Assembly: GCA_033764315.1 (NCBI GenBank)
Contig: JANRJA010000228.1
Location: 1-61,512 of the forward strand
Length of the DNA: 61,512 bases
From: Oculatellaceae cyanobacterium bins.114
GTDB taxonomy: Bacteria; Cyanobacteriota; Cyanobacteriia; Elainellales; Elainellaceae
Reading direction: 5' to 3'
In this document: positions 1 through 61,512 of the stretch, in pieces
Layout: each line of letters opens with the position of its first letter
Numbering within the stretch: the stretch's first letter is position 1
The notes under the pieces: model-generated
The model's database searches: none
What the model was told of the DNA's origin: nothing
What the model saw: the letters and a program-made list of their open reading frames with translations, nothing else
Translations under genes and position numbers: made by a program

Positions 1-517
1 AATCAGTTCTATAGGCAGGACGCAATGGATTGAGGGCAAAGATGTGTTTAATGTCAGTCAGCAATAACTCCTGATGTTGTTGCTCGTGGTGCAGCCCTAA
101 CACGATCAGAGCTTGCACAGAGGGTTCTAGAGATTGAGTCAGGAGCGATCGCATAGCGTCATCAACATGGGAGCGATAGCGATAAATTTCATCAACTGTT
201 GGACGAGCTAGCAACCCTCTCTGAGGCCGAGGATGTCGTTGTCCAACCGCTTCGTAGTAGGAATTAAACAAATAGCCAAACGTGGGGTGAAAAACGTCAT
301 AGCCTGGTAGGTGGGGCAGTAACAGAAATGTTTCAAAAAACCAACTGGTATGCGCCAAGTGCCATTTTGGCGGACTCACATCGGGCATGCTTTGAATCAC
401 ATAGTCTTCAATGGCTAAAGGCTGACAGATCAATTCACTCAGTTGGCGTACTGATTGGTATTGGTCTATCAGGGAAAGCTTTGCCTGAAGTTGGGAAGTC
501 AGGATGGGAGGGATCAT
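1..517 (-). CDS. egtB: Ergothioneine biosynthesis sulfoxide synthase EgtB, N-terminal part (runs off window start; not in ORF track)
   Basis: Manual minus-strand translation from ATG 517: ...QSMPDVSPPKWHLAHTSWFFETF...LFNSYYEAVGQRHPRPQRGLLARP...GLHHEQQHQELLLTDIKH, the EgtB DinB-like iron-binding motifs. Confidence 0.93.
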   Translation of the reverse strand, partial: MIPPILTSQLQAKLSLIDQYQSVRQLSELICQPLAIEDYVIQSMPDVSPPKWHLAHTSWFFETFLLLPHLPGYDVFHPTFGYLFNSYYEAVGQRHPRPQRGLLARPTVDEIYRYRSHVDDAMRSLLTQSLEPSVQALIVLGLHHEQQHQELLLTDIKHIFALNPLRPAYRTD

Positions 518-1692
518 AAATTATTCAGGTTAGGTCAATGAGAAGTTTTCCAGATACAACAGTATCTAATTCGATCTACTGAGCAAGCATCTAACTTTTA
601 ACAGTTCATTTGATGCAGGCGTAGATTCATCCACCTTAGGGTGAAGATTTAGACAGGTCATCGGGGCAAAAGGCATGTCGCCCTGACAGAATTTGCACGA
701 TTTGAGCCAGGTCAATCTAGTAGACAGAATCTATACGGGTGTTGAGTTTCACAGCGATTTGTCCCACCTACGCTAAAAAAAATTGTGACTCAACCCAGCT
801 TGATTTCAGATTGTGATGTTTTGTCAGGATAATTAGATGAGTTTTCACTAAGAAACAGATTTGACTTCCCTGAGTTATCCAGTCATTGTGCGTGATTTTA
901 GTTAAGTAGACAGACCATGTTCTCAATGGATCTTGGTGGAGTTGAGTCAAGTTTTTTTGACTTAACGGTTAGAGTGCCTTAAGTTTCGATCGTGATAATA
1001 GCTCCTTAGGGTTGATTATTTTCAATTAAATTTCTGCTGTTATCAGCTTCGCAACTATTTGCAAATAACTAGAATTTTGGGCGTTGTTGATTACATGCCA
1101 AGTTTTGTAGGGTTGTGGGTCTGCTTTCAACTTCATGTAAACCTGTACCTTGCCATCTCTGATATTGTCTAATGACAAGCAAAATCGAACTATAGCAATC
1201 CCAAATGGAGTGTGAGAGATTGACCCCCAGTTCCTGTGCCCCGCTCTAACTGCAAAATCATCGGTACACAGTACTCAGTAGGCTGGCTCAAATGACAACA
1301 AACTTTCTAGCTAAGCCTGATCTAAAACATCTTTTCAGCAAAAGTTATTGTGTGGCTCAGCAAAAACTCATTTTTTGCGAGGCTGCTTTTATTAAAGTTA
1401 ATGACACAGAAGACATAGATGATATTTCACTCAACCGATCGGGTGTAGTGTAAACAGCGGTTAATCTGCATGATAAGTTTTGGGGTACCTGAAACGCTAC
1501 ATGTGTATCGCCCACTCTATGCCGTCGTGACTACTGGACTACTGCTATCAGTCAGTCAGCGACATCAGTTAGCGACAGAGGTTTGGCGATATAGATAGAA
1601 AAGTAAGTTACTGTTCTATCAAGACCAATCGAGATTTGATCCGGTGCAGATGAAGCCTATGTTTTGACCTTGCCCGCTTGAGGAGAGACAGC

Positions 1693-2370
1693 ATGACAGC
1701 ACACATTCTCTTAGTTGAAGACGAAGTCAAATTGGCTCGGTTTATCGAGTTGGAGTTAGATAGCGAAGGATATCGCGTGAGCGTGGCTCATGATGGCATG
1801 TCAGGCTTATCTTTAGCACGAGAGTCTGAGTTAGATTTGGCAATTTTAGATTGGATGTTGCCTGGTTTAACTGGGGTAGAGTTGTGTCGTCGGTTGCGAG
1901 CAACAGGAAGCAAAGTGCCTATCATTTTGTTGACGGCTCGCGATGAAGTCAACGATCGCGTCACTGGGTTAGATGCAGGAGCAGATGATTACGTCGTCAA
2001 ACCGTTTAGTATTGAGGAATTGTTGGCGAGAATTCGAGCACACCTGCGCCGCACTCAAGAAGTAGACGAAAATGTGTTGCAGTTTGAAGACCTGTACTTA
2101 AATCGGCGGACTCGGCAAGTGCTGCGAGGACAACGCCCCATTGAACTCACGGCTAAAGAGTTTGACTTGCTGGAATATCTGCTCAACAAGCCGCGTCAGG
2201 TTTATACCCGTGATCAGATTCTCGAAAAGGTGTGGGGCTATGATTTCATGGGTGATTCCAATATTATTGAGGTCTATATTCGCTATTTGCGACTGAAGTT
2301 AGAAGAACAAGGCGAGAAACGGTTGATTCACACGGTGCGGGGCGTGGGATATGCCTTGCGAGAGCACTAG
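1693..2370 (+). CDS. OmpR-family two-component response regulator
   Basis: Receiver (ILLVEDE, LDWMLP, KPF) plus winged-helix (TVRGVGY). ATG 1693 follows AGGAG. Confidence 0.93.
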
Positions 2371-2840
2371 GCGATCGCCCTAACTCGTTCCCAGGTCAAT
2401 TCAAAGACGCTGCCATCACCACTGCTTAGAGGTGGGGTGCTAAGCGTGATCTGGTCGCCACTCACTGCCACAGTACGCAGCAAATTTGTCCCAACTCGAT
2501 TGGGAATCGATGCGATTTCTACCTGATGAATGACTGTATCGCCGCTGATGGTATAGGTTCCAGCATAGGCATTAAACGTTAAAAAGGCTTGAGCTAACTC
2601 CTCTGAGGAAAGCGACTGTATTTCAGAGCTAAAGGGAGATTCAATAGCTTGGCTCAACGCAGGGCGATCGCTCCTGGCAAACAAAACCAACACACGACCT
2701 TCAGGGGTGTAAGTGATGTAACCCACTGGATCTGCACCATAAACATCAGGAGTGATGGTGCCATTGGGCAAACGGGCGATCGCTGACACTAGTTTCCAAG
2801 TACCGATGAGCGCATGAGAGAGGGGTGGGGATGCAGACAT
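2367..2840 (-). CDS. Lipocalin-like domain protein
   Basis: LIGTWKLVS...GYITYT...AYAGTY...LTWER pattern of the Lipocalin_5 family. Confidence 0.8.
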
Positions 2841-3083
2841 GAGAGTGCTTAAACAGCAACAGCCGTAGTGTAATCGACAAAGGGGCAGAATGGGTTTCTT
2901 GATAAGAAGTTGCCAAATAGGGTGATGTCGTTTCTAGAGTCAGTTTTCTAAGATGATGCTGATCATGGCTGATTACTCAAATTTTGCATCACTTGCAACC
3001 ATTGCCTGAGAGCAGGTGGTTGAGCAAGATGCAAGATCTCAGATACCTTTCTTTAAGCATTCTCTCTGCTTCCCTAGTGGGTT

Positions 3084-4052
3084 ATGGCAAAGTCTCGCAA
3101 ATTAGAAGAACTCACCACCGCCTTCAATCAGATTCGTCATGACCCCACATCAGAAATGGCGATCGCCACGCTACATCAGATTCTCACAAGCAAATATGGC
3201 ATCATTGTGGCTCAAGCGGCTCACCTGATCGGTGAGTTTGAGATGCATCGGTTTGTTCCTGATCTGGTGGCTGCCTTTAGTCGGTTTATGCTCAATGCCA
3301 AGGATAGCGATCCGGGGTGTCGAGCCAAACAGGCGATCGCTGAAACCCTATATCGGCTCAATTACAGTGATGAAGCTTTATTTTTGCAAGGCATTCATCA
3401 TGTGCAACTGGAACCTGTCTGGGGTGGACAGGTTGATACAGCTCCCCGGTTGCGGGGCACCTGCGCCTTGGGCTTAGTGAGAATGAATTACTCGCAAGTC
3501 ATGGTTGAACTGGCAGATTTGTTGGCAGACTCAGACCCAGAAGCCCGCATTGGAGCCGCACGAGCGATCGCCTATAGCGGCAACGACCAGGGCATTCCAC
3601 TCCTGCGATTGCGAGTTAAAGTGGGCGACACCACTCCGGTTTTGTCAGAGTGTTTGATCGCGTTGCTCACCCTGGCACCCGTTCCGACACTGCCTCTGAT
3701 TCAAACCTTGCTCTATCACTACACTCAGCAAGACTCTCCAGAGACCCTTGAGAAGGCAGAAGCCACGGCTCTAGCCTTGGCAGAGTCACGCCGACCTGAA
3801 GCCTTGGACATCTTGCGAGAGTGGTGGCAACAGGTTCGTAACCGCGATGTGCGGCGAACAGGATTGTTGGCGATCGCCACTTTGCGCCACGATAGTGCTC
3901 TAGAATTTTTGTGCACTCTGGTAGAACAAGGCACCGCCAGTGATGCTAGAGATGCCATCAAAGCATTAAGTATCTATCAACACGACACCTCTCTCTGGGA
4001 GCGGGTGCGGCAATTGGCGGATCAACGCGAAGATAGTGTGAAAGCTGATTAG
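3084..4052 (+). CDS. HEAT-repeat (PBS-lyase-like) protein
   Basis: Helical repeats such as LLADSDPEARIGAARAIA; 322 aa. Confidence 0.75.
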   Translation: MAKSRKLEELTTAFNQIRHDPTSEMAIATLHQILTSKYGIIVAQAAHLIGEFEMHRFVPDLVAAFSRFMLNAKDSDPGCRAKQAIAETLYRLNYSDEALFLQGIHHVQLEPVWGGQVDTAPRLRGTCALGLVRMNYSQVMVELADLLADSDPEARIGAARAIAYSGNDQGIPLLRLRVKVGDTTPVLSECLIALLTLAPVPTLPLIQTLLYHYTQQDSPETLEKAEATALALAESRRPEALDILREWWQQVRNRDVRRTGLLAIATLRHDSALEFLCTLVEQGTASDARDAIKALSIYQHDTSLWERVRQLADQREDSVKAD

Positions 4053-4204
4053 CAAGGGGTAACGTTGGCACGCACCCTATCCTGAGGACAGCCCACCTTA
4101 AATGGAGTGTGGAATTTCGGGGTGCAGGGGCTTTGTCGTGAGTTCAGCCGTGGATATCGTTTGACTGTTGCTATACAAGATCACATAAGAGCAAATAACA
4201 AGTT

Positions 4205-4579
4205 ATGCATGAACCCATCAAACACGAGGTTGAAACACTGGAGACTGAGCTTGCCCGCGCCATTTTAGAGCAAGATGTTGAAACACTCGATCGATTAATC
4301 TCAGATGAAGCTACTTTTGTGACTCCAGAAGGGGTTGTGTTGAACAAAGCGCAAAACTTAGCCCTTTATACCTCTGGAGAACTAAAAATCAGCACCTATG
4401 AAAGTAGCGAGTTTGTCTTGCAGGCATACGATGCCACTGCTTTAACCAATCTCAAGACCAGCATTGTAGGCAATTTACAAGGAAGACCCTTTACTGGAAT
4501 TTACCGCTACACCCGTGTCTATTTAAAGACCAACAATCAATGGCGCATTATTGCCACTCAAGCAACGGCGATCGCTTGA
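4205..4579 (+). CDS. NTF2-like / DUF4440 family protein
   Basis: DVETLDRLISDE...RYTRVYLK...WRIIATQAT. Confidence 0.8.
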   Translation: MHEPIKHEVETLETELARAILEQDVETLDRLISDEATFVTPEGVVLNKAQNLALYTSGELKISTYESSEFVLQAYDATALTNLKTSIVGNLQGRPFTGIYRYTRVYLKTNNQWRIIATQATAIA

Positions 4580-4615
4580 ATATATGCCCTAGTCAGCCAG
4601 CTTAGAACAAAGTTA

Positions 4616-4715
4616 TACCGATTTAAACGGATTTTTGGGCAGATCAAAGTTCAGGAGGGGCTTGGCAGTGCCAAGCCCGTACCAGGATCTATCGTGTTTT
4701 CAATTCAAATTGGTA
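4616..4715. repeat. MITE-like element, family A copy 1 (ends TACCGATTT / AAATTGGTA)
   Basis: Near-identical 99-bp copy at 43535-43633. Confidence 0.85.
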
Positions 4716-4916
4716 TTAGAACAAAGGCAATAGCTCCAATCAGCGGTGCTAGAGGTTATATCGTCGAAACCAGAGGTGTTTGTTATTTGCCCAAAGTACT
4801 GGATAATGCCTTCAGAGGCAGAGGGTGTTGCTGATATGTTGTTGATAACCAATCCGTTCTATGACAGACCCTAATAACACCCTATAACAAAAATAAGGGG
4901 GTGAAATAACAAGTAG

Positions 4917-6449
4917 ATGGGTACAGCTCAACCATTCACGATCGCCCCGTCAGGTTACATTCTGGCGTTGGATCTGGGCACTACCGGAAACCGAGCATTT
5001 CTATTCAACCATGTTGGGCAGGTTGTAGGTCAAGCCTATCGGGAGTTAACACAACACTATCCCCAACCGGGATGGCTAGAACATGACCCGCTAGAAATTT
5101 GGCATGCCACTTGTGCCGTGATGCAAGAGGCTATTCAGCAGGCTGGGATTCAGCCTTTAGAGGTGCGGGCGATCGGGCTAACGGTGCAACGAGAAACCTG
5201 TTTGCTGTGGGACAAAACAACTGGACAACCCCTTCATCATGCGATTGTTTGGCAAGATCGGCGTACGACTCCTCATTGTCAGCAGTTACAAGAACAGGGT
5301 TATGGGGCTGAGATTACAGAGCGCACAGGGTTGGTGATTGATGCTTATTTTTCGGCGACTAAACTCAGTTGGTTGCTCAAAAATGTGGTTCAACCAGCAG
5401 CTATTTCACTCGACACGATTTTAGCTGGAACGATTGATAGCTGGATTTTGTGGAAACTCACAGGGGGCAAAGTCCACGCCACTGATGACAGCAATGCCAG
5501 TCGCACTCTGTTATATAACCTCACCACTCGTCAGTGGGATGCATCCCTGCTGCAATTATTTGGCATCCCGGCTCAATGGTTGCCCCAAATTCAACCCAGC
5601 TTGAGCTACTTTGGCACCACTGCTACTTCAGTCATGGGGGCTGAGATTCCCATCACTGCGATTTTGGGTGATCAGCAAGCTTCATTGTTTGGTCATGGGT
5701 GCGATCGCCCTGGTTTGGTTAAATGCACTTACGGAACGGGCAGTTTCTTAGTTGCACATACAGGGGAACACATTGTTCGTTCTCAGAAACAGTTGATTGC
5801 CACAATCGCCTGGACTCAGCAACAGACTAATGAGAAAACAGCCGTCGGTTATGCCTTGGAGGGCAGCATGTTTACCACAGGGGCTTGCATTCAATGGCTA
5901 CGCGATGGGTTAAATGTGATTCAAACCGCCGCTGAAACAGAAGCCCTGGCGCAGCAGGTATCTGATACGGCTGGAGTTTATTTCGTTCCAGCTTTTAGCG
6001 GATTAGGCGCACCCCATTGGGATATGGAAGCACGGGGGGCGTTTTTGGGGTTGACCGGGGGGGCACAACGACAACATCTAATCCGAGCTGTTTTAGAAGC
6101 GATCGCGTTTCAAGTCAAAGAGGTGGTGCAGGCGATCGATCAATCAGGTGTCGTTAAAATTGAGCGGCTTCGGGTAGATGGCGGTGCCTGCCAAAATAAT
6201 TTCTTGATGCAGATTCAAGCCGATGTCTTGGGTATCCCTGTTGAGCGTCCGGCTTTGCTTGATACCACTGTTCAGGGAGTCGCCTTTGCCGCAGGGCTAG
6301 CTGTGGGCTTCTGGCAAACTAACGCAGAACTGACGCAACAACGCCAGGTCGAGCGAGTCTTTGAACCCAGTTCTAACTCAGACCGGGCGATCGCTCAGTT
6401 CACCATCTGGCAAAAGGCAGTCGAACGCGCCAAACATTGGGTGAGTTAA
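4917..6449 (+). CDS. glpK: Glycerol kinase
   Basis: ALDLGTT, QRET, WQDRRT, DAYFSATK, GDQQA, TYGTG, YALEG motifs. Confidence 0.95.
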   Translation: MGTAQPFTIAPSGYILALDLGTTGNRAFLFNHVGQVVGQAYRELTQHYPQPGWLEHDPLEIWHATCAVMQEAIQQAGIQPLEVRAIGLTVQRETCLLWDKTTGQPLHHAIVWQDRRTTPHCQQLQEQGYGAEITERTGLVIDAYFSATKLSWLLKNVVQPAAISLDTILAGTIDSWILWKLTGGKVHATDDSNASRTLLYNLTTRQWDASLLQLFGIPAQWLPQIQPSLSYFGTTATSVMGAEIPITAILGDQQASLFGHGCDRPGLVKCTYGTGSFLVAHTGEHIVRSQKQLIATIAWTQQQTNEKTAVGYALEGSMFTTGACIQWLRDGLNVIQTAAETEALAQQVSDTAGVYFVPAFSGLGAPHWDMEARGAFLGLTGGAQRQHLIRAVLEAIAFQVKEVVQAIDQSGVVKIERLRVDGGACQNNFLMQIQADVLGIPVERPALLDTTVQGVAFAAGLAVGFWQTNAELTQQRQVERVFEPSSNSDRAIAQFTIWQKAVERAKHWVS

Positions 6450-6970
6450 ACCTTAAATAAAAATTCATGGATGAGTGTCCAGGGTCCCCCTTCATATCGC
6501 CACAGCAGCAACCCCTCTCCATAGCCGTCAGACGGATTCCACTGGCTCATCAACTGTTGATAGACCTGCTGCGCTTCACCCACCGAAACCTTATTTTGAA
6601 TCGTGATATGAGGTCGATAACCCTGCCGGTCTTGAGTACTGAGCCAATCTGACCAACCTCTAGCAAGTTGCTTTCGCAACTCTATTAATTCAGAGGATTG
6701 AATCTCGATCGCAACACCTTGCCCTAGCGATCGCAGGGTCGGAAAGTGCAGCGACAAAATGGAGGTTCCCTCACAGAAGTGTTGCAAGGTCTGGTGAATA
6801 GCGGTCTCTTGCTCACTGGGTAGTTTGTGAAAGAGGGTGACGTGCGCTGGTAAAAAATTCTTTGCAGGTGGAAAATACTGCTGACGCCACTCGTTAAACC
6901 GTTCAAACGTGGTCTGATCTAGTTTGAGAGTCAAAATTAGGGGCAAGTTAGGCAAGTGCAAGTTAGACAT
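6446..6970 (-). CDS. 2H-phosphoesterase (2'-5' RNA ligase family)
   Basis: Two HxT motifs: PAHVTLF and PHITIQ. Confidence 0.85.
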   Translation of the reverse strand: MSNLHLPNLPLILTLKLDQTTFERFNEWRQQYFPPAKNFLPAHVTLFHKLPSEQETAIHQTLQHFCEGTSILSLHFPTLRSLGQGVAIEIQSSELIELRKQLARGWSDWLSTQDRQGYRPHITIQNKVSVGEAQQVYQQLMSQWNPSDGYGEGLLLWRYEGGPWTLIHEFLFKV

Positions 6971-7076
6971 TGCAAGGCTTAAAAGGGCAGATTATAAACT
7001 GTTTTACACAATACCCCTGCGATAATGCATCCCCAGCGTTTTATAGTAGTGGAGTCGTCGCAATACTTAAATAATT

Positions 7077-8267
7077 GTGAAAGCGATCACCCTCCTCGGT
7101 TCTACTGGCTCCATCGGCACTCAAACCCTCGATATTGTGGCTGAATATCCAGACCAGTTTCGCATTATCGGTCTGGCAGCAAGGCGCAATGTGGAGTTGC
7201 TGGCACAGCAGGTGCGCCAGTTTCGCCCTGAAATTGTTGCCGTTTGTGACCCAGCCCAGCTACCCGCTTTAAAAGAGGCGATCGCTGACTTAAATCCTCA
7301 GCCCATCCTCGTAGCAGGTGAACAGGGAGTCGTTGAGGTCGCTCGCTATGGCGATGCTGAGGCAGTAGTGACAGGCATTGTTGGGTGTGCTGGGTTGCTG
7401 CCCACGATCGCAGCGATTGAGGCCGGTAAAGACATTGCTCTCGCCAACAAAGAAACGCTGATTGCCGGGGGTCCCGTTGTACTGCCCCTAGTGCAAAAGC
7501 ATGGAGTGAAGCTGCTTCCCGCCGATTCTGAGCACTCCGCTATCTTCCAGTGTTTGCAAGGAGTGCCCCCCGGAGGATTAAGCCGCATTCTGTTGACTGC
7601 ATCGGGCGGTGCTTTCCGAGATTTGCCTGTCGAAAAATTAGCTGACGTCAAAGTAGCCGATGCGCTCAAGCATCCCAATTGGTCGATGGGTCGCAAAATT
7701 ACGATCGACTCCGCCACACTGATGAACAAAGGGTTGGAAGTCATTGAGGCGCATTATCTGTTTGGGGTAGATTATGACCACATTGAAATCGTGATTCATC
7801 CCCAAAGCATTATCCACTCGCTGATTGAGCTACAAGACACCTCCATCTTGGCGCAGTTGGGTCTACCCGATATGCGACTGCCCATCCTCTATGCTCTCTC
7901 TTACCCCGATCGCCTTCCCACATCATGGGAACGGTTGGATCTGGTCAAAGCTGGAACGTTGACCTTTAGAGAACCGGATCACCAAAAATATCCCTGTATG
8001 CGCTTGGCCTATGCAGCAGGTCGAGCCGGTGGAGCGATGCCTGCGGTGCTCAACGCAGCCAATGAACAAGCTGTCGAACTGTTTTTAAACGAAGAAATTC
8101 GGTTCTTGGATATTCCCAGGTTGATCGAGGCCGTGTGCGATCGCCACCATCCTCATAATCTGTCAAGCCCCAGTTTAGACGACATCATCGCCGCCGACCA
8201 ATGGGCACGTCAAGAAGTGTTAGACACCAGCAAAAAACTCTACTCACTTTCATACATCTCTGGATAG
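7077..8267 (+). CDS. dxr: 1-deoxy-D-xylulose-5-phosphate reductoisomerase
   Basis: [33 protein letters not shown] motifs. Confidence 0.97.
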
Positions 8268-8298
8268 AATCAAAGCAATTGATTTCTATCTTCCAGCA

Positions 8299-8739
8299 AT
8301 GCAAAATCCAGTACAGCGTCTAAAATTGATTCCCTGGCGTGACTTGTTGCATGTTGCAGGTCTTGCTTTGCTATTGGCGACTTTTCTAGATACGGTGTTG
8401 GCTTACTTGCATCTCAAAAACGCACTCGTTGGAGACATTTTTGACCTGTTGCTGACGCCTCCGCTCGCCGTCATTATGTTTGTGGCGGTGTTTGCTGGGG
8501 TAGGCGCATTAGCCGTCTTTTTAATGGAGCGGTGCTTTCGACAGCTCATCATTAATACCGCTAACCTATGGGCTCTGGTGCTATGCCTGATTATTGTGAT
8601 TGCGATCAAGGCGGTTCTGCCCATTCCTAGTTTGCTGCTCCAGGCCGATCAAGCCTCTTTGATGGGGCTAATTGTGGGAGTGTTTTTAACCAGTTGGAAG
8701 TATTGGCGATACAGCAGTGGGGGTGGTTGTTGCCGATAG
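8299..8739 (+). CDS. Hypothetical membrane protein (about 4 TM)
   Basis: Hydrophobic 146-aa ORF directly after dxr. Confidence 0.7.
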   Translation: MQNPVQRLKLIPWRDLLHVAGLALLLATFLDTVLAYLHLKNALVGDIFDLLLTPPLAVIMFVAVFAGVGALAVFLMERCFRQLIINTANLWALVLCLIIVIAIKAVLPIPSLLLQADQASLMGLIVGVFLTSWKYWRYSSGGGCCR

Positions 8740-8743
8740 ATTG

Positions 8744-9217
8744 CTATTGAGGACTCAGGGTTCGCTGCAAAATATCGCTCGCCGGTTCAACCATTGCCCA
8801 GGTGCCGTCGGGTTGTCGCCGCAGTGCAGCAAACTCTAGATAATCAGCAGAGGCGATCGCCTCCCCCCGCTTTACCTCCCCAAGTTTGGGTTGTCTTACC
8901 CCACACCAACGAAACAGATAGGCAGGCACCTCTGGACTTGAAAAGACAACACATCCCTCCAAGTCATTAGGTTGCACTAATCCGTCAAAGGGAGCATAAA
9001 TTTTGCCCCCATTCAGGTCAACAGAGATATCACCCAAGCTTCCAGCAACACGGTGTCCGGCAACTTGATCGCCCGGTTGCAGTTCCCAAGTTTGTTGAAT
9101 CTGGAGCTTTCGCAGAGAGGTTTCAGATTGCGAGGTGCTGCAACTTGATGCCATTAGCAACACTGCCAACAGCACACCAACTCGCCTGGGAATTAAACTG
9201 CTACCCTGCATACCCAC
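8744..9217 (-). CDS. Hypothetical putative lipoprotein
   Basis: Signal-like LLAVLLMASSC; IYAPFDGLV motif resembling M23 or hybrid-barrel domains; last gene of a three-gene run. Confidence 0.7.
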   Translation of the reverse strand: MGMQGSSLIPRRVGVLLAVLLMASSCSTSQSETSLRKLQIQQTWELQPGDQVAGHRVAGSLGDISVDLNGGKIYAPFDGLVQPNDLEGCVVFSSPEVPAYLFRWCGVRQPKLGEVKRGEAIASADYLEFAALRRQPDGTWAMVEPASDILQRTLSPQ

Positions 9218-9228
9218 ACCGAACCTAG

Positions 9229-9618
9229 TTAAAAGCTAAACCGATATCCCGCGTATTCATCACCCTCATAGAGAATAACCAGACGAGCTTGAGGATCAAA
9301 GGCAAGAGGATAAACATCTCGATCAGCCGCAACCCCTGCCCTAATTTGCAGACTGGGTAATTGGCAGTAAGGCTCCTTCAAAATGTCTCGCACCCGTGTT
9401 TTGTTGTCTCGCTCTGGCACTGTCAAGAGTTGAGCTAGTTGCTCTCTGGAAATTGCAACCTGGGAATTAATTGTACCTTGGCAAACCTCAGGATGACTTT
9501 GATATTGTTTTGGGGTCACAGTTCCACGGACATCAATTAATAACCCTACCAGGGCAAATACTAACCCACCTGCTAACAAAGGCTTTAATGTGGCGAATTC
9601 AGGGTTTACTTGCTTCAT
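9229..9618 (-). CDS. Hypothetical membrane-anchored protein
   Basis: N-terminal TM helix, two Cys; likely start MKQVNPEF at 9618. Confidence 0.7.
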   Translation of the reverse strand: MKQVNPEFATLKPLLAGGLVFALVGLLIDVRGTVTPKQYQSHPEVCQGTINSQVAISREQLAQLLTVPERDNKTRVRDILKEPYCQLPSLQIRAGVAADRDVYPLAFDPQARLVILYEGDEYAGYRFSF

Positions 9619-9643
9619 GACTGCTCTCCTTTGCTTTGATCCC

Positions 9644-10738
9644 TTACAGTCTGCCGCCCAACAACAACCCAACCATAATGAGAAACAGACGATATCCCCA
9701 GACTAATCCTGCTTGAGGAGTCACCGTAGTGCGATAAACCGCGATCGCCGCTGGGGTTGCAATTAGGGCAATTACGGGCAACCACATGGCTGGGTGAGCC
9801 ACCAAAAACAGGTCTAGTGCAACGCGCACGATGACCGAGCCTAAAACCCACATGCCTGCATCTTGCAGTGAGAACTCTGGAACCGCAACCGCTTGTGACT
9901 GTGCTTGTGTTTGCCGCGATCGCGTTGTTTTGAGAGATGGGCGTTTTTTAGGAGTGTTGAGGGTCTCAATAAAAGCTGAGATTCGTTGCCAGATCCTCTG
10001 TGTCAACGGTTCAAAATCAGATGCTTGATGTGCACGACGGCTTGGCAAAGCACTCCCTCTAACGTTGCCATGAGTTGTTGCAGCCTGACCTGAGCGATGC
10101 CGCAGAGTTTGTGCCATTGCACTAGCTTCCCGCTCTGCCCTAAACAAATCAACCGATCGCGCCGTTAGCACAAAAGACCCGTCTTCATCTCGTTCAATAT
10201 AAGGCACAGCTGTCGTCAGATATTCACAAACGCGAGACGAGTCAGCACCTCTTCTTTGGGCGACATTCTGATCTAACTCGGTCGCTTTGCGATCGCGCTC
10301 TAACTGTTCAGCGATCGCCTTCCACTCCAACATGGCAGCTTCTTGTGCTGCCGAAAGATTGTTGATGTGTTGAGCTTGCTGCTCTAACCGCTGCAACATT
10401 TGGGTCAATGGCTGTTCTGGAGTGGCTTTTGTGGTTTTAGCAGGAGGCTGTGCTTTAGCCGATCGCGCAGATGGCTCTGGCAAGGGGAGTTGAAACTGTC
10501 TCAGATAAGCCGTCTGTTGTTGTAACTGCTCAACTACAGCGGCTAACTGGGCGTGATCCAATTGGGTCTGATCGAGTCGTTCTGATTGAGTCTGGCTTTG
10601 AGGACGTGCTACTGTGGCGGTTGTACTATTGGGAGTCATCTCAACCATAGTTGGCAAAGCCTTACCTGTAGTTCGGCTCGCTTGAATAGCCCGTAATTTT
10701 TCTTGGATTGCTTTAATTTCAGCTTGGGACTGTTTCAT
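9644..10738 (-). CDS. Hypothetical coiled-coil protein with C-terminal TM helices
   Basis: Q/E/A-rich helical body, three C-terminal hydrophobic segments; AAGGAG before ATG 10738. Confidence 0.8.
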   Translation of the reverse strand: MKQSQAEIKAIQEKLRAIQASRTTGKALPTMVEMTPNSTTATVARPQSQTQSERLDQTQLDHAQLAAVVEQLQQQTAYLRQFQLPLPEPSARSAKAQPPAKTTKATPEQPLTQMLQRLEQQAQHINNLSAAQEAAMLEWKAIAEQLERDRKATELDQNVAQRRGADSSRVCEYLTTAVPYIERDEDGSFVLTARSVDLFRAEREASAMAQTLRHRSGQAATTHGNVRGSALPSRRAHQASDFEPLTQRIWQRISAFIETLNTPKKRPSLKTTRSRQTQAQSQAVAVPEFSLQDAGMWVLGSVIVRVALDLFLVAHPAMWLPVIALIATPAAIAVYRTTVTPQAGLVWGYRLFLIMVGLLLGGRL

Positions 10739-10789
10739 ATACACTCCTTGGGGGGGTTGCCAATACCTGACGCGCAGTAGATGTAACTT

Positions 10790-10803
10790 GGTACAAGTGT
10801 ACT
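10790..10803. promoter_or_regulatory. Cyanobacterial LexA box (GGTACAAGTGTACT); second near-match at 10855-10868
   Basis: Matches consensus RGTACNNNDGTWCB about 50 nt upstream of the 10738 gene. Confidence 0.7.
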
Positions 10804-10961
10804 ATAAAGATAATGCTTTTGTACTAATTCTGCAAGGCATAGCGAAAATTAATTAGTACAAACGTATTATTACAACCGCTAACCCTACTTTGATTAAATG
10901 CAGAGTATTTCTTAATGGTTGTTCAGAGCAGAAGGCAAAAGGAGTCAGTAAATTGGGCGAG

Positions 10962-11120
10962 TGGCGGTTGAAACCGCACCTACCAGAACAAAACTGGCTT
11001 CCACCGGTTCAAAACCCTCAGTCCGTGTCGGAGGTTCGGCGAAGCTCAGATGTGCGGCGAAGCTCAGTTAAGCCGTCGAGCCGCGGACTTCGTTCCCATA
11101 GCCGTGAATTCATTCGCTGG
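10962..11120. repeat. REP/MITE-like element, family C
   Basis: Ends TGGCGGTTGAAACCGCA and GAATTCATTCGCTGG match 41861-41980 in reverse complement; internal CGGCGAAGCTCAG duplication. Confidence 0.7.
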
Positions 11121-11212
11121 GTTCAGCCCCCAATCACTTCCTACCCCATGTTTGCGAGGACTGATCGCCAGCAAGTTATGATAGCGAAGGCAACCCCATC
11201 CTGAGAAGAACG

Positions 11213-11995
11213 GTGACTTGGCTCAAATACTGGCGTGAGACGCTAGCAGTAGCACAACGCATTTTGACAGAATTGCTGCGACGGAGGCGATCGCTCATTT
11301 TTTGGGCAATCTTTCCGATCTCTGTGTTGCTGCTCAACGGCTTCATCCTACAAGAACGCGCCCAATTGAGTCAGGCAGACGCCTTTGAACTGGCCGCTCC
11401 TGCCACACTCGTAGGAGCTGCCTTGTTTTTTAGCTGTTTGGGCGGCAGTGTCTCAACCGTTGTCTCAGAACGAGAACAACACACACTAAAGCGGTTATTC
11501 ATCTCACCCCTCAGCGGCACCTCTTATTTTTTGGGCATTTTTCTGGCTCATTTGTGCATTGGGACAGGTCAAACCCTTCTGGTTTATACACTAGCGGCTC
11601 TTTTGGGGGCACAGTTAAATGGCTCTGTTTTGCTGAGTTTAATCATTTTACTGCTCAGCATTGTGGCGTATGTAGGCGTTGGCTTTATTCTAGGAACCCA
11701 GTTTGCCCGTCGCACTGAAGACGTTAATGCGCTCGTGGCCACCTTTGGGGTGCCGTTACTGATTTTGGGTGGAGTCTTTTTGCCGGCTTCCCTTTTTCCG
11801 GACAGTTTGTTGCAGATCGCAGAGTACAACCCCATCTACCACATGACTGAGGCACTCACTGGGGTGGCTGCAAATGGGGATGACTTAACCGCGATCGCCC
11901 CTCACTTTTGGTTTTTAGTTGGCTTTTCAGGGTTAATGCTGGTGGGTGGATGGCTATCTTACCGTCGCATGATTTGGTTGGAGAGAAGACTGTGA
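11213..11995 (+). CDS. ABC-2 type transporter permease
   Basis: About 6 TM segments; VSEREQHTLKRL; YNPIYH motif. Confidence 0.9.
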   Translation: MTWLKYWRETLAVAQRILTELLRRRRSLIFWAIFPISVLLLNGFILQERAQLSQADAFELAAPATLVGAALFFSCLGGSVSTVVSEREQHTLKRLFISPLSGTSYFLGIFLAHLCIGTGQTLLVYTLAALLGAQLNGSVLLSLIILLLSIVAYVGVGFILGTQFARRTEDVNALVATFGVPLLILGGVFLPASLFPDSLLQIAEYNPIYHMTEALTGVAANGDDLTAIAPHFWFLVGFSGLMLVGGWLSYRRMIWLERRL

Positions 11996-12939
11996 CGCTG
12001 GCACTACAAATTAAGCAACTCAGTAAACGATACGGCGATCGCGCTGTCTTAGAAGACCTATCTCTGGCGATCGCACCGGGCGACATCTACGGTCTGCTTG
12101 GTCCGAATGGGGCAGGCAAAACCACCACAATTAATATCATTTGCAACTTGTTAAGAGCCGATAGCGGCACCGTCAAAGTCAACGGCAAACCTGTCTCCGA
12201 TGCCACCAAAAGCTGGATTGGAGTGGCTCCTCAAGAAAACCTGCTGTATCGATCGCTCACCTGTCGAGAAAACCTCAACTTCTTTGCCCAAATCTACGGC
12301 TTAAGCAAGCGCGATCGGCAACGCCAAGTGCAGATGTGTCTAGAGGCGGTGAATCTAGTTGATCGTGCCAATAGCCCAGTGGAGACCCTAAGCGGGGGCA
12401 TGCAGCGACGACTGAGTATGGCGATCGCCTTGGTGCACCGTCCAAAACTGGTGATTCTCGACGAACCGACGACTGGATTAGATATCGAAGCCCGCTATGA
12501 AATTTGGGAATTAATTAAACGCCTCAAAAATCAGGGCATTACGATCCTGCTCACCACCCACTTATTAGAAGAAGCGGAGCGGCTCTGCCAAAAAATTGGC
12601 ATTCTCAAAGGAGGGCAACTCTTGGCAGAGGGAACACTAGCTGACTTGCGAGAACGCATCGCTGCCCAAGAAATTGTCGTCGTTCACACATCTGATGAAC
12701 CTGCGGCGATCGCCCGTGCTCGTGAACATGGCTTTAAACCTCGTCGCTATGGGGGTGAACTTGCCTTTTGGCTTCCCGATCCCCTAGAGCTAAAAGACAT
12801 CCTCCATCGGTTTGAGGGTATTCCTCTCGACTCTATCTCACGCCAACCTGTCCGCCTTGAGCATATTTATGTTGAAATTACTCAGGGTGCTCCCACCGAG
12901 TTCTTTGTTCCTGAAGGTGTTGCTGACCCCTGGGAGTAG
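11992..12939 (+). CDS. ABC transporter ATP-binding protein
   Basis: GPNGAGKT, LSGGM, ILDEP. GTG 11992 overlaps the permease stop codon. Confidence 0.92.
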   Translation: MTLALQIKQLSKRYGDRAVLEDLSLAIAPGDIYGLLGPNGAGKTTTINIICNLLRADSGTVKVNGKPVSDATKSWIGVAPQENLLYRSLTCRENLNFFAQIYGLSKRDRQRQVQMCLEAVNLVDRANSPVETLSGGMQRRLSMAIALVHRPKLVILDEPTTGLDIEARYEIWELIKRLKNQGITILLTTHLLEEAERLCQKIGILKGGQLLAEGTLADLRERIAAQEIVVVHTSDEPAAIARAREHGFKPRRYGGELAFWLPDPLELKDILHRFEGIPLDSISRQPVRLEHIYVEITQGAPTEFFVPEGVADPWE

Positions 12940-13390
12940 CAGACGAAACCATCCGATCAGAATTAGCAGGGCGATTTCTCATTTGAAAAGATGGCGGCTT
13001 AAAGCGATCTTTACGCTCTAACAGCCGCTTAATCTGCCCAATCATTTCCACCGCACTCGTCTGCTTACTTAACAGAGCGTCTGCTTCAGGACAAATATCG
13101 GCGGCGTGGTTAATTAATTCTTCTGTAAAAAAGCTGGAGATTAACACCAAGAGTGGGGGGTTTTGAAGACGCCGCTTAACCTGACAAATCACTTCAGGGC
13201 CATCCATGCCAGCTTGGTAGCGAGGTCCCGGCATGGAAAAATCAACCAGCACCAGATCAAACCGAGCCGCCTGACGGAGAAATGTCTGCACATCGGTAAA
13301 GGTAGATACGGTATACCCCTCTTGTTGCAACCGTAGTGCTAAAACAAAGCACCACGACTCGTTATCATCAACAATGGCAAAGCGATACAT
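12878..13390 (-). CDS. Single-domain response regulator (receiver)
   Basis: AIVDD...LVLVDFSMPG receiver motifs; ATG 13390. Confidence 0.8.
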   Translation of the reverse strand: MYRFAIVDDNESWCFVLALRLQQEGYTVSTFTDVQTFLRQAARFDLVLVDFSMPGPRYQAGMDGPEVICQVKRRLQNPPLLVLISSFFTEELINHAADICPEADALLSKQTSAVEMIGQIKRLLERKDRFKPPSFQMRNRPANSDRMVSSATPRGQQHLQEQRTRWEHPE

Positions 13391-14243
13391 AAGGCAAAAT
13401 GTCAAAGGTTTTTCATTTGTCTCTATCTCTTTTACTCAACGAGCTAACAGAGTGTTAACTGTCTTAAGAAGGAACTCTAAAGTGAAGCAGATTCCCTGAT
13501 CTATTAAACCTTCTAAGCAAATTGACTTTTGCCTTAGAAAATTGATTTAAATATTAGGAGAATTTTTTCGGGAGCAATCCTGAATTAGAGGTTAGATGAG
13601 TGGATTGTGAGAAGATAGCTCCAATCTTCTACTGGTTAGAGAAGCTTTGTGAGCATCTTTAAGACTGCATTCAGACCTTAAGGAATAAATGTTTGAAGCA
13701 TTAAAAGGAAATAAAACAAGTAGTTATCAAATAGTTTTAGAGGATGAATAAAAAATAATAGTGCTAGTCCATCAGCTTAAACCAGTCCCTTGTAAATTTT
13801 GCAAAGCCAAAATTAGAGTAATTTAATAACTCAATCAACAAACTCAAATAACCTATAAAAATAAAAATAAAGTTTGTGAAAATCTAATATTTTTTAATCA
13901 CTGGCTAATAGGTATTGCAATACCAGAACACAGGAGACAAGTCTGCAACAAATGAGATATCGCTTTTTGTGAAAGGAATGTGGGCGATCGCCTGACTACC
14001 CCTTGATCAAGCACTCCACCCATTGCGATATCAATCAAGGGCTTTTCTTTTAGTTTTGAATAGAGAAATAATAAAACATAAAATTTGACACAAACCCTGC
14101 GTTTGTGCCATAAATTGGCGTATTCTTAACAGATGTCATGTACCTAAAGATAGAAGATGATAGTTGTAGTTAAGCGATGGGTATCTTAACTGCTAATTCA
14201 TGACCGCAGTCTATCGCGCCGTTTAGAGACAGTTCAGCAAGCA

Positions 14244-15266
14244 ATGACTCACCTTACAAGCCAATTGCAACAGTGGAATCAGCGTCGTAGTGAGGCAAGA
14301 AACCACTATCGACGAGGTCAATTTAAAGAATATTTGCTTCTCTCTAAAGAGAATTTGAGATTAGCTCGAGAGATTCAAGATTTCTCAAAAGAAGGCAATG
14401 TATTGAATGATATAGGTTTAGCTTACATCAGTTGCCAGCAGCCTCAAAAAGCACTGAAATTCTTTCATCAAGCTTTATTTATTGCCGAAAAGTTAGAGAA
14501 TCAGCAAGCGATCGCCACAGCTCGCAGCAATCTAGGGTTTACTTATAACCATTTGGGGCAATTGTCGCGATCGCTGGAGCATCTCAATGAGGCGATTTCT
14601 ATCTTCAGAGAGTTAAAAGATACCTCTGGAGAGCTTTCTGCGCTCAACAATTTGGCATTGGTTTACACCAAACTAGAGGAACCCAAACGTGCTTTGTTGT
14701 TGCACCACCAAATTTTAGATATGCGCCGAATGTTGGGCGATTTCTCTGGGGAAGCAACCACTCTCAACAGCATTGGCTTTACTTATAACGCTCTGGGGCA
14801 ACCTGAACAGGCACTTGCCTTCTTCCAAGAGGCTTTAACCATTCAACGAGTGGTCAAGAACGTTACAGGGGAAGCCATCACGATGAACAACATCGCCTCT
14901 GTCTACTGTGATTTAGGTGAACCTCACCAAGCCTTACTGCTTTATCACCAGGTTTTGTTAAATCGTCGAGCAACGGGCGATCGCGCTGGAGAAGCCACAA
15001 CATTGCACAATATCGGTTTCACCTATAACTCCCTTGACAATCATGTCGAGGCTCTAGAGTTTTATAATCAAGCCCTGGTGATTTACCGAGAACTGGGCGA
15101 TCGCCCAGGTGAGGTGATGACCCTGCTCAACATGGGCACCGTTTATGCTGCAACAGACCTACGCAGTTTGGCAAGAGCTTTGTATGAGGAGGCTCAGGGA
15201 GTTGTAAAGCAGATTGACTATGACCCTCTCGCTCAAAAAGTGCAGAAATTTATCGATAGTCTGTAG
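14244..15266 (+). CDS. Tetratricopeptide repeat protein
   Basis: Repeated GEATTLNNIG...Y..LG motifs. Confidence 0.9.
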   Translation: MTHLTSQLQQWNQRRSEARNHYRRGQFKEYLLLSKENLRLAREIQDFSKEGNVLNDIGLAYISCQQPQKALKFFHQALFIAEKLENQQAIATARSNLGFTYNHLGQLSRSLEHLNEAISIFRELKDTSGELSALNNLALVYTKLEEPKRALLLHHQILDMRRMLGDFSGEATTLNSIGFTYNALGQPEQALAFFQEALTIQRVVKNVTGEAITMNNIASVYCDLGEPHQALLLYHQVLLNRRATGDRAGEATTLHNIGFTYNSLDNHVEALEFYNQALVIYRELGDRPGEVMTLLNMGTVYAATDLRSLARALYEEAQGVVKQIDYDPLAQKVQKFIDSL

Positions 15267-15289
15267 TCTTTTAAGAACGTCGAACAATC

Positions 15290-15994
15290 CTATAAGGCGG
15301 CTTCATAGGGGCGTGTTGGGGCAGCCTCCCCAACTCGTTCTAACTGCTGTAGAGAGTTGAGCGACAGAAAGCCAAATCCAACTTTTGAGGCGAGATCTAG
15401 CACCGTATAGCTCATCGTTTCGTATCCCTGGCTGAAGACACCCAATCCTGTGCTCGCCAAAATCCACACGACTGGATAAAGTGTCCATAAAATTACATGG
15501 GCAGTCAATAACTTACGAAACACCTTCTTAGAACGGGGATGTTTTTGCTCGGCTTCAAGACGGTAAGGATTGAGTAACAAGTACAGAGTGGCTAGAAATG
15601 CTGCACAACTGACGATGTACCAGATGTAGTTGGTGGGTTTAGGAGAGATTGTTGCAACAAACCCAGTAACGATCATATAGGCGTTTGCTCCAATCAAACT
15701 ACCTGTGGTCAATGTTCGAGTACGACCTAAAAAGGCTAAATCGAGGAGCAATAGGGGCGTAGAGCAAAACCAGGTGACATAGCGAACCCAAAAGGTGGGG
15801 CGATCGAAGATGATCCGGGTGCCCTGCCCCAATGCCATAGCCAAATATAATCCGCCTGCAATCAAGCAGATAAAAAAATTGAGGGTAAAAAGGATTTGCC
15901 AACGTTCGCTTTTAGCGTGATGTGCACCCAAGCCAAACACAAGGCTGCCAAGCGTCATCCCAGTAACACCAATCCAGAGCCAAGTTTGAACCAT
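15290..15994 (-). CDS. Cyanobacterial halorhodopsin (TSD-motif chloride pump, MrHR/SyHR type)
   Basis: 7 TM; helix C RYVTWFCSTPLLLLD gives T-S-D at the BR 85/89/96 positions; retinal Lys in DLASKVGFG; His in HVILW. Confidence 0.92.
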   Translation of the reverse strand: MVQTWLWIGVTGMTLGSLVFGLGAHHAKSERWQILFTLNFFICLIAGGLYLAMALGQGTRIIFDRPTFWVRYVTWFCSTPLLLLDLAFLGRTRTLTTGSLIGANAYMIVTGFVATISPKPTNYIWYIVSCAAFLATLYLLLNPYRLEAEQKHPRSKKVFRKLLTAHVILWTLYPVVWILASTGLGVFSQGYETMSYTVLDLASKVGFGFLSLNSLQQLERVGEAAPTRPYEAAL

Positions 15995-16318
15995 AAAATT
16001 GCTAAATAATTTCTAGATGAAGTATTTCTGGATAAATCAGTCAGCAGTAACAAGTAACCGAGTCAGTAGCCAAGACAGTTAATTTTTAGTGTTTCAATTG
16101 ATCCGCAATTCGACATGTTTCTAAAGAATGATTTCGTTCGATAGAGCTGGAAATCCTGTTTCTCTATCATCGGTTCGACTTATTTCACTCTTTCAATAGA
16201 CAATTATTTTGCTTTTTCTTTTTATGATTATCAGAGATTAGAACGCTTTCTACTCTTTTGCCACTTGTTTTGCTATTTACAGCGTCTTCTCTAATTCCTC
16301 AATCAGGATAATTTTTTT

Positions 16319-17185
16319 ATGGTACGGCGTAATTCACCGTTTAACGATCTTGAACAATCTGTTCAAAATACTATTTCTCATCCCTGGTTTGAACGGTTAG
16401 CCCGGTTGGGTTACGCTGCAAAGGGATTAGTTTACTTTGTGGTTGGGTTGCTGGCACTGCAAGCTGCCATCGGTACTGGAGGTCAAACAACTGATACAAG
16501 TGGGGCGTTAGAGGCGATCGTTGCTCAACCCTTTGGAAAATCTCTTTTAGTGATTGTGGCGATCGGTTTGGTGGGATATGTGCTCTGGCGTGTTGTTCAA
16601 ACGGTGTTAGATCCAGAAAGCTCTGGACAACACCTTGATGCTAAACATGTAGTTCAACGAATTGGATATGCGTTTAGTGCGATAGCGTATACGGGATTGG
16701 CTGCAACTGCAATCAAACTGATCTCTGGATCGGGTAGCAGTAGTTTGAGTGGCAGTGGTGGAGACACTACTCAAGATTGGACGGCTCGATTTTTGGCTCA
16801 ACCGTTTGGTCAGTGGTTAGTTGGCATTGCAGGAGTGATTGCGATCGCCGTTGGTATTTCCTATCTTTATGAGGCTTATAAAGCAAAGTTTCGGCGTCAT
16901 CTGAACCTCAGTACGTTGAATGCTAAACAACAAACCTGGGCAGTGCGATCGGGCAGATTTGGCATTGGGTCGCGTGGCATCGTATTTGGTATTATTGGCA
17001 TCTTTTTTGTGCAAGCTGCAATCCGTTCTAACCCCAACGAGGCAAAAGGGCTAGGCACTGCATTAGCCGCTTTAGCACAACAGCCTTTTGGCCCCTGGTT
17101 GTTAGGGTTAGTGGCTTTAGGATTGATTGCCTACAGCATTTATTCTCTAATCGAAGCTCGTTATCGCAGCTTTAGTCCTTCTTAA
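16319..17185 (+). CDS. DUF1206 membrane protein
   Basis: LARLGYAAKGLVY and repeated QPFG motifs. Confidence 0.85.
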   Translation: MVRRNSPFNDLEQSVQNTISHPWFERLARLGYAAKGLVYFVVGLLALQAAIGTGGQTTDTSGALEAIVAQPFGKSLLVIVAIGLVGYVLWRVVQTVLDPESSGQHLDAKHVVQRIGYAFSAIAYTGLAATAIKLISGSGSSSLSGSGGDTTQDWTARFLAQPFGQWLVGIAGVIAIAVGISYLYEAYKAKFRRHLNLSTLNAKQQTWAVRSGRFGIGSRGIVFGIIGIFFVQAAIRSNPNEAKGLGTALAALAQQPFGPWLLGLVALGLIAYSIYSLIEARYRSFSPS

Positions 17186-17250
17186 CAAAACAGATATTTA
17201 GGAGCACGCCGTTCAGACCTTAAATTCTCTCAAGCCTGGATGAGGATTTG

Positions 17251-17334
17251 GGTTTCGGCTTCGCTCAACCCTCCTCCAGGACAAATTTTGGACATTGAGC
17301 GGCTGATCCTGAGTAAGTTGGATGGGAAGCGAAA
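17251..17334. repeat. REP-like element, family F (TTCGRCTTCGCTCAAC); related copies at 20692-20759 and 60944-60995
   Basis: Shared GCTCAAC/TTGAGC palindromic arms in three intergenic regions. Confidence 0.55.
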
Positions 17335-17354
17335 TGCGTCTTGCAATTAATACT

Positions 17355-17412
17355 ATTTCTAAAAATTTGGGCTACACATCAATCTCTTCATAGGAGTGTT
17401 TTGCGAAACGCC
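17355..17412. repeat. REP-like element, family D (degenerate copy)
   Basis: ATTTCTAAAAATTTGGGCTACAC...GCGAAACGCC matches 40693-40763 and 45908-45978. Confidence 0.65.
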
Positions 17413-17480
17413 TTTCACAACCCATTTGGAATTATTGTCTATCTCTATTCAACATAGCTAACTTCTGATTTGAGAGCTTC

Positions 17481-18323
17481 TCAGGTGTGATGGTTTTGGG
17501 GTTGTATATTACGGGCCGTTAAACCAAACTTGCCTTCAACTAACTCAAACTTGACTAGAGTGCCAGCTTGTAGAGTGCGATAGCCCTCACCCGGAATGGC
17601 AGTGAAGTTAAAGAAGACCTCTGCTGCTTCAGGGGTCTGAGCAATCATGCCGTTGCCTGTTTTGAGATCAAACCACTGCACAATTCCTTTCGCTACAGGT
17701 AATCCGTTTGCCCCTAAAGGGGGTGCGCCGTTTAACCACTCCTGCTGAGGAATCCGAATTTGCTTTACTTCAGGTGTGTTGTAGGCTTCATAACAGTAAT
17801 CAGAACGGGTTGCCATAATGGCTCGCAAATCATGCCGCAGTTCCTCAACGGTAGGGCGACCGACAAAAAACCATCCGTTGTAAATCTTGTGAATCGTCAA
17901 ATCCGATCGCAGCACAAAAGTATAGGGTTGAGAGCGATAGGCATATTCGCCTTCAGTTTCATCCAGAATATTAATTTGTTGAATCAACCCTCGCTTTTCA
18001 TCGCATAGAAACGGCCATTGTGCCCCTAATCCGGCTCGGAATGCAGCTTGCACTAATGGTGGGTCAACCCCAATCGTCGCTAATTTGCTATAGTTAACGG
18101 CTAATTCGGTTTGAAACTGCACTAGTTGAGATAGTTGTTGGAGATCGCGCGGACAGAAAAAACCTCGGTAGAACACTAGGATTAACGGATAGCCATCGGT
18201 AAATCCAAGATGCTGATCCATTAAGCCAGATTGGGTTAAGCCAGATAGTTTTGTCACCTTATTTTCATGATTGGGCAATTCAGCATCGGGAAAGCGATCG
18301 CCGATTTGCAGAGTTGTGGTCAT
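17481..18323 (-). CDS. Redoxin (AhpC/TSA-like) domain fused to a C-terminal cold-shock domain
   Basis: LQIGDRFPD...FYRGFFCPRD thioredoxin-fold start; C-terminus KGIVQWFD...EVFFNFTAI.GEGYRTL..G..VKFELVEG is CSD-like. Confidence 0.8.
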   Translation of the reverse strand: MTTTLQIGDRFPDAELPNHENKVTKLSGLTQSGLMDQHLGFTDGYPLILVFYRGFFCPRDLQQLSQLVQFQTELAVNYSKLATIGVDPPLVQAAFRAGLGAQWPFLCDEKRGLIQQINILDETEGEYAYRSQPYTFVLRSDLTIHKIYNGWFFVGRPTVEELRHDLRAIMATRSDYCYEAYNTPEVKQIRIPQQEWLNGAPPLGANGLPVAKGIVQWFDLKTGNGMIAQTPEAAEVFFNFTAIPGEGYRTLQAGTLVKFELVEGKFGLTARNIQPQNHHT

Positions 18324-18455
18324 GGGATTTAAAGAGATTGAAGAATATTTAGAACCTTTAACGTCTCCAGAAATTCGAGCAATGGTTAACCAACAAATCA
18401 GTGAGTAAGGCGATCGCCTAGATTTAGGGTGAACTCATACAACCCAATACAGCTT

Positions 18456-19949
18456 TTAGGCGATCGCCCGCTGATAAAACTGGGTCATTTCACCCAACCA
18501 TTGTTGTCGAGAAGCTTCCCAGGTATAGAACATGTGCCCCCCTTGGAAATGTTGGATGGTTAAATTGGGACGAATCTCTGGATCGAGTTTCATCAAATCT
18601 GCAAGATGATTAGAGGAAAAATAGGGTGTGACCAAATCAAACAAACCGTGGGTGATATAAACCTGCATATAAGGATTGAGCGTCATTCCCACCCGGAGAT
18701 CATCCACCGCACCGATAAAGCCTTGTTTTAGACCACCTTTGAATTCAAACTTCCAGGCTTTGAAGGTGTCGAAATTGAGCAGATGATAGGGCAAATTTGT
18801 TTCAACCCCCAAAGTACTACGTAAATGACTGTTAATTGCGCCGGTAAACAACCGATCCAGACCGTCTAAGGTTGGATCAGTGCCCTCATACAGGGGGCGA
18901 TCGGGAAAGGGATCGATCGCTGTAATAGAGGCATCATACAACCCCACAATGCGCTGCTGGTCACGAAGCAGTTCTCTAGCAAATACCTCTATACCAATCC
19001 GTCCAGCGTGGCGGGCGATTAACGTCACGGGCAACCCAATCAACTCTGCATATTGTTGATAAGCCTGTTGCCGTTCCTCACTTGGCAGCGCATCTCCCAT
19101 CGCCAAAAGCGGAATCAAGGTTTTGCGAGCAAACAATTCAGCGGCAGCGAGATGGGCTTGCAGGTCTTTGCCTGCCAGTTGTACACGATTGTGATGAGCC
19201 GCTGCACCAGCCATTGAAGGAAGCACCGTTGCCCAAGCTGTCAAGTTGTAATCAGTTCCTTCTAACAAACTGAACTCTAGAGCCGGTGAAATCAGAATGG
19301 CACCCGATAGCCCTACTCCAAAGTCTTGTTGCAGTTTACGTGCCAGTTTTGCAACTCGAAACCCACCATAACTTTCACCTGCAATAAAAATGGGAGATAG
19401 CCAACGATTGTGTTTTGAGAGGAAGGTCTGAATGAACTCTGCCAGAGCTTTTAAGTCTCGTTCTACTTCCCAAAATTCAGTCTCTTTTTCTTCTGGCTTT
19501 TCAGATTCCGACTTTTCAGATTTTGTCTTCTCATCGTCTTTTTCGGGTGACACGGCTCGACTAAACCCCGTTCCCACCGGATCGATAAATACCAAATCTG
19601 TGAAGCTCAACCCACTTTCTAAATTGTCTACTACTTTAACGGGGGGTTGAGGCAAGGTGCCTTGCACACCAAACGCGACCCGCTTTGGGCCTAATGCACC
19701 CATGTGCAAGTAAGCAGAAGCGGCACCTGGGCCACCATTAAACACAAAAGTGAGGGGACGGGGGGTAGCAGTTTGATGGTCTGCTAGGTACGCTACATGA
19801 AAGATTTCAGCAACTACTTTCTCACGCTCATACAGAGGTTGCCATGCGGTGATCGCAGTGTAATTAATGGCTCCACTGGGTAGAGGGAGAACGTGCTGGG
19901 TTGTGCTGGATTGACGAGTCGTAGATGGATTTGAATCAGACATGATCAT
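18456..19949 (-). CDS. Serine carboxypeptidase, peptidase S10 family
   Basis: NGGPG, DPVGTGFS, GESYGG nucleophile, GGHMFY. Confidence 0.92.
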   Translation of the reverse strand: MIMSDSNPSTTRQSSTTQHVLPLPSGAINYTAITAWQPLYEREKVVAEIFHVAYLADHQTATPRPLTFVFNGGPGAASAYLHMGALGPKRVAFGVQGTLPQPPVKVVDNLESGLSFTDLVFIDPVGTGFSRAVSPEKDDEKTKSEKSESEKPEEKETEFWEVERDLKALAEFIQTFLSKHNRWLSPIFIAGESYGGFRVAKLARKLQQDFGVGLSGAILISPALEFSLLEGTDYNLTAWATVLPSMAGAAAHHNRVQLAGKDLQAHLAAAELFARKTLIPLLAMGDALPSEERQQAYQQYAELIGLPVTLIARHAGRIGIEVFARELLRDQQRIVGLYDASITAIDPFPDRPLYEGTDPTLDGLDRLFTGAINSHLRSTLGVETNLPYHLLNFDTFKAWKFEFKGGLKQGFIGAVDDLRVGMTLNPYMQVYITHGLFDLVTPYFSSNHLADLMKLDPEIRPNLTIQHFQGGHMFYTWEASRQQWLGEMTQFYQRAIA

Positions 19950-20071
19950 GCTTTAAACGTCAGCCAATCTCTCAAGTATCTCAATCATGAATGGTAAGCC
20001 GTGAAATCAGTTGACCTGACGCTACCGCTCACAACGTAGGATCAATAGTACGATTTTTCTTTGGGTTATTC

Positions 20072-20416
20072 ATGATTTTTCACATTACAACGCGATCGCA
20101 CTGGCAACAGGCTCAATCTTTAGGTGAATATCGCGCCCCCAGTTTGGATACAGAAGGGTTTATCCATTGCTCTAAGGCCGATCAAGTCGTCTGGGTAGCG
20201 AACCAGTTTTATCAAAATAGTCCAGAGTTAGTGCTGCTATGCATTGATCCAAATCGGCTCACGGCTAAGCTGTGCTATGACGCGATCGAAACAGGTGACT
20301 ACTTCCCGCATCTCTATGGAGCACTCAATCTAGATGCGGTGACTCAGGCGATCGCCTTTCCACCTCTTTCCGATGGCACCTTTGCACTGCCTACAGGTGT
20401 CTCTGATAGCCCTTAA
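20072..20416 (+). CDS. DUF952 family protein
   Basis: IFHIT, EGFIHCS, FPHLYG. Confidence 0.9.
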   Translation: MIFHITTRSHWQQAQSLGEYRAPSLDTEGFIHCSKADQVVWVANQFYQNSPELVLLCIDPNRLTAKLCYDAIETGDYFPHLYGALNLDAVTQAIAFPPLSDGTFALPTGVSDSP

Positions 20417-20802
20417 TGCTATTCAGCAAATCGTCTCAGGCAATCCTGATCGCACCTTAAATTGCCGAATCGTTGGTCAGGCTTGTTTGTGAAGGGAGTG
20501 GCGATCGCCTGGTATAGCTATCAAGGAGAATTGAGAAAACTGTTATGAACTCAATCAAGACATTATGGGTCAGTACTCACTTGATCACAAATGCCTGGGT
20601 AATTGAGCCATTTGGACTGGCAAGCGTTGCGATCGACCCCAGCACTCAAGTTGTAACTGCTACACCCTCACCCTAACACCCCTGCCCCGATCCGCTTCAG
20701 GACAAGCCGCTCAACGTTCGCAATCTCTCTGTCAGCAGGTTGAGCAGAGTCGAAACCCCAAACTCTTGAGCCACCAGATGACAGGCGATCGCTTCACCCC
20801 GG

Positions 20803-22017
20803 TTATCGCTTCACCACAGCCCATTGGGTGACAGGAGCCATTGCCTTCCAGCCCAAAAATTTGCCGATCGGTTCTGCTCGTTGAATGGCAATGCGGCTCA
20901 GTTCACCTCCCCATTGGTGTTGCCACTGAAACAGCATTGATTCACCTTCAACCGTGACCGCATTGGCAACCAGACGACCTCCTGGACAGAGTGCCTGCCA
21001 ACAGGTTTCAAACAAATTAGGGGTGGTCAATCCGCCGCCAATAAAAACTGCATCGGGTTCTGGAAGCTCTTTGAGGGCGATCGGGGCTTCTCCTGCAACG
21101 ATTTTGAGATGGGGAACGCCCAATGCAGTAGCATTATCGGCCATATATTGCAGGCGAGTAGGATGCGACTCTATGGCGATCGCCTCACATCTGCGGTGAC
21201 TCCGCATCCACTCAATGCTGATGGAGCCACAACCCGCACCGACATCCCACAGTAGTTGTCCAGGGAGGGGGGCAAGGGCAGATAGGGTGACGGCACGAAC
21301 CTCTCGCTTGGTGAGTTGGCCATCATGGTGATAAGCGGCGTCGGGGAGTCCGGGGGAGTGTGGGGAGTGTGGCTCGACTACACGTGCTAAACGAGGAGTC
21401 GCGATCGCGATCGTGTTGAGGTCGGCGAGATCAGTAACAGTCCAGGTGGCAGCAGTGCCTTGGATAATGCGTTCGTGCATACCGCCCAGGCGTTCTAAAA
21501 CGATGATTTGACTGTCACCATAGCCCTGTTGAGTTAACAGTTGAGCGACCGTTGCAGGGGTGGAGCGATCGGCACTGAGGATCAGGATTTGGGCACCCGG
21601 ATAAAGCACCGCCTTTAACAAAGCTGGATCACGCCCACACAAACTGAGGGTTTCTACTCTGGTGAGTGACCAACCGAGGCGAGCACAGGCAAGGCTAAAG
21701 GCGGAGGGAGCCGGAACAATGGTCATTTCTGTCATGGGTATGCGGCGGGTAAACGTAACCCCAATGCCATAACACATGGGATCACCACTGCCGAGGACAC
21801 AAACCATCTGTCCGCGACGTTGAACAACTTGACTTAAGGATGCCTTGATGGGAGAAGTCCAAAGCAGTTTCTCTCGTGTATCGCCGGTTGGCAGCATGTC
21901 AAGATGGCGTTTTCCTCCGACTACGACGGTCGCTTGAGCCAGGAGCGATCGCCCCACTTCATTCAATCCCGCCAGTCCATCTTCTCCAATACCCACAATC
22001 GACAGCCACTTTTGCAT
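20803..22017 (-). CDS. cobL: Bifunctional precorrin-6Y C5,15-methyltransferase CbiE/CbiT (CobL)
   Basis: IVGIGEDG, SGDPMCYGIG, QLTKREVR, WDVGAGCGS; likely start MQKWLS at 22017. Confidence 0.93.
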   Translation of the reverse strand: MQKWLSIVGIGEDGLAGLNEVGRSLLAQATVVVGGKRHLDMLPTGDTREKLLWTSPIKASLSQVVQRRGQMVCVLGSGDPMCYGIGVTFTRRIPMTEMTIVPAPSAFSLACARLGWSLTRVETLSLCGRDPALLKAVLYPGAQILILSADRSTPATVAQLLTQQGYGDSQIIVLERLGGMHERIIQGTAATWTVTDLADLNTIAIATPRLARVVEPHSPHSPGLPDAAYHHDGQLTKREVRAVTLSALAPLPGQLLWDVGAGCGSISIEWMRSHRRCEAIAIESHPTRLQYMADNATALGVPHLKIVAGEAPIALKELPEPDAVFIGGGLTTPNLFETCWQALCPGGRLVANAVTVEGESMLFQWQHQWGGELSRIAIQRAEPIGKFLGWKAMAPVTQWAVVKR

Positions 22018-22233
22018 TGCGCCATTCCTTAAAATTCCAACTGTTGGCAAACCAGATTGTGTAATCTACTGGTCGCTGGATTATCATAGTAAATTCGATC
22101 TATCTCTCTATTCTCAAGATACAAGGGTTTCCAGGGACTCCAGTTGCCTTTGCTGTGGGAGAGGGCTAGGGTGAGGGTCAGCCTTGGCGGGAGTTTCAGA
22201 AAAGTTGCACTGATCGATCTAAATAGAGTTATG

Positions 22234-22274
22234 GGTAGTCCTTACTCAAAAATCATTACTTTTAGAGGACTACC
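22234..22274. repeat. 41-bp palindromic repeat, family E copy 1
   Basis: GGTAGTCCT...AGGACTACC; near-identical copy at 34408-34448. Confidence 0.8.
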
Positions 22275-22602
22275 GAGTTATACCTTGACAGTGTGATACA
22301 CTCCTTTGGCTTAGTCTTGGGAACGTTTAGGAGACGATAAAACTTGATACGTTGGGATACTCAAGCATGTTATGTACCTTGAAGTGTGGCGCAGACAACG
22401 TAGCTTGCAGAGCCTGTAGAAGCTAATGAGTTGCACATCGCGTTAATTTAAGAGATTCAATTCCAGAGCTATATCTGCTAAGAGAGTGGGTTCCAAGATA
22501 GTGAATCGGTTGCGTATACAGGTAACCTTTTTACAGAAGATGAGGGACAATCAACAGCTTTAAAACACAGTCCCATCTCTCACAAGTCAAAGTGCCTAAA
22601 CT

Positions 22603-23232
22603 ATGATCGACTACCTCCGCAACGGTGATGACATTTATCGCGCATCTTTTGCCATAATTCGAGCAGAAGCAGATCTGAGCCGTTTGCCTCATGACCTAAT
22701 GCCAGTAGCAGTGCGGCTCATCCATGCCTGTGGTATGACCGATATTGTAGACGATTTAGCTGCTTCTCCGGATGCTGTGACCATAGGACGCAATGCCTTA
22801 GCTACAGGGGCCGCAATTTTGTGTGATTCGCAAATGGTGGCAAATGGGATTACGCGCCAGCGATTACCTGCTGAGAATGAGGTCATCTGCACTCTCAATC
22901 AACCTGAAGTTGTAAAAATTGCTCAACGCCTTCAGACAACTCGATCAGCGGCTGCCCTTGAGTTGTGGCGATCGCGCCTGGAAGGGTCGGTCGTAGCCAT
23001 TGGCAATGCCCCCACTGCTTTATTTCATTTACTAGAACTGCTGGATGAAGGAGCCGCCAAACCTGCTCTGATCTTGGGTTTTCCAGTGGGGTTTGTAGGA
23101 GCCGCCGAATCGAAAGCTGAATTGGCAGCCAACAATCGCAGTGTCCCCTTTATCACCCTACAGGGGCGACGGGGTGGAAGTGCGATCGCTGCTGCTGCTG
23201 TCAATGCATTAGCCAGGGAGAGTGAATTATGA
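22603..23232 (+). CDS. cobH: Precorrin-8X methylmutase
   Basis: IYRASFAII, RLIHACG, IGNAPTAL, PVGFVGA, GRRGGS. Confidence 0.95.
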   Translation: MIDYLRNGDDIYRASFAIIRAEADLSRLPHDLMPVAVRLIHACGMTDIVDDLAASPDAVTIGRNALATGAAILCDSQMVANGITRQRLPAENEVICTLNQPEVVKIAQRLQTTRSAAALELWRSRLEGSVVAIGNAPTALFHLLELLDEGAAKPALILGFPVGFVGAAESKAELAANNRSVPFITLQGRRGGSAIAAAAVNALARESEL

Positions 23233-23930
23233 CGACTGGAAAACTGTATGGTGTGGGTATTGGGCCTGGTGATCCCGAATTGCTGACGTTGAAGGCACAC
23301 CGAATTTTGACCTCTGTTTCGGTGATTGCCTATCCCACTGGAGACAATGGCAAAAGTGTGGCACGGGCGATCGTGGCAGATTTTATTCGCCCGGATCAGG
23401 TTGAGATTCTAATGCCGATGCCATTTAGCGTAGAGCGATCGGCTCAGCCCTACTACGACACGGCTGCTGAACAAATTGCCGAGCATTTGAGTGCAGGTCG
23501 AGATGTTGCCGTGCTGTGTGAAGGAGAGCCAATGTTGTATGGCACGTTTATGTATTTGTTTCAACGTTTAGCAAAACAGTTCTCCACCGAAATCGTACCG
23601 GGAATCTCGTCTACACTGGCGAGTGCAGCTATGTTGGGTGCACCGTTGACCTTCCGCAATGATGTGCTGACTATCTTGCCTGCGACGTTAGATGCAGATA
23701 CATTGCGCGATCGCCTCAGGGGGACTGATGCCGCTGTAATCATCAAATTGGGCAGACACTTTGACAAAGTTCATACTGTTTTAAATCAATTGGGGTTGCT
23801 AAATCGTGCTTTTTACGTCGAACGAGCCACGCAACCCAGTCAGCGAATTTTGCCCATGACTGAGGTTGATCCAGAAACAGTTCCCTATTGGTCACTCGTT
23901 CTGATTCCCAGCCAAACCCAACCCCAGTAA
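23229..23930 (+). CDS. cobI: Precorrin-2 C20-methyltransferase
   Basis: GVGIGPGDPELLTLKA; ATGA overlap with cobH. Confidence 0.93.
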   Translation: MTTGKLYGVGIGPGDPELLTLKAHRILTSVSVIAYPTGDNGKSVARAIVADFIRPDQVEILMPMPFSVERSAQPYYDTAAEQIAEHLSAGRDVAVLCEGEPMLYGTFMYLFQRLAKQFSTEIVPGISSTLASAAMLGAPLTFRNDVLTILPATLDADTLRDRLRGTDAAVIIKLGRHFDKVHTVLNQLGLLNRAFYVERATQPSQRILPMTEVDPETVPYWSLVLIPSQTQPQ

Positions 23931-23935
23931 CAAGA

Positions 23936-24112
23936 CGCAAAACACCCTTACGAAGTCATGTGCAGCGAAGCCAATTCAAATTGGTATCATTGACGCGATG
24001 TGCAACTTAGAGGTTTAGATCCCCGGTTACTCGTTCAGCATCCTCAAAGGAGTCTGATTTGCGTCACAGCAACCGGGGATCTGGGAAAGTCGCACACGGG
24101 GTATCATTTATC
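23936..24112. repeat. Composite repeats: partial family A/D element (23936-23986) abutting MITE family B (23987-24112)
   Basis: First part matches about 61058-61107. Second part (AGATCCCCGG...CCGGGGATCT) matches 54072-54195 in reverse complement. Confidence 0.75.
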
Positions 24113-24219
24113 AATTGTCGTGGGTTTATCAATTGTCATGACTTAAGGGCTAACAACCAGCGACTAATAACCAATCCAAAACACACACGTCTAAATAACA
24201 CCCTTTTTATATTGAACGA

Positions 24220-25590
24220 ATGGCAGTTGTAATTGCAGGTGAACGCAGTGGTGTTGGTAAAACTACCATCACGCTGGCACTGTTGGCCGCATTGGGTCAG
24301 CGTGAGTCAGTGCGAGTGCAATCCTTTAAAACCGGGCCTGACTACATCGATCCGATGTTCCATCAATTTGTTACTGGACGTGCCTGTCGTAATCTCGACC
24401 CCATTCTCACTTCAGAAGCATATGTCGCCCAATGCTTTCAACGGCATTGCCAATCTGCTGACTTTGCCCTTGTAGAGGGGGTTATGGGATTATTCGATGG
24501 AGTCACAGGCAAAGATGATTGGGCGAGTACAGCCCACATTGCACGACTTCTGGGATTGCCCATTATTTTGGTCATTAATTGCAGTAGCACCTCCCGTTCT
24601 ATTGCCGCGATCGCCCACGGTTATACCACCTTTGACCCCCGATTGACCTTTGCCGGAGTCGTTTTAAATCGAGTTGGCAGCGATCGCCACTTAGAATTGC
24701 TTCAAGATGCCCTCAGACCCCTTAATCTGCCTATTCTGGGTGTGTTGCGACGGCAAGATGAGATTACTATTCCCGATCGCCACCTGGGGTTAATTCCCAC
24801 CGACGAACTGCCTGAACTGAGGACAGTCATCGCTCACCTCGCTCACCTCGGCAAAACCTGCTTCAACTGGGATATCCTCTTACCCTTGATGAGATCCCCT
24901 TCTTTCCCCTCTCCCCTGGCCGATGAGTTGACCGAACCCCACTTCACACCCCATTCCCCTATTCGCCTTGCCATTGCCCGCGATCGCGCCTTCAACTTTT
25001 ACTACGCTGATAATTTGGATCTGCTACAAACCGCAGGATTTGAGTTAGTCGAGTGGAGTCCAATGCACGATCGCACTCTTCCCGAAAACAGTCAGGGTCT
25101 TTATTTTGGCGGTGGCTTTCCAGAAGTGTTTGCGGCACTGTTGAGTGACAATCACGCCGCTCGTCAAGCTGTGAGAGCCGCGATCGCCGCAGGAATGCCC
25201 ACCTACGCCGAATGTGGTGGACTGATGTATCTGTGCGATCGCATTGTTGACTTTGCCGGAAAGACCTATCCTATGCTCGGAATCGTGCCCACAGAAGCTC
25301 ACATGGGAAAACGGCTAACCTTAGGCTATCGACAGGCGATCGCCCAACAATCAACCCCCTTATTGGCTAAAGGAGACATCCTTTGGGGGCACGAGTTTCA
25401 CCGCTCTAGTCTGACCACTGAACCAGAACAACCGCTGTTTGCCTTGCAAAACTACGAAGGTACATTGCATCAACTGGAGGGATGGCAGCGATCGCAGGTG
25501 CATGCTTCCTATTTACATGTGCACTTTGGTGGTAAACCCCAGTTCATTGAGCGTTTTCGTCAACAATGTCAGCAATATCAAGGTCAATAA
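24220..25590 (+). CDS. cobB: Cobyrinate a,c-diamide synthase
   Basis: SGVGKT, KTGPDYIDP, EGVMGLFDG, AECGGLMYL, GHEFH. Confidence 0.95.
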   Translation: MAVVIAGERSGVGKTTITLALLAALGQRESVRVQSFKTGPDYIDPMFHQFVTGRACRNLDPILTSEAYVAQCFQRHCQSADFALVEGVMGLFDGVTGKDDWASTAHIARLLGLPIILVINCSSTSRSIAAIAHGYTTFDPRLTFAGVVLNRVGSDRHLELLQDALRPLNLPILGVLRRQDEITIPDRHLGLIPTDELPELRTVIAHLAHLGKTCFNWDILLPLMRSPSFPSPLADELTEPHFTPHSPIRLAIARDRAFNFYYADNLDLLQTAGFELVEWSPMHDRTLPENSQGLYFGGGFPEVFAALLSDNHAARQAVRAAIAAGMPTYAECGGLMYLCDRIVDFAGKTYPMLGIVPTEAHMGKRLTLGYRQAIAQQSTPLLAKGDILWGHEFHRSSLTTEPEQPLFALQNYEGTLHQLEGWQRSQVHASYLHVHFGGKPQFIERFRQQCQQYQGQ

Positions 25591-25674
25591 ACTAGGTTTT
25601 GCAAGGCTTTGCAGGGGGCTTTCTAGGGGTTTGGTGTGAACCTCTCCAAAGCCTTAGCCCTAGCCGATCGCCCT

Positions 25675-26733
25675 TTAGTGAAGGGGCAGGGTGAGCGCAG
25701 TTACGATGCTCTGAACATCGAGAGGAGGGGTTGTATCCCCAAAATGCCCAATAAAGACCAATCGAGTTTGGCGAACTTCTGAGGGTTGCCAGGGGCGATC
25801 GTAGAAAGTATCAAAGCGATTGCCCACCCCTTGCACGACTAAACGCATCGCTTTGTTTGGAACGGCCACAAAGCCTTTAATTCGATAAATTTCGTGTTGT
25901 TGAACCAGAGATTGCAAGCGATCGATCAACTCTGTCGGGTCAAACATCTGGTCTAACGTCACGTGAATCGAGGTAATGTCGTCGTCATGCTCATGCTCTT
26001 CCTCGGTGTCATGGTGACTGGGACGAGACTCTAAATTGTCTTCAACGGCAGCGTTGAAGCCGAGCAGTAAGTCTGGGTTAACGTCTCCCTGTTTGCAGGG
26101 CACAATCTTAACGCCAATCGGGAGTTCTTGTTGCAACCATTGCTGAACTTTGTGTTGAGTTTTTAGATCAACCCGATCAATCTTCGTCAGCAACACCATA
26201 TCGGCACACGCCAACTGATCTTCAAACAATTCTTCGATCGGGGTTTCATGCTCTAAGCTGTCATCCGCTTGTCTCTGAGCTTCAAGGGCATCTAAGTCAC
26301 CCACAAATTGCCCATTGGCGAGAGCTTCACAATCTACCACCGTCACGACTCCGTCCACCGTTGCCCCTGTGCGAATTTCAGGCCAACGAAAAGCTTGTAC
26401 CAGGGGTTTGGGTAGAGCCAAGCCAGAGGTCTCAATCAAAATGCAGTCGATGCGATCGCGCCGTTTCAGCAACTCTTGCATCGTAGGCAAAAATTCTTCC
26501 TGCACGGTGCAACACAAGCATCCGTTGGTCAGTTCAACAATATTGCTATCGGGTGTGTCATCATCACACACTTGACAAGAGCGCAGCAAGTCTCCGTCAA
26601 TCCCCACTTCGCCAAACTCATTGACTAACACAGCAATGCGGCGACCTTGATTGTTTTGTAATAGATTACGAACCAGAGTTGTTTTTCCGGCTCCTAAAAA
26701 ACCTGTCACTACGGTTACTGGAATTTTATGCAT
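25675..26733 (-). CDS. cobW: Cobalamin biosynthesis GTPase CobW
   Basis: TGFLGAGKT, GCLCC, ETSGLALPKP, His-rich segment. Confidence 0.93.
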   Translation of the reverse strand: MHKIPVTVVTGFLGAGKTTLVRNLLQNNQGRRIAVLVNEFGEVGIDGDLLRSCQVCDDDTPDSNIVELTNGCLCCTVQEEFLPTMQELLKRRDRIDCILIETSGLALPKPLVQAFRWPEIRTGATVDGVVTVVDCEALANGQFVGDLDALEAQRQADDSLEHETPIEELFEDQLACADMVLLTKIDRVDLKTQHKVQQWLQQELPIGVKIVPCKQGDVNPDLLLGFNAAVEDNLESRPSHHDTEEEHEHDDDITSIHVTLDQMFDPTELIDRLQSLVQQHEIYRIKGFVAVPNKAMRLVVQGVGNRFDTFYDRPWQPSEVRQTRLVFIGHFGDTTPPLDVQSIVTALTLPLH

Positions 26734-26772
26734 AATTTTTACCTGATAGATTGCAGTTGATAATATGGATAT

Positions 26773-27177
26773 TTAACGGTCAATACCCAAGGCTGGAGCT
26801 GGATTGGGTATGGATGGCAACACAGCGTGGATCCCTTTTTTGACTGTCTCTGGACGCTCTTTATAAGGAACTTTGCCATCGGTACAGGCAATGTATTGCC
26901 TACTAAATTGCAACAATTCTGAAACAGAGTTTGTAGGGGAAAGTGCACTTAAAATAAACGTGAGTTTGCTAGGAGCCGCAAACGCTACTACACAGGAATG
27001 ACTGCAAGCACCCATACAGCGCACGGGTTGCAAATGAATCGATTCACGCCAATCACACGATTCTAGTCCTTCACTTAATTGATTAAACAGAGATTGTCCT
27101 GCACTAGATTCCGTTTGACTCTGATCGAGTTCTGAAGGACGGCAAAGCACACACACAAACAAAGTATGTTGGGTCAT
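26773..27177 (-). CDS. DUF1636 family metal-binding protein
   Basis: VCVLC...CMGACSHSC...G.VPYKERP. Confidence 0.85.
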   Translation of the reverse strand: MTQHTLFVCVLCRPSELDQSQTESSAGQSLFNQLSEGLESCDWRESIHLQPVRCMGACSHSCVVAFAAPSKLTFILSALSPTNSVSELLQFSRQYIACTDGKVPYKERPETVKKGIHAVLPSIPNPAPALGIDR

Positions 27178-27268
27178 AACAAGTACACAGTTTCAACAGG
27201 GATGTAGATCAGCAGGGATGTAGGTTTAGAAAAGAGCTAACAAATAAATGGCAACTAAATTAGTGGGC

Positions 27269-27724
27269 TCATGAGGGTCTCCTGGGGGTCGTTAAATCTG
27301 GTTGAAACTCTGTCCAGCGATGGTGCACCTGGTTGTAGCAGTCACCTGGAGAAATCGCCAGGTTTTGCAATAGGTTGAGATGGACACTTCCATTCCCTGT
27401 GACAAGTAGCACGATCGCCTGATCTGGGTCATAGGTGGCGATCGCCCCCAATAATGCAGTCACAGCCGTTTTCTCAAGTTCCAGTGCGGCCACATATTGA
27501 GCTACCTGTGCCTGTGGAATAAAGGTTTGATAAAAGGGAACGAGATCAATACTCCAATCAATGCCAGAGGTTACAGCATCAACCAAATCACAAACCACCA
27601 TGCCTCGTCCCTCACGGGTATATCCCATCCAGGCGGTGTATCCGATGCCTAACAAATGGTGATGGATAAAATAGTTTTGCCAGTAGCCAGAATAGCCCTG
27701 CCAGAGTTCATTTCGCAGCCGCAT
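27269..27724 (-). CDS. Hypothetical protein
   Basis: 151-aa ORF overlapping the methyltransferase stop; GRGMVV and YDP motifs. Confidence 0.7.
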   Translation of the reverse strand: MRLRNELWQGYSGYWQNYFIHHHLLGIGYTAWMGYTREGRGMVVCDLVDAVTSGIDWSIDLVPFYQTFIPQAQVAQYVAALELEKTAVTALLGAIATYDPDQAIVLLVTGNGSVHLNLLQNLAISPGDCYNQVHHRWTEFQPDLTTPRRPS

Positions 27725-28697
27725 TGACTTCCTCCCGCAATCCGTTTGTGGACTCTATCGGCTTTCGGACAGCACGAAACATGCCAAATCGACAAAGCCC
27801 AGTGCCAAACGCTAACCGCATCAACAACAGCGTCGGCACTTCTCGCAGCGATTTAATCAACCCTGATATCCCAAACCGCACCAATCCACTGGGTCGAGCC
27901 ACACCCTGCCAAATAGAGTCGAGCCAAGAGGGTAAAGTTTGGACAGTCCAGTCTGCGGTGGTCACGGTTCCGGCAACAAGTCCGGTTGCGGCCAACAGTT
28001 CGGCAAAGCCCTCAATGCTAGCAAATTCAGGGTGTGCCCACTGATCGAGCAATTGCCGCATCACAAGTCTCTCCCAACCATTGAGCGGTTTTTTACGAGC
28101 ATCTCTCTGGTTCCAATCAGCCACAACTAAAACACCACCAGGTTTCAACACCCGCATCAATTCTCTAGCAAAAACGGCTTTATCTGGCATATGAGGCCCC
28201 GCTTCAATCGACCAGACCACATCAAAACTGGCATCAGGAAACGATAGTGCCATCGCATCATCCACCTGAAAACGTACATTCAGTTCTTTAGGGGTTAGTT
28301 CTTGTGCTCTTCTAACCTGCTGGGGGCTAATCGTGATTCCAGTGACAACAAACCCATAATCTCGTGCCAGAATGCGGCTGCTGCCTCCAATACCACACCC
28401 CACATCTAACACAGAGTTGCCAGCAGGTAACGAGTCTAAGCCACCCCAACGCACCATCTCATGCACAAAATCTGATTTAGCCCCTAAAAAATCTTTGCGT
28501 CGAGGGGGAGAGCCATAATGACCCAGGTGAATATGATCCCCCCAATAAAACTCTAAAATGCCGTCATCTGTCCACTCATCATAGGAATTAGCCACCGAAT
28601 CAGAGGATTGATAACGACGGGCAGTGAGTAGATAGAGAGCAATGCTAATCAGCAGAAACGCCAGAAAAATTCCAAGTGCTGTAATAAATAGAGTCAT
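27708..28697 (-). CDS. MPBQ/MSBQ methyltransferase (Sll0418-like; tocopherol/plastoquinone pathway)
   Basis: YQSSDSVAN.YD.WT.DGILE.YWGDHIHLGHY, LDVGCGIGGS, EAGPHMPDK, GLCRFGMF closely resemble Synechocystis Sll0418. Confidence 0.88.
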   Translation of the reverse strand: MTLFITALGIFLAFLLISIALYLLTARRYQSSDSVANSYDEWTDDGILEFYWGDHIHLGHYGSPPRRKDFLGAKSDFVHEMVRWGGLDSLPAGNSVLDVGCGIGGSSRILARDYGFVVTGITISPQQVRRAQELTPKELNVRFQVDDAMALSFPDASFDVVWSIEAGPHMPDKAVFARELMRVLKPGGVLVVADWNQRDARKKPLNGWERLVMRQLLDQWAHPEFASIEGFAELLAATGLVAGTVTTADWTVQTLPSWLDSIWQGVARPSGLVRFGISGLIKSLREVPTLLLMRLAFGTGLCRFGMFRAVRKPIESTNGLREEVNAAAK

Positions 28698-28702
28698 GCC
28701 GA

Positions 28703-29854
28703 TTAAACCTCACCGCTTTTAACGATTGCATTTTCCATCGTCGGAGCCAGTTCTGGAGCCACGATGGATTGAGTTGCTTGAAAGCTAGCGATCGCCATTA
28801 AACGACTGGAGGCAGGATCCCACAAAATAAATTTGAAACAATCAGGAACATCCACCATTCTCAAAGTTCTAATGTGAGTCAGCAAATGAAGATTAGCCTT
28901 GTGGCAAGCTTCGAGATTGTAGTTAGGGATTCTTTCAGAAAGATGATGAATGTTGTGATAACCAATGTCTGCGGAAAACCATTTGAAGATTGTAGGTAAC
29001 TCTAGATAACTGCTGCCCTCGATCGCCCCCAACAAATAATCCCATCCTTCTGTCTTATGAGCATAGGAACTATCAAAGTTATGTTGCACAAAAAAGACGC
29101 AGATAAAGATCGCCGCAGAACCCGTTAAGGTGATTGCGTAAACGCTAAAGAAGAAACCAAAACCAAGCCAATAACCAAGCAAAAGCCAACTGCTGACAAC
29201 ACAAATGTTATTAAAAAGTAGATCCCAAAACTCGCCTGCTGTATACCAATTTCTAGATTTATAGGAAGCAATAATTTTGGGAAGCCCCATACCTGGATTA
29301 CGCTTTAAACAAGTGAATAAATGACCGATAAAATCATAGATTCCTTTAATTAAGGCAAGTCTTGGTTTAATAGCAAGATAGAAAAAACCACCTGGAAAAA
29401 TCATCAATGGATGTCTCAGCCATTCATATCGGTGTTGGGCTGATGCACTCAGATTGGCGAATTCGTCAGTTGAGAGCAAGGCAGAGGGACCTCGATATCG
29501 CTGCCAATCGCCATTGGTTCTGTGGTGATAGGCATGTCCTCGTGACCAGGGATATTGGGGGATGGCGTTGATTACACCTAAAAAGAAGCCGACAACCCGA
29601 TTAACCCGTCTTGAACGAAACAGGGAATAGTGTCCACAATCATGCATCAATGAAAAACAGCGGACTGAAAACAGTGTCATCAGAATCAGAATGGGTAGTA
29701 GCAGCCAAATTGAAATAGGGGCAATTTTGAAAGCTAAAACCCAACAAAGAATATAGGGAATCACTGTGTTGATAATTTGATATGTTGCTCGGAAGTCATT
29801 GCTCTTCATGTAGGGCGTGAGAACAAAATCCGACTTTTTAATCGTATTTTCCAT
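28703..29854 (-). CDS. Membrane fatty-acid desaturase
   Basis: His boxes HDCGH, HAYHH, HNIHH. Confidence 0.9.
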   Translation of the reverse strand: MENTIKKSDFVLTPYMKSNDFRATYQIINTVIPYILCWVLAFKIAPISIWLLLPILILMTLFSVRCFSLMHDCGHYSLFRSRRVNRVVGFFLGVINAIPQYPWSRGHAYHHRTNGDWQRYRGPSALLSTDEFANLSASAQHRYEWLRHPLMIFPGGFFYLAIKPRLALIKGIYDFIGHLFTCLKRNPGMGLPKIIASYKSRNWYTAGEFWDLLFNNICVVSSWLLLGYWLGFGFFFSVYAITLTGSAAIFICVFFVQHNFDSSYAHKTEGWDYLLGAIEGSSYLELPTIFKWFSADIGYHNIHHLSERIPNYNLEACHKANLHLLTHIRTLRMVDVPDCFKFILWDPASSRLMAIASFQATQSIVAPELAPTMENAIVKSGEV

Positions 29855-30019
29855 TCAGTAAAGTCTCTTATAAAGAATCTCAACGTAATCACTCTTGCTT
29901 CTGTTTAATCTCCTATTAGAGGCTTTTAGCTAACTCAAATAAAGCTGCCTTGATGGAATGATTTACCTTGTCGCCAGTACAACTGACTAAACAAGGTAGA
30001 GGCTAAGTTCCGCAGGGGC

Positions 30020-30186
30020 GATGTTTGTTAACACCTTGATGTTTGTTAGCACCTTGATGTTTGTTAGCACCTTGGAAATAGTTCAACTTAGATCTCACTT
30101 AAAATCTTGCAAAATCAAACGTGAGGTTAAACTTTTCCACTTATTTGCTCACCTGTAGTTGCTCACCTATACTTGTTTACCTATAG
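30020..30186. repeat. Short tandem repeats in the riboswitch leader: 3 x 18 bp (30020-30073) and 3 x 14 bp (30145-30186)
   Basis: GATGTTTGTTARCACCTT x3; TTGYTYACCTRTAS x3. Confidence 0.85.
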
Positions 30187-30460
30187 ATATTCGTCTATAG
30201 AGCATGGTTTTGGTAGACCATAAAAAGTTAGATAGCCGCACCATACCTCATCATACGCATTACCTCACGTAACCTTTTGCTTTACGTAATAATCAGGCTG
30301 CTGCGTAGAGGCTAATGACACGACCAGCGAAAATTGGGCGATTTTGAATCGGCGGGTGGTTTTGAATCGGGTACTCTTGCCACCCCTAGCTTGTCGTTAA
30401 CCCACAAAAAACACTTAGACACAATCTGTACCTCGCAGATATTGAGTGAACATAGATTAC

Positions 30461-30582
30461 GGTCGGCGGGCATCCTGACTTAGAAAGCAATAGCTCCCAT
30501 TACAGTTGCGGGACAGTGCCGGATTTACACCAGACTTTCCCCCTTGCGTTTGATGGCTGCTCCCCATCAAAACCGATATCAC
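30461..30582 (-). ncRNA. Cobalamin (B12) riboswitch
   Basis: Minus strand reads GGGGAAAGTCTGGTGTAAATCCGGCACTGTCCCGCAACTGTAA...AAGTCAGGATGCCCGCCG, the B12-element core and B12 box. Confidence 0.92.
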
Positions 30583-30776
30583 CCTAAAGAATAGCACGGC
30601 ATCACCCTAAACCTGTCATTTGTAGGTAGAAAAAGCGATCGCCCACTGCCTATCTTCCAATCTCTATCTTTTGTTTAGCCCCTCTTTAACTTATGAAAGA
30701 TGTTAAACCGTTTGCACTTGCGTAACCTGAATTGAGCGTGAAAGTGATTGTCAAATAATAAAAAAAGGAAACGCGA

Positions 30777-31334
30777 ATGCCAGATGATGCATTGAGAAAA
30801 AATTTACCAGAGATCGATCCAACAGAAATCGAAGACTCAAGAGTGGCGATCGCTGATAAGGATCGTTCTTTTTTGGAGAAAGTCATGGTCGAAGGGAGAT
30901 TTGCTGATCCTTATGACGCCAGAGACTTTACAGAAGTTGTATTTCGGGTGATGCGAGACTTGATGAGCACTGAAGCAGCTGATCGAGTTGAAGGGGAACT
31001 GCATGAGGAAGCACTGCCCACTAAAGAAAAGGCTTTGCAAATGGAAGTGGCTGATTTGTGGAGAGACACCAATCCGCTGGTGAATTTTTTGAGCCGAGTG
31101 CGTCCACCCTGGCAAGGTCCTGGCATCTTTAAGATTGACTCCGATCGCTTCTTCTTTAGAGTGGCTAATGAAGGTGGACTTGAGCGAGGATTTGAGAACA
31201 AGGATGCCAAGCGTAAGCAAGCGGTTAGAGCCGTCTTTGCAGCTACCAAAAAGGAACTCTCTGCCGAGAGAATCCAGGAAATTGCCAGTTGGTTACCCGA
31301 AGGCGGAGTTCGAGAACTCTGGGATGAAGCCTAG
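30777..31334 (+). CDS. DUF2267-like protein
   Basis: FLEKVM...EVVFRVMRD...[13 protein letters not shown]...VRELW. Confidence 0.75.
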
Positions 31335-31441
31335 TTCGACAAAAATCAAGGCTAGGAAACAACCCAAAACCTCTTATATAAGCAATCCGCTCATCTCACA
31401 ACTGATTTAGGACGGCTTGATTTAGGACGGTTATTAGAATC

Positions 31442-31478
31442 AAAGGCAGAAGGTCAGCCAAGAGCTACTTCTGCCTTT
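31442..31478. terminator. Putative bidirectional terminator
   Basis: AAAGGCAGAAG...CTTCTGCCTTT hairpin between convergent genes. Confidence 0.55.
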
Positions 31479-31553
31479 ATGTTTGCTCCTTACTCTTCAA
31501 AGAGGACAGTGGTTAAAAAAGATAGCCTCCTATGCCTTACACAACAATGGCTA

Positions 31554-32378
31554 TTAGCGCGAAATGGCTCCAGCTTTCCGCAAATCTGGATAGGGTTTTT
31601 GTGGAGTGCGAGGCAATGGTGCAGCCAGTAACAAGATCTTCTCCATTAGCAGGGGCGCAATTCGATTGCACCAAACCGCTAAATGGCTTTGCCACCCCAC
31701 CAAGATCTCATTTGATCCTCGTATTAACCCATTCATTAACGCCTGTGCCACCTGTTGAGAAGAAACAGGAATAATCCACCGAAACCACTGCAAATGCCGC
31801 ACCATATCCGTATCGGTTAACGTTGGTAACAGCGTAATCACCTTGACATTATGAGCTGCCAGTTCACCTCGCAATGCTTGAGAAAATCCGAGAATTGCAA
31901 ATTTAGTAGCGGAGTAAGTTGCCATCGTTGGAGCTGCTAATTTGCCCATTAAACTAGACACATTCACGATCGCCCCTTCTCGTTGAGCCACCATACGGCG
32001 AGCAATCAAACGAGTGATGGTGTACATACCGATCAAGTTTGTGGCGATCTCTTCTTGCACCTGAGGCAGACGAGTGTGTAAAAAAGTGGCTTGATGAGCA
32101 ACTCCGGCACAATTGACCAAGATGTGAAAGGGGCCATGATCTCGCCAAGCTTGAGCAACCGCAATACTGACTTCGATCGGTTGACTGAGATCAATGGCTA
32201 ACGTAACAGCTTCTACATTCAGCGATCTAATTTCATCAGCGACCTCTGTCAATCGCTGTTGATCACGAGCGACTAGCAGTAGCCGTTTGACTCCCTGTTG
32301 GGCAAATTCCAGGGCGATCGCCCGCCCGATTCCACGAGAAGCTCCAGTAATAAGAGCGGTCTTTCCTTGAATATCCAT
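31554..32378 (-). CDS. Short-chain dehydrogenase/reductase
   Basis: TGASRGIG, NCAG, YSATK; GGAGG before ATG 32378. Confidence 0.92.
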   Translation of the reverse strand: MDIQGKTALITGASRGIGRAIALEFAQQGVKRLLLVARDQQRLTEVADEIRSLNVEAVTLAIDLSQPIEVSIAVAQAWRDHGPFHILVNCAGVAHQATFLHTRLPQVQEEIATNLIGMYTITRLIARRMVAQREGAIVNVSSLMGKLAAPTMATYSATKFAILGFSQALRGELAAHNVKVITLLPTLTDTDMVRHLQWFRWIIPVSSQQVAQALMNGLIRGSNEILVGWQSHLAVWCNRIAPLLMEKILLLAAPLPRTPQKPYPDLRKAGAISR

Positions 32379-33234
32379 ACATAACCTCCAGTTCTGAGGT
32401 CTCAATTCACAGTAGCCAGAGCCAGTGTAGATGGATGTTGCAAATCCAAATTCTGACCAAGATTCAAACAATAAAGATTAGGGGTTAGAGGCACTGGGTT
32501 GTTAGCGACGGAATTTCACCTTTGGCTAAATACTCCAGCAGGGTTATTGAAAGACTGGATGGCACTGCATGAGACAAAAAATTAACTCGACATGAGAACA
32601 ACGATTAGAGTGGAGTCTTCACGCAAATAGTGTGGCTTAAAAGGTGGCGAATGAATTAGTTTCAGGCATTGTGAGTCAATTTTCAGAGTAATAGCAGACC
32701 GATTAGGGGCGAGATATGGACTAGCGAAAATCCATGCTACTGGGGGCAAATGCGTTGTGTCGCTATTAACGCATCTTGGATCTGAAATGACTGACTCAAT
32801 GGGGTGATTCAACAAGACTCACTCGATTTTCGGATGGGTACTTTTGCTAGGGATGGTTGCATCATCCGATAGGAGGCTGAGCCTTAGCCAAGTGACAAAG
32901 GATTAGGAGCAATGTAAAGCATAAGTGGCACCTCCAAAGGCGTGACCCGAAACTCGTACTTCCACACCCTAGCAACGGGATCAAAGACCTGCAATATTTA
33001 TTAGTGAAAAAAGCGAATTGTGATATTTAGAGATAAAATTCTCAGATTTCTTCAACAAGCATGTATCCATAATTTTGGCTAAAACCCTTTATTAAAGAGA
33101 AATATTAACATCTCAAATATTTGGCAAGGTAAGAGCAATTATGAGAAAATTTAAAAGATACACATTCTTTAGAGAGCCAATGTAACGAGATTTTTACAGA
33201 GTTCTAGATTTTTGCCCTCCCCGATTGGAGATTG

Positions 33235-34140
33235 TTAAACGCTCATTGCAACCGTGGCAATGGTCTCTCTCAGCCAAATATGGGTCGCATGATGACGAGT
33301 GCTGTGGTGCGATCGCATAAAAACAGCAAAGCCTTCTAGTGGCAAGGGACAGGGAAGAATTTTTAGATGTTGAGTTTTGGCAAACTCTGTTGCGACTCGT
33401 TTTGCCAGGGTAGCAACCAGGTTGCTGCGAGCCAGGATAAAGGGAGCAACCAAAAAGTGAGGAATCGACAGGGTAATGTGACGGCTCAGGTTCTGTTCGG
33501 CTAACAGCTTGTCTACCCGACCCACTCGATCTTCTTGGATCGACACTAACAAATGAGAAGCCCCAAGGTAATCTTGCAGAGAAAGAGACTCTCGAATGAT
33601 GGGATGTTCAGAACGGCACACACACACAAACTCTTCTTGAAAGAGCAATTGTTCTTCATGCCATGCGATTTGCTCTGGAAACAAACCACAAATCAGATCA
33701 ACATCTCCGCTATCGAGCAACGCCAGTAGATGGGGGCGATCGCCTGTACGGACTTGAATCTGCACATGGGGTGCGGTGGTTTCTAGTATTTCTAACAATC
33801 GGGGCAATACTACAAATTCAACGTAATCTGTCATACCAATGCTAAAAACGCGATCGCTGGTAGCCGGATCAAAATTTTGTTCTCGCAACAGTGCCGTTTG
33901 AATCTGAGCCAAGGCAGGTTGAATCTGTTGAGCTAGAGCGATCGCCACTGGAGTGGGACGCAATCCACCACTGCTTCTGACAAACAGTTCATCGTGAGTT
34001 AGGTGTCGCAATCGTGACAGAGCATTGCTGGTTGCAGGTTGACTTAACCCAATGCGTTCTCCGGCACGGGTGACGTGGCGTTCAGTCATTAAGGCATCAA
34101 AAACTACCAGCAAATTAAGATCAATCCCAGCAAGATTCAT
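33235..34140 (-). CDS. LysR-family transcriptional regulator (NodD/NahR-like)
   Basis: IDLNLLVVFDAL...SQPATSNALSRLR. Confidence 0.95.
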   Translation of the reverse strand: MNLAGIDLNLLVVFDALMTERHVTRAGERIGLSQPATSNALSRLRHLTHDELFVRSSGGLRPTPVAIALAQQIQPALAQIQTALLREQNFDPATSDRVFSIGMTDYVEFVVLPRLLEILETTAPHVQIQVRTGDRPHLLALLDSGDVDLICGLFPEQIAWHEEQLLFQEEFVCVCRSEHPIIRESLSLQDYLGASHLLVSIQEDRVGRVDKLLAEQNLSRHITLSIPHFLVAPFILARSNLVATLAKRVATEFAKTQHLKILPCPLPLEGFAVFMRSHHSTRHHATHIWLRETIATVAMSV

Positions 34141-34149
34141 GAAGTGAAT
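34135..34149. promoter_or_regulatory. Candidate LysR T-N11-A box
   Basis: ATTCATGAAGTGAAT inverted repeat overlapping the LysR start, in the divergent region. Confidence 0.4.
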
Positions 34150-34407
34150 AAAGCCTATACAGAATATCCATTAGACAAATGAATGATATCTGATTCAGAC
34201 TGGAAATGGGCTTAATTGCACAACCCCCCTTTGAAACGGAATGGGTTGAGTCAGCCTATTGGGTTTAGTGTTGCCAATCCATCAATCTCAACCCATTAAG
34301 GGTTCCCCTTTGGAGCTTGGGCATTCCGTCAAGGGGTGGCTTCATCAAGCCTTTGAGCACAGAGCAGCACCAAAATGTGGGATCAGCAACCGCACCATTC
34401 GTTTTAG

Positions 34408-34448
34408 GGTCGTCCTTACTCAAAAGTCATTACTTTTAGAAGACTACC
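34408..34448. repeat. Family E copy 2
   Basis: Matches 22234-22274. Confidence 0.8.
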
Positions 34449-34475
34449 AGTTTTAGAAGTACTAGGAGTTAAATC

Positions 34476-35114
34476 ATGAAGATCGCATTTGTTGGTGTTG
34501 GCAATGTCGGGGCACCGTTAGCCGATCATCTACAACAAGTGGGGCACTCCGTCGCGATCGCGGCTCGTGATCCCCAATCTCAAACGGTACTAGAGGCTCT
34601 AGACCGCAATCCTGCTCTGGTTGTTCAATCTCCTATAGAAGCCGTTGAGTCAGCCGATGTGGTGTTTTTAGCAACCCCCTTTGCAGCGATCGAAGCCGCT
34701 CTCACACCTCTCATCTCTGCTCTCAAAGGCAAAGTTTTAGTAGATTGTACCAATCCAGTTGGGGCAAACCTGACTCATGGATTGCAAAGCCAACTTTCGG
34801 GCAGCGAAACGATTCAACAATTAGTACCTGATGCCCACGTGGTGAAATCGTTTACCATTTATGGCTATGAAAACTTTGAGAATAGTCATTATCCTGGCTA
34901 TGGCGATCTGAAACCTGCGATGTTAATTGCAGGCGATGACGCTGCGGCTAAGGCCGTGGTTGCAGATATCTGCCAACAGCTTGGATGGGAGCCTGTAGAT
35001 ACGGGTGGCCTCTCAAGCAGCCTGCATCTGGAACACATGACATTGTTGTGGATTAAGATGGCTAGAGTTCAAGGACGAGGAGCAGACTTTGTTTGGGGAC
35101 TGTTGCACCGATAA
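34476..35114 (+). CDS. NADPH-dependent F420 reductase-like oxidoreductase
   Basis: GVGNVG Rossmann motif, DCTNP, VVKSF, AGDD; divergent from LysR. Confidence 0.85.
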   Translation: MKIAFVGVGNVGAPLADHLQQVGHSVAIAARDPQSQTVLEALDRNPALVVQSPIEAVESADVVFLATPFAAIEAALTPLISALKGKVLVDCTNPVGANLTHGLQSQLSGSETIQQLVPDAHVVKSFTIYGYENFENSHYPGYGDLKPAMLIAGDDAAAKAVVADICQQLGWEPVDTGGLSSSLHLEHMTLLWIKMARVQGRGADFVWGLLHR

Positions 35115-35239
35115 CGGTATAACGATAAAGCTGTCACCATTTTTGTAACCATCTCTCTAGCCGCTCAGACACCTATTACGGTAGATAAAGTAAAGCAATT
35201 GATCGCTTTTTCTCCTGTGTTTGGTCAATCGTTATCGTT

Positions 35240-36361
35240 ATGGTTATTTCTCCACAATCCACGTTTAAGGTCTCTCACGCTCAACCGTTATCTCGTCGGT
35301 TCCTCCTCATTCTTGCTGCGATCGCCCTACCAAGTGTGGGTCAGCCTGCGATCGCTGCTCCAGTTAATGCTCCGTCTCACGTCGTTGCTCAGGCATCCTC
35401 TCCAACAGGGACTCGACCGCTTCCTCAAATGGTGGTCAATCAAGTGTTGCTGGATGCGTCACAACGATTAAATGTAGCGCGAGATCAGTTGCAAATTGAA
35501 GACTATCGCCGCCAAACTTGGTCAGACAGTTGTTTGGGTTTAGGCGACATCAACGAGTCATGCGCTTTAGTAACCGTTCCTGGATGGCAAATCACCATCG
35601 CCTCTGGACAACAACGCTTGGTTTATCGCACCGATCTGGTCGGACGTATCTTTCGGCTATCGAGAGACTCACAAACTCTGCCCACTACTTTGCCTACTAC
35701 TTTGCGCGATCGCCTCTTAGAGCATGTCTCAAACCAAACTGGAGTGGCTGCCTCTGAGTTAGAGGTTGTGAGTGCAGAACCGCAGTTTTGGGATGGCTGT
35801 TTAGGCATCTATGTCCCTAATCAAGCCTGTACGATGATTGGCATTTCAGGATGGCGGGCGATCGTTAGTAGCCCGACTCAAAGTTGGGTTTGGCACATGG
35901 ACGGCACTGGGTCAAACATCCGCCTCAATGAAACAGCCAGCAGTGGTACCCTGATTCCCCAATTCATGGCGAGTGAAGCCCGTCCCTCTCTCAGTCCTGA
36001 AGTCGTGTTTCAGATGGTTCGTACGGGTGGCATCGCTGGACAAACAATGCAAGTCAGACTCCTGGCAGATGGGCAGATCGTTCAATCTCCACCTCAGATG
36101 ACTGGATCTTCGGTGCCCTATTTGCCCAAACGACTGACACCCGAACAAATTCAGCAATTCATTGAGTCTCTTGATCAACACCAATTTCAAAATTTCAATG
36201 GGTTGAGTTATCCTGCCCCAACGGGTGCAGCAGACTACTTCACCATCACGCTCACCAGTCAATCTGGCACAACTCAATATGTGGACATGGTGCAGAGCCA
36301 ATTGCCGCCTCAGTTACAAGACATTATTCAAACTTGGGATCAACTTCAGGATTGGCAATAA
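35240..36361 (+). CDS. Secreted hypothetical protein: two Cys-pair repeats plus an emfourin-like C-terminal domain
   Basis: Signal peptide; W(S)D.CLG...C....PGW/SGW twice; RTGGIAG and GAADYFTITL. Confidence 0.7.
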   Translation: MVISPQSTFKVSHAQPLSRRFLLILAAIALPSVGQPAIAAPVNAPSHVVAQASSPTGTRPLPQMVVNQVLLDASQRLNVARDQLQIEDYRRQTWSDSCLGLGDINESCALVTVPGWQITIASGQQRLVYRTDLVGRIFRLSRDSQTLPTTLPTTLRDRLLEHVSNQTGVAASELEVVSAEPQFWDGCLGIYVPNQACTMIGISGWRAIVSSPTQSWVWHMDGTGSNIRLNETASSGTLIPQFMASEARPSLSPEVVFQMVRTGGIAGQTMQVRLLADGQIVQSPPQMTGSSVPYLPKRLTPEQIQQFIESLDQHQFQNFNGLSYPAPTGAADYFTITLTSQSGTTQYVDMVQSQLPPQLQDIIQTWDQLQDWQ

Positions 36362-36407
36362 CCGCATTTATCCCGTTTCGATGTGAGCCTGCATTCAATA
36401 AAACGCT

Positions 36408-36722
36408 GTGGGACAAGGGGGCTTAAGCCCTTTGTCCTAACGCTAGTGGTGTATACACAAGTCCTCTCAGTCCCCTCAATTCCCCATTCTGGAGGACTTT
36501 GAACCTCACCAAAGGTCTTGAAGCACCCGAACTTGGAACCGATGCGAAGCGCGCTTTTGGGTTAACCTAAACACCATCTGCTAGGGGGTTTGGGGGAGGC
36601 AGTGGCGTCCCCCAATGGGGGTTTGGGGGAAACTCCCCCAATGCCTGGTTCTCCAATAATTGGGAGAAGAGCAGAGATCTGTATACACCGTAGCCCTTGC
36701 CAACGGGAGGTTGGGAGGGGTC
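36408..36722. repeat. Composite cluster of palindromic/MITE-like repeats
   Basis: AAGGGGGCTTAAGCCCTTTG (cf. about 41693-41710); nested G/C-run hairpins; CAGAGATCTGTATACACCGTAGC (cf. about 48519 and 48584). Confidence 0.6.
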
Positions 36723-36920
36723 GCATTTGCACTGTTTTCAAATTAAATGGGTATCACTCTATCGCAAAACATCGCTCCCAAAAGATCGTGTGCTTTGAGC
36801 ATACTGCATCGAGCCGAACAGAGCGATCGCCCCCTACCACTGTGGACAAGTACGGTGACGGCTTTAGAAAATTCTGATTGTGAACGCTAAACTCATAGCA
36901 AGAGTTTTGGCAGTAGAAAA

Positions 36921-39269
36921 ATGCAGAAGCTGGTAGAGGTGCTGATCAAGTTTACGCCATCGGGATTCGGCATTGGGGTCACGGCTCATGCCTTGTTGCA
37001 GCACCAATGGACTCAAGCCGGGATCATGGCGTTTTTCACAGGCATTACATCGCTGTGGATCAAGTTTAGCAGCGAGTTTATGAAAGAGGCAGAAGCCGAA
37101 GCCGCCAAACTGGGAGGTGGATTTGCCAAATGGGTGTTTGCGCTGTTGAATAAAGCGATCGCGGCTCTGCAAACTCGTGCTGTTCAACTTTGGCAAGACA
37201 TCACCTCTGACTTTGAGGGCAAATATTTTAAGCGACTGTCTTATATCTGCCGTGACTATGAAACGCAGGGGTTAGACCGGGGTCGAGGGCTAAAGCTGCA
37301 ACAGGTATATGTTTCAGTCCGGTTGTCTCAACAAGATCTGGCGGCGATTTCGCCCAACTTGCTGAAGCAACTCAAAGGTGAGGAAGGGTTAAATCGCAGC
37401 TTTGAGATTGGAGACATGCTGGCATTAATGGCGCGTCAACCTGAAGACTTTCGGCGATTAGCCATTTTGGGCGCACCCGGATCAGGGAAAACGACCTTAA
37501 TGCGTTACATCACTCTGAAGTACGTCACACGCCAACAGCGTCAACTCCATCCCAAAGCACCTCAACTCATTCCCGTGCTGCTCTATCTGCGTGAGATGTA
37601 TCCGCAGATTTTGCAAACGCCCCAGCCCTCTCTGGCAGATCTGTTAACCCAATGGGTGCAGGGTTTACAGACCGAAAACCCCTTAAAGCCACCATCTAAT
37701 TGGTTCAACAAACAACTCCAGCAGGGACGCTGTTTAGTGTTGATCGATGGCTTAGACGAAGTGCCCGACGAACACCAGCGTCAGCAGGTGAGCCAATGGG
37801 TCGATCGCCAAATGGCAAATTATTTGGAAACCCCACTTATTTTGACCTCCCGCAAAGCAGGCTATGAAAGTGCACAACTGCAAGAAAATGTGAGGGTTCT
37901 GGAGGTGCAACCCTTTACCTCAAAGCAGATTGATACGTTTGTGAAGAACTGGTATTTGCAAACCGAGGTAAACAGCCGTGGTGATGAGCTAGATGACGGA
38001 GTGCGAGACGCAGCAACGCAACAAGCGAATCACCTGTTGCAGGAAATTAAACGTCGCCCTGCTCTAAGGGAATTGGCATCCAATCCACTGCTGCTGACCA
38101 TGATTGCCACGGTGCATCAACGCGGCAGTAGTCTACCGTTAAAGCGGGTAGACCTCTACAAAATGATCTGTGAAGTGCTATTAGAAAAGCGATCGCAGGC
38201 AAAGATTGCTCGTCGCATTTCAGGGATAAATAACTCCCCTTTACCCGAAAGACTTGCACTCACCGCCAGCCAAAAGCGGGTGATTTTGCAACCGCTGGCA
38301 CTGGAGCTAACCCGTCGAGAAGTGCTGAAGTTTACGCTGAATGATGTATCGGCGTTGTTGCAGGAAAAATTGAATAGCCTGCCCGGAAAGCCGCTTTCCC
38401 CAGCCGAGTTCTTAAAACAACTGCGCGAAGTCGATGCGCTGATTGCCAAAGAACAGGAAGACCTCTACGAATTTGCCCATCGTAGTTTTCAGGAATATCT
38501 AGCATCCGCAGAAATCAAAGAAACTCATCAGGAAGTGTTGTTGCTTGACGCTCTGCAAACCTCCGATAAGTTGAAATGGTGGCAAGAAACCATGCTGTTT
38601 TATGCCGCTCAAGCCGACGCTTCCAATCTGATCGCAGCCATCTTGCAGCAACCCACCTTTGAAACAATGCAGCTTGTCTGTACCTTGTTGCAGGAGGGAT
38701 TAACCATTCGGCAGGAAGTACAGGAAGCATTACTAGCTAAGTTACAGGACGTGCTGCAACCGCTTGACCCAGACACCCTCAAACTGGTCACGCAAAAACA
38801 ACTGGAGCCGCGCTATTACAAACTGGGCTATTACTTGCAACAGCAACAGTGGCGAGAGGCAGACCAGGAAACCTGGCTCGTCATGATTGAAGTAGGCGAT
38901 CGCACCTACAAACGCTATCTTGACCTAGACGATATCCAAAACTTTCCCTGCGACCACCTGCGGATTATCGATCGCCTCTGGGTCGCCTACAGCAAAACCC
39001 CCGATCACCCCAACGGCAAATGGGGCTTTAGTGTGCAAAAGACCATCTGGCAAGACTGTGGTAGCCCAATGGACTACAATGACGAGTGGGAAAAGTTTGG
39101 CGATCGTGTCGGTTGGCGCAAGGACGGGGTTTGGGTGATCTACAACGACCTCACATTTGACCTCGAAAAACCTTTAGAGGGAAAATTTCCGGTGATGATG
39201 GGGTATTGGGTGGGTTGGTTCTCTTCTCTCGCGCAGAGACTTGTAGAGTCTAGCACAAGCCAGCTCTAG
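36921..39269 (+). CDS. NACHT (STAND) NTPase with C-terminal GUN4-like domain
   Basis: N-terminal hydrophobic helices; Walker A GAPGSGKT; Walker B LIDGLDE; NPLLL; FAHRSFQEYL; GUN4 motifs WREADQET, FPC..L..IDRLW, GFSVQK.IW. Confidence 0.92.
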   Translation: MQKLVEVLIKFTPSGFGIGVTAHALLQHQWTQAGIMAFFTGITSLWIKFSSEFMKEAEAEAAKLGGGFAKWVFALLNKAIAALQTRAVQLWQDITSDFEGKYFKRLSYICRDYETQGLDRGRGLKLQQVYVSVRLSQQDLAAISPNLLKQLKGEEGLNRSFEIGDMLALMARQPEDFRRLAILGAPGSGKTTLMRYITLKYVTRQQRQLHPKAPQLIPVLLYLREMYPQILQTPQPSLADLLTQWVQGLQTENPLKPPSNWFNKQLQQGRCLVLIDGLDEVPDEHQRQQVSQWVDRQMANYLETPLILTSRKAGYESAQLQENVRVLEVQPFTSKQIDTFVKNWYLQTEVNSRGDELDDGVRDAATQQANHLLQEIKRRPALRELASNPLLLTMIATVHQRGSSLPLKRVDLYKMICEVLLEKRSQAKIARRISGINNSPLPERLALTASQKRVILQPLALELTRREVLKFTLNDVSALLQEKLNSLPGKPLSPAEFLKQLREVDALIAKEQEDLYEFAHRSFQEYLASAEIKETHQEVLLLDALQTSDKLKWWQETMLFYAAQADASNLIAAILQQPTFETMQLVCTLLQEGLTIRQEVQEALLAKLQDVLQPLDPDTLKLVTQKQLEPRYYKLGYYLQQQQWREADQETWLVMIEVGDRTYKRYLDLDDIQNFPCDHLRIIDRLWVAYSKTPDHPNGKWGFSVQKTIWQDCGSPMDYNDEWEKFGDRVGWRKDGVWVIYNDLTFDLEKPLEGKFPVMMGYWVGWFSSLAQRLVESSTSQL

Positions 39270-39354
39270 AAATTTTTTAAGATTTGCAAATACAAGCTTT
39301 CTACACGATTTTCCGTCCTTTGCCGAATTCGTTACCTGGCACCAAAGCTTTTTT

Positions 39355-39387
39355 AGCTCCCCGGCTGCTTTAAGCAGCCGGGGAGCT
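39355..39387. repeat. Perfect 16-bp inverted repeat (REP-like / bidirectional terminator)
   Basis: AGCTCCCCGGCTGCTT-T-AAGCAGCCGGGGAGCT between the convergent GUN4 and transposase stops. Confidence 0.85.
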
Positions 39388-39392
39388 CTCAT

Positions 39393-40159
39393 TCAAGGGA
39401 TTGCAAACCTCAGTCCAGCTATGTTCGGATCAAAGCAATTTGCCAGCACAAACTTCTCTGCAACCTGACGAATTTCTTGAGCCGGGGCATTCCACTCATG
39501 CCAAAGCGACTGTTGTCCTGGACTGGTCTTCTTCTTGAGTTGGCTCTTTACTTTAATCTGTGCTAGCAGTTTCTTCCCCAATAATTTTTCTTCTCTGGCT
39601 TGGGTTGGGGTTTATACTTTTTGCAAAATTTGCGATACGCCGCTGCACAAATCTCCAGAGTTGCCCCCAACGCCAAAAACGCTGGGTGCCATTGAGTAAT
39701 GCCATCATCGGTTAACCGATCATAGCTACCATAATTGCTGTAATCATAAAACCAGCCCTGCTGCATGTTGGCGGCTTTGGGGTTGGCGTGAATATACCGC
39801 AAAGTGTTCAAGGCTCTGAGTTTATCGCTGATCGGAAACCCAGTGCTGTGATATCGTTTTTCCCAAAAATGCCCTGTCCGATTCATCATCCGGTTAAAGC
39901 ACATTGCCGTATACCAATTCAACCAGTGCATAATATCTGGCAGATCTTCTGGCTGGGCAGGTTCCAGTAAGTAATGCACATGGTTGCTCATGATGCACAC
40001 GGCATAAAGCTTAAAGCCATATTTTTCCTGACATTTCTGAATTGCATAAAGCAATACCTCGCGGCATTCATCTCGAATTAAGCGAAATTCTCGATTGTTG
40101 CAGCGCAGGGTGATGTGATAGCAATATCCAGGTTTGAGTTCACGTTTTTGTCGAGGCAT
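39393..40159 (-). pseudogene. RAYT-like (Y1 HUH) tyrosine transposase with a 1-bp frameshift near 39575
   Basis: YHITLRCNN, MSNHVH (HUH), GHFWEKRY, YIHANP. The reading frame continues as KLLAQIK... in ORF 39393-39581. Confidence 0.8.
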
Positions 40160-40225
40160 AGGACTTGCAGGTACAAAAATTTTCAACAAATGCCGTGCCC
40201 TTACACCCGATAAACACAAATTGAG

Positions 40226-40324
40226 TTAGAACCTGATTTGTCCATATAGAAGCGGTAGCAAACCAAGTTGAGAAATCTGATAGAGATATTGAATCGGTGA
40301 GGTATCTGTAATCACCTCAGGCAT
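40226..40324 (-). pseudogene. Truncated DUF3368-like PIN toxin (32 aa)
   Basis: MPEVITDTSPIQYLYQISQLGLLPLLYGQIRF*; overlaps the UPF0175 stop codon. Confidence 0.75.
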
Positions 40325-40568
40325 TAGTTAAATCCTCAGCTAATTCAGCTTCGGTCAGACGAAAGGTATCTATGCTGTAATCAGCAAGTTTGGTTAGGAA
40401 GACAGTTCGAGGAATACCTGCCAAATTTGCCGCAGCACCAGAAGATAGCCGACCTAGTTCATAAAGCTTAATGGCAACAACCAATAACATTTCCTGCCCC
40501 AAATCTTCAGGAGTGGTTTGCAACGCTTGCAGCGTTTCATCCGGAATGGTTAGGGTGACGGTGTGCAT
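40317..40568 (-). CDS. UPF0175 family antitoxin
   Basis: AIKLYELGRLSSGAAANLAGIPR..FL..L. Confidence 0.88.
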   Translation of the reverse strand: MHTVTLTIPDETLQALQTTPEDLGQEMLLVVAIKLYELGRLSSGAAANLAGIPRTVFLTKLADYSIDTFRLTEAELAEDLTNA

Positions 40569-40659
40569 GGTGGTAACTCAGGAGAATGCCGTTTTCTACT
40601 TTCAGCATAACTAATTTACCGATATTGCAGTGAGTAACAGATCGCTGAAACTAACACCC

Positions 40660-41034
40660 TCATTCCTCAGGCTCTGCCTGGGAACGTATACCATTTCTAG
40701 AAATTTGGGCTAAACACCAATATCCTCGTAAGGGCGTTTCGCGAAACGCCCCTACCGCCGATCTGGGACTGCGATCGCTTACGGTTAAGAACCTCAACAC
40801 AACATTTGGGAACTCAAACACAATATTCAAGTACTCCAACACGACTTTTGGAAACCTCAATACGATGTTGAGGTACTTCAACACAATATTCAAGTACTTC
40901 AACACGATATTCAAGTACTCAAACTCAATATTCAAGTACTCAAACACAACTTTTAGGAACCCAAACACAATATTCAAGTACTTCAACACAACTTTTAGGA
41001 ACCCAAACACGATATTCAAGTACTCCAATAACAT
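40660..41034 (-). CDS. Possible heptad-repeat hydrophobic protein encoded by the array
   Basis: Open frame (L/F)(K/E/R/G)(Y/F)(L/P)(N/K)(I/V)V with mostly conservative substitutions; runs into a REP, so it may be spurious. Confidence 0.3.
   Translation of the reverse strand: MLLEYLNIVFGFLKVVLKYLNIVFGFLKVVFEYLNIEFEYLNIVLKYLNIVLKYLNIVLRFPKVVLEYLNIVFEFPNVVLRFLTVSDRSPRSAVGAFRETPLRGYWCLAQISRNGIRSQAEPEE
40693..40763. repeat. GTAG-type REP-like element, family D
   Basis: GTAAGGGCGTTTCGCGAAACGCCCCTAC palindrome; copies at 17355, 45908 and 61046. Confidence 0.8.
40796..41026. repeat. Degenerate tandem array, 11 x 21 bp (consensus AACACAATATTCAAGTACTYM)
   Basis: Units in exact 21-bp register from 40796; two unit types interspersed; HIP1 sites flank it at 40771 and 41063. 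Confidence 0.95.
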
Positions 41035-41208
41035 GAACAACACAATCGCTTTACAAAGTTTGGCGATCGCCTCAGTACAATCCAGCAAATTGTTTAATTT
41101 TGATAAGAGGTTATCTTAATTTTTACGAAATTTTGCCCAAGGAGATGAGCAGAGGCAACCGTTAGAGTACAAGCATAAATCCCAGAAATTTTTTCAGGAG
41201 ATGCATCT

Positions 41209-41631
41209 GTGGCACGACTTAAACGCAATTCCGCTGTATTAGATAAAGCCCTGCTCCGAATGGCAGGAATGCGATCCATTCATGAAACGCTAGAGTTTGG
41301 AAACGGACTCAGTTTGGTGGAGTATGATACCCACATTCAAGCTCTTCAAACCCAATTATTGAGCTACAACACCATGCTCTCTACCCTGGATGAGATGGCG
41401 GGTCGTCTTGGGTTAATGGAACAAGAGTTGAGAAGTTATTCTGAAAAAATGTTGATGAGTGTGGCGACTCGTTATGGCAAAGACAGCTTGCAGTATATGC
41501 AGGCTGGAGGCAAAGCCCGGAAGCGTCTGACGCGATCGACATCTAGCTTGGCTGCATCCCCCGCAATGACTCCTACCGTAACAACCAGCACAACAACGAA
41601 TGGCAATGGGGCATCTGTAGCGGTGAATTAG
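41209..41631 (+). CDS. Small basic helical hypothetical protein (YGKDS..Y..AGG motif)
   Basis: AGGAG 8 nt before GTG; basic N-terminus, coiled-coil core, RYGKDSLQYMQAGGKARKR. Confidence 0.85.
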   Translation: MARLKRNSAVLDKALLRMAGMRSIHETLEFGNGLSLVEYDTHIQALQTQLLSYNTMLSTLDEMAGRLGLMEQELRSYSEKMLMSVATRYGKDSLQYMQAGGKARKRLTRSTSSLAASPAMTPTVTTSTTTNGNGASVAVN

Positions 41632-41838
41632 TCTTGAGAGTGATATCTGTAACAAGCTTGAATCAGGTGTGAACTGACACCTTGATAGAAGGAAGGGCTT
41701 AAGCCCCTTGTTTAGTGCAGCTCCATATTGAATTGGTATCAATTCTTTTGCAAGGTGGGTAGTGTTCACCCTATCCGGCTTTTTAAGCTAGACGCGCTAC
41801 TATGATGTCTGGCTTATTCATAGAAAAAAGGCTGTAAC

Positions 41839-42005
41839 TAACGTCAGTTCGGTTTAAGAGCCTAGCGAATAAATTCGCAGCTATCAGAGCGAAGTTCGCC
41901 TTCGCGAACTACGGAGAATCAAGGGTTGAGTGAACCGACGTAGGTCGGTTTCGCTCCTGTAGTTGCGGTTTCAACCGCCAAAATCCTTATCCCGAATTCA
42001 CGTTA
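41839..42005. mobile_element. MITE with imperfect TIRs containing a family C core
   Basis: TAACGTCAGTTCGGTTTAAG ... CTTATCCCGAATTCACGTTA; internal hairpins. Confidence 0.7.
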
Positions 42006-42127
42006 ACTATGAAGCGATCGCACTTTACTTCTTAAAGAGTTGTCTAAGCTTGGGAGCACCGTTAGATATCTGGGTATATTTGGGTACCCAAGATCCTAAG
42101 TGGGTAATTTTAGAAGGAGTTCTTTGA

Positions 42128-43384
42128 ATGGGTACGAACCTCAAATATCGCATTGGCGGCTACCAACCTGGCACTCGCCCCGATCATGCTAAATCTCATC
42201 AAGCGGGTCGGTTTGAGAAGCAACAATTGCCACATCGGGTTGATCTGCGAAAATTTATGACCGATGTAGAAGAGCAGGTTGGCAATAGTTGTGTCGCCAA
42301 TGCCTTTGTGGGAGCCTATGAATATTTGGCTAAGCGCGAACTTGGTGAAGCGGGAGATGTCAGTCGTTTGTTTTTGTATTACAACGCTCGGGCGCGACAT
42401 AACAGCCAGAATGAAGATAGCGGCACCATGATGTATTGCGCGATCGAGAGTTTGATGGAACATGGGGCTTGCTGCGAAGATTTGTGGCTCAATGATGAAT
42501 CAATGATTTTTAATGAGCCTGACGCATCCGCTTATGAGAATGCAGCCAATTTCACAATTACTGAAGCTGAGGTTATTGAAACTGATTTAGATTTATGGCG
42601 ACACACGTTAGCAGAAGGTCATCCCATCGCCTTTGCCCTCAATCTATTTGAATCCTTCAACACAGCGACTGAAAATCGAGGTCGTATTTCACTCCCCAAA
42701 AAATCTGAGAATGTACGAGAAACCCATGCGTGGCACGCCATGCTTTGCGTGGGATATTCTGACAAAGACCGAATGTTTATCGTGAGAAATTCCTGGGGAC
42801 CAGAATGGGGCGATCGCGGCTATTGCTACATTCCCTATGACTACGTCATGCACCCAGACTATAACGGGCATGACTCCTGGATTATCAAATCGGTTAATGA
42901 TCTAGATTTCACCTCTGAGGTTTGGGAAGACGATGAATCTTCCTTTTCGGATGAAAATTCCTTACTCCTATATGACTTCTATATCACCACAGAAGATCCT
43001 GAAGGATTTGCCGAAGCATTGGACGCTCTGTGTCTAGAGTATGTCGAGAGCGAAGAAGACTACTACTTTGACTATGACTACGAAGAAACCGACGAAGGCA
43101 CAACTCACCTCAATATTCTCAACTTTGATCTGACGATAGAAGACTCTACTGAGTTTTTAGAGAACTTAGACGCGCTTTGTCAAGAATATGCCGTTGACGA
43201 AGATTATGACTATACGTTAGATGGAGAAATCAACGAAGAGGACTCTGAAGACGAAGAAGAGGAAGAAGAGTATGACGAAGAAGAGTTAGAGATTGAAGAT
43301 AGCGACGAAGAAGACTTTGAAGAAGAGGAATATGACGAAGAAAGCTCTGAAGATGATGAAGAATATGATGAAGATGACGAATAG
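42128..43384 (+). CDS. Papain-like C1 cysteine peptidase with acidic C-terminal region
   Basis: Q...SCVANA (Cys), HAMLCVGY (His), RNSWG (Asn); D/E-rich tail. Confidence 0.9.
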   Translation: MGTNLKYRIGGYQPGTRPDHAKSHQAGRFEKQQLPHRVDLRKFMTDVEEQVGNSCVANAFVGAYEYLAKRELGEAGDVSRLFLYYNARARHNSQNEDSGTMMYCAIESLMEHGACCEDLWLNDESMIFNEPDASAYENAANFTITEAEVIETDLDLWRHTLAEGHPIAFALNLFESFNTATENRGRISLPKKSENVRETHAWHAMLCVGYSDKDRMFIVRNSWGPEWGDRGYCYIPYDYVMHPDYNGHDSWIIKSVNDLDFTSEVWEDDESSFSDENSLLLYDFYITTEDPEGFAEALDALCLEYVESEEDYYFDYDYEETDEGTTHLNILNFDLTIEDSTEFLENLDALCQEYAVDEDYDYTLDGEINEEDSEDEEEEEEYDEEELEIEDSDEEDFEEEEYDEESSEDDEEYDEDDE

Positions 43385-43441
43385 GGTTGTTACTGGTTTT
43401 GATCAGACTCATATCGCAGCTTAACTCCAAATTTTGACTCC

Positions 43442-43470
43442 AAAAACCCGACAGCAATGCCGGGTTTTTT
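43442..43470 (+). terminator. Putative intrinsic terminator
   Basis: AAAAACCCG...CGGGTTTTTT. Confidence 0.6.
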
Positions 43471-43534
43471 CTGTTATGGCACCTGTCGAAATGGTTGACA
43501 CGAAAGCGTCCACTCTTCCTGATTGGCTCTTCAG

Positions 43535-43633
43535 ACCGATTTAAACGGATTTTTGGGCAGATCAAAGTTCAGGAGGGACTTGGCACTGCCAAACCCGTAC
43601 CAGGATCTGTCGTATTTTCAATTCAAATTGGTA
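43535..43633. repeat. MITE-like family A copy 2
   Basis: Near-identical to 4617-4715. Confidence 0.85.
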
Positions 43634-43744
43634 TCAGTTGCTATTGGTAAAAGCAGAGGACAGGAGGCAGAGAGGATGCAAGATCCGCAAACTGTGGGCT
43701 ATTTCTGTTAGAAATAGGACATGTTTTAAGTTGACGATCGCCCT

Positions 43745-45262
43745 ATGATTCGTGTCAGAGCGCCTGAAATTCCCGCCCAGTTTGACTGGTTGAATGCAGA
43801 ACAACCCGCTTTGTCATTAAAAGCGTTGCGAGGTTACGTCATTCTCCTGGAGTTTTGGACGTATGGCTGTATCAATTGTTTGCACGTCATTCCAGATCTG
43901 AAGTATTTAGAACAGAAATATGGCGATCGCCTCATTGTGATTGGGGTTCACACCGCTAAGTTTGACCACGAAAATCATCCTGATAGTATTCAGCAAGCCG
44001 TGTTGCGATATGGCATTTCCCATCCCGTAGTGATTGATCGCGATCGCCATCTTTGGGATCAGTATACGGTGAAGGCATATCCCACCGTGGTGGTCATTGA
44101 CCCACAAGGATATATAGCCGGAACGATTGTTGGTGAAGGTCAACGACAGAGGTTAGAAACCCTGATTCAACAGGTATTACACGCCCATGATGGCAAGGAA
44201 ATGCTTCCTGATGCTTCCCTGCAACTGACCCTACAACCTCCTCAAACGCCGCCTCTCTCGCCACTCGCGTTTCCCGGAAAAGTCATAACTGACGAAGAGA
44301 GCCATTTACTGTGTATTGCTGACACAGGGCATCATCGCCTGGTGATTACCACACTGGATGGGGCACTGAAAGCAGTAATCGGTACAGGTGAGGCGGGCAG
44401 GCTAGATGGAGCCTGGGCAGTGGCTCAATTTGCTGCACCGCAAGGGATGGCGTTCGATCGCCAGAAACAGGTGCTCTATGTGGCAGACACGGGTAATCAT
44501 CAATTGCGATGTGTTGATTTATCCGCTCAGACTGTGAGTACGATCGCCGGTACTGGAAGCCAGAGCCAGTGGTTGTTTCCGCATGGGGGTAAAGCGTTAG
44601 ATCTCGATCTCAACTCTCCCTGGGATGTGGTACAGCGTGAGGACAGACTATATGTGGCAATGGCAGGCTCTCACCAAATTTGGGTAATGGATTTGTTAGA
44701 ACACACCCTTCAAACCTGGATGGGTACTGGGGCAGAGTTTTGTGTAGATGGTTCCCCTGAAGTTGCCGCTTTTGCTCAACCCAGTGGACTCGCTATGCAC
44801 ACAGATGAAATATTTGTGGCAGATAGTGAGGTCAGTTCAATTCGAGGGGTTGCTATTCAAAATGTGCCCGTTGCTCGAACAGTATGTGGGAGTGGTCAAC
44901 TATTCGACTTTGGCGATCGCGATGGCATCGGTTCGGTCGTTCGGTTACAACACTGTTTGGGCATCGTTTATGCAGCAGGATTTTTGTGGGTTGCCGATAC
45001 CTACAACCACAAAATCAAACAAATCAATCCAACAACTGGGGAATGTCTAACAATTGCAGGTAGCGGTATCTCTGATCTTCGGAATGGAACGGGGATTGAC
45101 ACAGCTTTTGCAGAACCCTCTGGAGTGACCTATGCCCGTCAACACCTATTTGTTGCAGACACCAATAACCATGCTGTTCGACAAATTCACCTCAAGTCGT
45201 TAGAAGTCAGTACGTTGGAAATACCAACTCTGTGTTCACCTTATGTCTGCCTGCCTGCGTGA
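43745..45262 (+). CDS. Thioredoxin-like plus NHL-repeat protein (SOQ1/NHLRC2-like)
   Basis: FWTYGCINC, GVHTAKF, repeated ADTGNH NHL blades. Confidence 0.9.
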   Translation: MIRVRAPEIPAQFDWLNAEQPALSLKALRGYVILLEFWTYGCINCLHVIPDLKYLEQKYGDRLIVIGVHTAKFDHENHPDSIQQAVLRYGISHPVVIDRDRHLWDQYTVKAYPTVVVIDPQGYIAGTIVGEGQRQRLETLIQQVLHAHDGKEMLPDASLQLTLQPPQTPPLSPLAFPGKVITDEESHLLCIADTGHHRLVITTLDGALKAVIGTGEAGRLDGAWAVAQFAAPQGMAFDRQKQVLYVADTGNHQLRCVDLSAQTVSTIAGTGSQSQWLFPHGGKALDLDLNSPWDVVQREDRLYVAMAGSHQIWVMDLLEHTLQTWMGTGAEFCVDGSPEVAAFAQPSGLAMHTDEIFVADSEVSSIRGVAIQNVPVARTVCGSGQLFDFGDRDGIGSVVRLQHCLGIVYAAGFLWVADTYNHKIKQINPTTGECLTIAGSGISDLRNGTGIDTAFAEPSGVTYARQHLFVADTNNHAVRQIHLKSLEVSTLEIPTLCSPYVCLPA

Positions 45263-45264
45263 GT

Positions 45265-45879
45265 CTAGCCAATCACGCGAAAAGTCAGGTTAATACGAGG
45301 AGTGATAGTCCGTTTCGTTTTAGAAATCTGGTGTTGCCAGCAATGTTGCGTCGTCCCTTGCATTAACAAAAAACTGCCAGACGTCAACTCCAACGAGTGT
45401 CTTAACTCTTTTTGAGATTTGTGTCGCAGCCCAAATCGGCGCGTTTCACCAAAACTGAGAGAGCCAATCACCGGATTTTGCCCCAACTCTGGTTCGTCGT
45501 CGCTGTGCCAACCCATGCTGTCGTTTCCGTTGCGATAGAGGTTGAGCAGCACGCTGTTAAAGGTGACACCTGACACCCCATCCACTTGAGCTTTGAGGGC
45601 AAGTAAACTCTCGGTCCACGGTTTTGGAGCCATCGTGATGCCAGAGTAGGTATAGCATTTACCGGGATCACCATACCAAGCCGTGAGTCGAGGCAGGGGC
45701 AGCGATCGCCCAAACATGGTGATCCAATCTTGTTGCCAGTCGATGGTCTGTGTTAACTCAGCTAACCAGCGATCGCTCTCCCTAGCCCCAAACAAGGTTG
45801 GATAGAGCACCAGATCTGCATCGGGTAGTGGTATAGGGATCGCCAAAGAACTTTTGGGGTGAGGGTGGCTTTTAACCAT
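45265..45879 (-). CDS. AlkB-family 2OG-Fe(II) dioxygenase
   Basis: PRLTAWYGD, NLYRNGNDSMGWHSDDE, WQH, RINLTFR; start uncertain (45879 or 45909). Confidence 0.92.
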   Translation of the reverse strand: MVKSHPHPKSSLAIPIPLPDADLVLYPTLFGARESDRWLAELTQTIDWQQDWITMFGRSLPLPRLTAWYGDPGKCYTYSGITMAPKPWTESLLALKAQVDGVSGVTFNSVLLNLYRNGNDSMGWHSDDEPELGQNPVIGSLSFGETRRFGLRHKSQKELRHSLELTSGSFLLMQGTTQHCWQHQISKTKRTITPRINLTFRVIG

Positions 45880-45907
45880 AAAGGTCGGGCAATAGAGGGT
45901 TGATATC

Positions 45908-45978
45908 ATTTCTGGAAATTTAGGCTACACAGTAATATCCCCGTAAGGACGTTTCGCGCAACACTCTTACCGCTGATC
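45908..45978. repeat. REP-like family D copy
   Basis: Matches 40693-40763. Confidence 0.75.
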
Positions 45979-46027
45979 CGTACCCGTTATAGGTTGAATT
46001 GGGTTGAGACATCGCTAAAATGAACTC

Positions 46028-46444
46028 ATGCTGCAAATTTCTAACACAGTCACGATTCCAGAGCATGAAATTGAGATGAGTGCAGTGCGCTCTCAAGGTG
46101 CAGGTGGGCAAAACGTCAACAAGGTGGCGACTGCGATTCATCTGCGGTTTGACATTGGGGCTTCCTCGTTGCCAGAACACTATAAAGAGCGGTTGTTGAA
46201 GCTAAGTGACCAGCGCATAACCAAAGAAGGCGTTATCGTCATCAAAGCTCAAGAACATCGTAGTCAAGAGCAAAACCGGGAAGAGGCATTGCAGCGACTG
46301 CAAGAATTAATCAAGAGTGCGATCGCCCTTCCTAAACCACGTAAACCTAGCAAGCCAACTCGCAGTTCTCAACGAAAACGATTGGATAGCAAAACTAAAC
46401 GGAGCCAAATTAAGGCAAACCGGGGAAAAGTGGTTGATGAATAA
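46028..46444 (+). CDS. arfB: Alternative ribosome rescue peptidyl-tRNA hydrolase ArfB
   Basis: [16 protein letters not shown], basic C-terminal tail. Confidence 0.95.
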
Positions 46445-46447
46445 CCA

Positions 46448-46936
46448 TCATTCTGTTTGTACAGGGTCGATGCGACGGAGCTTAGGATATTTCTTTTGAA
46501 AATAGTGTTGGTGATCTTCAGTAGCTCGCCAATAGCTCGACGCAGGATGAATTTGAGTGACGATCGGTTTGTCATACTGACCAGAGTGGTCTAGCCGTTG
46601 CTTGGATGCTCTAGCCATGCTTGCTTGCTCTAAAGTGTGGTAAAAAATAACCGACCGATACTGTTCTCCCCGGTCGGCTCCCTGCCGATTTAGGCTGGTT
46701 GGGTCGTGAATCCGCCAAAACGTGTCGAGCAATTCGCCATAGCTAACCACAGCGGGATCGTAGTCCACCTGACAGACTTCAGCGTGACCTGTAATCCGAG
46801 ATAGCACATCCAGATAGCTAGGCTCTGCAAAATGTCCACCCATATAGCCCACTGAGGTAGATACGACCCCCTTCACTGGCTCAAAAGCCGCTTCAACTCC
46901 CCAAAAACATCCAGCTCCAAACGTTGCTTTTTCCAT
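46448..46936 (-). CDS. msrA: Peptide-methionine (S)-S-oxide reductase
   Basis: GCFWG, TGHAE, QG.D.GEQYRS, HQHY. Confidence 0.95.
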   Translation of the reverse strand: MEKATFGAGCFWGVEAAFEPVKGVVSTSVGYMGGHFAEPSYLDVLSRITGHAEVCQVDYDPAVVSYGELLDTFWRIHDPTSLNRQGADRGEQYRSVIFYHTLEQASMARASKQRLDHSGQYDKPIVTQIHPASSYWRATEDHQHYFQKKYPKLRRIDPVQTE

Positions 46937-47078
46937 CTCTCAGGTGTCCTTACCTTTCTTCCTTTATTATGACTAACCCTCTGGTACATGCCCAATGAGG
47001 ACGACGATCGAGGATTACGGTGTATTGACTAACAGTTTGCAAGGTTGCATTTAGCGTTTAATCTGAGATCTGAAAAAA

Positions 47079-48416
47079 GTGAGTAGCATTCCCATGAATC
47101 CTAGCGATCGCCCTCTATCTGTATCTCCTGAAGACTTGTGGCAAGTAGTTGAAGATCACCTGATTCGCTATGGCGGCAGTTTTGCACCCATGCTGATTCA
47201 ACAAGCGCGGGGAACCTATCTGTATGATCAGTCGGGTCGAGCAATTCTAGACTTTACCTCTGGGCAAATGTGTGCCACGTTAGGACATAATCACCCAGCC
47301 GTGGTCGAGGCCATTCACAAAGCGTGTGAAGGAGTGCTACACCTCTACAGTGGCATGTTGTCTCCCTCAGTTGCTCAACTGGCAGAACTGCTCTGTAGCC
47401 TCCTACCCCCGCAGTTGCAAAAAGTCTTGTTTGTCAACACAGGCAGTGAATCTAACGAAGCGGCCTTACGCATGGCAAAGCTTAAGACCGAGGGCTTTGA
47501 AGTGATTGGTTTGAGCAGTTCATGGCACGGCATGACAGCCGCCGCCAGTGCCAGCACCTATCTCACAGCTCGTAAAGGATATGGGCCATCCATGCCAGGG
47601 ACGATGGCAATCCCATCTCCCAACTGCTATCGTTGTCCAATTCAGCATTGCCAAAATCAGTGTGATCTAACCTGTTTAGACGTCGGGTTTAACTTAGCCG
47701 ATAGTCAATCCGTTGGTTCATATGCTGCCGCTGTCGTGGAACCCGTGCTCAGTGCTGGAGGGGTGATTGTTCCACCTGAGGGTTACTTTAAACGGCTCCA
47801 AACTTTGTGTCACGAACGTGGCATGTTACTGATTCTAGACGAGGCTCAAACCGCATTTGGACGATTGGGAAGTCTGTTTGCATTTGAGCAATTAGACATC
47901 GTCCCTGATATTTTGACTCTCTCTAAAACTCTGGGTGGTGGATTGCCGCTTGCCGCTACTGTGACGAGTGCTGAGATTGAAGCTGACTGTTATGACAAAG
48001 GGTTTGTCTTTTATACATCGCACGTCTCAGACCCCTTACCGGCTGAGGTGGGTTTGGCAGTCTTGAGGGTTTTGATCACTGAAAATTTGGCAGATCGAGC
48101 CGCGGAGATGGGTAACTACTTAAAAGCAGGGTTATTGGAACTGCAAAAACGGTATGAGGTGATTGGGGATGTGCGTGGACGAGGATTGTTGTTAGGAGTG
48201 GAGTTGGTCAAAGATCGAGAGAGTCGATCGCCTCACCCAGTTTTAGGAGCAGCCGTAACTCAACGGTGCATGGAATTGGGGTTGAGCATGAACATTGCCA
48301 CCTTGCCAGGAATGGGCAGCGTCTGGCGAATTGCACCCCCTTTAACAGTGACAACAGATGAGCTAGATAAGGGATTGACCATTTTAGAACAAGCACTGGT
48401 TGAAAACATGGCTTAG
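47079..48416 (+). CDS. Class III PLP enzyme, 2,2-dialkylglycine decarboxylase-like
   Basis: HLIRYGGSF, GRAILDFTSGQM, SWHGMT, DEAQT, LTLSKTLG, YTSHVSDPLPA. Confidence 0.85.
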   Translation: MSSIPMNPSDRPLSVSPEDLWQVVEDHLIRYGGSFAPMLIQQARGTYLYDQSGRAILDFTSGQMCATLGHNHPAVVEAIHKACEGVLHLYSGMLSPSVAQLAELLCSLLPPQLQKVLFVNTGSESNEAALRMAKLKTEGFEVIGLSSSWHGMTAAASASTYLTARKGYGPSMPGTMAIPSPNCYRCPIQHCQNQCDLTCLDVGFNLADSQSVGSYAAAVVEPVLSAGGVIVPPEGYFKRLQTLCHERGMLLILDEAQTAFGRLGSLFAFEQLDIVPDILTLSKTLGGGLPLAATVTSAEIEADCYDKGFVFYTSHVSDPLPAEVGLAVLRVLITENLADRAAEMGNYLKAGLLELQKRYEVIGDVRGRGLLLGVELVKDRESRSPHPVLGAAVTQRCMELGLSMNIATLPGMGSVWRIAPPLTVTTDELDKGLTILEQALVENMA

Positions 48417-49090
48417 GGTCTTGATTCCTATCACCACGCTTGATTTCTCAGCACGGTTTCTCAGTAAGGCGGCTTGAGGAACCTTCCCTCCACGGCGTGC
48501 ATCTCATTTGGAAGGAAACAGAGATCTGTGTCCACGGTAGCCTTAAAAAGGAGAGGGATCGTACAGAGACTTGGCATCTCTAACAGAGATTTGTGTCCAC
48601 GTTAGTCCTAGGGGCGGTTTTCAAAGGGGCGCGTTTATAGGCTCAGACGTGGTGAAAAGGGCATACAAGTAGCTCATTGCCTAGCATTTCAAGGAAGTTG
48701 GTCTGCGCTAGAGTCAAAGCAGGTTTAACCATCTGCTGAATTTGTAGTGGGATTTGCAATTGGCTTGGGTCAACCAACGGATTGACTCACTGTTTGCTGA
48801 CCAATGATTAGCCCCAAAACCCTATTCTCTCAAGCAATAGTGTGGGGACACATTGCTATAGCACACCAGTAATAAATGTGAATTTTCGGTAAAACGGCTG
48901 ATTTAGAAAATTACACAATTCATGTAATATCTATCTCAAGATAGATGTATTTCAAGCAGCCTATCTATTTGGAGCAATGAAGAGTAGTGCTTAAAAATGA
49001 GAACGCAATAAAATAAAGAGGTTCGCTAGAGGCAAGTTGTGCCAATCACTGTAGAAAAACCATCCGGCTAAATTTGCTCCTACAGACAGA

Positions 49091-50854
49091 ATGGGAGATG
49101 GTATTGAATTTAGAATTTCTAATAATTCAGTCGAGCCCACCTTAGTTAACCCTTATGACCATGAGCTGATGGAAGACTATGCTGCTAACCGAGCAGACCC
49201 AACTGTTTTAGAAGACTTATTTGCAAGTGGTGGAGAAATGGGTGCTCAGATCCAAGCGTTTGATTGGGCATCAACTCCTATTGGTTCAATAGAAACCTGG
49301 TCTCGCAGCCTTCAGATCACCCTACAGATTTTGCTGCTGTCTAAGTTTCCAATGCAGATTCTCTGGGGTTCAGAGTACATTCAGTTTTATAACGACGCCT
49401 ATATTCCGATCGCGGGCAACAAACATCCAACTGCATTAGGTCAACGAGGACAAGACTGCTGGAAGGAAGTGTGGGATTTTGCGGGGCCGCTGTTAGATCA
49501 CGTGATGCAAACGGGGACAGCCACTTGGTCTGAAGATCAGCTTTTGATTTTGCATCGGCACGGATATGCTGAGGAGTGCTATTTCACCTTTTCCTACACG
49601 CCTATTTGGGAAGCCTCTGGCACAGTGGGTGGAATCTTTATTGCGGTTCATGAAACAACTCAAAAAATTTTGAGTGAGCGTCGTGAACGCGAATTGCGGG
49701 TCGAAGCACAGGCTGCAAAAGAGTCGGCAGAGAAAGCCAATCGGCTCAAGGATCAGTTTCTAGCGGTTCTCTCTCATGAGTTGAGATCGCCGCTGAATCC
49801 GATTGTGGGTTGGGCAAAGTTGCTGTTATCACGCGCCTTAGATGCAGACACGACCAAACAAGCTCTAGAGTCAATCGAACGGAATGCCAAATTACAGGCT
49901 CAAATGATTGATGACTTATTAGATGTCTCGCGTATCCTTCAAAATAAACTCGTTCTGGATACGGCTCCAATCCATCTTGTGCCAATTATTAAGGATGCAT
50001 TAGAGACTGTACAATCTGCGGCGATCGCCAAAGCCATTCACCTCCAAGCTCAGTTAGACCCCACTCCGCTGCAAGTCCTGGGAGACTCTAATCGACTCAA
50101 ACAAGTGATTTGGAACTTGCTCTCAAATGCGGTGAAGTTTACCCCTCAAGGGGGGCAAGTCAAGATCACATTAGACTACGTTGATGCATCAGCGCAGGTG
50201 CAAGTTATTGACACTGGCAAAGGAATTTCGGCTGACTTTCTGCCTCATGTTTTTGACCACTTTCAGCAAGCAGACAGCACAACGACCAGAGTTTTTGGAG
50301 GTTTGGGGCTAGGGTTGGCGATCGCCAAGCAAATTGTAGACATGCATGGAGGAGTGATTCAGGCGGCTAGCCCTGGTGAAGGACAGGGAGCCACTTTTAC
50401 AGTCAGGTTCCCTCTTGTGGTTAATACACTACAACCTGTCCAGGATACTCCTCTCTCTATGACCGACGCAGACCTTAAAAACATTCATGTGTTAGTCGTT
50501 GAAGATGACGCAGACAATCGTGAGATGATTACTTTTACTCTAGAAATGTATGGTGCAAAAGTCACCGCTGTGTCATCCGCTTCATCCGCGATCGATACAC
50601 TTTCGCAATGTCAGCCTGATATTCTCATTAGTGATATTGGCATGTCTGGAATGGATGGATATGCGCTGATGCAGCAGATTCGGAGAGTTACTCAAACGGG
50701 TCAAATTCCTGCGATCGCACTGACGGCCTATGTGAGTGAAGCAGATCAACAACAAGCGATCGCGGCTGGTTTTCAAGAACATCTCTCTAAGCCAATGGAG
50801 CCAACGCAGCTAGTGGCAACCATTTTAAAGGTTCTTCAAGATCATACGAGATGA
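49091..50854 (+). CDS. Hybrid histidine kinase (PAS-like, HisKA, HATPase, REC)
   Basis: SHELRSPL, NAVKFT, GGLGLGL, DIGM receiver. Confidence 0.93.
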   Translation: MGDGIEFRISNNSVEPTLVNPYDHELMEDYAANRADPTVLEDLFASGGEMGAQIQAFDWASTPIGSIETWSRSLQITLQILLLSKFPMQILWGSEYIQFYNDAYIPIAGNKHPTALGQRGQDCWKEVWDFAGPLLDHVMQTGTATWSEDQLLILHRHGYAEECYFTFSYTPIWEASGTVGGIFIAVHETTQKILSERRERELRVEAQAAKESAEKANRLKDQFLAVLSHELRSPLNPIVGWAKLLLSRALDADTTKQALESIERNAKLQAQMIDDLLDVSRILQNKLVLDTAPIHLVPIIKDALETVQSAAIAKAIHLQAQLDPTPLQVLGDSNRLKQVIWNLLSNAVKFTPQGGQVKITLDYVDASAQVQVIDTGKGISADFLPHVFDHFQQADSTTTRVFGGLGLGLAIAKQIVDMHGGVIQAASPGEGQGATFTVRFPLVVNTLQPVQDTPLSMTDADLKNIHVLVVEDDADNREMITFTLEMYGAKVTAVSSASSAIDTLSQCQPDILISDIGMSGMDGYALMQQIRRVTQTGQIPAIALTAYVSEADQQQAIAAGFQEHLSKPMEPTQLVATILKVLQDHTR

Positions 50855-50863
50855 GCCACTGCA

Positions 50864-51184
50864 CTAAACTTTGCCATCAAACCGTTGCAGCCAGATGATA
50901 TTAGCCAACGTCGTAATAACCAGAGCACTGCCTCCACCAACCCATGCCAGCGTTGGATTGTAACCACTATGGCCGAGGTTTACCATCCACAGATGGGTGA
51001 GGTCAGAAGACACTAAACGATCAGCAATCAAGGGAAAAAGATACATCAACGATGCACCCACAATGAGCCAGCCCACCATAGAGGCGAGCAGAAAAATAGT
51101 TTTGGCGACAGATTGGCTACCCATGAGCGATCGCAGTAAAGAACTACTGTTGAGATTACCACGGCTAATGTGTTCTATGGGCAC
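50864..51184 (-). CDS. Small hypothetical membrane protein
   Basis: Two hydrophobic segments; start uncertain. Confidence 0.55.
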   Translation of the reverse strand: MPIEHISRGNLNSSSLLRSLMGSQSVAKTIFLLASMVGWLIVGASLMYLFPLIADRLVSSDLTHLWMVNLGHSGYNPTLAWVGGGSALVITTLANIIWLQRFDGKV

Positions 51185-51339
51185 GCTTAGACCAAGGGAT
51201 TGGTCTTCCCTGGCTTGAGGGGCAACCAGGTTTGACTAGCCCCACTCATGATATGGTTTTGGTTTGTGTCACTCACCGTCTCCTGGTTCTGAGATGAAAG
51301 AAAACCTCGTTCAAAAGCCTGATACAAGCATGACCCATA

Positions 51340-52125
51340 ATGCTTGAGAAGAACAAACAGACCTATGCCGCCTCTGGTATCGTTCACCATTACACTCAAT
51401 TAAGTAGACTCCAACCCGCCGAACAAACCATTCTTGAGTTACTTCGAGAAGAATGGTCAAGCATGAAAATGTTGGATATCGGTGTAGGAGGAGGGCGCAC
51501 CACACAACACTTTGCTCAGTTAGTGGTGGAATATACTGGCATTGATTATTCCGCAGAGATGATTGCCGCTTGCCAAAATCGCTTCTCAACCGCCTCTCAA
51601 ACCACAACGTTTGAAGTCTGTGATGCCAGAGATATGAGCTGCTTTCAAGACAACTCGTTTGATTTTGTCTTATTTAGCTTTAATGGTATTGATTCGATTA
51701 CTCACAGCGATCGCTTGAAGGTGTTTCAAGAAGTCAGACGGGTGGGCAAGCCAGGTGGGTATTTCTTCTTTTCAACCCACAACCTTCAAGGACTGGAACG
51801 AGAATTTAATTGGAAAACACATATTAGCCTCAACCCTATTACAAGCTACTCTAATTTGGTGATGCTGGCTCTACTCCGTTGTTTTAACCGTTCTATGACC
51901 CTTGCTCAACTCAATGCCTCTGCTCACACTATTATTAAAGATGAACCTCACAACTTTCGTTTAGAAAGCTATTATGTAAGACCTCAAAAACAGCTTAGGC
52001 AACTAGAAACTGACTTTGATAATGTAAAAATTTATTCCTGGAAAAGTGGATTAGAACTTGTCAGTGAAGCTGAGGTATGCAGTAATTTTGATATGTGGCT
52101 TTACTACTTATGCAGTATTAAATAA
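51340..52125 (+). CDS. Class I SAM-dependent methyltransferase
   Basis: LDIGVGGGRTT, GIDYS, FSFNGID. Confidence 0.9.
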   Translation: MLEKNKQTYAASGIVHHYTQLSRLQPAEQTILELLREEWSSMKMLDIGVGGGRTTQHFAQLVVEYTGIDYSAEMIAACQNRFSTASQTTTFEVCDARDMSCFQDNSFDFVLFSFNGIDSITHSDRLKVFQEVRRVGKPGGYFFFSTHNLQGLEREFNWKTHISLNPITSYSNLVMLALLRCFNRSMTLAQLNASAHTIIKDEPHNFRLESYYVRPQKQLRQLETDFDNVKIYSWKSGLELVSEAEVCSNFDMWLYYLCSIK

Positions 52126-52205
52126 GCGATTCCACATTCAATAGATTTCTGCCATTAGTCCCAAGATTGATTTCAGGGCGAGAGAGCAACGAAGTAATAC
52201 TCTTT

Positions 52206-53048
52206 TTATCCTTGTGTTGCGAAACCCAACCGAGGTAACGTTGTTGCGATTAAAAAGATAGATAACTGGGTTGCCACAATGCTCGGACCCGATGGCAAAT
52301 TAAATCCGGCTGAGACCAGCATTCCTATCACTGCACTCAATGCGCCCAAACTTGCAGAAAGTAACACATAGTGGCTAAACGTGCGACTGAGTAACCGAGC
52401 CGCACAAGCAGGAATTACCACAAAGGCACTCACTAACAACACCCCGATCGCCTTAATTGAGATTCCCACCACTAACGATAACAACACAATAAATGCTGTG
52501 CGATGGGCTGACACCGACACACCCCGGGCGATCGCCAACGGTTCGTTGAGTGTCAACAACATTTGGGTTCGTAACGTTAGCCCAATGAACGCCATACAAA
52601 CAACTAACAGTAGTCCACTAAAAACTAAATCATGTTCTCGAACTGCCAAAATATCACCAAACAACAGGTTATTAATGCCCCCTTTGTATTCCCCTACAAA
52701 GCTGAGAACGATGATAGAAATTGCCAGTGAAGAAGAATAAATGATGTTTAGTAATGCATCTGTCCACAATCGAGTTCGCTCTAACAGATATGTCACTCCC
52801 AATGCAAATAACACAGCAAACGGCAGCAACACTAACGATGGATTTAGCCCCAGTAATAAACCAAGGCTAATTCCTAACAAGGCTGAGTGCCCTAATGCGT
52901 CGCTAAAGAATGACAACTGGCGCAAAATCGTAAAACTGCCCAACATTCCACCCATTAAGCCAGTTAGCACTCCGCCGATCAGGGCACGTTGCATAAAAGG
53001 AAGCTGAAACAGTTCGACAATGCGAGTCAATTCGGCTTGAAGAGACAT
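52206..53048 (-). CDS. znuB: Zn/Mn ABC transporter permease
   Basis: PFMQRAL, DALGHS, LFGDIL, PSGPSIV; likely start 53048. Confidence 0.88.
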   Translation of the reverse strand: MSLQAELTRIVELFQLPFMQRALIGGVLTGLMGGMLGSFTILRQLSFFSDALGHSALLGISLGLLLGLNPSLVLLPFAVLFALGVTYLLERTRLWTDALLNIIYSSSLAISIIVLSFVGEYKGGINNLLFGDILAVREHDLVFSGLLLVVCMAFIGLTLRTQMLLTLNEPLAIARGVSVSAHRTAFIVLLSLVVGISIKAIGVLLVSAFVVIPACAARLLSRTFSHYVLLSASLGALSAVIGMLVSAGFNLPSGPSIVATQLSIFLIATTLPRLGFATQG

Positions 53049-53067
53049 AACGGTTAGAGAGACATAA

Positions 53068-53832
53068 CTAATGTTGATGGCGATATCTAACAAACTCAGA
53101 CCCATAAGCAGACGAGAGGTTATCAGGAGAGAGGGTCACTTCTGGAATACCCTGACAGAGCAAGGTTTGATTTAGACACAAGACGCGATCGCAATGTCGT
53201 CGCACCATATCCAAATCGTGAGAAATTTGTAGAATTGCCCAACCTTGCTCATGTTTGAGTTGATACAACAGATGATAGAACTCAGATTCACCCTGCATAT
53301 CTAATCCAGCAGGGGCTTCATCAAGAATCAGCAATCGACGCGGATAGACTAAACAATAGGCCAGCAACACCCGCTTGGTTTCCCCTCCCGAAAGACCACT
53401 AATCGGTTGGTGTTGAAGGTGAGCCGCATCAACCCGTGTCAGAGCCTCTCGAACGGCATGACGACGTTTTCTGTGATCTACCCAGGGCAACTGGAACTCC
53501 AAACGATCCCAGCCTAGTCCTACCAGTTCTTCCACCGTCATAGGCAGACGGCGATCGAACAAAAAGCTTTGGGGCAGGTAGGCAATCTGTTGGCGGATCG
53601 ATTTAGGCAAAGAACCTGTCCGACTGAGCGGTTGACCCAGAATAAAGATATCCCCTGATTGTCGGGGTAAGATTCCCAGAATCGCTTGAACCAACGTGCT
53701 TTTGCCAGCACCATTAGGGCCAACGATCGCCGTATCCGTCCCCGCTTCCAGCGAGAACGACACATTCTGCACCGCCGCATAGGTTTCCCGATAAACGGTG
53801 AGTTGCTCAACTGCGAGCACGGTTTCTCTCAA
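53068..53832 (-). CDS. znuC: Zn/Mn ABC transporter ATPase
   Basis: GPNGAGKS, LSGGE, SHDL, VLCLN. Confidence 0.88.
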   Translation of the reverse strand: MRETVLAVEQLTVYRETYAAVQNVSFSLEAGTDTAIVGPNGAGKSTLVQAILGILPRQSGDIFILGQPLSRTGSLPKSIRQQIAYLPQSFLFDRRLPMTVEELVGLGWDRLEFQLPWVDHRKRRHAVREALTRVDAAHLQHQPISGLSGGETKRVLLAYCLVYPRRLLILDEAPAGLDMQGESEFYHLLYQLKHEQGWAILQISHDLDMVRRHCDRVLCLNQTLLCQGIPEVTLSPDNLSSAYGSEFVRYRHQH

Positions 53833-54071
53833 TCAATACCTCATCTATATGAATCAATATGGTTGCACAAGAGTTTGCATAAGTGAAGCAAGGGGTAAGG
53901 CAGGAGGTGCAATTAATTTATCGATAGCTGTAATGTGAGAGTCTCGCCCGCAGGCAAGAGGACTGTACTGCGTACATTTAATGAAGTCAACCTACTGAGG
54001 TAGACAATGTCAGGTGATCTACAGAAGGCCAATATTATTCAGTACTCAGTACTCTTTACCTCATAACCAAC

Positions 54072-54195
54072 GATTAATGATCCTGTGTACGACGATTCCA
54101 GATCTCCGGTTTTTAGGATGTCACGAGGCACCTTTGAGTCACCTCCAACGAGAAACCGGGGATCTAAACCCTTAAATTGCACATCGCGTTAATGA
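54072..54195. repeat. MITE family B copy 2
   Basis: Reverse complement of 23987-24112. Confidence 0.75.
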
Positions 54196-54221
54196 CCTAT
54201 GACCAATCACTCTTTCCTCCC

Positions 54222-55250
54222 TCAAAGTGAACCACCAAAGGCGTTAACCAGGCTCTCAACATTCTGGCGCATGATTGTGATGTAATACTCTGGCTCTGTT
54301 GCCTCAGATCCGCCAGTCTCCATCGAATCAAATTCACTAATGGTGACATTCAAATCTTGTGCCAGTGCTGCGAGTGCCTCTTCTCCGGCTTGAGGCTCAG
54401 TGAGGATAGTTTTCAGGTTCGACGCTTTCACTTCATCTGAAATGCGTTTGACATCTTCTGGAGAAGGATTTTCTTCAGGAGCATCAACTAAAAATTCTGC
54501 TTTTAGTCTATAGCTTTGAGCAAAGTAGGGGGCAAAGTCATGAAATGCCACAAAGGTTTTTCCGGCATAGGGTTGCAGTGTAGATGTGATATCTGCATCC
54601 AAGGCTTGCAGTTGCTCAATATAAGCGGCAGCATTGGCGGTGTACTCAGGTTGCCCCTGGGGATCAGCCGCAATCAACCCATCTCGAATGTTCTCAACCT
54701 GTTCAATGGCGCGTTTTGGGTCAAGCCAGACATGCGGATTTAACTCCCCATGCTGATGTCCGTCCCCGGCGTGTTCATGCTCTTCGGCTTCATTATGCCC
54801 TGCAATCTCTTCAGTTGAGATTGTGGCGATCCCTTCGCTGGAGTTAACAATCGTTAGATCTGGGTTGTCAGCATTAGCAACCAAATCTTCTAAAAACTCC
54901 TCTAGCTCTAGCCCATTTTGCACCAATACATCTGCTTGCGCTAATCGCTGCACATCGTCTGGCTTTGCCTGGTAGTCATGTGGGCCTACATTGGGCGGCA
55001 ACAGTTGCGTCACTTCGGCGCGATCGCCCGCCACTGCTTTGGTAAATTGAGTGATCGGTAGAAACGTCGTCACCACCTGCAATTCAGCCGTTTCAGTAGG
55101 AGACGCATCAGGTTGAGACGCCTCAGGTTGAGACGCCTCAGAACTAGAGACTGGGGTAGTTGGAGCACAACTGCTTGAGCTAACCGCGATCGCTGACGCC
55201 ACAATCACTGACAGCCAACGCGGCCTCCTAGAGAATTGGATAGAAGACAT
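54222..55250 (-). CDS. znuA: Zn ABC transporter substrate-binding lipoprotein
   Basis: Lipobox SSSC, PHDY, His-rich loop, NPHVW, FHD; start ATG 55250. Confidence 0.9.
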   Translation of the reverse strand: MSSIQFSRRPRWLSVIVASAIAVSSSSCAPTTPVSSSEASQPEASQPDASPTETAELQVVTTFLPITQFTKAVAGDRAEVTQLLPPNVGPHDYQAKPDDVQRLAQADVLVQNGLELEEFLEDLVANADNPDLTIVNSSEGIATISTEEIAGHNEAEEHEHAGDGHQHGELNPHVWLDPKRAIEQVENIRDGLIAADPQGQPEYTANAAAYIEQLQALDADITSTLQPYAGKTFVAFHDFAPYFAQSYRLKAEFLVDAPEENPSPEDVKRISDEVKASNLKTILTEPQAGEEALAALAQDLNVTISEFDSMETGGSEATEPEYYITIMRQNVESLVNAFGGSL

Positions 55251-55260
55251 GGAAAGACAA

Positions 55261-55275
55261 CGATAATGATTATCA
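55261..55275. promoter_or_regulatory. Zur box
   Basis: CGATAATGATTATCA versus cyanobacterial consensus TGATAATNATTATCA, 10 nt upstream of the znuA start. Confidence 0.8.
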
Positions 55276-55318
55276 TTTCTATGATATATCAATCGCCATA
55301 AAAATTGATCCTGATGAA

Positions 55319-55424
55319 TATAGCCGTAGTTATTCAGGTTAGAACGGGGTGCAGGGGTGGAACCCCTGGCTGGGGGCACCGCCCCCACACCCCCTTTGTC
55401 CTAGATTAGCTGGCTACAGCTATA
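55319..55424. mobile_element. MITE-like element with TATAGCCGTAG / CTACAGCTATA ends
   Basis: Terminal inverted repeats and GC-rich internal hairpins. Confidence 0.65.
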
Positions 55425-55500
55425 TAGCCCTGCACATCAGCGTTGGGCAGGGAGAAGCCTCAGCACCCCGTCCTGACCTAAACTCGGATTGCTTTTCTAA

Positions 55501-58500
55501 TTACCTCTTGAGCAACGTGGCGATCGCTCTGACGAGGGCGGTGGGTTCAATAGGTTTGGCAAGATGTTGTTGAAATCCGGCGGCTATGGCCTGCTGTTGA
55601 TCTAGCTCTCCGGCATAAGCGGTAAGGGCGATCGCCGGAATCTGTCCACCTTGTTCTGGGGGCAAGCGTCGCACCCGACGAATGAGTTCATATCCATCCA
55701 TTTCTGGCATCCCAACATCGCTGATCAGAATATCGGGCTTCAATTGAGCCACTGCATCTAATGCCTCGACGCCAGAAGCGACAACCGTGGCCTCTGCTCC
55801 AGCTTGTTTCAAAATGGTGAATGTCAGTTCCCGCATATCGGCTTCATCGTCTACCACTAAAATTTGTAGGGTTGCCAGAGGACTGTCAGCCTTGGGACTA
55901 AAAACCTGACTCTGATCAGACGTTTGGCTCCTCTTATGATTTGAGACTGGCAGTAAAACAGTAAAGGTAGCACCTAATCCTTCTCCAGGGCTTTCTGCCT
56001 TCACCATGCCGCCATGCAACTCAGTTAAATATCGAACGATCGCCAGACCTAAGCCCAATCCACCAAACTGTCGAGTTGTTGTGCCATCTTCTTGGCGAAA
56101 ATACTCAAACACATAGGGAAGAAACTCTGACGTGATCCCTTTGCCACTATCTTTGACTTGAATTTGAGCGTAATCAGTCTGTTTTTTATCAGTTGTTACC
56201 TGTTCTTCGACAAATGGTGCCTGACGAGTCACGCATGACAGCTCAATTTCAATCTTTCCTCCCCCCGGTGTGAACTTGACCGCATTAGACAACAAATTCC
56301 ACAGAACCTGTTGCAGGCGACTCGCATCTCCTGAGATTAGCCCAATTTCATTTGTTATGATTTTTTGAATCTCAATGTTCTTGGCCTCGGCTGATAGACC
56401 CACTGTTTCGATCGCTGCATCGATCACGGTTGCTAAATTAATGTCAGACACATTCAACATCATCTTGCCGCGCAAGATCCGTGAGATATCCAGCAAATCG
56501 TCAATCAACCGAGTTTGCAATTTTGCATTCCGCTCGATCGTCTCTAAGGCTCGCTTTGTACCTGCCTCGTCAAATTGGGTTGTTTGTAGGAGTCTTGCCC
56601 AGCCCAAAATGGGGTTGAGGGGCGATCGCAACTCATGTGACAACACGGCCAAAAACTCATCTTTGATCCGGTTGGCTTGTTCGGCTTCTCTGCGAGCAGC
56701 TTGTTCCCGTTCTAAAAACTTCTTGCGTTCTTGTTCGGCTTGTCTCCGCTCAGTAATATCTTCGGCAAAGATAATAATGCCGCCAATCTCACCCCCACTG
56801 GCATACCAGGGAAGAATCTCCCAGTGCAGCCATTGGATTGAACCGTCTGCCCGCAGGTAATGATCCTCTTCACATCGCTCTGTTGCCCCTGCCAGACAGC
56901 GTTGATGCACCTGTCGCCAGCGATCGGGAATATCTGTCATGACATCGTAATGGAATAGACCCTTGAGGTCTGTGTAGTCTGGGGCATATTTAAGCATCCA
57001 ACGCTGACTAGCAAAGAGATAGCGCATATCTCGATCGAACATAGCGACCGTAACGGGAGTATGTTCAATGAATCGTTGCAGTGTTTCGTTAGCTGATTGC
57101 TCTCGCGCCAACAGTTGTTCTCGTTCTACCTCAGCGCGTTTGCGATCGGTGATGTTGAGGGCAATTCCGGTCATCCGAATGGGTTGACCCTGAGGGTTAT
57201 AAAACGTTTGCCCGATCGCCATCAACCAGCAAAGCCCATTGGTGGGATGCAGCACCCGAAACTCTACATTGAGATTGGTGCGATGGTTTAACGCGGCGCG
57301 AGAGATCTGGTCTACCCGCTCTCGATCGGGTTCCCAAATAGATGCCAGCCAATTGTCATAAGACGGTGAAATAGATTCATCCAGACCGTAAAGCCGATAG
57401 TATTCCTCTGACCAGGTAACCTGGTTGGCAAGGATATCCCAATCCCACAGCCCTGCACCCGCCGCCCGCTGAGCCAGTCTCAACTGCTCTTCACTCTGGC
57501 GCACAGCTTCCTCTGCTTGTTTGCGATCGCTAATGTCAAACAAAACCCCAATCGAGCGCACGGCTTCATTCATCTGGTTATAGGTAAAGCTACCCAACGC
57601 TGCCAACCAGGAAATTTGACCGTTGTCGGCTCGAATGATGCGATATTCAGCTCGATAAGATCGGTGCTCTTGTCGCGACTGCTGCCACTCCTGAGCCACC
57701 CGGTCTTGATCATCAGGATGAATGCGGTCATACCACAGAGCTTCAGAGGCTTCACCCGTCTCAGCAGGGTCATACCCCAACATCGTGAAGTGATAATCTG
57801 ACCAGATGGCTTTCCCAGTAATCAAATCGACATCCCAGGTGCCCATCTGCGCTCCTTCCATTGCCAGTCTCAGGCGTTCTTCTCCTTGACGCAATGCCTC
57901 TTCAGTTTGTTTGCGATCGTGAATGTCGGTTGTCGTTCCAATCCATCGAACCGGTTTTCCTGCCTCATCTTTAATCGGCACAGCTCGACCCATAAACCAG
58001 CGATATTCCCCATCTTTGCGTCGATAGCGAAACTCTGCTTCAAACGATTCTCCCTTTTGCTTAGCGATTTCCCACTCCTCCATCAATCGTGGCAAGTCGT
58101 CAGGATGGTTAACCTGGGCAAATCCGCCAACATTCAATTCTTCAAGGGTTAGTCCGGTATATTCGACCCAACGTGGATTGACAAAATCAGCTTGACCGTT
58201 CTCGTCGCAAGACCAAATAAAATCGGGAACCGCTTCGCTTAAGGTGCGATAGAGAGTTTCGCTAGCCCGTACTGCTTGTTCAATGCGCTTGCGTTCCGTG
58301 ATGTCTTGAATCAGTACAACCGCTGAGGTGATTTGTCCTTGACTGTCAAAAATGGGAGAGGAGTTGGCATCTATAATGATCTGGGTGCCGTCCAAATAAC
58401 GAATTTCCATCTCCTCGTGGGTAACAACTTCACCCGTTCGCAGCGATCGCACGAGTGGATACTCATCCGGTGCATAAACCCGTCCGTCGGGATGATAGGC

Positions 58501-60450
58501 ATAGAACGGCACTTTTTGGTCATATTCTTCCAGCTCAAAATTTAACTCAAATGTGTGCTGAAGAATCTGGCCTGCACGCTCATTCGCCAGGATCAAATTC
58601 TCCGAGGCTGCATCTGCAATGAGTACCCCTTCGGGCATTTGGCGTAAAACGGCTTCAAACTGTGCTCGTTCGGCAGTAAGTTGTTGCAGGAGACATTCTC
58701 GTTCGGCTTCTGCCTGCTGATGTTCATCTTCAATGCGTTTGCGATCGCTCGTGTCACTGATCAGACTAAAATAGCCCAAAACCTCGCCCTGACGGTTGAT
58801 GTGGGGCACATAATCGGCTCTGATAGAACGGGTTCCACCCTCACGATACGGGATCTGGCTTTCAAAGCTGACCCGTTGCCCAGAGAGTGCCTGCTCTATA
58901 TAAGGAAGAACAGCTTCGTAAGCGGTATCTCCCAAGACGCTTCGCACAGACTGACCCGTAAAACTCTCGGCAGGTTGTTGAAACCACGTTTCATAGGTTT
59001 GATTATTAAAGCGGTAGTAATGGTGTTTGTCTACGTAAGCAATCAACACTGGGAGGGCGTTTGTCACCAAACGCAACTCTTCCTCACGTTGTCGTAGCCA
59101 TTCCTCAGTGTGTTGACGCTCTGTAATATCAATGGCAACTCCACCTAGTAGCCTCTCTTCAGAGGCTTGAGCGATCGGAAACTTATAGACCAAAAAATAT
59201 CCGACAGTGCCATCGGGTCGGGGGGCCGTCTCAACCGTTTCCATCATTTGCCCTGTTTGAAAAACACGGCGGTTATTTTCTAGAAACTGCTGAGCAAATT
59301 CCTCGCTATAGACATCATGAATCTGCTTTCCCACCGCATCTTGGCAAGGCAACTGAAACATTTGCCCATAGGTTGGGCTGAGATAGAGTAAACGCCCTGT
59401 TGAGTCAGCCATCCAGGCAGCTGTGGGGCTATGATTCATAAACGCTTGAAACCGAGCTTCACTGGCTTGTAGTGCTGCTTCTGCCTTCTTGCGCTCGGTG
59501 ATATCGATAATGGAGCCAATGTAGCCTAGATACGTTCCTGTGTTGTCAACCCAGGGAACGGCTGTATCAAACACCCAGCGATATTCCCCGTCATGTCGTC
59601 GCAGCCGATATTCTAGCTCCACTGGCTGATGATTTCGATGCGCTTCTAAATAGGTGCTCTCAATTGACTGAGCATCTTCTGGGTGGAGTGCTGCCAACCA
59701 GCCACTTCCCAAGGCTGCTTCTACGGTTTGCCCGGTAAATTGACACCACTGCTGGTTAAACCACACACCAGCCCCGTCAGGAGCCGAAACCCAAATCATC
59801 AGGGGTGAGTAGTCAGCAATGCTCTGAAACCGAGCTTCGCGGCTGAGTGAGTTTGATTCAATATTTGACGGCTGAGTAGCTGTCTCTAACCAAGAGCGAT
59901 GCGGGCTTTGGGAGTGGGAAATCTGGGATGGGGAGATCTGGCATCCTGTCGTAAAGACTCCAGCGATTTGCCCGGTTTCATTCCAAACGGCACTATAAGA
60001 CCAGGTGTAAAGCTGAGCATTGTCGCTTTGCTCATGACCACTTTGCTCCATCAAGCAGAGGCTTTTCTGACGCTTTAAAGCCTGTCCTGTGGTTAATACC
60101 TGAGCTATATCTGCCTGCATATTGCGCCAGTTTTTAGCCCAGCGATCGCTCCCCAAACTCACCTCAACCCGTGGCTGAGCCTCTTTGAGCAGAGCGTCAT
60201 AGGCATCGTTGTAGACCAAAACAAGTTCGCCAGAGCCACTCTGGATGCGATCGCACCCCCAAACCAAACACAGGGGACAACTAGAGTTTAATAAGATGTC
60301 AAAGGCACTTTTTAAGCCAAAAGACCACGTTTCAACAGCCCCCAGGGGTGTTTGTAACCCATCGACCACAGTCTGTGCGCTGGCAAAAAAAACAACTGGC
60401 TCACCGTCACCAGCAAACAAACCCTCTCCACTTGGTTTCCCCATCTTCAC
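55501..60450 (-). CDS. Large multi-PAS hybrid histidine kinase
   Basis: Many PAS/PAC repeats (HPED, EYRW, DITERK), then SHELRSPL, HATPase and REC. Confidence 0.95.
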   Translation of the reverse strand: MKMGKPSGEGLFAGDGEPVVFFASAQTVVDGLQTPLGAVETWSFGLKSAFDILLNSSCPLCLVWGCDRIQSGSGELVLVYNDAYDALLKEAQPRVEVSLGSDRWAKNWRNMQADIAQVLTTGQALKRQKSLCLMEQSGHEQSDNAQLYTWSYSAVWNETGQIAGVFTTGCQISPSQISHSQSPHRSWLETATQPSNIESNSLSREARFQSIADYSPLMIWVSAPDGAGVWFNQQWCQFTGQTVEAALGSGWLAALHPEDAQSIESTYLEAHRNHQPVELEYRLRRHDGEYRWVFDTAVPWVDNTGTYLGYIGSIIDITERKKAEAALQASEARFQAFMNHSPTAAWMADSTGRLLYLSPTYGQMFQLPCQDAVGKQIHDVYSEEFAQQFLENNRRVFQTGQMMETVETAPRPDGTVGYFLVYKFPIAQASEERLLGGVAIDITERQHTEEWLRQREEELRLVTNALPVLIAYVDKHHYYRFNNQTYETWFQQPAESFTGQSVRSVLGDTAYEAVLPYIEQALSGQRVSFESQIPYREGGTRSIRADYVPHINRQGEVLGYFSLISDTSDRKRIEDEHQQAEAERECLLQQLTAERAQFEAVLRQMPEGVLIADAASENLILANERAGQILQHTFELNFELEEYDQKVPFYAYHPDGRVYAPDEYPLVRSLRTGEVVTHEEMEIRYLDGTQIIIDANSSPIFDSQGQITSAVVLIQDITERKRIEQAVRASETLYRTLSEAVPDFIWSCDENGQADFVNPRWVEYTGLTLEELNVGGFAQVNHPDDLPRLMEEWEIAKQKGESFEAEFRYRRKDGEYRWFMGRAVPIKDEAGKPVRWIGTTTDIHDRKQTEEALRQGEERLRLAMEGAQMGTWDVDLITGKAIWSDYHFTMLGYDPAETGEASEALWYDRIHPDDQDRVAQEWQQSRQEHRSYRAEYRIIRADNGQISWLAALGSFTYNQMNEAVRSIGVLFDISDRKQAEEAVRQSEEQLRLAQRAAGAGLWDWDILANQVTWSEEYYRLYGLDESISPSYDNWLASIWEPDRERVDQISRAALNHRTNLNVEFRVLHPTNGLCWLMAIGQTFYNPQGQPIRMTGIALNITDRKRAEVEREQLLAREQSANETLQRFIEHTPVTVAMFDRDMRYLFASQRWMLKYAPDYTDLKGLFHYDVMTDIPDRWRQVHQRCLAGATERCEEDHYLRADGSIQWLHWEILPWYASGGEIGGIIIFAEDITERRQAEQERKKFLEREQAARREAEQANRIKDEFLAVLSHELRSPLNPILGWARLLQTTQFDEAGTKRALETIERNAKLQTRLIDDLLDISRILRGKMMLNVSDINLATVIDAAIETVGLSAEAKNIEIQKIITNEIGLISGDASRLQQVLWNLLSNAVKFTPGGGKIEIELSCVTRQAPFVEEQVTTDKKQTDYAQIQVKDSGKGITSEFLPYVFEYFRQEDGTTTRQFGGLGLGLAIVRYLTELHGGMVKAESPGEGLGATFTVLLPVSNHKRSQTSDQSQVFSPKADSPLATLQILVVDDEADMRELTFTILKQAGAEATVVASGVEALDAVAQLKPDILISDVGMPEMDGYELIRRVRRLPPEQGGQIPAIALTAYAGELDQQQAIAAGFQQHLAKPIEPTALVRAIATLLKR

Positions 60451-60453
60451 TGC

Positions 60454-60765
60454 CTACCCTTGCATGTCGGCATACAACGCAAGAAGCGTGTTTTCCTGGT
60501 TATGAATCAGTTGAGAAGTGGATTGGCTAAGCCTTTTAGTAAAAGCATGAGCTGGACGCCGTGCCAATTTAAAGGGTTGAATTTGACCTGCCTGCCAACG
60601 GCTGACTGCGACACCACTCGTACCAGTAGCGGCAGCAAATTGCTCTTGAGTGATGTTGGTTAGACCTCGCAATTCACGAATCAGATCACCCAACATGGGT
60701 TGTTTCAGTTGAGTGACTTGTGTAAGTGACACTGGGTGGGTCATGAACGGCATGCAATGCATCAT
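60454..60765 (-). CDS. XRE-family helix-turn-helix protein
   Basis: LIRELRGLTNITQEQFA....VAVSRW; ends 3 nt before the kinase start codon. Confidence 0.75.
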   Translation of the reverse strand: MMHCMPFMTHPVSLTQVTQLKQPMLGDLIRELRGLTNITQEQFAAATGTSGVAVSRWQAGQIQPFKLARRPAHAFTKRLSQSTSQLIHNQENTLLALYADMQG

Positions 60766-61009
60766 CTAAGGTTAGATAAAGACATTCTCAGCCTAACGGC
60801 AGGATCCAGTCTCTATCTTTTGAGAGATTTATTTTTTGCCTCCTTTATCCAAAAAATAGAGGGAAAGCACGCATGGTGTTAAATCATAGCTTTGGTCATA
60901 AAGCTCAGGAGATTTCTGCTAAAAAAAATACCTGAATTGCCGTGTTTCGACTTCGCTCAACGCTCTGAACTTGTGGGCTGAACGAACTCAAAGCCTAAAC
61001 CCTCAGTTA

Positions 61010-61107
61010 TACCAATTTAATTTTTGATTGTGACAGATTATTGGGTAGGGGCGTTTCGCAAAACGCCCTTATGGAATCATGTGCAGCGAAGCCAATTCAA
61101 ATTGGCA
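61010..61107. repeat. MITE with family A ends and a family D REP core
   Basis: TACCAATTT...GTAGGGGCGTTTCGCAAAACGCCCTTA...AAATTGGCA. Confidence 0.7.
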
Positions 61108-61373
61108 TTAGATTCATTCCTGGAAATCTCTTTAGGACAAAGGCAGTGGCTCAAATACTGATTCTGGGGAGCTTTCTGACTTGCCTCCACCTCATCAAAT
61201 GCGGCTGCGGCTATAACAACGTTGTTGGAGTCTGATGAACGAGTTTAACAGGCAACTCTCCGTTGTTGCTCCCGTTTGCCAACCTACACCAATCAGGTTG
61301 CTATACCTCATTTTGCGTTAACGGTTCTAAATCGAAAACAGTTCCTGGATAGCCCTTTTTCAAGTCACTTAAG

Positions 61374-61512
61374 CAGGGTGGTTTCATTTAGGTGGAGGAA
61401 AACCTTGGGTGAGGATCGTGTAAACCTGTTTGAGTTGGTTGGTGAGGGCACGCACTCCTTGAGGAATGGTGCGGAAGGCAAGCTGGCGGACAATGGAGAT
61501 GAGAAAACAATT
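61374..61512 (-). mobile_element. End of an ISAs1-like insertion sequence (transposase C-terminus 61384-61512 and terminal IR)
   Basis: Minus frame ...IVRQLAFRTIPQGVRALTNQLKQVYTILTQGFPPPK* followed by AATGAAACCACCCTG, resembling ISAs1 ends. Confidence 0.6.

Follow-up and report, generated by a model that had tools for sequence, protein, structure and literature searches.

A cobalamin riboswitch upstream of desaturase, methyltransferase and orphan-protein genes in an Oculatellaceae cyanobacterium

Genes of the locus and the proteins they encode

We analyzed DNA from Oculatellaceae cyanobacterium bins.114 (GCA_033764315.1 JANRJA010000228.1:1-61512). The window is the whole stretch of 61,512 nt, and the locus of interest occupies positions 25675-30582. 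We identified genes for five proteins, all on the minus strand, 3' of a cobalamin riboswitch aptamer (Table 1): a desaturase (DES), a methyltransferase (MT), a protein of 151 residues (H151), a DUF1636 protein and CobW. Gene calls and Pfam/NCBIfam searches bear out the co-oriented row and the tight spacing (a 5-nt gap between DES and MT, then an overlap, of 17 nt, between MT and H151) that had been described in the initial annotation. The remaining gaps are 91 nt (H151 to DUF1636) and 39 nt (DUF1636 to CobW). CobW is a GTPase that delivers cobalt for cobalamin synthesis, and the DUF1636 gene also adjoins cobW in loci L022, L030, L031, L190-L192 and L196. Read from the sequence, the features appear to form a transcription unit on the minus strand, in which a functional-looking cobalamin riboswitch is followed by the leader ORF, spacer, DES, MT, H151, DUF1636 and CobW.

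Table 1. Features of the riboswitch locus and its immediate context, in the order in which the minus strand is read; the convergent gene is given last.
Feature	Position	Strand	Description
Promoter-like site	30755-30783	-	CTGGCA-17-TATTAT, 9/12; consensus scan only
Cobalamin riboswitch aptamer	30448-30592	-	RF00174 (Cobalamin), 59.5 bits, E 3e-12
Expression-platform hairpin	30424-30440	-	5-bp stem, 7-nt loop holding GAGG Shine-Dalgarno
Short leader ORF	30312-30422	-	opens right after hairpin; 36 aa from GTG or 12 aa from overlapping TTG
Untranslated spacer	29855-30311	-	two tandem-repeat arrays: 30020-30074 (18 nt x 3.1) and 30145-30186 (14 nt x 3)
DES	28703-29854	-	383 aa, PF00487 FA_desaturase
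MT	27708-28697	-	329 aa, Methyltransf_11 and relatives
H151	27269-27724	-	151 aa, without Pfam family
DUF1636 protein	26773-27177	-	PF07845, 113.5 bits
CobW	25675-26733	-	TIGR02475, 503.4 bits, above equivalog cut-off of 332.1
Cobyrinic acid a,c-diamide synthase (CobB/CbiA)	24220-25590	+	convergent context gene; NF002204, 573 bits

By sequence, DES is a predicted membrane di-iron protein of the fatty-acid desaturase family. It matches PF00487 at 87.4 bits (cut-off 29.7), and its translation contains three His boxes (HxxxH, HxxHH and HxxHH) that are invariant in 32 relatives. Orthologues with at least 59% identity are present in 14 of 60 relatives. The best NCBIfam match, to the Delta5 acyl-lipid desaturase DesA (NF052548), reached 224 bits against a cut-off of 500, the score of a related protein that is not a member of that family. 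A predicted DES-H151 complex scored 0.01 against a mark of 0.32, which counts neither for nor against such a complex.

MT has a class I SAM methyltransferase domain (Methyltransf_11, 85.6 bits, and related models) and an N-terminal hydrophobic segment. The gene is single copy, with one paralogue at 35% identity, and orthologues were found in 42 of 61 genomes. It adjoins a gene for a UbiH/PlqH-like hydroxylase in L030, L055, L135 and L145. The label "Sll0418-like", given to MT in the initial annotation, agrees with the names of its relatives: JGI calls those at 78-87% identity "MPBQ/MSBQ methyltransferase", and "2-methyl-6-solanesyl-1,4-benzoquinol methyltransferase" is the protein name in one NCBI record. 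No NCBIfam equivalog matched MT. Annotation thus suggests an enzyme of the Sll0418 / MPBQ-MSBQ (PlqQ candidate) type, and the class shared with the Synechocystis MPBQ-MSBQ methyltransferase discussed in PMC12998194 is a likeness of annotation.

The H151 family has 99 cluster representatives in 1.84 billion proteins. Its AF2 model (pLDDT 89) resembles CcmS (9iur_A; Foldseek E 2.6e-6; VIA Z 9.4, rmsd 3.3 A, 114 residues aligned), and on this model H151 is an orphan cyanobacterial protein with a CcmS-like fold. CcmS (Slr1911; PDB 9iur, 8zlh; PMC11635287) is known as a beta-carboxysome assembly chaperone. The fold alone is common to both. H151 scored 17.6 bits against the CcmS family model NF049993 (cut-off 125), a PDB sequence-profile search with the H151 alignment returned nothing significant (best E 0.34; Slr1911 E 0.76), and the genomic contexts differ, being the putative B12 regulon for H151 and the carboxysome for CcmS. 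An ESM Atlas search with H151 gave no usable feature matches, and its structure matches are meaningless because the Atlas model is poor (pLDDT 0.41).

Riboswitch, expression platform and leader

The RF00174 match, the sole Rfam match in the window, is full length (model positions 1-189, untruncated) and exceeds the gathering score of 31.5, in agreement with the cobalamin riboswitch recognized in the initial annotation. The genome encodes four cobalamin riboswitches, this one included; the targets of the other three are hupE, cbiX and an unknown gene. A promoter-like site, a candidate start of the riboswitch transcript, lies about 160 nt 5' of the aptamer. It is weak evidence, because the region holds four such sites against 8.0 expected in shuffles. 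From the aptamer to DES, consensus scans of the minus strand detected no terminator-like site and, crude as they are, listed no promoter inside the spacer.

The platform hairpin and the start codon are conserved, near-identical, in 10 of the 11 cyanobacterial riboswitches compared, and in one copy the closing pair has undergone a compensatory change from A-T to G-C. The same design is found directly 5' of hupE and cbiM in other riboswitch copies. The hairpin is present in the MFE fold; folds of the region gave a weak hairpin only, with z-scores not different from shuffles. From its sequence and conservation, we infer that the platform hairpin can couple ligand binding to expression.

Where the riboswitch precedes HupE or CbiM, the start codon at the position of the leader ORF is that of the regulated gene itself. 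In riboswitches linked to DES, MT, H151 or MetE it opens ORFs of 10-49 aa whose sequence is not conserved. The DES start codon is 593 nt past the aptamer end, which confirms the distance of about 600 nt that the initial annotation had raised as a caveat. This objection is much weakened, since operons of this class, those of MetE included, normally have a long leader that contains a short ORF: in related cyanobacteria, riboswitch-led MetE operons are preceded by a leader ORF and spacer of the same design, the spacer measuring 225-244 nt. The spacer at this locus shows little conservation outside the genus, and a six-frame hmmsearch of the 593 nt for traces of an H151 gene was negative (best E 0.53).

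Conservation of the riboswitch linkage

Conservation upstream of orthologues, which the initial annotation had named as a check, was found for DES, MT and H151. A co-oriented upstream riboswitch precedes DES in six of 15 loci searched with Rfam and, by an nhmmer aptamer profile, in 20 of 80 further loci (17 full and three partial, the latter at L102, L106 and L114). In the 80 loci all 25 nhmmer matches were on the DES strand. Of 28 H151 loci, 24 have a riboswitch upstream and the remaining four are cut by contig ends, so H151 is riboswitch-led wherever upstream DNA is readable. For MT the count is 10 of 42 genomes, one by a partial match. Genome G022 has two separate riboswitches, one before DES-H151 and one before MT.

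Several riboswitch-led operons lack cobW (L024, L027, L064, L088 and L136), and the gene orders without it include riboswitch-DES-H151, riboswitch-DES-MT-H151, riboswitch-H151-DES, riboswitch-MT and riboswitch-H151-DES2-CMAS. Other cargo of the same operons comprises MetE, a UbiH/PlqH-like hydroxylase, a CADD-family protein, and a second desaturase together with a cyclopropane-synthase-like methyltransferase. This conserved linkage, in part without cobW, indicates at the level of sequence that DES, MT and H151 are genuine members of the B12 regulon of cyanobacteria rather than passengers. Their recurrence as riboswitch cargo across several lineages, above all that of H151, argues that B12 control has been selected. 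No riboswitch was found for most MT orthologues (32 of 42 genomes) or most DES loci (60 of 80), and a quick tree of DES implies repeated gain or loss of the linkage, with 15 changes of which at least four are forced. The riboswitch is thus an optional layer for DES and MT, unlike for MetE.

The regulon catalogue in PMC3766115 describes cargo besides genes for B12 synthesis and uptake as isozymes that replace B12-dependent enzymes. Comparison with catalogued regulons, also suggested in the initial annotation, gave a partial answer: DES, MT and H151 are absent from Table S1 of that work, which covers 14 cyanobacteria, and the regulon tables published in 2016 for Synechococcus PCC 7002 may list some of them. 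The same 2013 catalogue gives Synechocystis as lacking any cobalamin riboswitch. In marine metagenomes, Kazanov et al. (2007) reported a fatty-acid desaturase gene (ole1, COG1398) preceded by a B12 element, and proposed the same isozyme hypothesis (PMC2211319). Like DES, that gene lies behind a cobalamin riboswitch, but the COG named there is different (Delta9/OLE1 type), and the case comes from short metagenome fragments without operon partners. A literature search for cobalamin riboswitch jointly with plastoquinone methyltransferase returned one general review only.

Possible control and function of the operon

The explanation that we prefer, with a probability of about 0.4, combines a riboswitch-led unit, control through the leader, and a B12-independent route for prenylquinone and lipid modification. 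With abundant (pseudo)cobalamin, the aptamer would bind its ligand and keep the platform hairpin closed, so that the GAGG ribosome site and the start codon next to it are hidden. The leader ORF would then stay untranslated and the long polycistronic mRNA would be turned down, probably because ribosomes no longer protect it, a mechanism that has been proposed for the alr4027-btuD operon of Anabaena. Scarcity of B12 or cobalt would turn the operon on. We infer that a coupling may exist between translation of the non-conserved leader ORF and the genes, which lie 460 nt further downstream. In the account of PMC10878165, the alr4027-btuB2-btuFCD operon of Anabaena sp. PCC 7120 is a long polycistronic mRNA under riboswitch control of about 100-200-fold, with cobalt or B12 affecting translation as well as transcript level. 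There, as here, a cyanobacterial cobalamin riboswitch precedes a long operon. The cargo differs, being B12 uptake in Anabaena and putative lipid/prenylquinone enzymes plus cobalt delivery at this locus.

Alternatively, the riboswitch could control the short leader ORF only, or nothing, while DES to CobW are driven by a B12-insensitive promoter of their own in the spacer. The length, repeat arrays and poor conservation of the spacer fit this idea, as does the variable leader ORF, and the three DES loci that keep partial aptamers only show that aptamer decay does happen. However, the aptamer and platform are intact at this locus, co-orientation is strict, the linkage recurs in different lineages and with the genes in varying order, the leaders of MetE operons share this design, and the Anabaena work provides an experimental precedent for riboswitch control of long operons (PMC10878165). 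An independent promoter is thus improbable in our view. Another suggestion is that the riboswitch serves cobW and the DUF1636 gene, i.e., cobalt supply for B12 synthesis, and that DES, MT and H151 are incidental. CobW and DUF1636 are classic members of B12 regulons, and the targets of the other riboswitches in this genome favor such a role; nevertheless, riboswitch-led DES, MT and H151 operons without cobW contradict this in general, and we consider it very improbable.

As for the function that would be controlled under the preferred explanation, DES, MT and H151 may constitute an O2- and SAM-dependent, B12-independent route for modifying prenylquinones and membrane lipids, used when B12-dependent radical-SAM enzymes cannot work. 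We regard this part as possible, with the odds against it. MT of the Sll0418 type would carry out ring C-methylation, desaturation may ready acyl chains for methylation, and H151 would serve as a small helper protein with the CcmS fold, while CobW and DUF1636 would raise cobalt delivery at the same time. The low-B12 backup proposed in the initial annotation is plausible, and the conserved riboswitch linkage favors it, but the many MT genomes and DES loci without a riboswitch do not fit a simple isozyme picture.

MetE is a B12-independent isozyme with a B12-dependent twin, MetH. The metE-type regulons share the aptamer family with this locus, and in cyanobacteria the likeness of MetE operons to it extends to the spacer, the leader ORF and the hairpin of the platform. 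In L031 and L190-L195 the MetE gene is found in operons with H151, DES and MT. Whereas the twin of MetE is known, we know of no B12-dependent enzyme for DES- or MT-type reactions and of no B12-dependent twin for DES, MT or H151, and DES and MT are riboswitch-linked in a minority of genomes only. Candidate B12-dependent counterparts are encoded in this genome: a radical-SAM protein of the Slr0320 family (NF045585, 1058 bits), in which the B12-binding domain scores 23 bits, below the Pfam cut-off of 32; two DUF4070 B12/radical-SAM proteins; and BchE. No quinone link emerged from the genes that surround those for the Slr0320-family and DUF4070 proteins. A gene for 3-dehydroquinate synthase adjoins one DUF4070 gene, which we do not count as evidence. 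As for the co-occurrence with B12-binding radical-SAM genes raised in the initial annotation, each of the 61 genomes encodes MT, Slr0320 or both, a weak result because about 1.6 genomes with neither are expected by chance. A B12-dependent counterpart would be compatible with published work. The identity of the plastoquinone methyltransferase in cyanobacteria was described as an open question in 2025 (PMC12998194). In an Slr0320 mutant, QA-to-QB transfer is reported to be impaired, and the authors suggest that the protein may act in quinone methylation (PMC8065906).

A B12-dependent twin enzyme would be unnecessary if the operon compensates for SAM shortage. Low B12 would stall MetH, methionine and SAM would fall, and the cell would raise SAM-dependent lipid/prenylquinone methyltransferases and their partners to keep flux. 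MT and the cyclopropane-synthase-like cargo are SAM-dependent, MetE occurs in operons with H151, and the riboswitch appears as an optional layer over otherwise constitutive genes. Also in keeping with this, tblastn with cyanobacterial MetE identified no MetE in this genome, and MetH is present. The commonest partners, however, use no SAM (desaturases, the UbiH-like hydroxylase and the CADD-type oxidase) and are left unexplained, as is the tight tie between H151 and the riboswitch. Raising SAM consumers under such conditions is no known strategy among riboswitch regulons, and we judge this explanation unlikely.

A broader form of the preferred explanation, which we put forward as speculative and doubtful, is that cyanobacteria C-methylate plastoquinone, precursors of tocopherol and perhaps acyl lipids by two routes. 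One, ancient and B12-dependent, would use radical-SAM enzymes, with the near-universal Slr0320 family and DUF4070 proteins as candidates. The second would be O2- and SAM-dependent, with Sll0418-type MT and desaturases paired with alkene methyltransferases; the riboswitch would turn it on, together with H151, when B12 is short. If true, this would explain why plastoquinone is retained in sll0418 knock-outs, and the missing plastoquinone methyltransferase would be identified.

Few clues to hidden B12 biology are as good as cobalamin riboswitches. The linkage described here is a first functional handle on the H151 family, and it makes the question of the plastoquinone methyltransferase directly testable by experiment. 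It also bears on why cyanobacteria retain several B12/radical-SAM proteins, and hints that lipid enzymes belong to their low-B12 programme.

The riboswitch, its leader and the operon

The cobalamin riboswitch recognised in the initial annotation was recovered as a match to the whole Rfam cobalamin model, and is the only Rfam match when the whole window is scanned. It is followed by five co-oriented ORFs, for a desaturase (DES), an Sll0418-like methyltransferase (MT), an orphan protein of 151 residues (H151), a DUF1636 protein and CobW; the gaps and overlaps first noted between them were identical on re-examination. A convergent gene for cobyrinic acid a,c-diamide synthase marks the end of the operon. 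The window corresponds to contig C134 in a 6.6 Mb cyanobacterial assembly (90.7% complete); judged from DES and MT, the nearest named relative is Oscillatoria sp. FACHB-1407.

Features of the riboswitch-led operon and its leader
Feature	Coordinates	Strand	Size	Evidence or description
Cobalamin aptamer	30448-30592	minus		Rfam cobalamin model, 59.5 bits (gathering score 31.5), whole model
Platform hairpin	30424-30440	minus		
Leader ORF	30312-30422	minus		
Spacer	29855-30311			
Tandem-repeat array	30145-30186			14 nt x 3.0
Tandem-repeat array	30020-30074			18 nt x 3.1, 97% match
DES	28703-29854	minus	383 aa	PF00487 fatty-acid desaturase family
MT	27708-28697	minus	329 aa	class I SAM methyltransferase
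H151	27269-27724	minus	151 aa	without Pfam family
DUF1636 ORF	26773-27177	minus		
CobW	25675-26733	minus		TIGR02475, 503 bits

Four cobalamin riboswitches were identified in this genome, the other three being upstream of hupE, cbiX and an unknown 389-aa gene. At the last locus (C243:12559-14116; 58.9 bits) a 61-aa ORF starts right at the platform and precedes the 389-aa protein, for which no significant Pfam or NCBIfam family was found. The two may constitute an unrecognised B12- or cobalt-related pair.

We aligned the region following the aptamer in the window copy and ten other cyanobacterial copies. A near-identical 17-nt hairpin (5-bp stem and 7-nt loop containing GAGG) is present in 10 of the 11, with an ATG or GTG within a few nucleotides after it; in the cbiM copy the closing pair is altered in a compensatory manner. 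For the hupE and cbiM riboswitches this start codon is that of the regulated gene itself, which argues for a translational platform that conceals the ribosome site. The window riboswitch belongs to a known type and carries a platform typical of cyanobacteria.

The start codon of the window copy begins no more than a short ORF, of 36 aa (GTG at 30422) or 12 aa (overlapping TTG). All DES-, H151-, MT- and MetE-linked copies for which the motif search found a start likewise open ORFs of 10-49 aa, among which no conserved sequence was detected; the same search found no start within a few bases in two H151-linked copies. The platform is separated from MetE by 225-244 nt and from H151, typically, by 300-450 nt. 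Thus, the distance of about 600 nt to the first start codon, raised as a caveat in the initial annotation, is real (593 nt) but loses most of its force as an objection, because long spacers are normal for operons of this class, the sole canonical member of which is MetE.

From the aptamer to DES the minus strand showed no terminator-like sites, and folding of the leader region returned only the weak platform hairpin. Both repeat arrays in the spacer are absent from a locus of the same genus (L022), where the spacer is ~200 nt shorter. A search of the spacer for remains of a decayed H151 gene found none. Repression of the leader ORF would be transmitted to genes 460 nt downstream. The best precedent for such downstream repression is reported from Anabaena PCC 7120, where a cobalamin riboswitch governs both the translation and the level (~100-200-fold) of a long mRNA, alr4027-btuD (PMC10878165).

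Linkage to the riboswitch across genomes

H151 is the riboswitch's tightest partner. Members of its family were identified in 26 of 61 genomes (28 loci), with a co-oriented riboswitch upstream in 24 loci and truncation by contig ends in the remaining four. DES orthologues (at least 59% identity) are present in 14 of 60 related genomes; with one distant homologue these form a first set of 15 loci, six of which have a co-oriented riboswitch upstream (Rfam). A second set of 80 further loci from a species-representative collection, a few of them duplicates of the first set, was searched using our own nhmmer profile of 11 aptamers instead of Rfam's model. This gave 25 matches in 23 loci, all on the DES strand, and placed an aptamer upstream of DES in 20 loci (17 full length and 3 partial). 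Close MT orthologues were identified in 42 of the 61 genomes, most of which also encode a ~38%-identity paralogue, and inspection of all 42 loci placed MT behind a riboswitch in 10 (one by a partial match). The riboswitch is therefore found upstream of orthologues, a check suggested in the initial annotation, and conserved linkage shows DES, MT and H151 to be members of a predicted B12 regulon.

The gene orders include riboswitch-H151-DES(-MT), riboswitch-MT-(CobW)-H151-H151b-DES, riboswitch-MetE-H151-H151b-DUF1636-CobW, riboswitch-H151-DUF1636 and riboswitch-H151-DES2-CMAS (DES2 is a second desaturase type and CMAS a cyclopropane-synthase-like methyltransferase). Genomes without DES include some with riboswitch-MT and riboswitch-H151-MT operons, and one genome (G022) has two separate riboswitches, before DES-H151 and before MT. 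Since many of these operons lack cobW, the explanation that DES, MT and H151 are mere passengers of a cobW riboswitch fails as a general account. Two or three clustered COG0523 (CobW-like) paralogues, 27-36% identical, were seen at L027:5887-10035, L031:13489-15635 and L190-L192, adjoining the riboswitch but not downstream of it.

A quick maximum-likelihood tree was built of 93 DES sequences (one short row dropped; L010 and L035 left out); on it the riboswitch label changes 15 times, with at least four changes forced by well-supported branches. This argues for a labile riboswitch-DES linkage, with repeated acquisition or loss. Partial aptamers covering the 5' half (25-57 bits with our profile) lie just upstream of DES at L102:6883-6964, L106:6488-6575 and L114:6696-6749, in two genomes of Microcoleus and a Synechococcales MAG, and look like decayed riboswitches.

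A desaturase (ole1, COG1398) preceded by a B12 element was reported in a 2007 metagenome survey, where the isozyme idea was proposed (PMC2211319). Eleven of the 14 cyanobacterial rows of a 2013 catalogue list btu, metE, hupE, cbiX, cob/cbi and 'cfrX' and contain no desaturase, MT or H151-like gene (PMC3766115, Table S1); the term 'desaturase' is absent from the catalogue's supplements (PMC3766115). The one paper that a literature search recovered as joining riboswitch, cobalamin, plastoquinone and methyltransferase was a general review. The conserved riboswitch cargo of H151, DES and Sll0418-type MT appears to be undescribed.

Predicted functions of the cargo

Relatives of MT (78-87% identical) carry the JGI name 'MPBQ/MSBQ methyltransferase', and one NCBI record reads '2-methyl-6-solanesyl-1,4-benzoquinol methyltransferase'. 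A hydroxylase gene adjoins MT in four loci. The sole copy scanned (L030) scores above the UbiH/UbiF/Coq6 cut-offs (TIGR01988, 402 bits; PRK07364, 598 bits), the family to which the plastoquinone C1-hydroxylase PlqH belongs. The neighbour's family and the relatives' names support a putative role for MT in prenylquinone metabolism.

The three histidine boxes characteristic of membrane di-iron desaturases/hydroxylases are found in DES. Its nearest NCBIfam model is Delta5 DesA (224 bits, under the cut-off of 500), and source annotations go no further than 'fatty acid desaturase' or, through KO transfer, 'Delta12 desaturase'. A cyclopropane-fatty-acid-synthase-like methyltransferase is near DES in L030, L090 and L115, and H151 precedes DES2 and such a methyltransferase in about seven loci. 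In six loci (L196-L199, L202 and L203, from G036, G002, G038, G009, G024 and G026) riboswitch-H151 is followed by DES2, which is shorter (281 aa); the methyltransferase after it is co-oriented in L196-L199, divergent in L202 and not seen in L203. Genomes with this arrangement often lack DES.

The family of H151 is an orphan one, with 99 cluster representatives. The AlphaFold model of H151, from 45 sequences, is confident (pLDDT 89.2), and CcmS, a carboxysome assembly chaperone, is the sole clear structural relative (Foldseek E 2.6e-6; VIA Z 9.4 vs 5.0 for the next entry); sequence similarity between H151 and CcmS is not significant. By analogy with CcmS, H151 may be a small partner-binding helper.

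Across genomes, H151 cargo includes MetE, a CADD-family oxidase (TIGR04305), a PlqH-like flavin hydroxylase, two desaturase types, two lipid or prenylquinone methyltransferases, DUF1636/CobW and Btu uptake genes. Leaving aside cobalt/B12 supply, these enzymes depend on O2 or SAM. One long order is the riboswitch-led MetE-H151-H151b-DES-MT-CADD-DUF1636-CobW-DUF7676-BtuF-BtuC of G047, in which the CADD-family protein (L031:5584-6402; 278 bits to TIGR04305) is a putative folate-metabolism di-iron protein.

A backup for B12-dependent enzymes?

The initial annotation proposed that the operon is a low-B12 backup of B12-dependent enzymes. In the main text of the 2013 catalogue, substitution of a B12-dependent enzyme is the sole recognised reason for such cargo (PMC3766115). 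Inactivation of sll0418 is reported not to lower plastoquinone, and Sll0418 has weak C5/C6-methylase activity in E. coli (PMC12998194). Slr0320, a radical-SAM protein with a B12-binding domain, is required in high light for electron transfer from QA to QB, and its discoverers state that a role in plastoquinone methylation 'cannot be excluded' (PMC8065906). The source genome encodes an Slr0320-family protein (NF045585, 1058 bits), two DUF4070 B12/radical-SAM proteins, BchE and MetH. The phenotype, the Slr0320 literature and these genes together make replacement a concrete reading for MT, although we know of no B12-dependent desaturation or quinone methylation. BchE, the B12-dependent anaerobic Mg-protoporphyrin cyclase, is here an unusual fusion (C155:14925-16982; TIGR02026, 762 bits) with a C-terminal response-regulator receiver domain (residues ~537-654). 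One DUF4070 gene (C69:22955-25933) is followed after 295 nt, on the same strand, by the gene for 3-dehydroquinate synthase (shikimate pathway).

The Slr0320 family is present in 56 of the 61 genomes. All five genomes without it have MT, and all 19 without an MT orthologue have it; the absence of genomes lacking both (0 of 61, ~1.6 expected by chance) is consistent with a backup role but not significant. Also consistent is the riboswitch-free MT of G033 and G044, the two high-quality genomes without Slr0320 (n=2). Against a backup role, a riboswitch is lacking from the majority of MT and DES genes, and the B12 domain of the Slr0320-family protein is sub-threshold in Pfam. A simpler account would have MetH starved at low B12, SAM dropping and the cell over-producing key methyltransferases. 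It gains from the failure of tblastn with cyanobacterial MetE to find a homologue in the 90.7% complete source genome; as MetH is present (C119), methionine synthesis appears to be B12-dependent. However, it leaves the oxygenases and H151 unexplained. We consider B12-independent backup the best available hypothesis, at a probability of roughly one in three, and the specific redundancy of Slr0320 and Sll0418 unlikely. The H151/DES/MT cargo would connect B12 status to prenylquinone and membrane-lipid modification.

Follow-up and report, generated by a model that had tools for sequence, protein, structure and literature searches.

A variable G/T-rich tract, a conserved three-frame DNA block and a convergent RAYT-like gene at the ends of cyanobacterial GUN4-domain sensor genes

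To our knowledge, prokaryotes have few ways of aiming mutation at a protein segment, namely DGRs, invertible shufflons or cassettes, and simple-repeat phase variation. Simple-sequence contingency loci belong to the last kind, where poly-G/C tracts vary in phase and a change in repeat length turns the reading frame off. In V(D)J junctional diversity, a transposase-derived recombinase, RAG, acts together with untemplated additions. RAYTs are widespread domesticated transposases for which we know of no established host role.

The accessible text of Messing 2012 (PMC3479197) describes TnpA-REP as requiring a 5’ GTAG, as cutting between C and T away from the hairpin, and as making a 5’-phosphotyrosine that any 3’-OH could resolve in principle. 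DGRs are placed on cyanobacterial multidomain sensors with FGS/C-type-lectin variable regions in the available part of Vallota-Eastman 2020. Bacterial NACHT proteins with C-terminal GUN4 sensors share the domain architecture of the gene described below, and GUN4 is treated as a tetrapyrrole sensor in the available portions of Kaur 2020/2021 and the Kibby 2022 preprint. Those portions do not speak of a linked RAYT, of variability in a tract, or of an end readable in three frames, and Kaur 2020 has 0 occurrences of "transposase" or "IS200". Neither the link between RAYT and GUN4 nor the three-frame block was found described in the main texts of the top-ranked papers.

The window, here meaning the whole 61,512-nucleotide stretch of DNA that was analysed (Oculatellaceae cyanobacterium bins.114, contig JANRJA010000228.1), holds one copy of a conserved three-part cyanobacterial module composed of a tract, a block, and a convergent RAYT. 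The features of this copy are as follows.

36921..39269, plus strand: NACHT-GUN4 gene of 782 aa, an NLR-like sensor with a C-terminal GUN4-like domain (ORF list, Pfam)
39180..39191, plus strand: GKFP, the window version of the GxLP motif and 5’ edge of the variable tract (sequence, PDB and paralogue alignments)
39192..39218, plus strand: G/T-rich variable tract, 27 nt, VMMGYWVGW
39219..39343, plus strand: conserved DNA block with CT run, tail codons, stop, spacer, and end motif (DNA alignments)
39250..39253, plus strand: tag position of the block, CTAG in the window; elsewhere GTAG (38/49) or GTAA (9/49)
39267..39269, plus strand: TAG stop codon of the GUN4 gene, in this gene’s block frame
39355..39387: perfect 16-bp palindrome, a member of a REP-like hairpin family and a lineage-specific add-on
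39393..40159, minus strand: RAYT-like HUH Y1 nuclease gene, convergent with the GUN4 gene (Pfam, ORFs, alignments)

The window gene encodes a NACHT domain at residues 178-344 (Pfam, E 2.2e-15; 57 bits against a cut-off of 26.7) and a GUN4 domain at residues 628-763 (Pfam, E 9.8e-31; 107 bits against a cut-off of 29.2). On this protein, NCBIfam antiphage models remain far short of their cut-offs. No close orthologue was found among relatives represented by one genome per species, where the best full-length identity is 41%. Matches covering nearly the whole query reach 39% identity at best, and the best identity overall, 47%, spans query residues 79-634 only.

The GKFP sequence aligns with the GHLP of solved Gun4, and its P is equivalent to Pro208 of Synechocystis Gun4 in the PDB alignment. 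The alignment to 1Y6I/1Z3X ends at this residue. The tract that follows occupies the position of the end of the alpha6/alpha7 porphyrin-binding loop of Gun4 (Leu210, Arg214, and Arg217; residue roles from the accessible part of Verdecia 2005). Its codons, GTG ATG ATG GGG TAT TGG GTG GGT TGG, place VMMGYWVGW directly after GxLP, and the porphyrin-binding Arg214 and Arg217 are absent from the window protein, this segment having no Arg. The tail of the protein after VMMGYWVGW is FSSLAQRLVESSTSQL. Positions 39191-39220 comprise 16 G, 11 T, 3 A, and 0 C. Stretches of 30 nt with 0 C and at most 3 A occur at two places only on both strands of the window, 39191 (plus) and 45003-45007 (minus), and 19 of 20 mononucleotide shuffles lacked any. 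Taken alone, this rarity is modest; the observation gains its weight from the same homologous position being skewed in other genes.

An earlier note on this DNA, made from the letters alone, had reported the skewed stretch, its tail, an 85-nt spacer (39270-39354, from the GUN4 stop to the palindrome), the palindrome, and the RAYT stop behind it, and all were read in the sequence where it had placed them. It saw neither RT nor template repeat in the window, and the analysis likewise found no adjacent RT and no template repeat in the assembly.

Paralogue alignments and codon-position composition bear out the G/T-skewed tip as a real, length-variable feature that lies in the DNA of GUN4-like genes. 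The tract ranges from 20 to 115 nt in length. Its G content at codon positions 1, 2, and 3 is 0.46, 0.43, and 0.51, and its T content is 0.36, 0.39, and 0.30. Among 22 RAYT-linked genes, with borders defined by motifs, C occupies 23 of 216 four-fold third positions in the tip versus 385 of 1031 over the 120 codons before it (Fisher p 4e-16). The tip residues that are enriched are G (22%), V (16%), W (11%), L (10%), and F (9%). All three frames are open in 26 of 50 tracts versus 6 of 50 upstream controls; in 200 shufflings at most 22 tracts were open. The tracts are irregular rather than pure repeats; their G runs span 1-12 nt, and words of the type (GGT)n are 2.2-fold above expectation. A loose G2+ quadruplex motif is matched by 40/50 tracts and a G3+ motif by 10/50.

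Traces of the block are also found within tracts. TCTTCT, a block-derived word, is 43-fold above expectation, and partial copies of the block 5’ end sit inside the tracts of three loci (L083, L125, and L170). The GxLP edge is seen duplicated as well. A purging of CT from the tracts by repeated cleavage is not supported, the ratio for CT dinucleotides within tracts being 1.01.

Median tip G+T is 0.75 in RAYT-linked genes (n=71), 0.655 in block-positive genes without a RAYT (n=12), and 0.59 in block-negative genes (n=26). Tips beside RAYT fragments and beside intact RAYTs have G/T values of 0.73 and 0.82; an excess beside intact copies is a trend only and not significant (p 0.22). One genome (G038) has G/T-rich tips though RAYT fragments alone were found there.

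The block is approximately 125 nt in length and is conserved at every codon position in alignments of 22 and of 49 junctions. In the window it begins with a pyrimidine/CT run, TTCTCTTCTCTC (39219-39230), and ends with TACCTGGCACC (39333-39343). A total of 51 genes read it in its three frames 25, 16, and 10 times, and every frame gives a usable tail and a stop codon. A frameshift in the module therefore leaves the gene on, since translation terminates inside the block whichever frame is used. Even if the RAYT is not the driver, this is an unusual gene design, a coding stretch in which any indel is tolerated thanks to the three-frame terminator downstream. Read in frame 2, the block gives LFSRIETCK, which resembles ALFSRMETCK, the native end of block-less GUN4-like families, and this likeness indicates that the tail is GUN4-derived. 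At loci without a RAYT the block stops at ragged points, and there is no uniform empty site.

Candidate recognition elements in the block, judged from its sequence, are the CT-rich pyrimidine run, the (T)GTAG tag, and TACCTGGCACC. The tag reads GTAG or GTAA in 47 of 49 modules, and the junction holds 3-4 CT dinucleotides in 41 of 49. RNAalifold returned no consensus structure for the 49 blocks (energy -0.07 kcal/mol). Per-sequence DNA folds gave a weak, imperfect hairpin at the tag (median dG -3.5, z -0.7), with z below -1.5 in 13/49 modules. No Rfam match near the gathering score was found in 38500-41000.

The window RAYT matches Pfam PF01797 Y1_Tnp above its cut-off (E 1.5e-19) and scores 68 bits on NCBIfam NF047646 REP_Tyr_transpos, below the cut-off of 80. 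Like many RAYTs of this clade it is degraded. One 1-nt deletion near 39572 has broken its reading frame into two ORFs (39563-40219 and 39393-39581), the second with its stop at 39393-39395 on the minus strand. The window copy of the module is probably inactivated; it looks decayed on account of this frameshift and of a GTAG tag that reads CTAG. The HUH (SNHVHYL) and Tyr (LRYIHANP) motifs are still present, and SNHVHYL and LRYIH[AG]NP are invariant in 12 intact homologues. By motif comparison rather than a tree, NHVH, WE, and YIH[AG]NP look nearest to the subclass 2.1 signature (Table 1 of Quentin 2018, a source accessible in part).

An intact paralogue on another contig of this genome (C172) has 78% DNA identity to the window copy. 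In its AF2 model, the N-domain has a pLDDT of 70-86, and the best Foldseek match is 4ER8_A TnpA-REP (E 4.1e-7, TM 0.60 on target), followed by IS200/IS608/ISDra2 TnpA. Identity to the E. coli TnpA-REP enzyme is only 19%. The C-terminal ~130 residues have an unreliable pLDDT below 50, so no fold is assigned to this extension.

Between this RAYT lineage and the 3’ ends of NACHT, caspase, TIR, and kinase sensor genes there is an almost one-to-one association. In public genomes from many cyanobacterial orders, searched from the RAYT side, a convergent GUN4 ORF lies within 600 nt of 74 of the 80 best RAYT loci. Four of the other six run out of DNA before any GUN4 ORF could show, three of them within 130 nt (L123, L160, and L179) and one 593 nt after the RAYT stop with the block partly visible (L188). 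The remaining two are an overlapping GUN4 ORF (L140) and a true exception (L169). Pfam GUN4 was found in 64/64 scanned RAYT-facing ORFs, and in 41 relatives GUN4 adjoins 24 of 28 distinct RAYT places. Linkage counted from the GUN4 side is partial: of the 6 GUN4-like genes in this genome, 2 are accompanied by a RAYT of this clade and one more by a distant Y1 gene. RAYT copies and remnants occupy up to 4-5 places per genome. The median p-distance is 0.24 for the RAYT versus 0.55 for the partner domain, and RAYT and GUN4 distances correlate (Mantel rho 0.27, 0/500 permutations). No conserved sequence was found 5’ of the RAYT start; conserved DNA lies 3’ of the gene only.

The tract is hypervariable at strain level. 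Among eight proteins with 99.6% identity in the body there are at least 6 tips and tails that bear no relation to one another, spread over two frames; the contig of one of these variants (P0125) has both block and RAYT intact. A cluster at 99.9% body identity contains a 3-nt indel and a compensated frameshift, and in three clusters with bodies 98-100% identical the tips are identical. As a control, a kinase-GUN4 family without the block keeps its 31-residue end in 18/19 proteins at 72% body identity. The variable tips are present in isolates and complete genomes as well as in MAGs. A metagenome scan for DNA of the near-identical variants returned a single locus, at 99%, and the tips are compared here as proteins. 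The predicted ligand-binding loop of these sensors differs completely between otherwise identical strains.

These comparisons answer the points on which the earlier note had staked its idea. The segment varies between genes, the spacer recurs in other modules, and GUN4 genes do accompany this RAYT clade. Tail and spacer are conserved across genera in the junction alignments, and the length-variable G/T segment that it expected from aligning GUN4 genes was found; the conserved hairpin that it expected with them was not, being present in 6/49 modules.

This hairpin is the 16-bp palindrome or its positional counterpart. The palindrome has two fully complementary 16-nt arms (39355-39370 and 39372-39387) and is separated from the RAYT stop by five bases (39388-39392). 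It has 14 matches with at most 2 mismatches and 30 with at most 3 in this genome, mostly between other genes, and its REP-like family is one of this genome and a few relatives. REP-like hairpins also flank the distant Y1 gene (contig C29). The hairpins in the six modules differ in sequence. The palindrome lies outside the conserved module, and the role of conserved guide that had been proposed for it falls away.

Architecture, linkage, DNA-level bias, three-frame use, and strain-level hypervariation are observed, whereas the RAYT as driver of tract variation, the junction as its cut site, and the origin of the G/T bias are inferred. The mechanism proposed here is modelled on E. coli TnpA-REP. 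The G/T-rich, stop-poor tract would take the place of the porphyrin-contacting end of the alpha6/alpha7 loop in a sensor GUN4-like domain. With the coding strand single-stranded, the RAYT would bind the tag region of the block, cut at a CT in the pyrimidine run, which is the tract/block junction, and remain attached to the block at its 5’ end. The 3’-OH set free would be trimmed, extended, or template-switched before the RAYT rejoins it, leaving insertions, deletions, and replacements restricted to the tract. Since the block makes each frame productive, the sensor loop would diversify between strains without a reverse transcriptase. On the evidence compared here, the chances are about even that diversity in the ligand-binding loop arises when the RAYT nicks the CT-rich junction of tract and block and the ends are rejoined imprecisely. 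Speaking for this are the linkage, the motifs, fold, and conservation of the nuclease, the bias and open frames of the tract, the three-frame block with its tag and CT run, the recent turnover, the constant ends of block-less controls, the block-edge duplications, and the TnpA-REP precedent. Counting against it are the frequent degradation of the RAYT, the G/T-rich tips next to fragments, the identical tips of three clusters, a block with no consensus structure and a weak tag hairpin, the undepleted CT in tracts, the distance from the E. coli enzyme, the NCBIfam score, and the partial linkage on the GUN4 side. The broader proposal, in which a domesticated RAYT-type HUH nuclease repeatedly opens and imprecisely reseals the GUN4 loop junction as a targeted, RT-free diversification of immune-type sensors, with the frame-proof block securing a complete protein whatever the indel, is put forward tentatively and at somewhat under an even chance.

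The tract might instead be intrinsically unstable, a G-run- and quadruplex-prone sequence that changes by replication slippage and misrepair, with a block that evolved tolerance and a co-resident RAYT that is domesticated or selfish and has another role, e.g., block maintenance or homing, or regulation by convergent transcription. We consider this unlikely, though less so than the other alternatives. The G runs of up to 12 nt, the excess of (GGT)n, the quadruplex motifs, the 1-nt and 3-nt indels in the 99.9% cluster, and the G/T-rich tips that persist next to RAYT fragments all fit it. Full replacement of tips at 99.6% body identity nevertheless exceeds slippage of an existing repeat, and duplicated block and GxLP edges point to breakage and rejoining at fixed borders. 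The near-obligate linkage and the conservation of the RAYT, the GTAG, and the CT-run DNA are also left unexplained. Improbable, in our estimate, is a site-specific mobile element, with RAYT and block forming a one-ended IS-like unit that inserts at GUN4-like 3’ ends, brings its own tail, and has the tract as its junction or target. Its several copies and many remnants in up to 4-5 places per genome, the REP-like hairpins around the distant Y1 gene, and a distant homologue (G025, 45% identity) in which GGTGCCAGGTA still follows the stop and no GUN4 gene is close by speak in its favor. The lack of conserved DNA 5’ of the RAYT start, however, means that there is no second element end, and the 78% identity of the two own-genome copies, the ragged ends of RAYT-less loci, the correlated RAYT and GUN4 distances, and the GUN4-derived tail all argue against it.

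Two further explanations have very little probability left. A DGR-type RT acting in trans, or the palindrome guiding the HUH enzyme, is largely refuted and in our view scarcely credible. This genome has 4 RT genes, and the palindrome does lie close to the RAYT stop, with a hairpin there in a few modules. All four RT genes are on other contigs, however, and none is near any GUN4 gene of this genome; no template repeat, silent cassette, or second tract copy was found in the assembly (~9% of the genome is unassembled), where the block alone matches paralogues. What varies are indels, replaced segments, and switches of frame, with no adenine-specific substitution, and the palindrome is absent from most modules and belongs to a family scattered elsewhere. 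The likeness to DGRs drawn in the earlier note is functional only. Highly improbable too is ordinary protein evolution of a loosely constrained, hydrophobic Gly/Trp/Val-rich tail under relaxed selection, or an artefact of assembly or gene calling. The enriched tip residues, the many MAGs among the sources, and N runs within the tract at two loci would suit it. It is already contradicted by a bias that affects every codon position, synonymous sites included, to the same degree, by a single DNA block used in three frames, by the constant end of the block-less control family, and, as to artefact, by the same pattern in isolates and complete genomes.

Compared with known systems, the module shares with REPtrons (E. 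coli YafM, 4ER8) the HUH + Tyr Y1 nuclease fold, with 4ER8 as the best structural match, a GT[AG]G-type tag with nearby CT dinucleotides in the adjoining conserved DNA, and a nuclease conserved like a host gene. It differs in that its conserved DNA is one-sided. RAYT genes of REPtrons lie between inverted cognate REP hairpins with a 5’ GT[AG]G; in the module, GTAG or GTAA is found in 47 of 49 cases, with a weak, imperfect hairpin at this tag. It has no high-copy array of blocks, each block being inside the 3’ end of a GUN4-domain gene, and has several RAYT copies per genome with a C-terminal extension of ~130 residues and a score under the NCBIfam RAYT cut-off. A specific gene target is implied here, whereas RAYTs are without an established host function. 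IS200/IS605 elements have known subterminal hairpins at LE and RE and near-identical copies; the module has no conserved 5’ flank, and its copies are 78% identical. On inspection of the ORF lists, nothing resembling tnpB stood out.

With DGRs the module has in common a localised hypervariable stretch in the C-terminal ligand-binding domain of kinase, caspase, TIR, and NACHT proteins, followed by an invariant DNA element. Unlike DGRs, it has no RT, template repeat, or adenine-specific substitution, it varies in length and frame, its domain is GUN4 and not a C-type lectin, and its linked enzyme is an HUH nuclease. Contingency loci share a short, G-run-rich, length-unstable coding tract, but the tract of the module is irregular and is linked to a dedicated nuclease gene.

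The analogy to V(D)J recombination by RAG is functional: an enzyme of a domesticated transposase family, and an immune-type receptor loop that varies by imprecise junctions of variable length. The enzyme families are unrelated, the module offers no gene segments for joining, it varies between strains and not within an individual, and it is known from sequence alone. If the proposed mechanism is true, it would be a bacterial counterpart of antigen-receptor junctional diversity, and a RAYT lineage would for the first time have a host function assigned to it. A causal link would make the module a new class of diversity generator and would suggest that cyanobacterial NLR-like proteins use a hypervariable receptor, parallel to the DGR-diversified lectin domains on the same architectures.

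The window corresponds to contig C134 in a cyanobacterial assembly of 6.6 Mb and 251 contigs. It contains a copy of a module composed of a G/T-rich tract at the end of a GUN4 gene, a conserved DNA block of about 125 nucleotides, and a convergent gene for a RAYT-like HUH Y1 nuclease. The gene that carries the tract and one other stretch of similar composition are listed here.

36921-39269, + strand: NACHT-GUN4 gene encoding 782 residues, of which 178-344 form NACHT and 628-763 a C-terminal GUN4 domain
45003-45036, - strand: other 30-nucleotide stretch with no C and at most three A, inside the ORF 43745-45262

The 3' end of the gene is arranged as the earlier note described it. The stretch 39191-39220 contains 16 G, 11 T, 3 A, and no C, and is followed by the tail FSSLAQRLVESSTSQL, with the stop codon at 39267-39269. 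The spacer is 85 nucleotides in length, the palindrome is perfect with 16 bp per arm (39355-39370 and 39372-39387), and the stop of the opposite-strand Y1_Tnp gene comes five bases past it. In the entire window, 30 nucleotides with no C and few A occur at only one further place, the second line of the list.

The Y1_Tnp (RAYT) gene of the window aligns over its full length with a 275-residue paralogue on contig C172, which is the intact copy in this genome, at 78% nucleotide identity. A single 1-nucleotide deletion near 39572 splits the window gene into two ORFs; both catalytic motifs are retained. With its frameshifted RAYT and a CTAG tag, the window copy of the module is probably inactive.

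Three further features lie nearby. A UPF0175 (antitoxin-like) gene (Pfam E 2.7e-26) at 40317-40568 on the - strand immediately precedes the RAYT start. A tandem array at 40812-41028 has a 21-nucleotide period with 10 copies and 68% matches, has 42- and 105-nucleotide periods as well, and contains repetitive ORFs open on both strands. A papain-family cysteine protease gene at 42128-43384 on the + strand (PF00112, E 5e-10) encodes a protein whose long C-terminal tail is extremely acidic, rich in Asp and Glu.

The RAYT clade is tied to GUN4 genes, a linkage on which the earlier reading depended. When 41 related genomes were searched with the intact C172 RAYT protein, 14 contained matches, at 71-83% identity across families. 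By coordinate comparison and ORF checks, a GUN4 gene end converges with the RAYT at 24 of the 28 distinct places in these relatives. Of the four unlinked places, one is at a contig end, one carries a short fragment, and two carry distant homologues (45% and 27% identity). Scanning public genomes with an alignment of 12 RAYT sequences found 487 relatives; isolates are represented among loci L114, L119-L121, L130, L145, and L186. Among the best 80 of these, 74 loci have a convergent GUN4 ORF within 600 nucleotides. For the other six, the DNA runs out in four, the GUN4 ORF is overlapped in one, and it is truly absent in one (L169). Pfam searches on 64 of the 75 loci with an adjacent GUN4 ORF identified a C-terminal GUN4 domain in every case, with N-terminal partners that can be sorted into NACHT (37), caspase (17), TIR (4), protein kinase (2), and none detected (4). 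Conservation is much stronger in the RAYT than in the partner domain (median p-distance 0.24 versus 0.55), and the two distance matrices show a modest correlation (rho 0.27, 0 of 500 permutations).

The block was defined by cutting loci from the tip, the variable protein end encoded by the tract, to the RAYT stop, using 22 loci and then 49. In both sets it starts directly where the G/T stretch stops, with the consensus TCTCTTCTCTCGC....AGACTTGT.AA.TGTAGCA ... AAAGTTTTGTAA ... TTTC.GCGATCCGTTACCTGGCACC, and across genes it is translated in all three frames. The window gene reads it as FSSLAQRLV..STSQL*, while elsewhere the same bases give SLLSRTDL* or LFSRIQTCKV*. A simple pattern located the block edge in 51 loci, where frame use is 25, 16, and 10; it missed 24 more loci, in which the same tails were seen by eye. 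Read in frame 2, the block resembles the end native to block-less GUN4-like families (ALFSRMETCK...), and it is therefore probably derived from the ancestral coding end. The block also contains a tag tetranucleotide, which is GTAG in 38 of the 49 modules, GTAA in nine, TTAA in one, and CTAG in the window. The tract/block border is formed by a run of CT dinucleotides, three to four in 41 of the 49 modules, and the GTAG-type tag lies about 25 nucleotides downstream of this run. No conserved sequence was found upstream of the RAYT start codon. At locus L089 (genome G025, 2.7 Mb), where no GUN4 gene is adjacent, GGTGCCAGGTA is retained 144 nucleotides past the stop of a RAYT homologue of 45% identity; this motif may thus be a feature of the enzyme and not of GUN4.

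The tract between the GxLP motif at its 5' edge and the block spans 10-29 residues in 22 genes of relatives. Across 51 public loci it is 20-115 nucleotides long (median 50). The length-variable G/T-rich segment and the conserved tail and spacer had been predicted, together with a conserved hairpin. The compositional bias belongs to the DNA and not only to a Gly/Val/Trp/Leu/Phe-rich peptide, because the three codon positions share the same composition (G 0.46/0.43/0.51 and T 0.36/0.39/0.30 at positions 1/2/3) and C is depleted at four-fold sites (23/216 in the tract versus 385/1031 upstream, p 4e-16). All three frames are open in 26 of 50 tracts versus 6 of 50 upstream controls of the same length, and 200 composition-preserving shuffles reached a maximum of 22. 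This openness agrees with a history of frame changes. Some tracts (L083, L090, L110, L125, and L170) contain partial copies of the first bases of the block or of the GxLP edge, and the word TCTTCT, which derives from the block, occurs at 43 times the expected frequency.

At L088 (genome G022, contig C20), a RAYT-linked GUN4 ORF runs about 120 residues past GxLP and is rich in Phe, Leu, Val, and Tyr. It may be a greatly expanded T-rich tract and was excluded from tip counts. The assemblies of L152 and L167 have runs of N exactly within the tract, and the contigs of L123, L160, and L179 break at the block, 26-129 nucleotides past the RAYT stop. Population heterogeneity could account for these gaps and breaks, and so could assembly breaks caused by repeats.

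The window protein shares 73-79% identity with its closest orthologues, whose bodies are nearly gap-free in alignment; their tips are unalignable and their tails are in two frames. Tips were also compared within clusters of at least 90% identity. Eight full-length members of cluster P0006, with bodies 99.6% identical (minimum 99.2%), carry at least six unrelated tips, and P0014 (97%) has six tips. P0008 (99.9%) shows one 3-nucleotide indel and one compensated frameshift. Tips are identical within P0017, P0116, and P0027. The sole near-identical DNA locus recovered has both block and RAYT intact. Controls were 40 GUN4-like gene ends from genomes with no RAYT-clade match, 38 of them scorable. 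Median G+T is 0.59 in the 26 block-less ends, 0.655 in the 12 that retain the block (several of these have RAYT remnants and ragged 3' ends), and 0.75 in RAYT-linked tips (n=71). In a block-less kinase-GUN4 family with bodies 72% identical, the 31-residue end is constant in 18 of 19 proteins.

Columns ~700-760 of the protein alignment (A1) contain two GUN4 core versions among the 73-79% orthologues (P0005 and P0006 versus P0001-P0004). One has a 6-residue insert, KTPDHP, plus SPMDYN; the other is of the LDGKYPG type, which more distant proteins also have. These two versions suggest that the 3' part of the gene was exchanged between paralogues.

The GxLP motif of the window, GKFP, aligns with GHLP of solved Gun4, the proline being Pro208 of 1Y6I. 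Residues after Pro208 are the end of the alpha6/alpha7 loop, where a porphyrin was modelled over Leu210 and Arg214 and Arg217 are required for binding (Verdecia 2005). The tract takes the place of exactly this stretch. Sensor loop is a fair name for the tract because it replaces the porphyrin-contacting loop end; the porphyrin arginines are absent from the tract-bearing domains.

The palindrome is a member of a hairpin family with the core CCGG-N-TGCTT-N-AAGCA-N-CCGG and covarying outer stems. This genome has 14 matches at up to two mismatches and 30 at up to three, a few of the 30 being doubtful. Most sit between ORF ends (judged by eye), often with TAG at the foot, and six adjoin five of the seven GUN4 genes. 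Other genomes usually have no hairpin at the corresponding intergenic position; in the 49-module alignment, the window and five near relatives are the only ones with a hairpin there, and no two of these hairpins have the same sequence. The palindrome is thus a lineage-specific REP-like or terminator-like insert, not the conserved cis-element, and the proposal that it guides the nuclease is very unlikely to hold. A second, different RAYT type is present at C141:17396-18336 and C202:178-783, with ORFs that begin ..KYNPDKHHRRSIRL.. and end ..DYYDRIIRDE.., within about 40-160 nucleotides of hairpins of this family. It may be their cognate enzyme.

No RT is linked to the module, in line with the earlier note: the four RT genes of the genome all lie away from GUN4 genes, and no template repeat or second copy of the tract was found in its assembly. 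Rfam, run on 38500-41000, and RNAalifold, run on the 49 blocks, gave nothing. We consider it about an even chance that the RAYT generates the variation by nicking the CT run at the tract/block border, with imprecise rejoining then altering the tract. A second explanation, that the G-rich tract is intrinsically unstable and the RAYT a bystander, is possible but doubtful; that the module is a one-ended mobile element seems improbable.

NACHT-GUN4 fusions and RAYTs are each already known. A limited literature search turned up no published account of their linkage, of the tract, or of the three-frame block. A distant Y1_Tnp gene at C29:2381-3089 (L108) in this genome has 31% identity to the GUN4-linked clade. 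It converges with a GUN4 gene whose block is cut short after the GTAG tag, and it shares the layout of a classical REPtron, with a REP-like hairpin on either side. The fold predicted for the module's RAYT is nearest that of E. coli TnpA-REP. That enzyme requires a 5' GTAG plus a hairpin, cleaves between C and T at a CT that may be distant, and remains attached as a 5'-phosphotyrosine, a link that in principle any 3'-OH could resolve (Messing 2012). Border nicking is proposed because TnpA-REP needs GTAG and cuts at CT, and the block has both, in its GTAG-type tag and border CT run.

Follow-up and report, generated by a model that had tools for sequence, protein, structure and literature searches.

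A tandem array of 21-bp units and the gene for a small helical protein form a recurrent pair in filamentous cyanobacteria

Results

The array, the adjacent gene and their flanks

The DNA analysed here, called the window, is a stretch of 61,512 nucleotides from Oculatellaceae cyanobacterium bins.114. It contains a tandem array followed by a gene for a protein of 140 amino acids, and the features of this locus are collected in Table 1. Arranging the array in a register of 21 bases yielded 11 abutting units without a single insertion or deletion. Two unit types are interleaved: AATATTCAAGT accounts for six units and ACTTTTAGGA/ACATTTGGGA for four, and one further unit is intermediate. Register and unit types are therefore as described in a first-pass annotation of this DNA. 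TRF analysis of the window gave period 21 with 10.2 copies (40812-41025) and super-periods of 42 and 105. These were the only periods, and a sub-period of 7 nt is absent from the unit, so that membership in the STRR heptamers was rejected. Some 21-bp arrays elsewhere in this genome visibly consist of three degenerate heptamers (e.g. C84 and C228). The window array occurs once in the 6.6-Mb assembly, and dispersed single sites for its 21-mers were not found above chance, 3 to 6 matches at three to four mismatches being obtained compared with 0 to 5 for shuffled patterns.

The array had been judged not to be a CRISPR, which was borne out by head-to-tail units without spacers and by the lack of an Rfam match inside 40791-41021. 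The sole CRISPR-DR match from Rfam is sub-threshold (24 nt, 41888-41911, 27.5 bits vs. 35 required), and no cas domains were detected in the scanned neighbouring ORFs.

Table 1. Features of the array locus in the window
Feature	Position	Strand	Evidence
HIP1 octamer GCGATCGC, 12 nt 5' of the first unit	40771..40778		Motif count in the window
Tandem array, two interleaved unit types, non-coding	40791..41021	+	Register listing, TRF; consensus unit TACTCCAACACAATATTCAAG
Decayed 12th unit (ACTCCAAT...), 3' edge of the array	41022..41042	+	Register listing
Promoter-like element P1: TTACAA (41051-41056), 19-bp spacer with HIP1 palindrome GGCGATCGCC, TACAAT (41076-41081)	41051..41081	+	Alignment of 20 diverse orthologous loci
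Conserved block ATTTTTACGAAATTTTGCCCAAGGAG (family consensus TTTTTnCnnATTnTTnCTCAnnGA)	41119..41144	+	20-locus alignment
TAGAGT, conserved putative -10-like hexamer about 40 nt 5' of the start codon	41163..41168	+	20-locus consensus GG.TA.AGT
Ribosome-binding site CAGGAG	41195..41200	+	AGGAG conserved 8-9 nt 5' of the start (20-locus alignment)
Gene for the 140-aa partner protein (family 1), GTG start	41209..41631	+	ORF, profile, AlphaFold2 model
Terminator-like hairpin and T-run, 125 nt past the stop codon	41756..41786	+	Consensus scan only; weak, 2 found vs. 1.9 expected

Between the last unit and the gene lie 187 nt, close to the 180 nt noted before. The flanking by HIP1 that had been pointed out is real in that GCGATCGC is present at 40771 and again at 41063, and in 12 out of 12 aligned Nostocales loci HIP1 followed by a GGTTAAG-like sequence is located 5' of the array. 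Mostly, however, it reflects background: the whole window contains 99 copies, about one per 620 bp, and HIP1 adjacency alone is therefore weak evidence. Within the promoter-like spacer, HIP1 was detected in four of 20 diverse orthologous loci.

The spacing of the P1 hexamers, 19 bp, is outside the usual 16-18 bp, and P1 was not called by a consensus scan for the latter distances. In the spacers of paralogues, blocks of the TTCTCTCAGG type resemble the block at 41119-41144, and TATAGAGT or TAGATT are the equivalents of the TAGAGT hexamer. A sigma-70 scan of these spacers produced a high score in only 22 of 91 cases, at scattered positions. The consensus scan detected no terminator-like site between 41021 and 41209. 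The Nostocales arrays are preceded by a conserved block, about 70 nt long, which contains an extended -10-like, TGnTAnnnT-like element, and judging from these motifs a promoter is possible there. Apart from the promoter-like blocks, the surrounding non-coding DNA of orthologous loci could not be aligned.

Linkage of gene and array across genomes

The first-pass annotation had stated that proteins of this family are frequently encoded next to such arrays, and a TRF scan of the flanks of homologues had been named beforehand as the check. A homologous array of period 21 was found upstream of the gene in 78 of 81 orthologous loci, which substantiates this statement. Among 67 complete arrays, the median copy number is 10.4 (interquartile range 9.9-11.8), and in 65 of the 78 loci the distance from array to start codon is 170-215 nt. 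In 11 of the 78 loci the contig ends inside the array; such arrays break assemblies. Paralogues gave a similar result, 78 out of 93 loci showing an upstream array with a period of 21n, while the downstream flanks of the same loci, serving as control, contained only two (one place was entered twice in this set; counted once, 77 of 92 loci have the array upstream). The scan therefore returned what had been expected, a recurrent period of 21 with sequences diverging between paralogues. All five family-1 copies in the genome of the window are preceded by a 21n array. Linkage of gene and array is near-obligatory, the array being upstream.

Family 1 is present in 23 of 401 sampled cyanobacterial genomes, usually in many copies, with five in this genome and at least ten in Nostoc-like genomes. 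The superfamily comprises 761 cluster representatives, all unannotated, and pseudogenes are encountered occasionally, stops being located inside 20-odd matches. No neighbouring gene is conserved across the 81 orthologous loci, and no partition NTPase (ParA, ParM, TubZ) was found among the neighbours of the window copy and the four other copies in this genome. Another conserved partner gene is absent. A defence-like island, as proposed for the surroundings of the array, is not a general context, because paralogues are located in unrelated neighbourhoods. Array and gene form a conserved, unannotated pair recurring many times per genome in filamentous cyanobacteria.

A fixed period and private sequences

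Comparison of 52 non-redundant arrays revealed neither a shared k-mer nor a universal core motif. The length of the units is nearly invariant, 21 bp and sometimes 20 bp, as in L163 with 11 units of 20 bp and 96% matches, and paralogues show composite periods of 41, 62, 82, and 83 bp. Units of 20, 41, 62, 82, and 83 bp fit helical phase, not codons. The period is thus locked at 20-21 bp whatever the sequence.

Within the orthologous lineage, the consensus unit of the window is identical to 70 orthologue consensus units at 12-18 of 21 positions (median 15), while unrelated arrays at best rotation have a median of 9 and never exceed 12; the unit sequence is under purifying selection in this lineage. 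Each paralogue keeps a private array sequence, and two modules in one genome retain different unit types (L054/L067 and L035/L066). Dyad symmetry exceeded that of column-shuffled controls in 39 of the 52 arrays (Wilcoxon p 0.0004), a weak but significant signal that is absent from many of them. In the orthologous family, no covariation was detected at the inner half-site positions, and only invariant outer and central positions are complementary. A hairpin RNA with a covarying stem was rejected for this family, position 18 being random against a fixed C6. Family-1 arrays have a fixed orientation relative to the gene, and pyrimidines prevail on the sense strand in 39 of 52 arrays (p 0.0004), which points to a strand-specific constraint.

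The partner protein

The family-1 protein consists of a basic N-terminal arm (MARLKR), a helix at residues 9-24, a beta hairpin, a helix of 54 residues (36-89), the YGKDS..Y..AGG motif already recognized in the first-pass annotation, and a disordered basic tail. The AlphaFold2 model has a mean pLDDT of 77.6, with values above 90 over residues 11-100 save for one block. Hydrophobic residues follow an uninterrupted a/d spacing along the long helix, and both ends of the protein are basic. Residues conserved in the superfamily are those of the N-arm, YN, SE, and YGKDS.EY..AGG, and they are identical in paralogues with wholly different arrays. If the protein discriminates between arrays, it would consequently have to do so through the variable central part of the long helix, an unusual arrangement.

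Searches of Pfam, NCBIfam, PHROGs, PADLOC, and a PDB sequence profile gave nothing specific for this protein. Its model had no Foldseek match at E<=0.001 and matched only generic helical hairpins in VIA-align (Z<=6.8), and the ESM Atlas yielded only unnamed clusters. No known DNA-binding fold or family could be recognized; a ribbon-helix-helix or HTH match was not obtained, a missing fold match leaving such a fold possible, and nuclease families (ToxN/AbiQ-like or other) were not matched either, the model being an all-helical hairpin. With no match to the module in these databases or in Rfam, and no description at the level of titles and abstracts in the literature, the pair of array and protein appears to be undescribed, as had been supposed.

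Array-only copies and a second protein family

In the genome of the window, 206 arrays have a TRF score of at least 100. Forty-seven of them have a period of 21n, and only six adjoin a family-1 gene. For the arrays of three modules, relatives exist elsewhere in the same genome at loci that are not linked to them (C225 with C170, C155 with C40 and C172, C212 with C49), and the homology is confined to the array in each case. Gene remnants were not detected beside the orphan arrays. Array copies therefore occur in trans without flanking homology.

A second family of helical proteins (family 2), characterized by a helix of 52 residues and a basic tail, is found beside 21n arrays in the same genomes, and the two families co-occur in 21 of 23 genomes. 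They are not detectably homologous (hhalign probability 0.5%), and searches for a known fold or family of family 2 gave nothing specific. At 29 family-2 loci, the array is upstream in eight and downstream in 17. This location on either side of the gene argues for a site acting at the DNA level and against a fixed transcript element. In several loci the array starts 8-22 nt past the stop codon and is therefore transcribed at least partly. Terminators between family-2 genes and downstream arrays were predicted in three of 17 cases, which is uninformative. One unit type is shared by both families and has opposite orientations relative to the family-1 and the family-2 gene.

Discussion

A proposed phased scaffold on DNA

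These findings are explained best if the array is a phased binding scaffold, with two helical turns per unit, for the protein encoded next to it; we assign a probability of roughly 45% to this interpretation. Array and gene would constitute a single self-contained module, in which the array is a non-coding scaffold with units always spanning two B-DNA turns (20-21 bp) and the protein its cognate, sequence-specific binder. We infer binding of the array by the protein, duplex DNA as the bound form, a geometry of one oligomer per unit, and autoregulation. The conserved basic N-arm and the basic C-terminal tail would grip the nucleic acid. The heptad-patterned helix of 54 residues, about 8 nm long and thus close to one 21-bp unit, could serve as a ruler and as an oligomerization surface, so that one protein oligomer would occupy each unit. 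The spacing of two helical turns would place all oligomers on one face of the duplex and make side-by-side polymerization possible. The resulting nucleoprotein filament would cover about 230 bp and end about 30 bp upstream of the promoter-like region, from where it would feed back on transcription of the gene itself. The same protein may also occupy the array-only copies elsewhere in the genome.

A more far-reaching version, which is speculative and considered unlikely, would be a bacterial 'addressable chromatin'. Orthogonal ruler proteins, with a helix of about 8 nm setting the register of 20-21 bp, would each polymerize on a private satellite array, and the filaments would bridge identical unlinked arrays. 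Dozens of sequence-coded landmarks, insulators or pairing sites could thereby be distributed on the large polyploid chromosomes of filamentous cyanobacteria, the two protein families being alternative or cooperating readers of one array class.

If the scaffold interpretation is correct, hundreds of unannotated small proteins, to judge from the cluster representatives of family 1, gain a testable partner in the adjoining array, and the class of period-locked bacterial minisatellites gains a rationale. Many orthogonal pairs of protein and repeat would then be at hand, which would be of value as synthetic-biology parts and for understanding chromosomes in multicellular, polyploid cyanobacteria.

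Known systems of similar architecture are plasmid partition centromeres, such as parC/ParR of R1, parC/ParR of pSK41 with 20-bp tandem repeats, and sopC/SopB of F with 12 repeats of 43 bp, which act by cooperative coating into a higher-order nucleoprotein structure. The module resembles them in having about ten phased tandem repeats adjoining a gene whose small protein product has a basic N-terminus, in the location of the array upstream or downstream, and in repeats private to each system. It differs in that no gene for an NTPase of the ParM, ParA or TubZ type is nearby, that the modules are chromosomal with five to more than ten per genome, that a ribbon-helix-helix or HTH match is missing, and that hundreds of unrelated arrays all keep to a unit of 20-21 bp. 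Direct repeats of 17-22 bp, with a spacing of about two helical turns and located near the gene for their binding protein, are also found as the iterons of theta-replicating plasmids and phages (R6K, P1, F, RK2, pPS10). The window array shares this length and spacing, and handcuffing, the pairing of identical arrays by iterons, may serve as an analogy for pairs of a module and an orphan array. In contrast to iterons, no winged-helix initiator of the Rep type or match to a Rep family was found, the partner is a helical hairpin of 120-160 amino acids, and many copies of the module reside on one chromosome.

Alternative interpretations

The array could also act as RNA, forming either a long leader in the transcript of the gene or, if a promoter precedes the array, a distinct repeat RNA, and the protein would then bind or cut this RNA unit by unit. 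We regard this as somewhat unlikely. Parallels would be the repeat-RNA antitoxins of type III toxin-antitoxin systems, protein-sponge RNAs, and autoregulatory ribonucleoproteins. An analogous precedent for a tandem array upstream of a gene that is a set of RNA genes is NsiR1, a tandem sRNA array upstream of hetF, in which units of about 60 nt each have their own promoter. In type III systems, antitoxin repeats measure about 34-45 nt and the toxins are beta-rich endoribonucleases. According to excerpts of the published accounts of ToxIN, CptIN, and TenpIN (PMC8860590, PMC12283969, PMC13682666), cognate and specific tandem repeats are located immediately upstream of a small protein gene. In the same way as in ToxIN (PMC8860590, in excerpt), the array directly precedes the protein gene in our module (78/81 and 78/93 loci), and the modules are stand-alone, multi-copy, and patchily distributed; private repeats in each paralogue, the multi-copy spread, and occasional pseudogenes are typical of toxin-antitoxin modules as well. 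In contrast, the unit has 20-21 nt rather than 34-45 nt, the protein is all-helical without a match to ToxN/AbiQ-like or other nucleases (none of the families in Pfam, NCBIfam, or PADLOC matched), and between array and gene of the window there is a promoter-like element, P1, and not a terminator-like site.

Transcription of the arrays is suggested by sequences from RNA libraries. Array words are abundant in four out of four libraries, one of them a lichen metatranscriptome without coverage of the gene. Contigs from two studies lead from the last two array units via the promoter-like element into the gene; X2 record 17 and X9 record 31, both starting at 3769 in L031, join array and gene of this locus, and the first base of X1 record 8 lies 5' of the -10 box. 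The stretch directly upstream of the L031 array is not covered in X1; no weight is given to this gap or to that over the gene in the lichen library. These data are, however, contigs only, without strand, transcript ends or a silent control stretch, and DNA carry-over is possible. Consistent with an RNA are also the fixed orientation with its pyrimidine-rich sense strand, the conserved block upstream of the Nostocales arrays, and the arrays closely following family-2 stop codons. On the other hand, no property of RNA explains a unit of 20-21 nt locked across unrelated sequences, hairpin covariation is missing in the orthologous family, and Rfam has no match. The location of family-2 arrays on either side of the gene, the shared unit type in opposite orientations, and orphan arrays standing without any gene are also difficult to reconcile with an RNA module. 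Should the RNA interpretation nevertheless be correct, the pair would represent a novel ribonucleoprotein or toxin-antitoxin-like module, and its unit of 21 nt would be without precedent.

A second alternative dispenses with cognate recognition. The arrays would be structural DNA independent of the protein, two-turn minisatellites accumulating near certain small genes, either as upstream elements that are intrinsically curved or bound by host factors or as slippage products sized by a nucleoid protein. Most 21n arrays of the genome do not adjoin a family-1 gene (six of 47 do), orphan arrays exist, no k-mer is common to the arrays, and the association with them extends to two families of proteins that are unrelated, all of which would be in keeping with this idea. 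Excerpts of the literature describe short tandem repeats of cyanobacteria, STRR heptamers and heptamer arrays of the TAACTGA or GGGGAYT type (PMC4679880, PMC4692102). Our arrays are likewise intergenic tandem arrays in filamentous cyanobacteria, but the window unit lacks the 7-nt sub-period and the arrays go together with one particular family of proteins. Linkage to one side of the gene is moreover near-obligatory and directional (78/81; 78/93 upstream vs. 2/93 downstream), the unit sequence is conserved from Leptolyngbya-like to Nostoc orthologues while the flanks are not, and each paralogue keeps its private sequence. The recurrence of one array type at unlinked loci, where nothing but the array is homologous, implies a trans-acting reader. 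Structural DNA without a cognate protein is accordingly regarded as decidedly improbable.

The array is non-coding. A heptad-repeat (coiled-coil) peptide partnering the 140-aa protein, one of the options raised in the first-pass annotation, would be suggested by the 21 nt of the unit, equal to seven codons, by a period of three in column information over unit positions 7-18, and by frame +0, which reads Y-L/F-N-T-T/I-L/F-K with a/d-like hydrophobic spacing. One frame on each strand is indeed open in the window, as reported there (ORFs 40865-41119 on the plus and 40660-41088 on the minus strand), and the other four contain 1 to 13 stops. Among 64 orthologous arrays, however, only 55 and 54, respectively, keep one or the other of the two best frames open, and both are broken in six. 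The start codon is not conserved, and stop codons abut both array borders in Nostoc. Of 52 non-redundant arrays, eight have no open frame at all, 12 have none on the sense strand, and 13 have none on the antisense strand. Together with paralogue units of 20, 40, 41, 62, 82, and 83 bp, these results refute the peptide as a general property and leave it practically no chance.

A hint of a wider distribution came from soil metagenome relatives of a member labelled Pyrinomonadaceae. With a minimum TRF score of 30 and without a control, a 21n row, in about half of the cases with fewer than three copies, was seen upstream of the gene in 17 of 25 loci.

Array and partner gene in the window

With 40791 as the first base of a 21-base register, the array comprises 11 head-to-tail units with zero insertions/deletions, ends at base 41021 and is followed by one decayed unit. 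The tandem-repeat finder (TRF) placed it at 40812-41025, with period 21, 10.2 copies and super-periods of 42 and 105, which result from the interleaving of two unit types. Register layout and TRF thus agree with the first-pass annotation, which had described an exact 21-bp register with two interleaved unit types, and its estimate that the array lies about 180 nt upstream of the gene for a 140-aa protein was close, the gap being 187 nt. There is a single copy of the array in the 6.6-Mb draft genome, its 21-mers have no further sites there above the level of shuffled patterns, and zero Rfam families matched it. Flanking by the HIP1 octamer had also been pointed out. Octamers are present on both sides, and all 12 aligned Nostocales loci have one 5' of the array, but with 99 HIP1 sites in the window the flanking is mostly background.

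Alignment of diverse orthologous loci limited conservation in the spacer between array and gene to a few blocks (Table). The promoter-like hexamers are 19 bp apart in every aligned orthologue (e.g. L031:3842-3872). Such spacing is typical of promoters requiring DNA untwisting. HIP1 lies between the hexamers in 4 of 20 diverse orthologous loci; in the window and in loci L024, L053 and L068 their spacer is centred on its palindrome.

Table. Features of the array locus and related elements in the window's genome (C, contigs of this genome)
Feature	Position	Strand	Remarks
Partner ORF, 140 aa	41209 (start)	+	GTG start, 187 nt past last array unit
HIP1 octamers	40771 and 41063		99 copies in the window
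Promoter-like hexamer pair	41051-41081	+	TTACAA/TACAAT, 19-bp spacer, about 30 bp past array; alignment
TTTTTnCnnATTnTTnCTCAnnGA block	array-gene spacer	+	conserved in orthologue alignment
TAnAGT hexamer	array-gene spacer	+	conserved in orthologue alignment
Ribosome-binding site	array-gene spacer	+	conserved in orthologue alignment
Family-2 matches	C24:4938-5384, C206:39580-40020, C187:29133-29570, C50:1576-2004, C196:5344-5775, C213:132-464, C79:5123-5554
Orphan arrays	C40:5377-5592, C172:74237-74353, C170:9763-9929, C49:344-710		units match C155, C225, C212 arrays

Orthologous loci

A first search detected 175 relatives of the 140-aa protein (E<=0.001, 60-72% identity), every named one cyanobacterial. 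TRF was run on 80 loci from species-representative genomes plus the window, and a period-21 array was found upstream of the gene in 78 of these 81, so that the frequent neighbourhood of protein family and array, stated in the first-pass annotation, is real. The three loci lacking an array are L005 and L049, each with less than 400 nt of upstream sequence, and L030, which has only a weak array-like stretch. The 67 complete arrays have a median of 10.4 copies, and in 65 of the 78 loci the start codon follows the array at a distance of 170-215 nt. In 11 orthologous loci the contig begins within the array; many assemblies break about 300 bp before the partner gene for this reason.

Compared with 70 orthologue consensus units, that of the window agrees at 12-18 of 21 positions (median 15); against unrelated arrays at best rotation the median is 9 and the maximum 12. 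Judged by their units, the arrays of orthologous loci are homologous. DNA upstream of the arrays gave no alignment between families, and no conserved neighbouring gene was detected at orthologous loci outside the genus Nostoc.

A multi-copy superfamily with private arrays

An orthologue profile matched 761 cluster representatives in a library of 1.84 billion proteins, 448 of them at E<=1e-10. This superfamily, family 1, is present in 23 of 401 sampled cyanobacterial genomes, mostly in many copies, with at least 10 scored matches in several genomes and five copies in that of the window. Members are also labelled as coming from one Bacteroidota, one Acidobacteriota and one Gloeobacter-related genome.

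Paralogue loci (93) were taken from family-1 genomes and one plasmid record; one place is entered twice, and the window's own locus and one duplicate are omitted. The first-pass annotation had expected recurrent arrays of divergent sequence beside homologues, and this was observed. Arrays with a period of 21 bp or a multiple of it (21n) are located upstream in 78 of 93 loci and downstream in 2, arrays of any period in 85 and 9, respectively. Best-scoring periods were 21 (23 loci), 42 (15), 63 (15) and 84 (16); a few arrays with periods of 20, 40, 41, 62, 82 or 83 are built from 20- and 21-bp units. The 52 non-redundant arrays, about 205 bp in median length, have zero k-mers in common. On a Kovacikia megaplasmid, a member with 39% identity is preceded, at a distance of 308 nt, by four copies of a 42-bp unit. 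Short 21/42-bp arrays are also frequent upstream in soil-metagenome relatives of the Acidobacteriota-labelled member (17 of 25, about half with fewer than three copies), which is a hint at most.

In two soil-metagenome loci a DUF1508 (YegP-like) gene is situated directly 3' of the family-1 gene (L184:1699-2019, L185:2907-3215). In the metagenomic protein P0188 (262 aa), a Toprim-like N-terminal domain is fused to family-1 residues 38-143, which could be real or a gene-calling artefact.

Predicted structure of the family-1 protein

The AlphaFold2 model, built with 57 sequences, is confident (mean pLDDT 77.6; 82-97 over residues 1-100). It predicts a basic N-terminal arm, a helix (9-24) and a small beta hairpin, then a single helix of 54 residues (36-89) whose a/d hydrophobic spacing is continuous, followed by a short helix and a basic tail without order. 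A set of 86 diverse members shares M.R.KR.S, R17, the LDLG.GL hairpin, YN, E71, SE and YGKDS.EY..AGG with a basic stretch after it; this last motif had already been recognized in the window's protein. The middle of the long helix is variable. Pfam, NCBIfam, PHROGs, PADLOC, PDB sequences, Foldseek and VIA-align revealed nothing specific, the best VIA-align Z of 6.8 being to generic helical hairpins.

A second family and orphan arrays

In the window's genome there are 206 tandem arrays at TRF score >=100. Of these, 47 are 21n arrays, only 6 of which adjoin a family-1 gene. With 19 arrays, period 21 is nearly as common in this genome as the known heptamer class (22 arrays), and in some 21-bp arrays three degenerate heptamers can be recognized by eye (C84:14236-14415, C228:12583-12762).

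Some remaining 21n arrays adjoin genes for small helical proteins of 149-167 aa (family 2; consensus ...LT.EERR.L.KMGDKSRAFV...GSEAYAAA..Y), with seven matches in this genome. Family 2 is unannotated, without family match, and homology to family 1 was not detectable (hhalign probability 0.5%); its model likewise predicts a long helix, of 52 residues, and a basic tail. Of the 401 sampled genomes, 26 carry family 2, and both families are present in 21, out of 23 that have family 1. Arrays are upstream in 8 and downstream in 17 of 29 loci, in some beginning 8-22 nt past the stop codon.

Arrays of three family-1 modules (array plus adjoining gene) have unlinked relatives: that on C225 on C170, that on C155 on C40 and C172, and that on C212 on C49. 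Homology ends with the array, and neither a family gene nor a remnant of one was found within 1.5 kb of these orphan arrays. The window's own array is without unlinked copy in its genome.

Proposed scaffold: DNA or RNA

The module may be a phased scaffold bound by the product of the neighbouring gene, most likely as duplex DNA, a reading to which a probability of roughly 0.45 is assigned. It is suggested by a unit fixed at 20-21 bp, i.e. two turns of B-DNA, irrespective of sequence, by the family-2 array standing on either side of the gene, by a weak but significant enrichment of dyad symmetry (39 of 52 arrays above control, p 0.0004), and by the promoter-like element separating array from gene.

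The main rival, in which the protein has its partner at the RNA level, is considered less likely. In RNA-library contigs from two organisms and two studies, the last two array units continue through the promoter-like element into the gene, a third contig begins upstream of the -10 box, and array words are abundant in 4 of 4 RNA libraries; these contigs carry neither strand nor ends, and DNA carry-over is possible. Pyrimidines prevail on the sense strand in 39 of 52 family-1 arrays (p 0.0004), and upstream of Nostocales arrays is a conserved block that contains an extended -10-like element. No hairpin covariation was seen in orthologous arrays.

A variable heptad peptide, also considered at first, is not borne out. 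Of 64 orthologous arrays, 55 and 54 keep the two best frames open, and 6 have both broken; Nostoc arrays are abutted by stop codons at either end. Column conservation of the unit looks period-3, which is no sign of translation because of these breaks, because units of 20, 41 or 62 bp shift the reading frame, and because all six frames are closed in 8 of 52 non-redundant arrays. Together with the lack of a conserved start codon in orthologous arrays, this rules out the array as translated sequence in general.

In its layout the module resembles partition centromeres and iteron arrays, which adjoin the gene for their binding protein. The module differs from the former in having no NTPase, from the latter in having no Rep, and from both in its many chromosomal copies. 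From type III toxin-antitoxin pairs it differs in its 21-nt unit, in a protein that matches no nuclease-type toxin, and in that no terminator-like site was detected between array and gene in the window. No description of the module was found in the literature abstracts searched.

Other elements near the array

A perfect 20-bp palindrome, GGGCGTTTCGCGAAACGCCC, is located at 40727-40752 between a UPF0175 antitoxin gene and the array. At 41888-41911, within ...GCAGCTATCAGAGCGAAGTTCGCC, a sub-threshold Rfam match to CRISPR-DR28 (27.5 bits vs 35) was obtained; a similar string precedes the array of L024, and the stretch is probably a dispersed short repeat. An IS200-like Y1 transposase gene (PF01797, E 1.5e-19; 39563-40219, minus strand) adjoins the array, and a second lies about 334 nt past the orphan array on C172; these two adjacencies may be due to chance. 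Upstream, 36921-39269 (plus strand) specifies a 782-aa protein with a NACHT NTPase and a C-terminal GUN4-like porphyrin-binding domain. Downstream, 42128-43384 (plus strand) encodes a C1 (papain-family) peptidase whose C-terminal tail (about 60 residues) consists almost entirely of Glu/Asp and is specified by degenerate GAA/GAT repeats (TRF 43247-43381).
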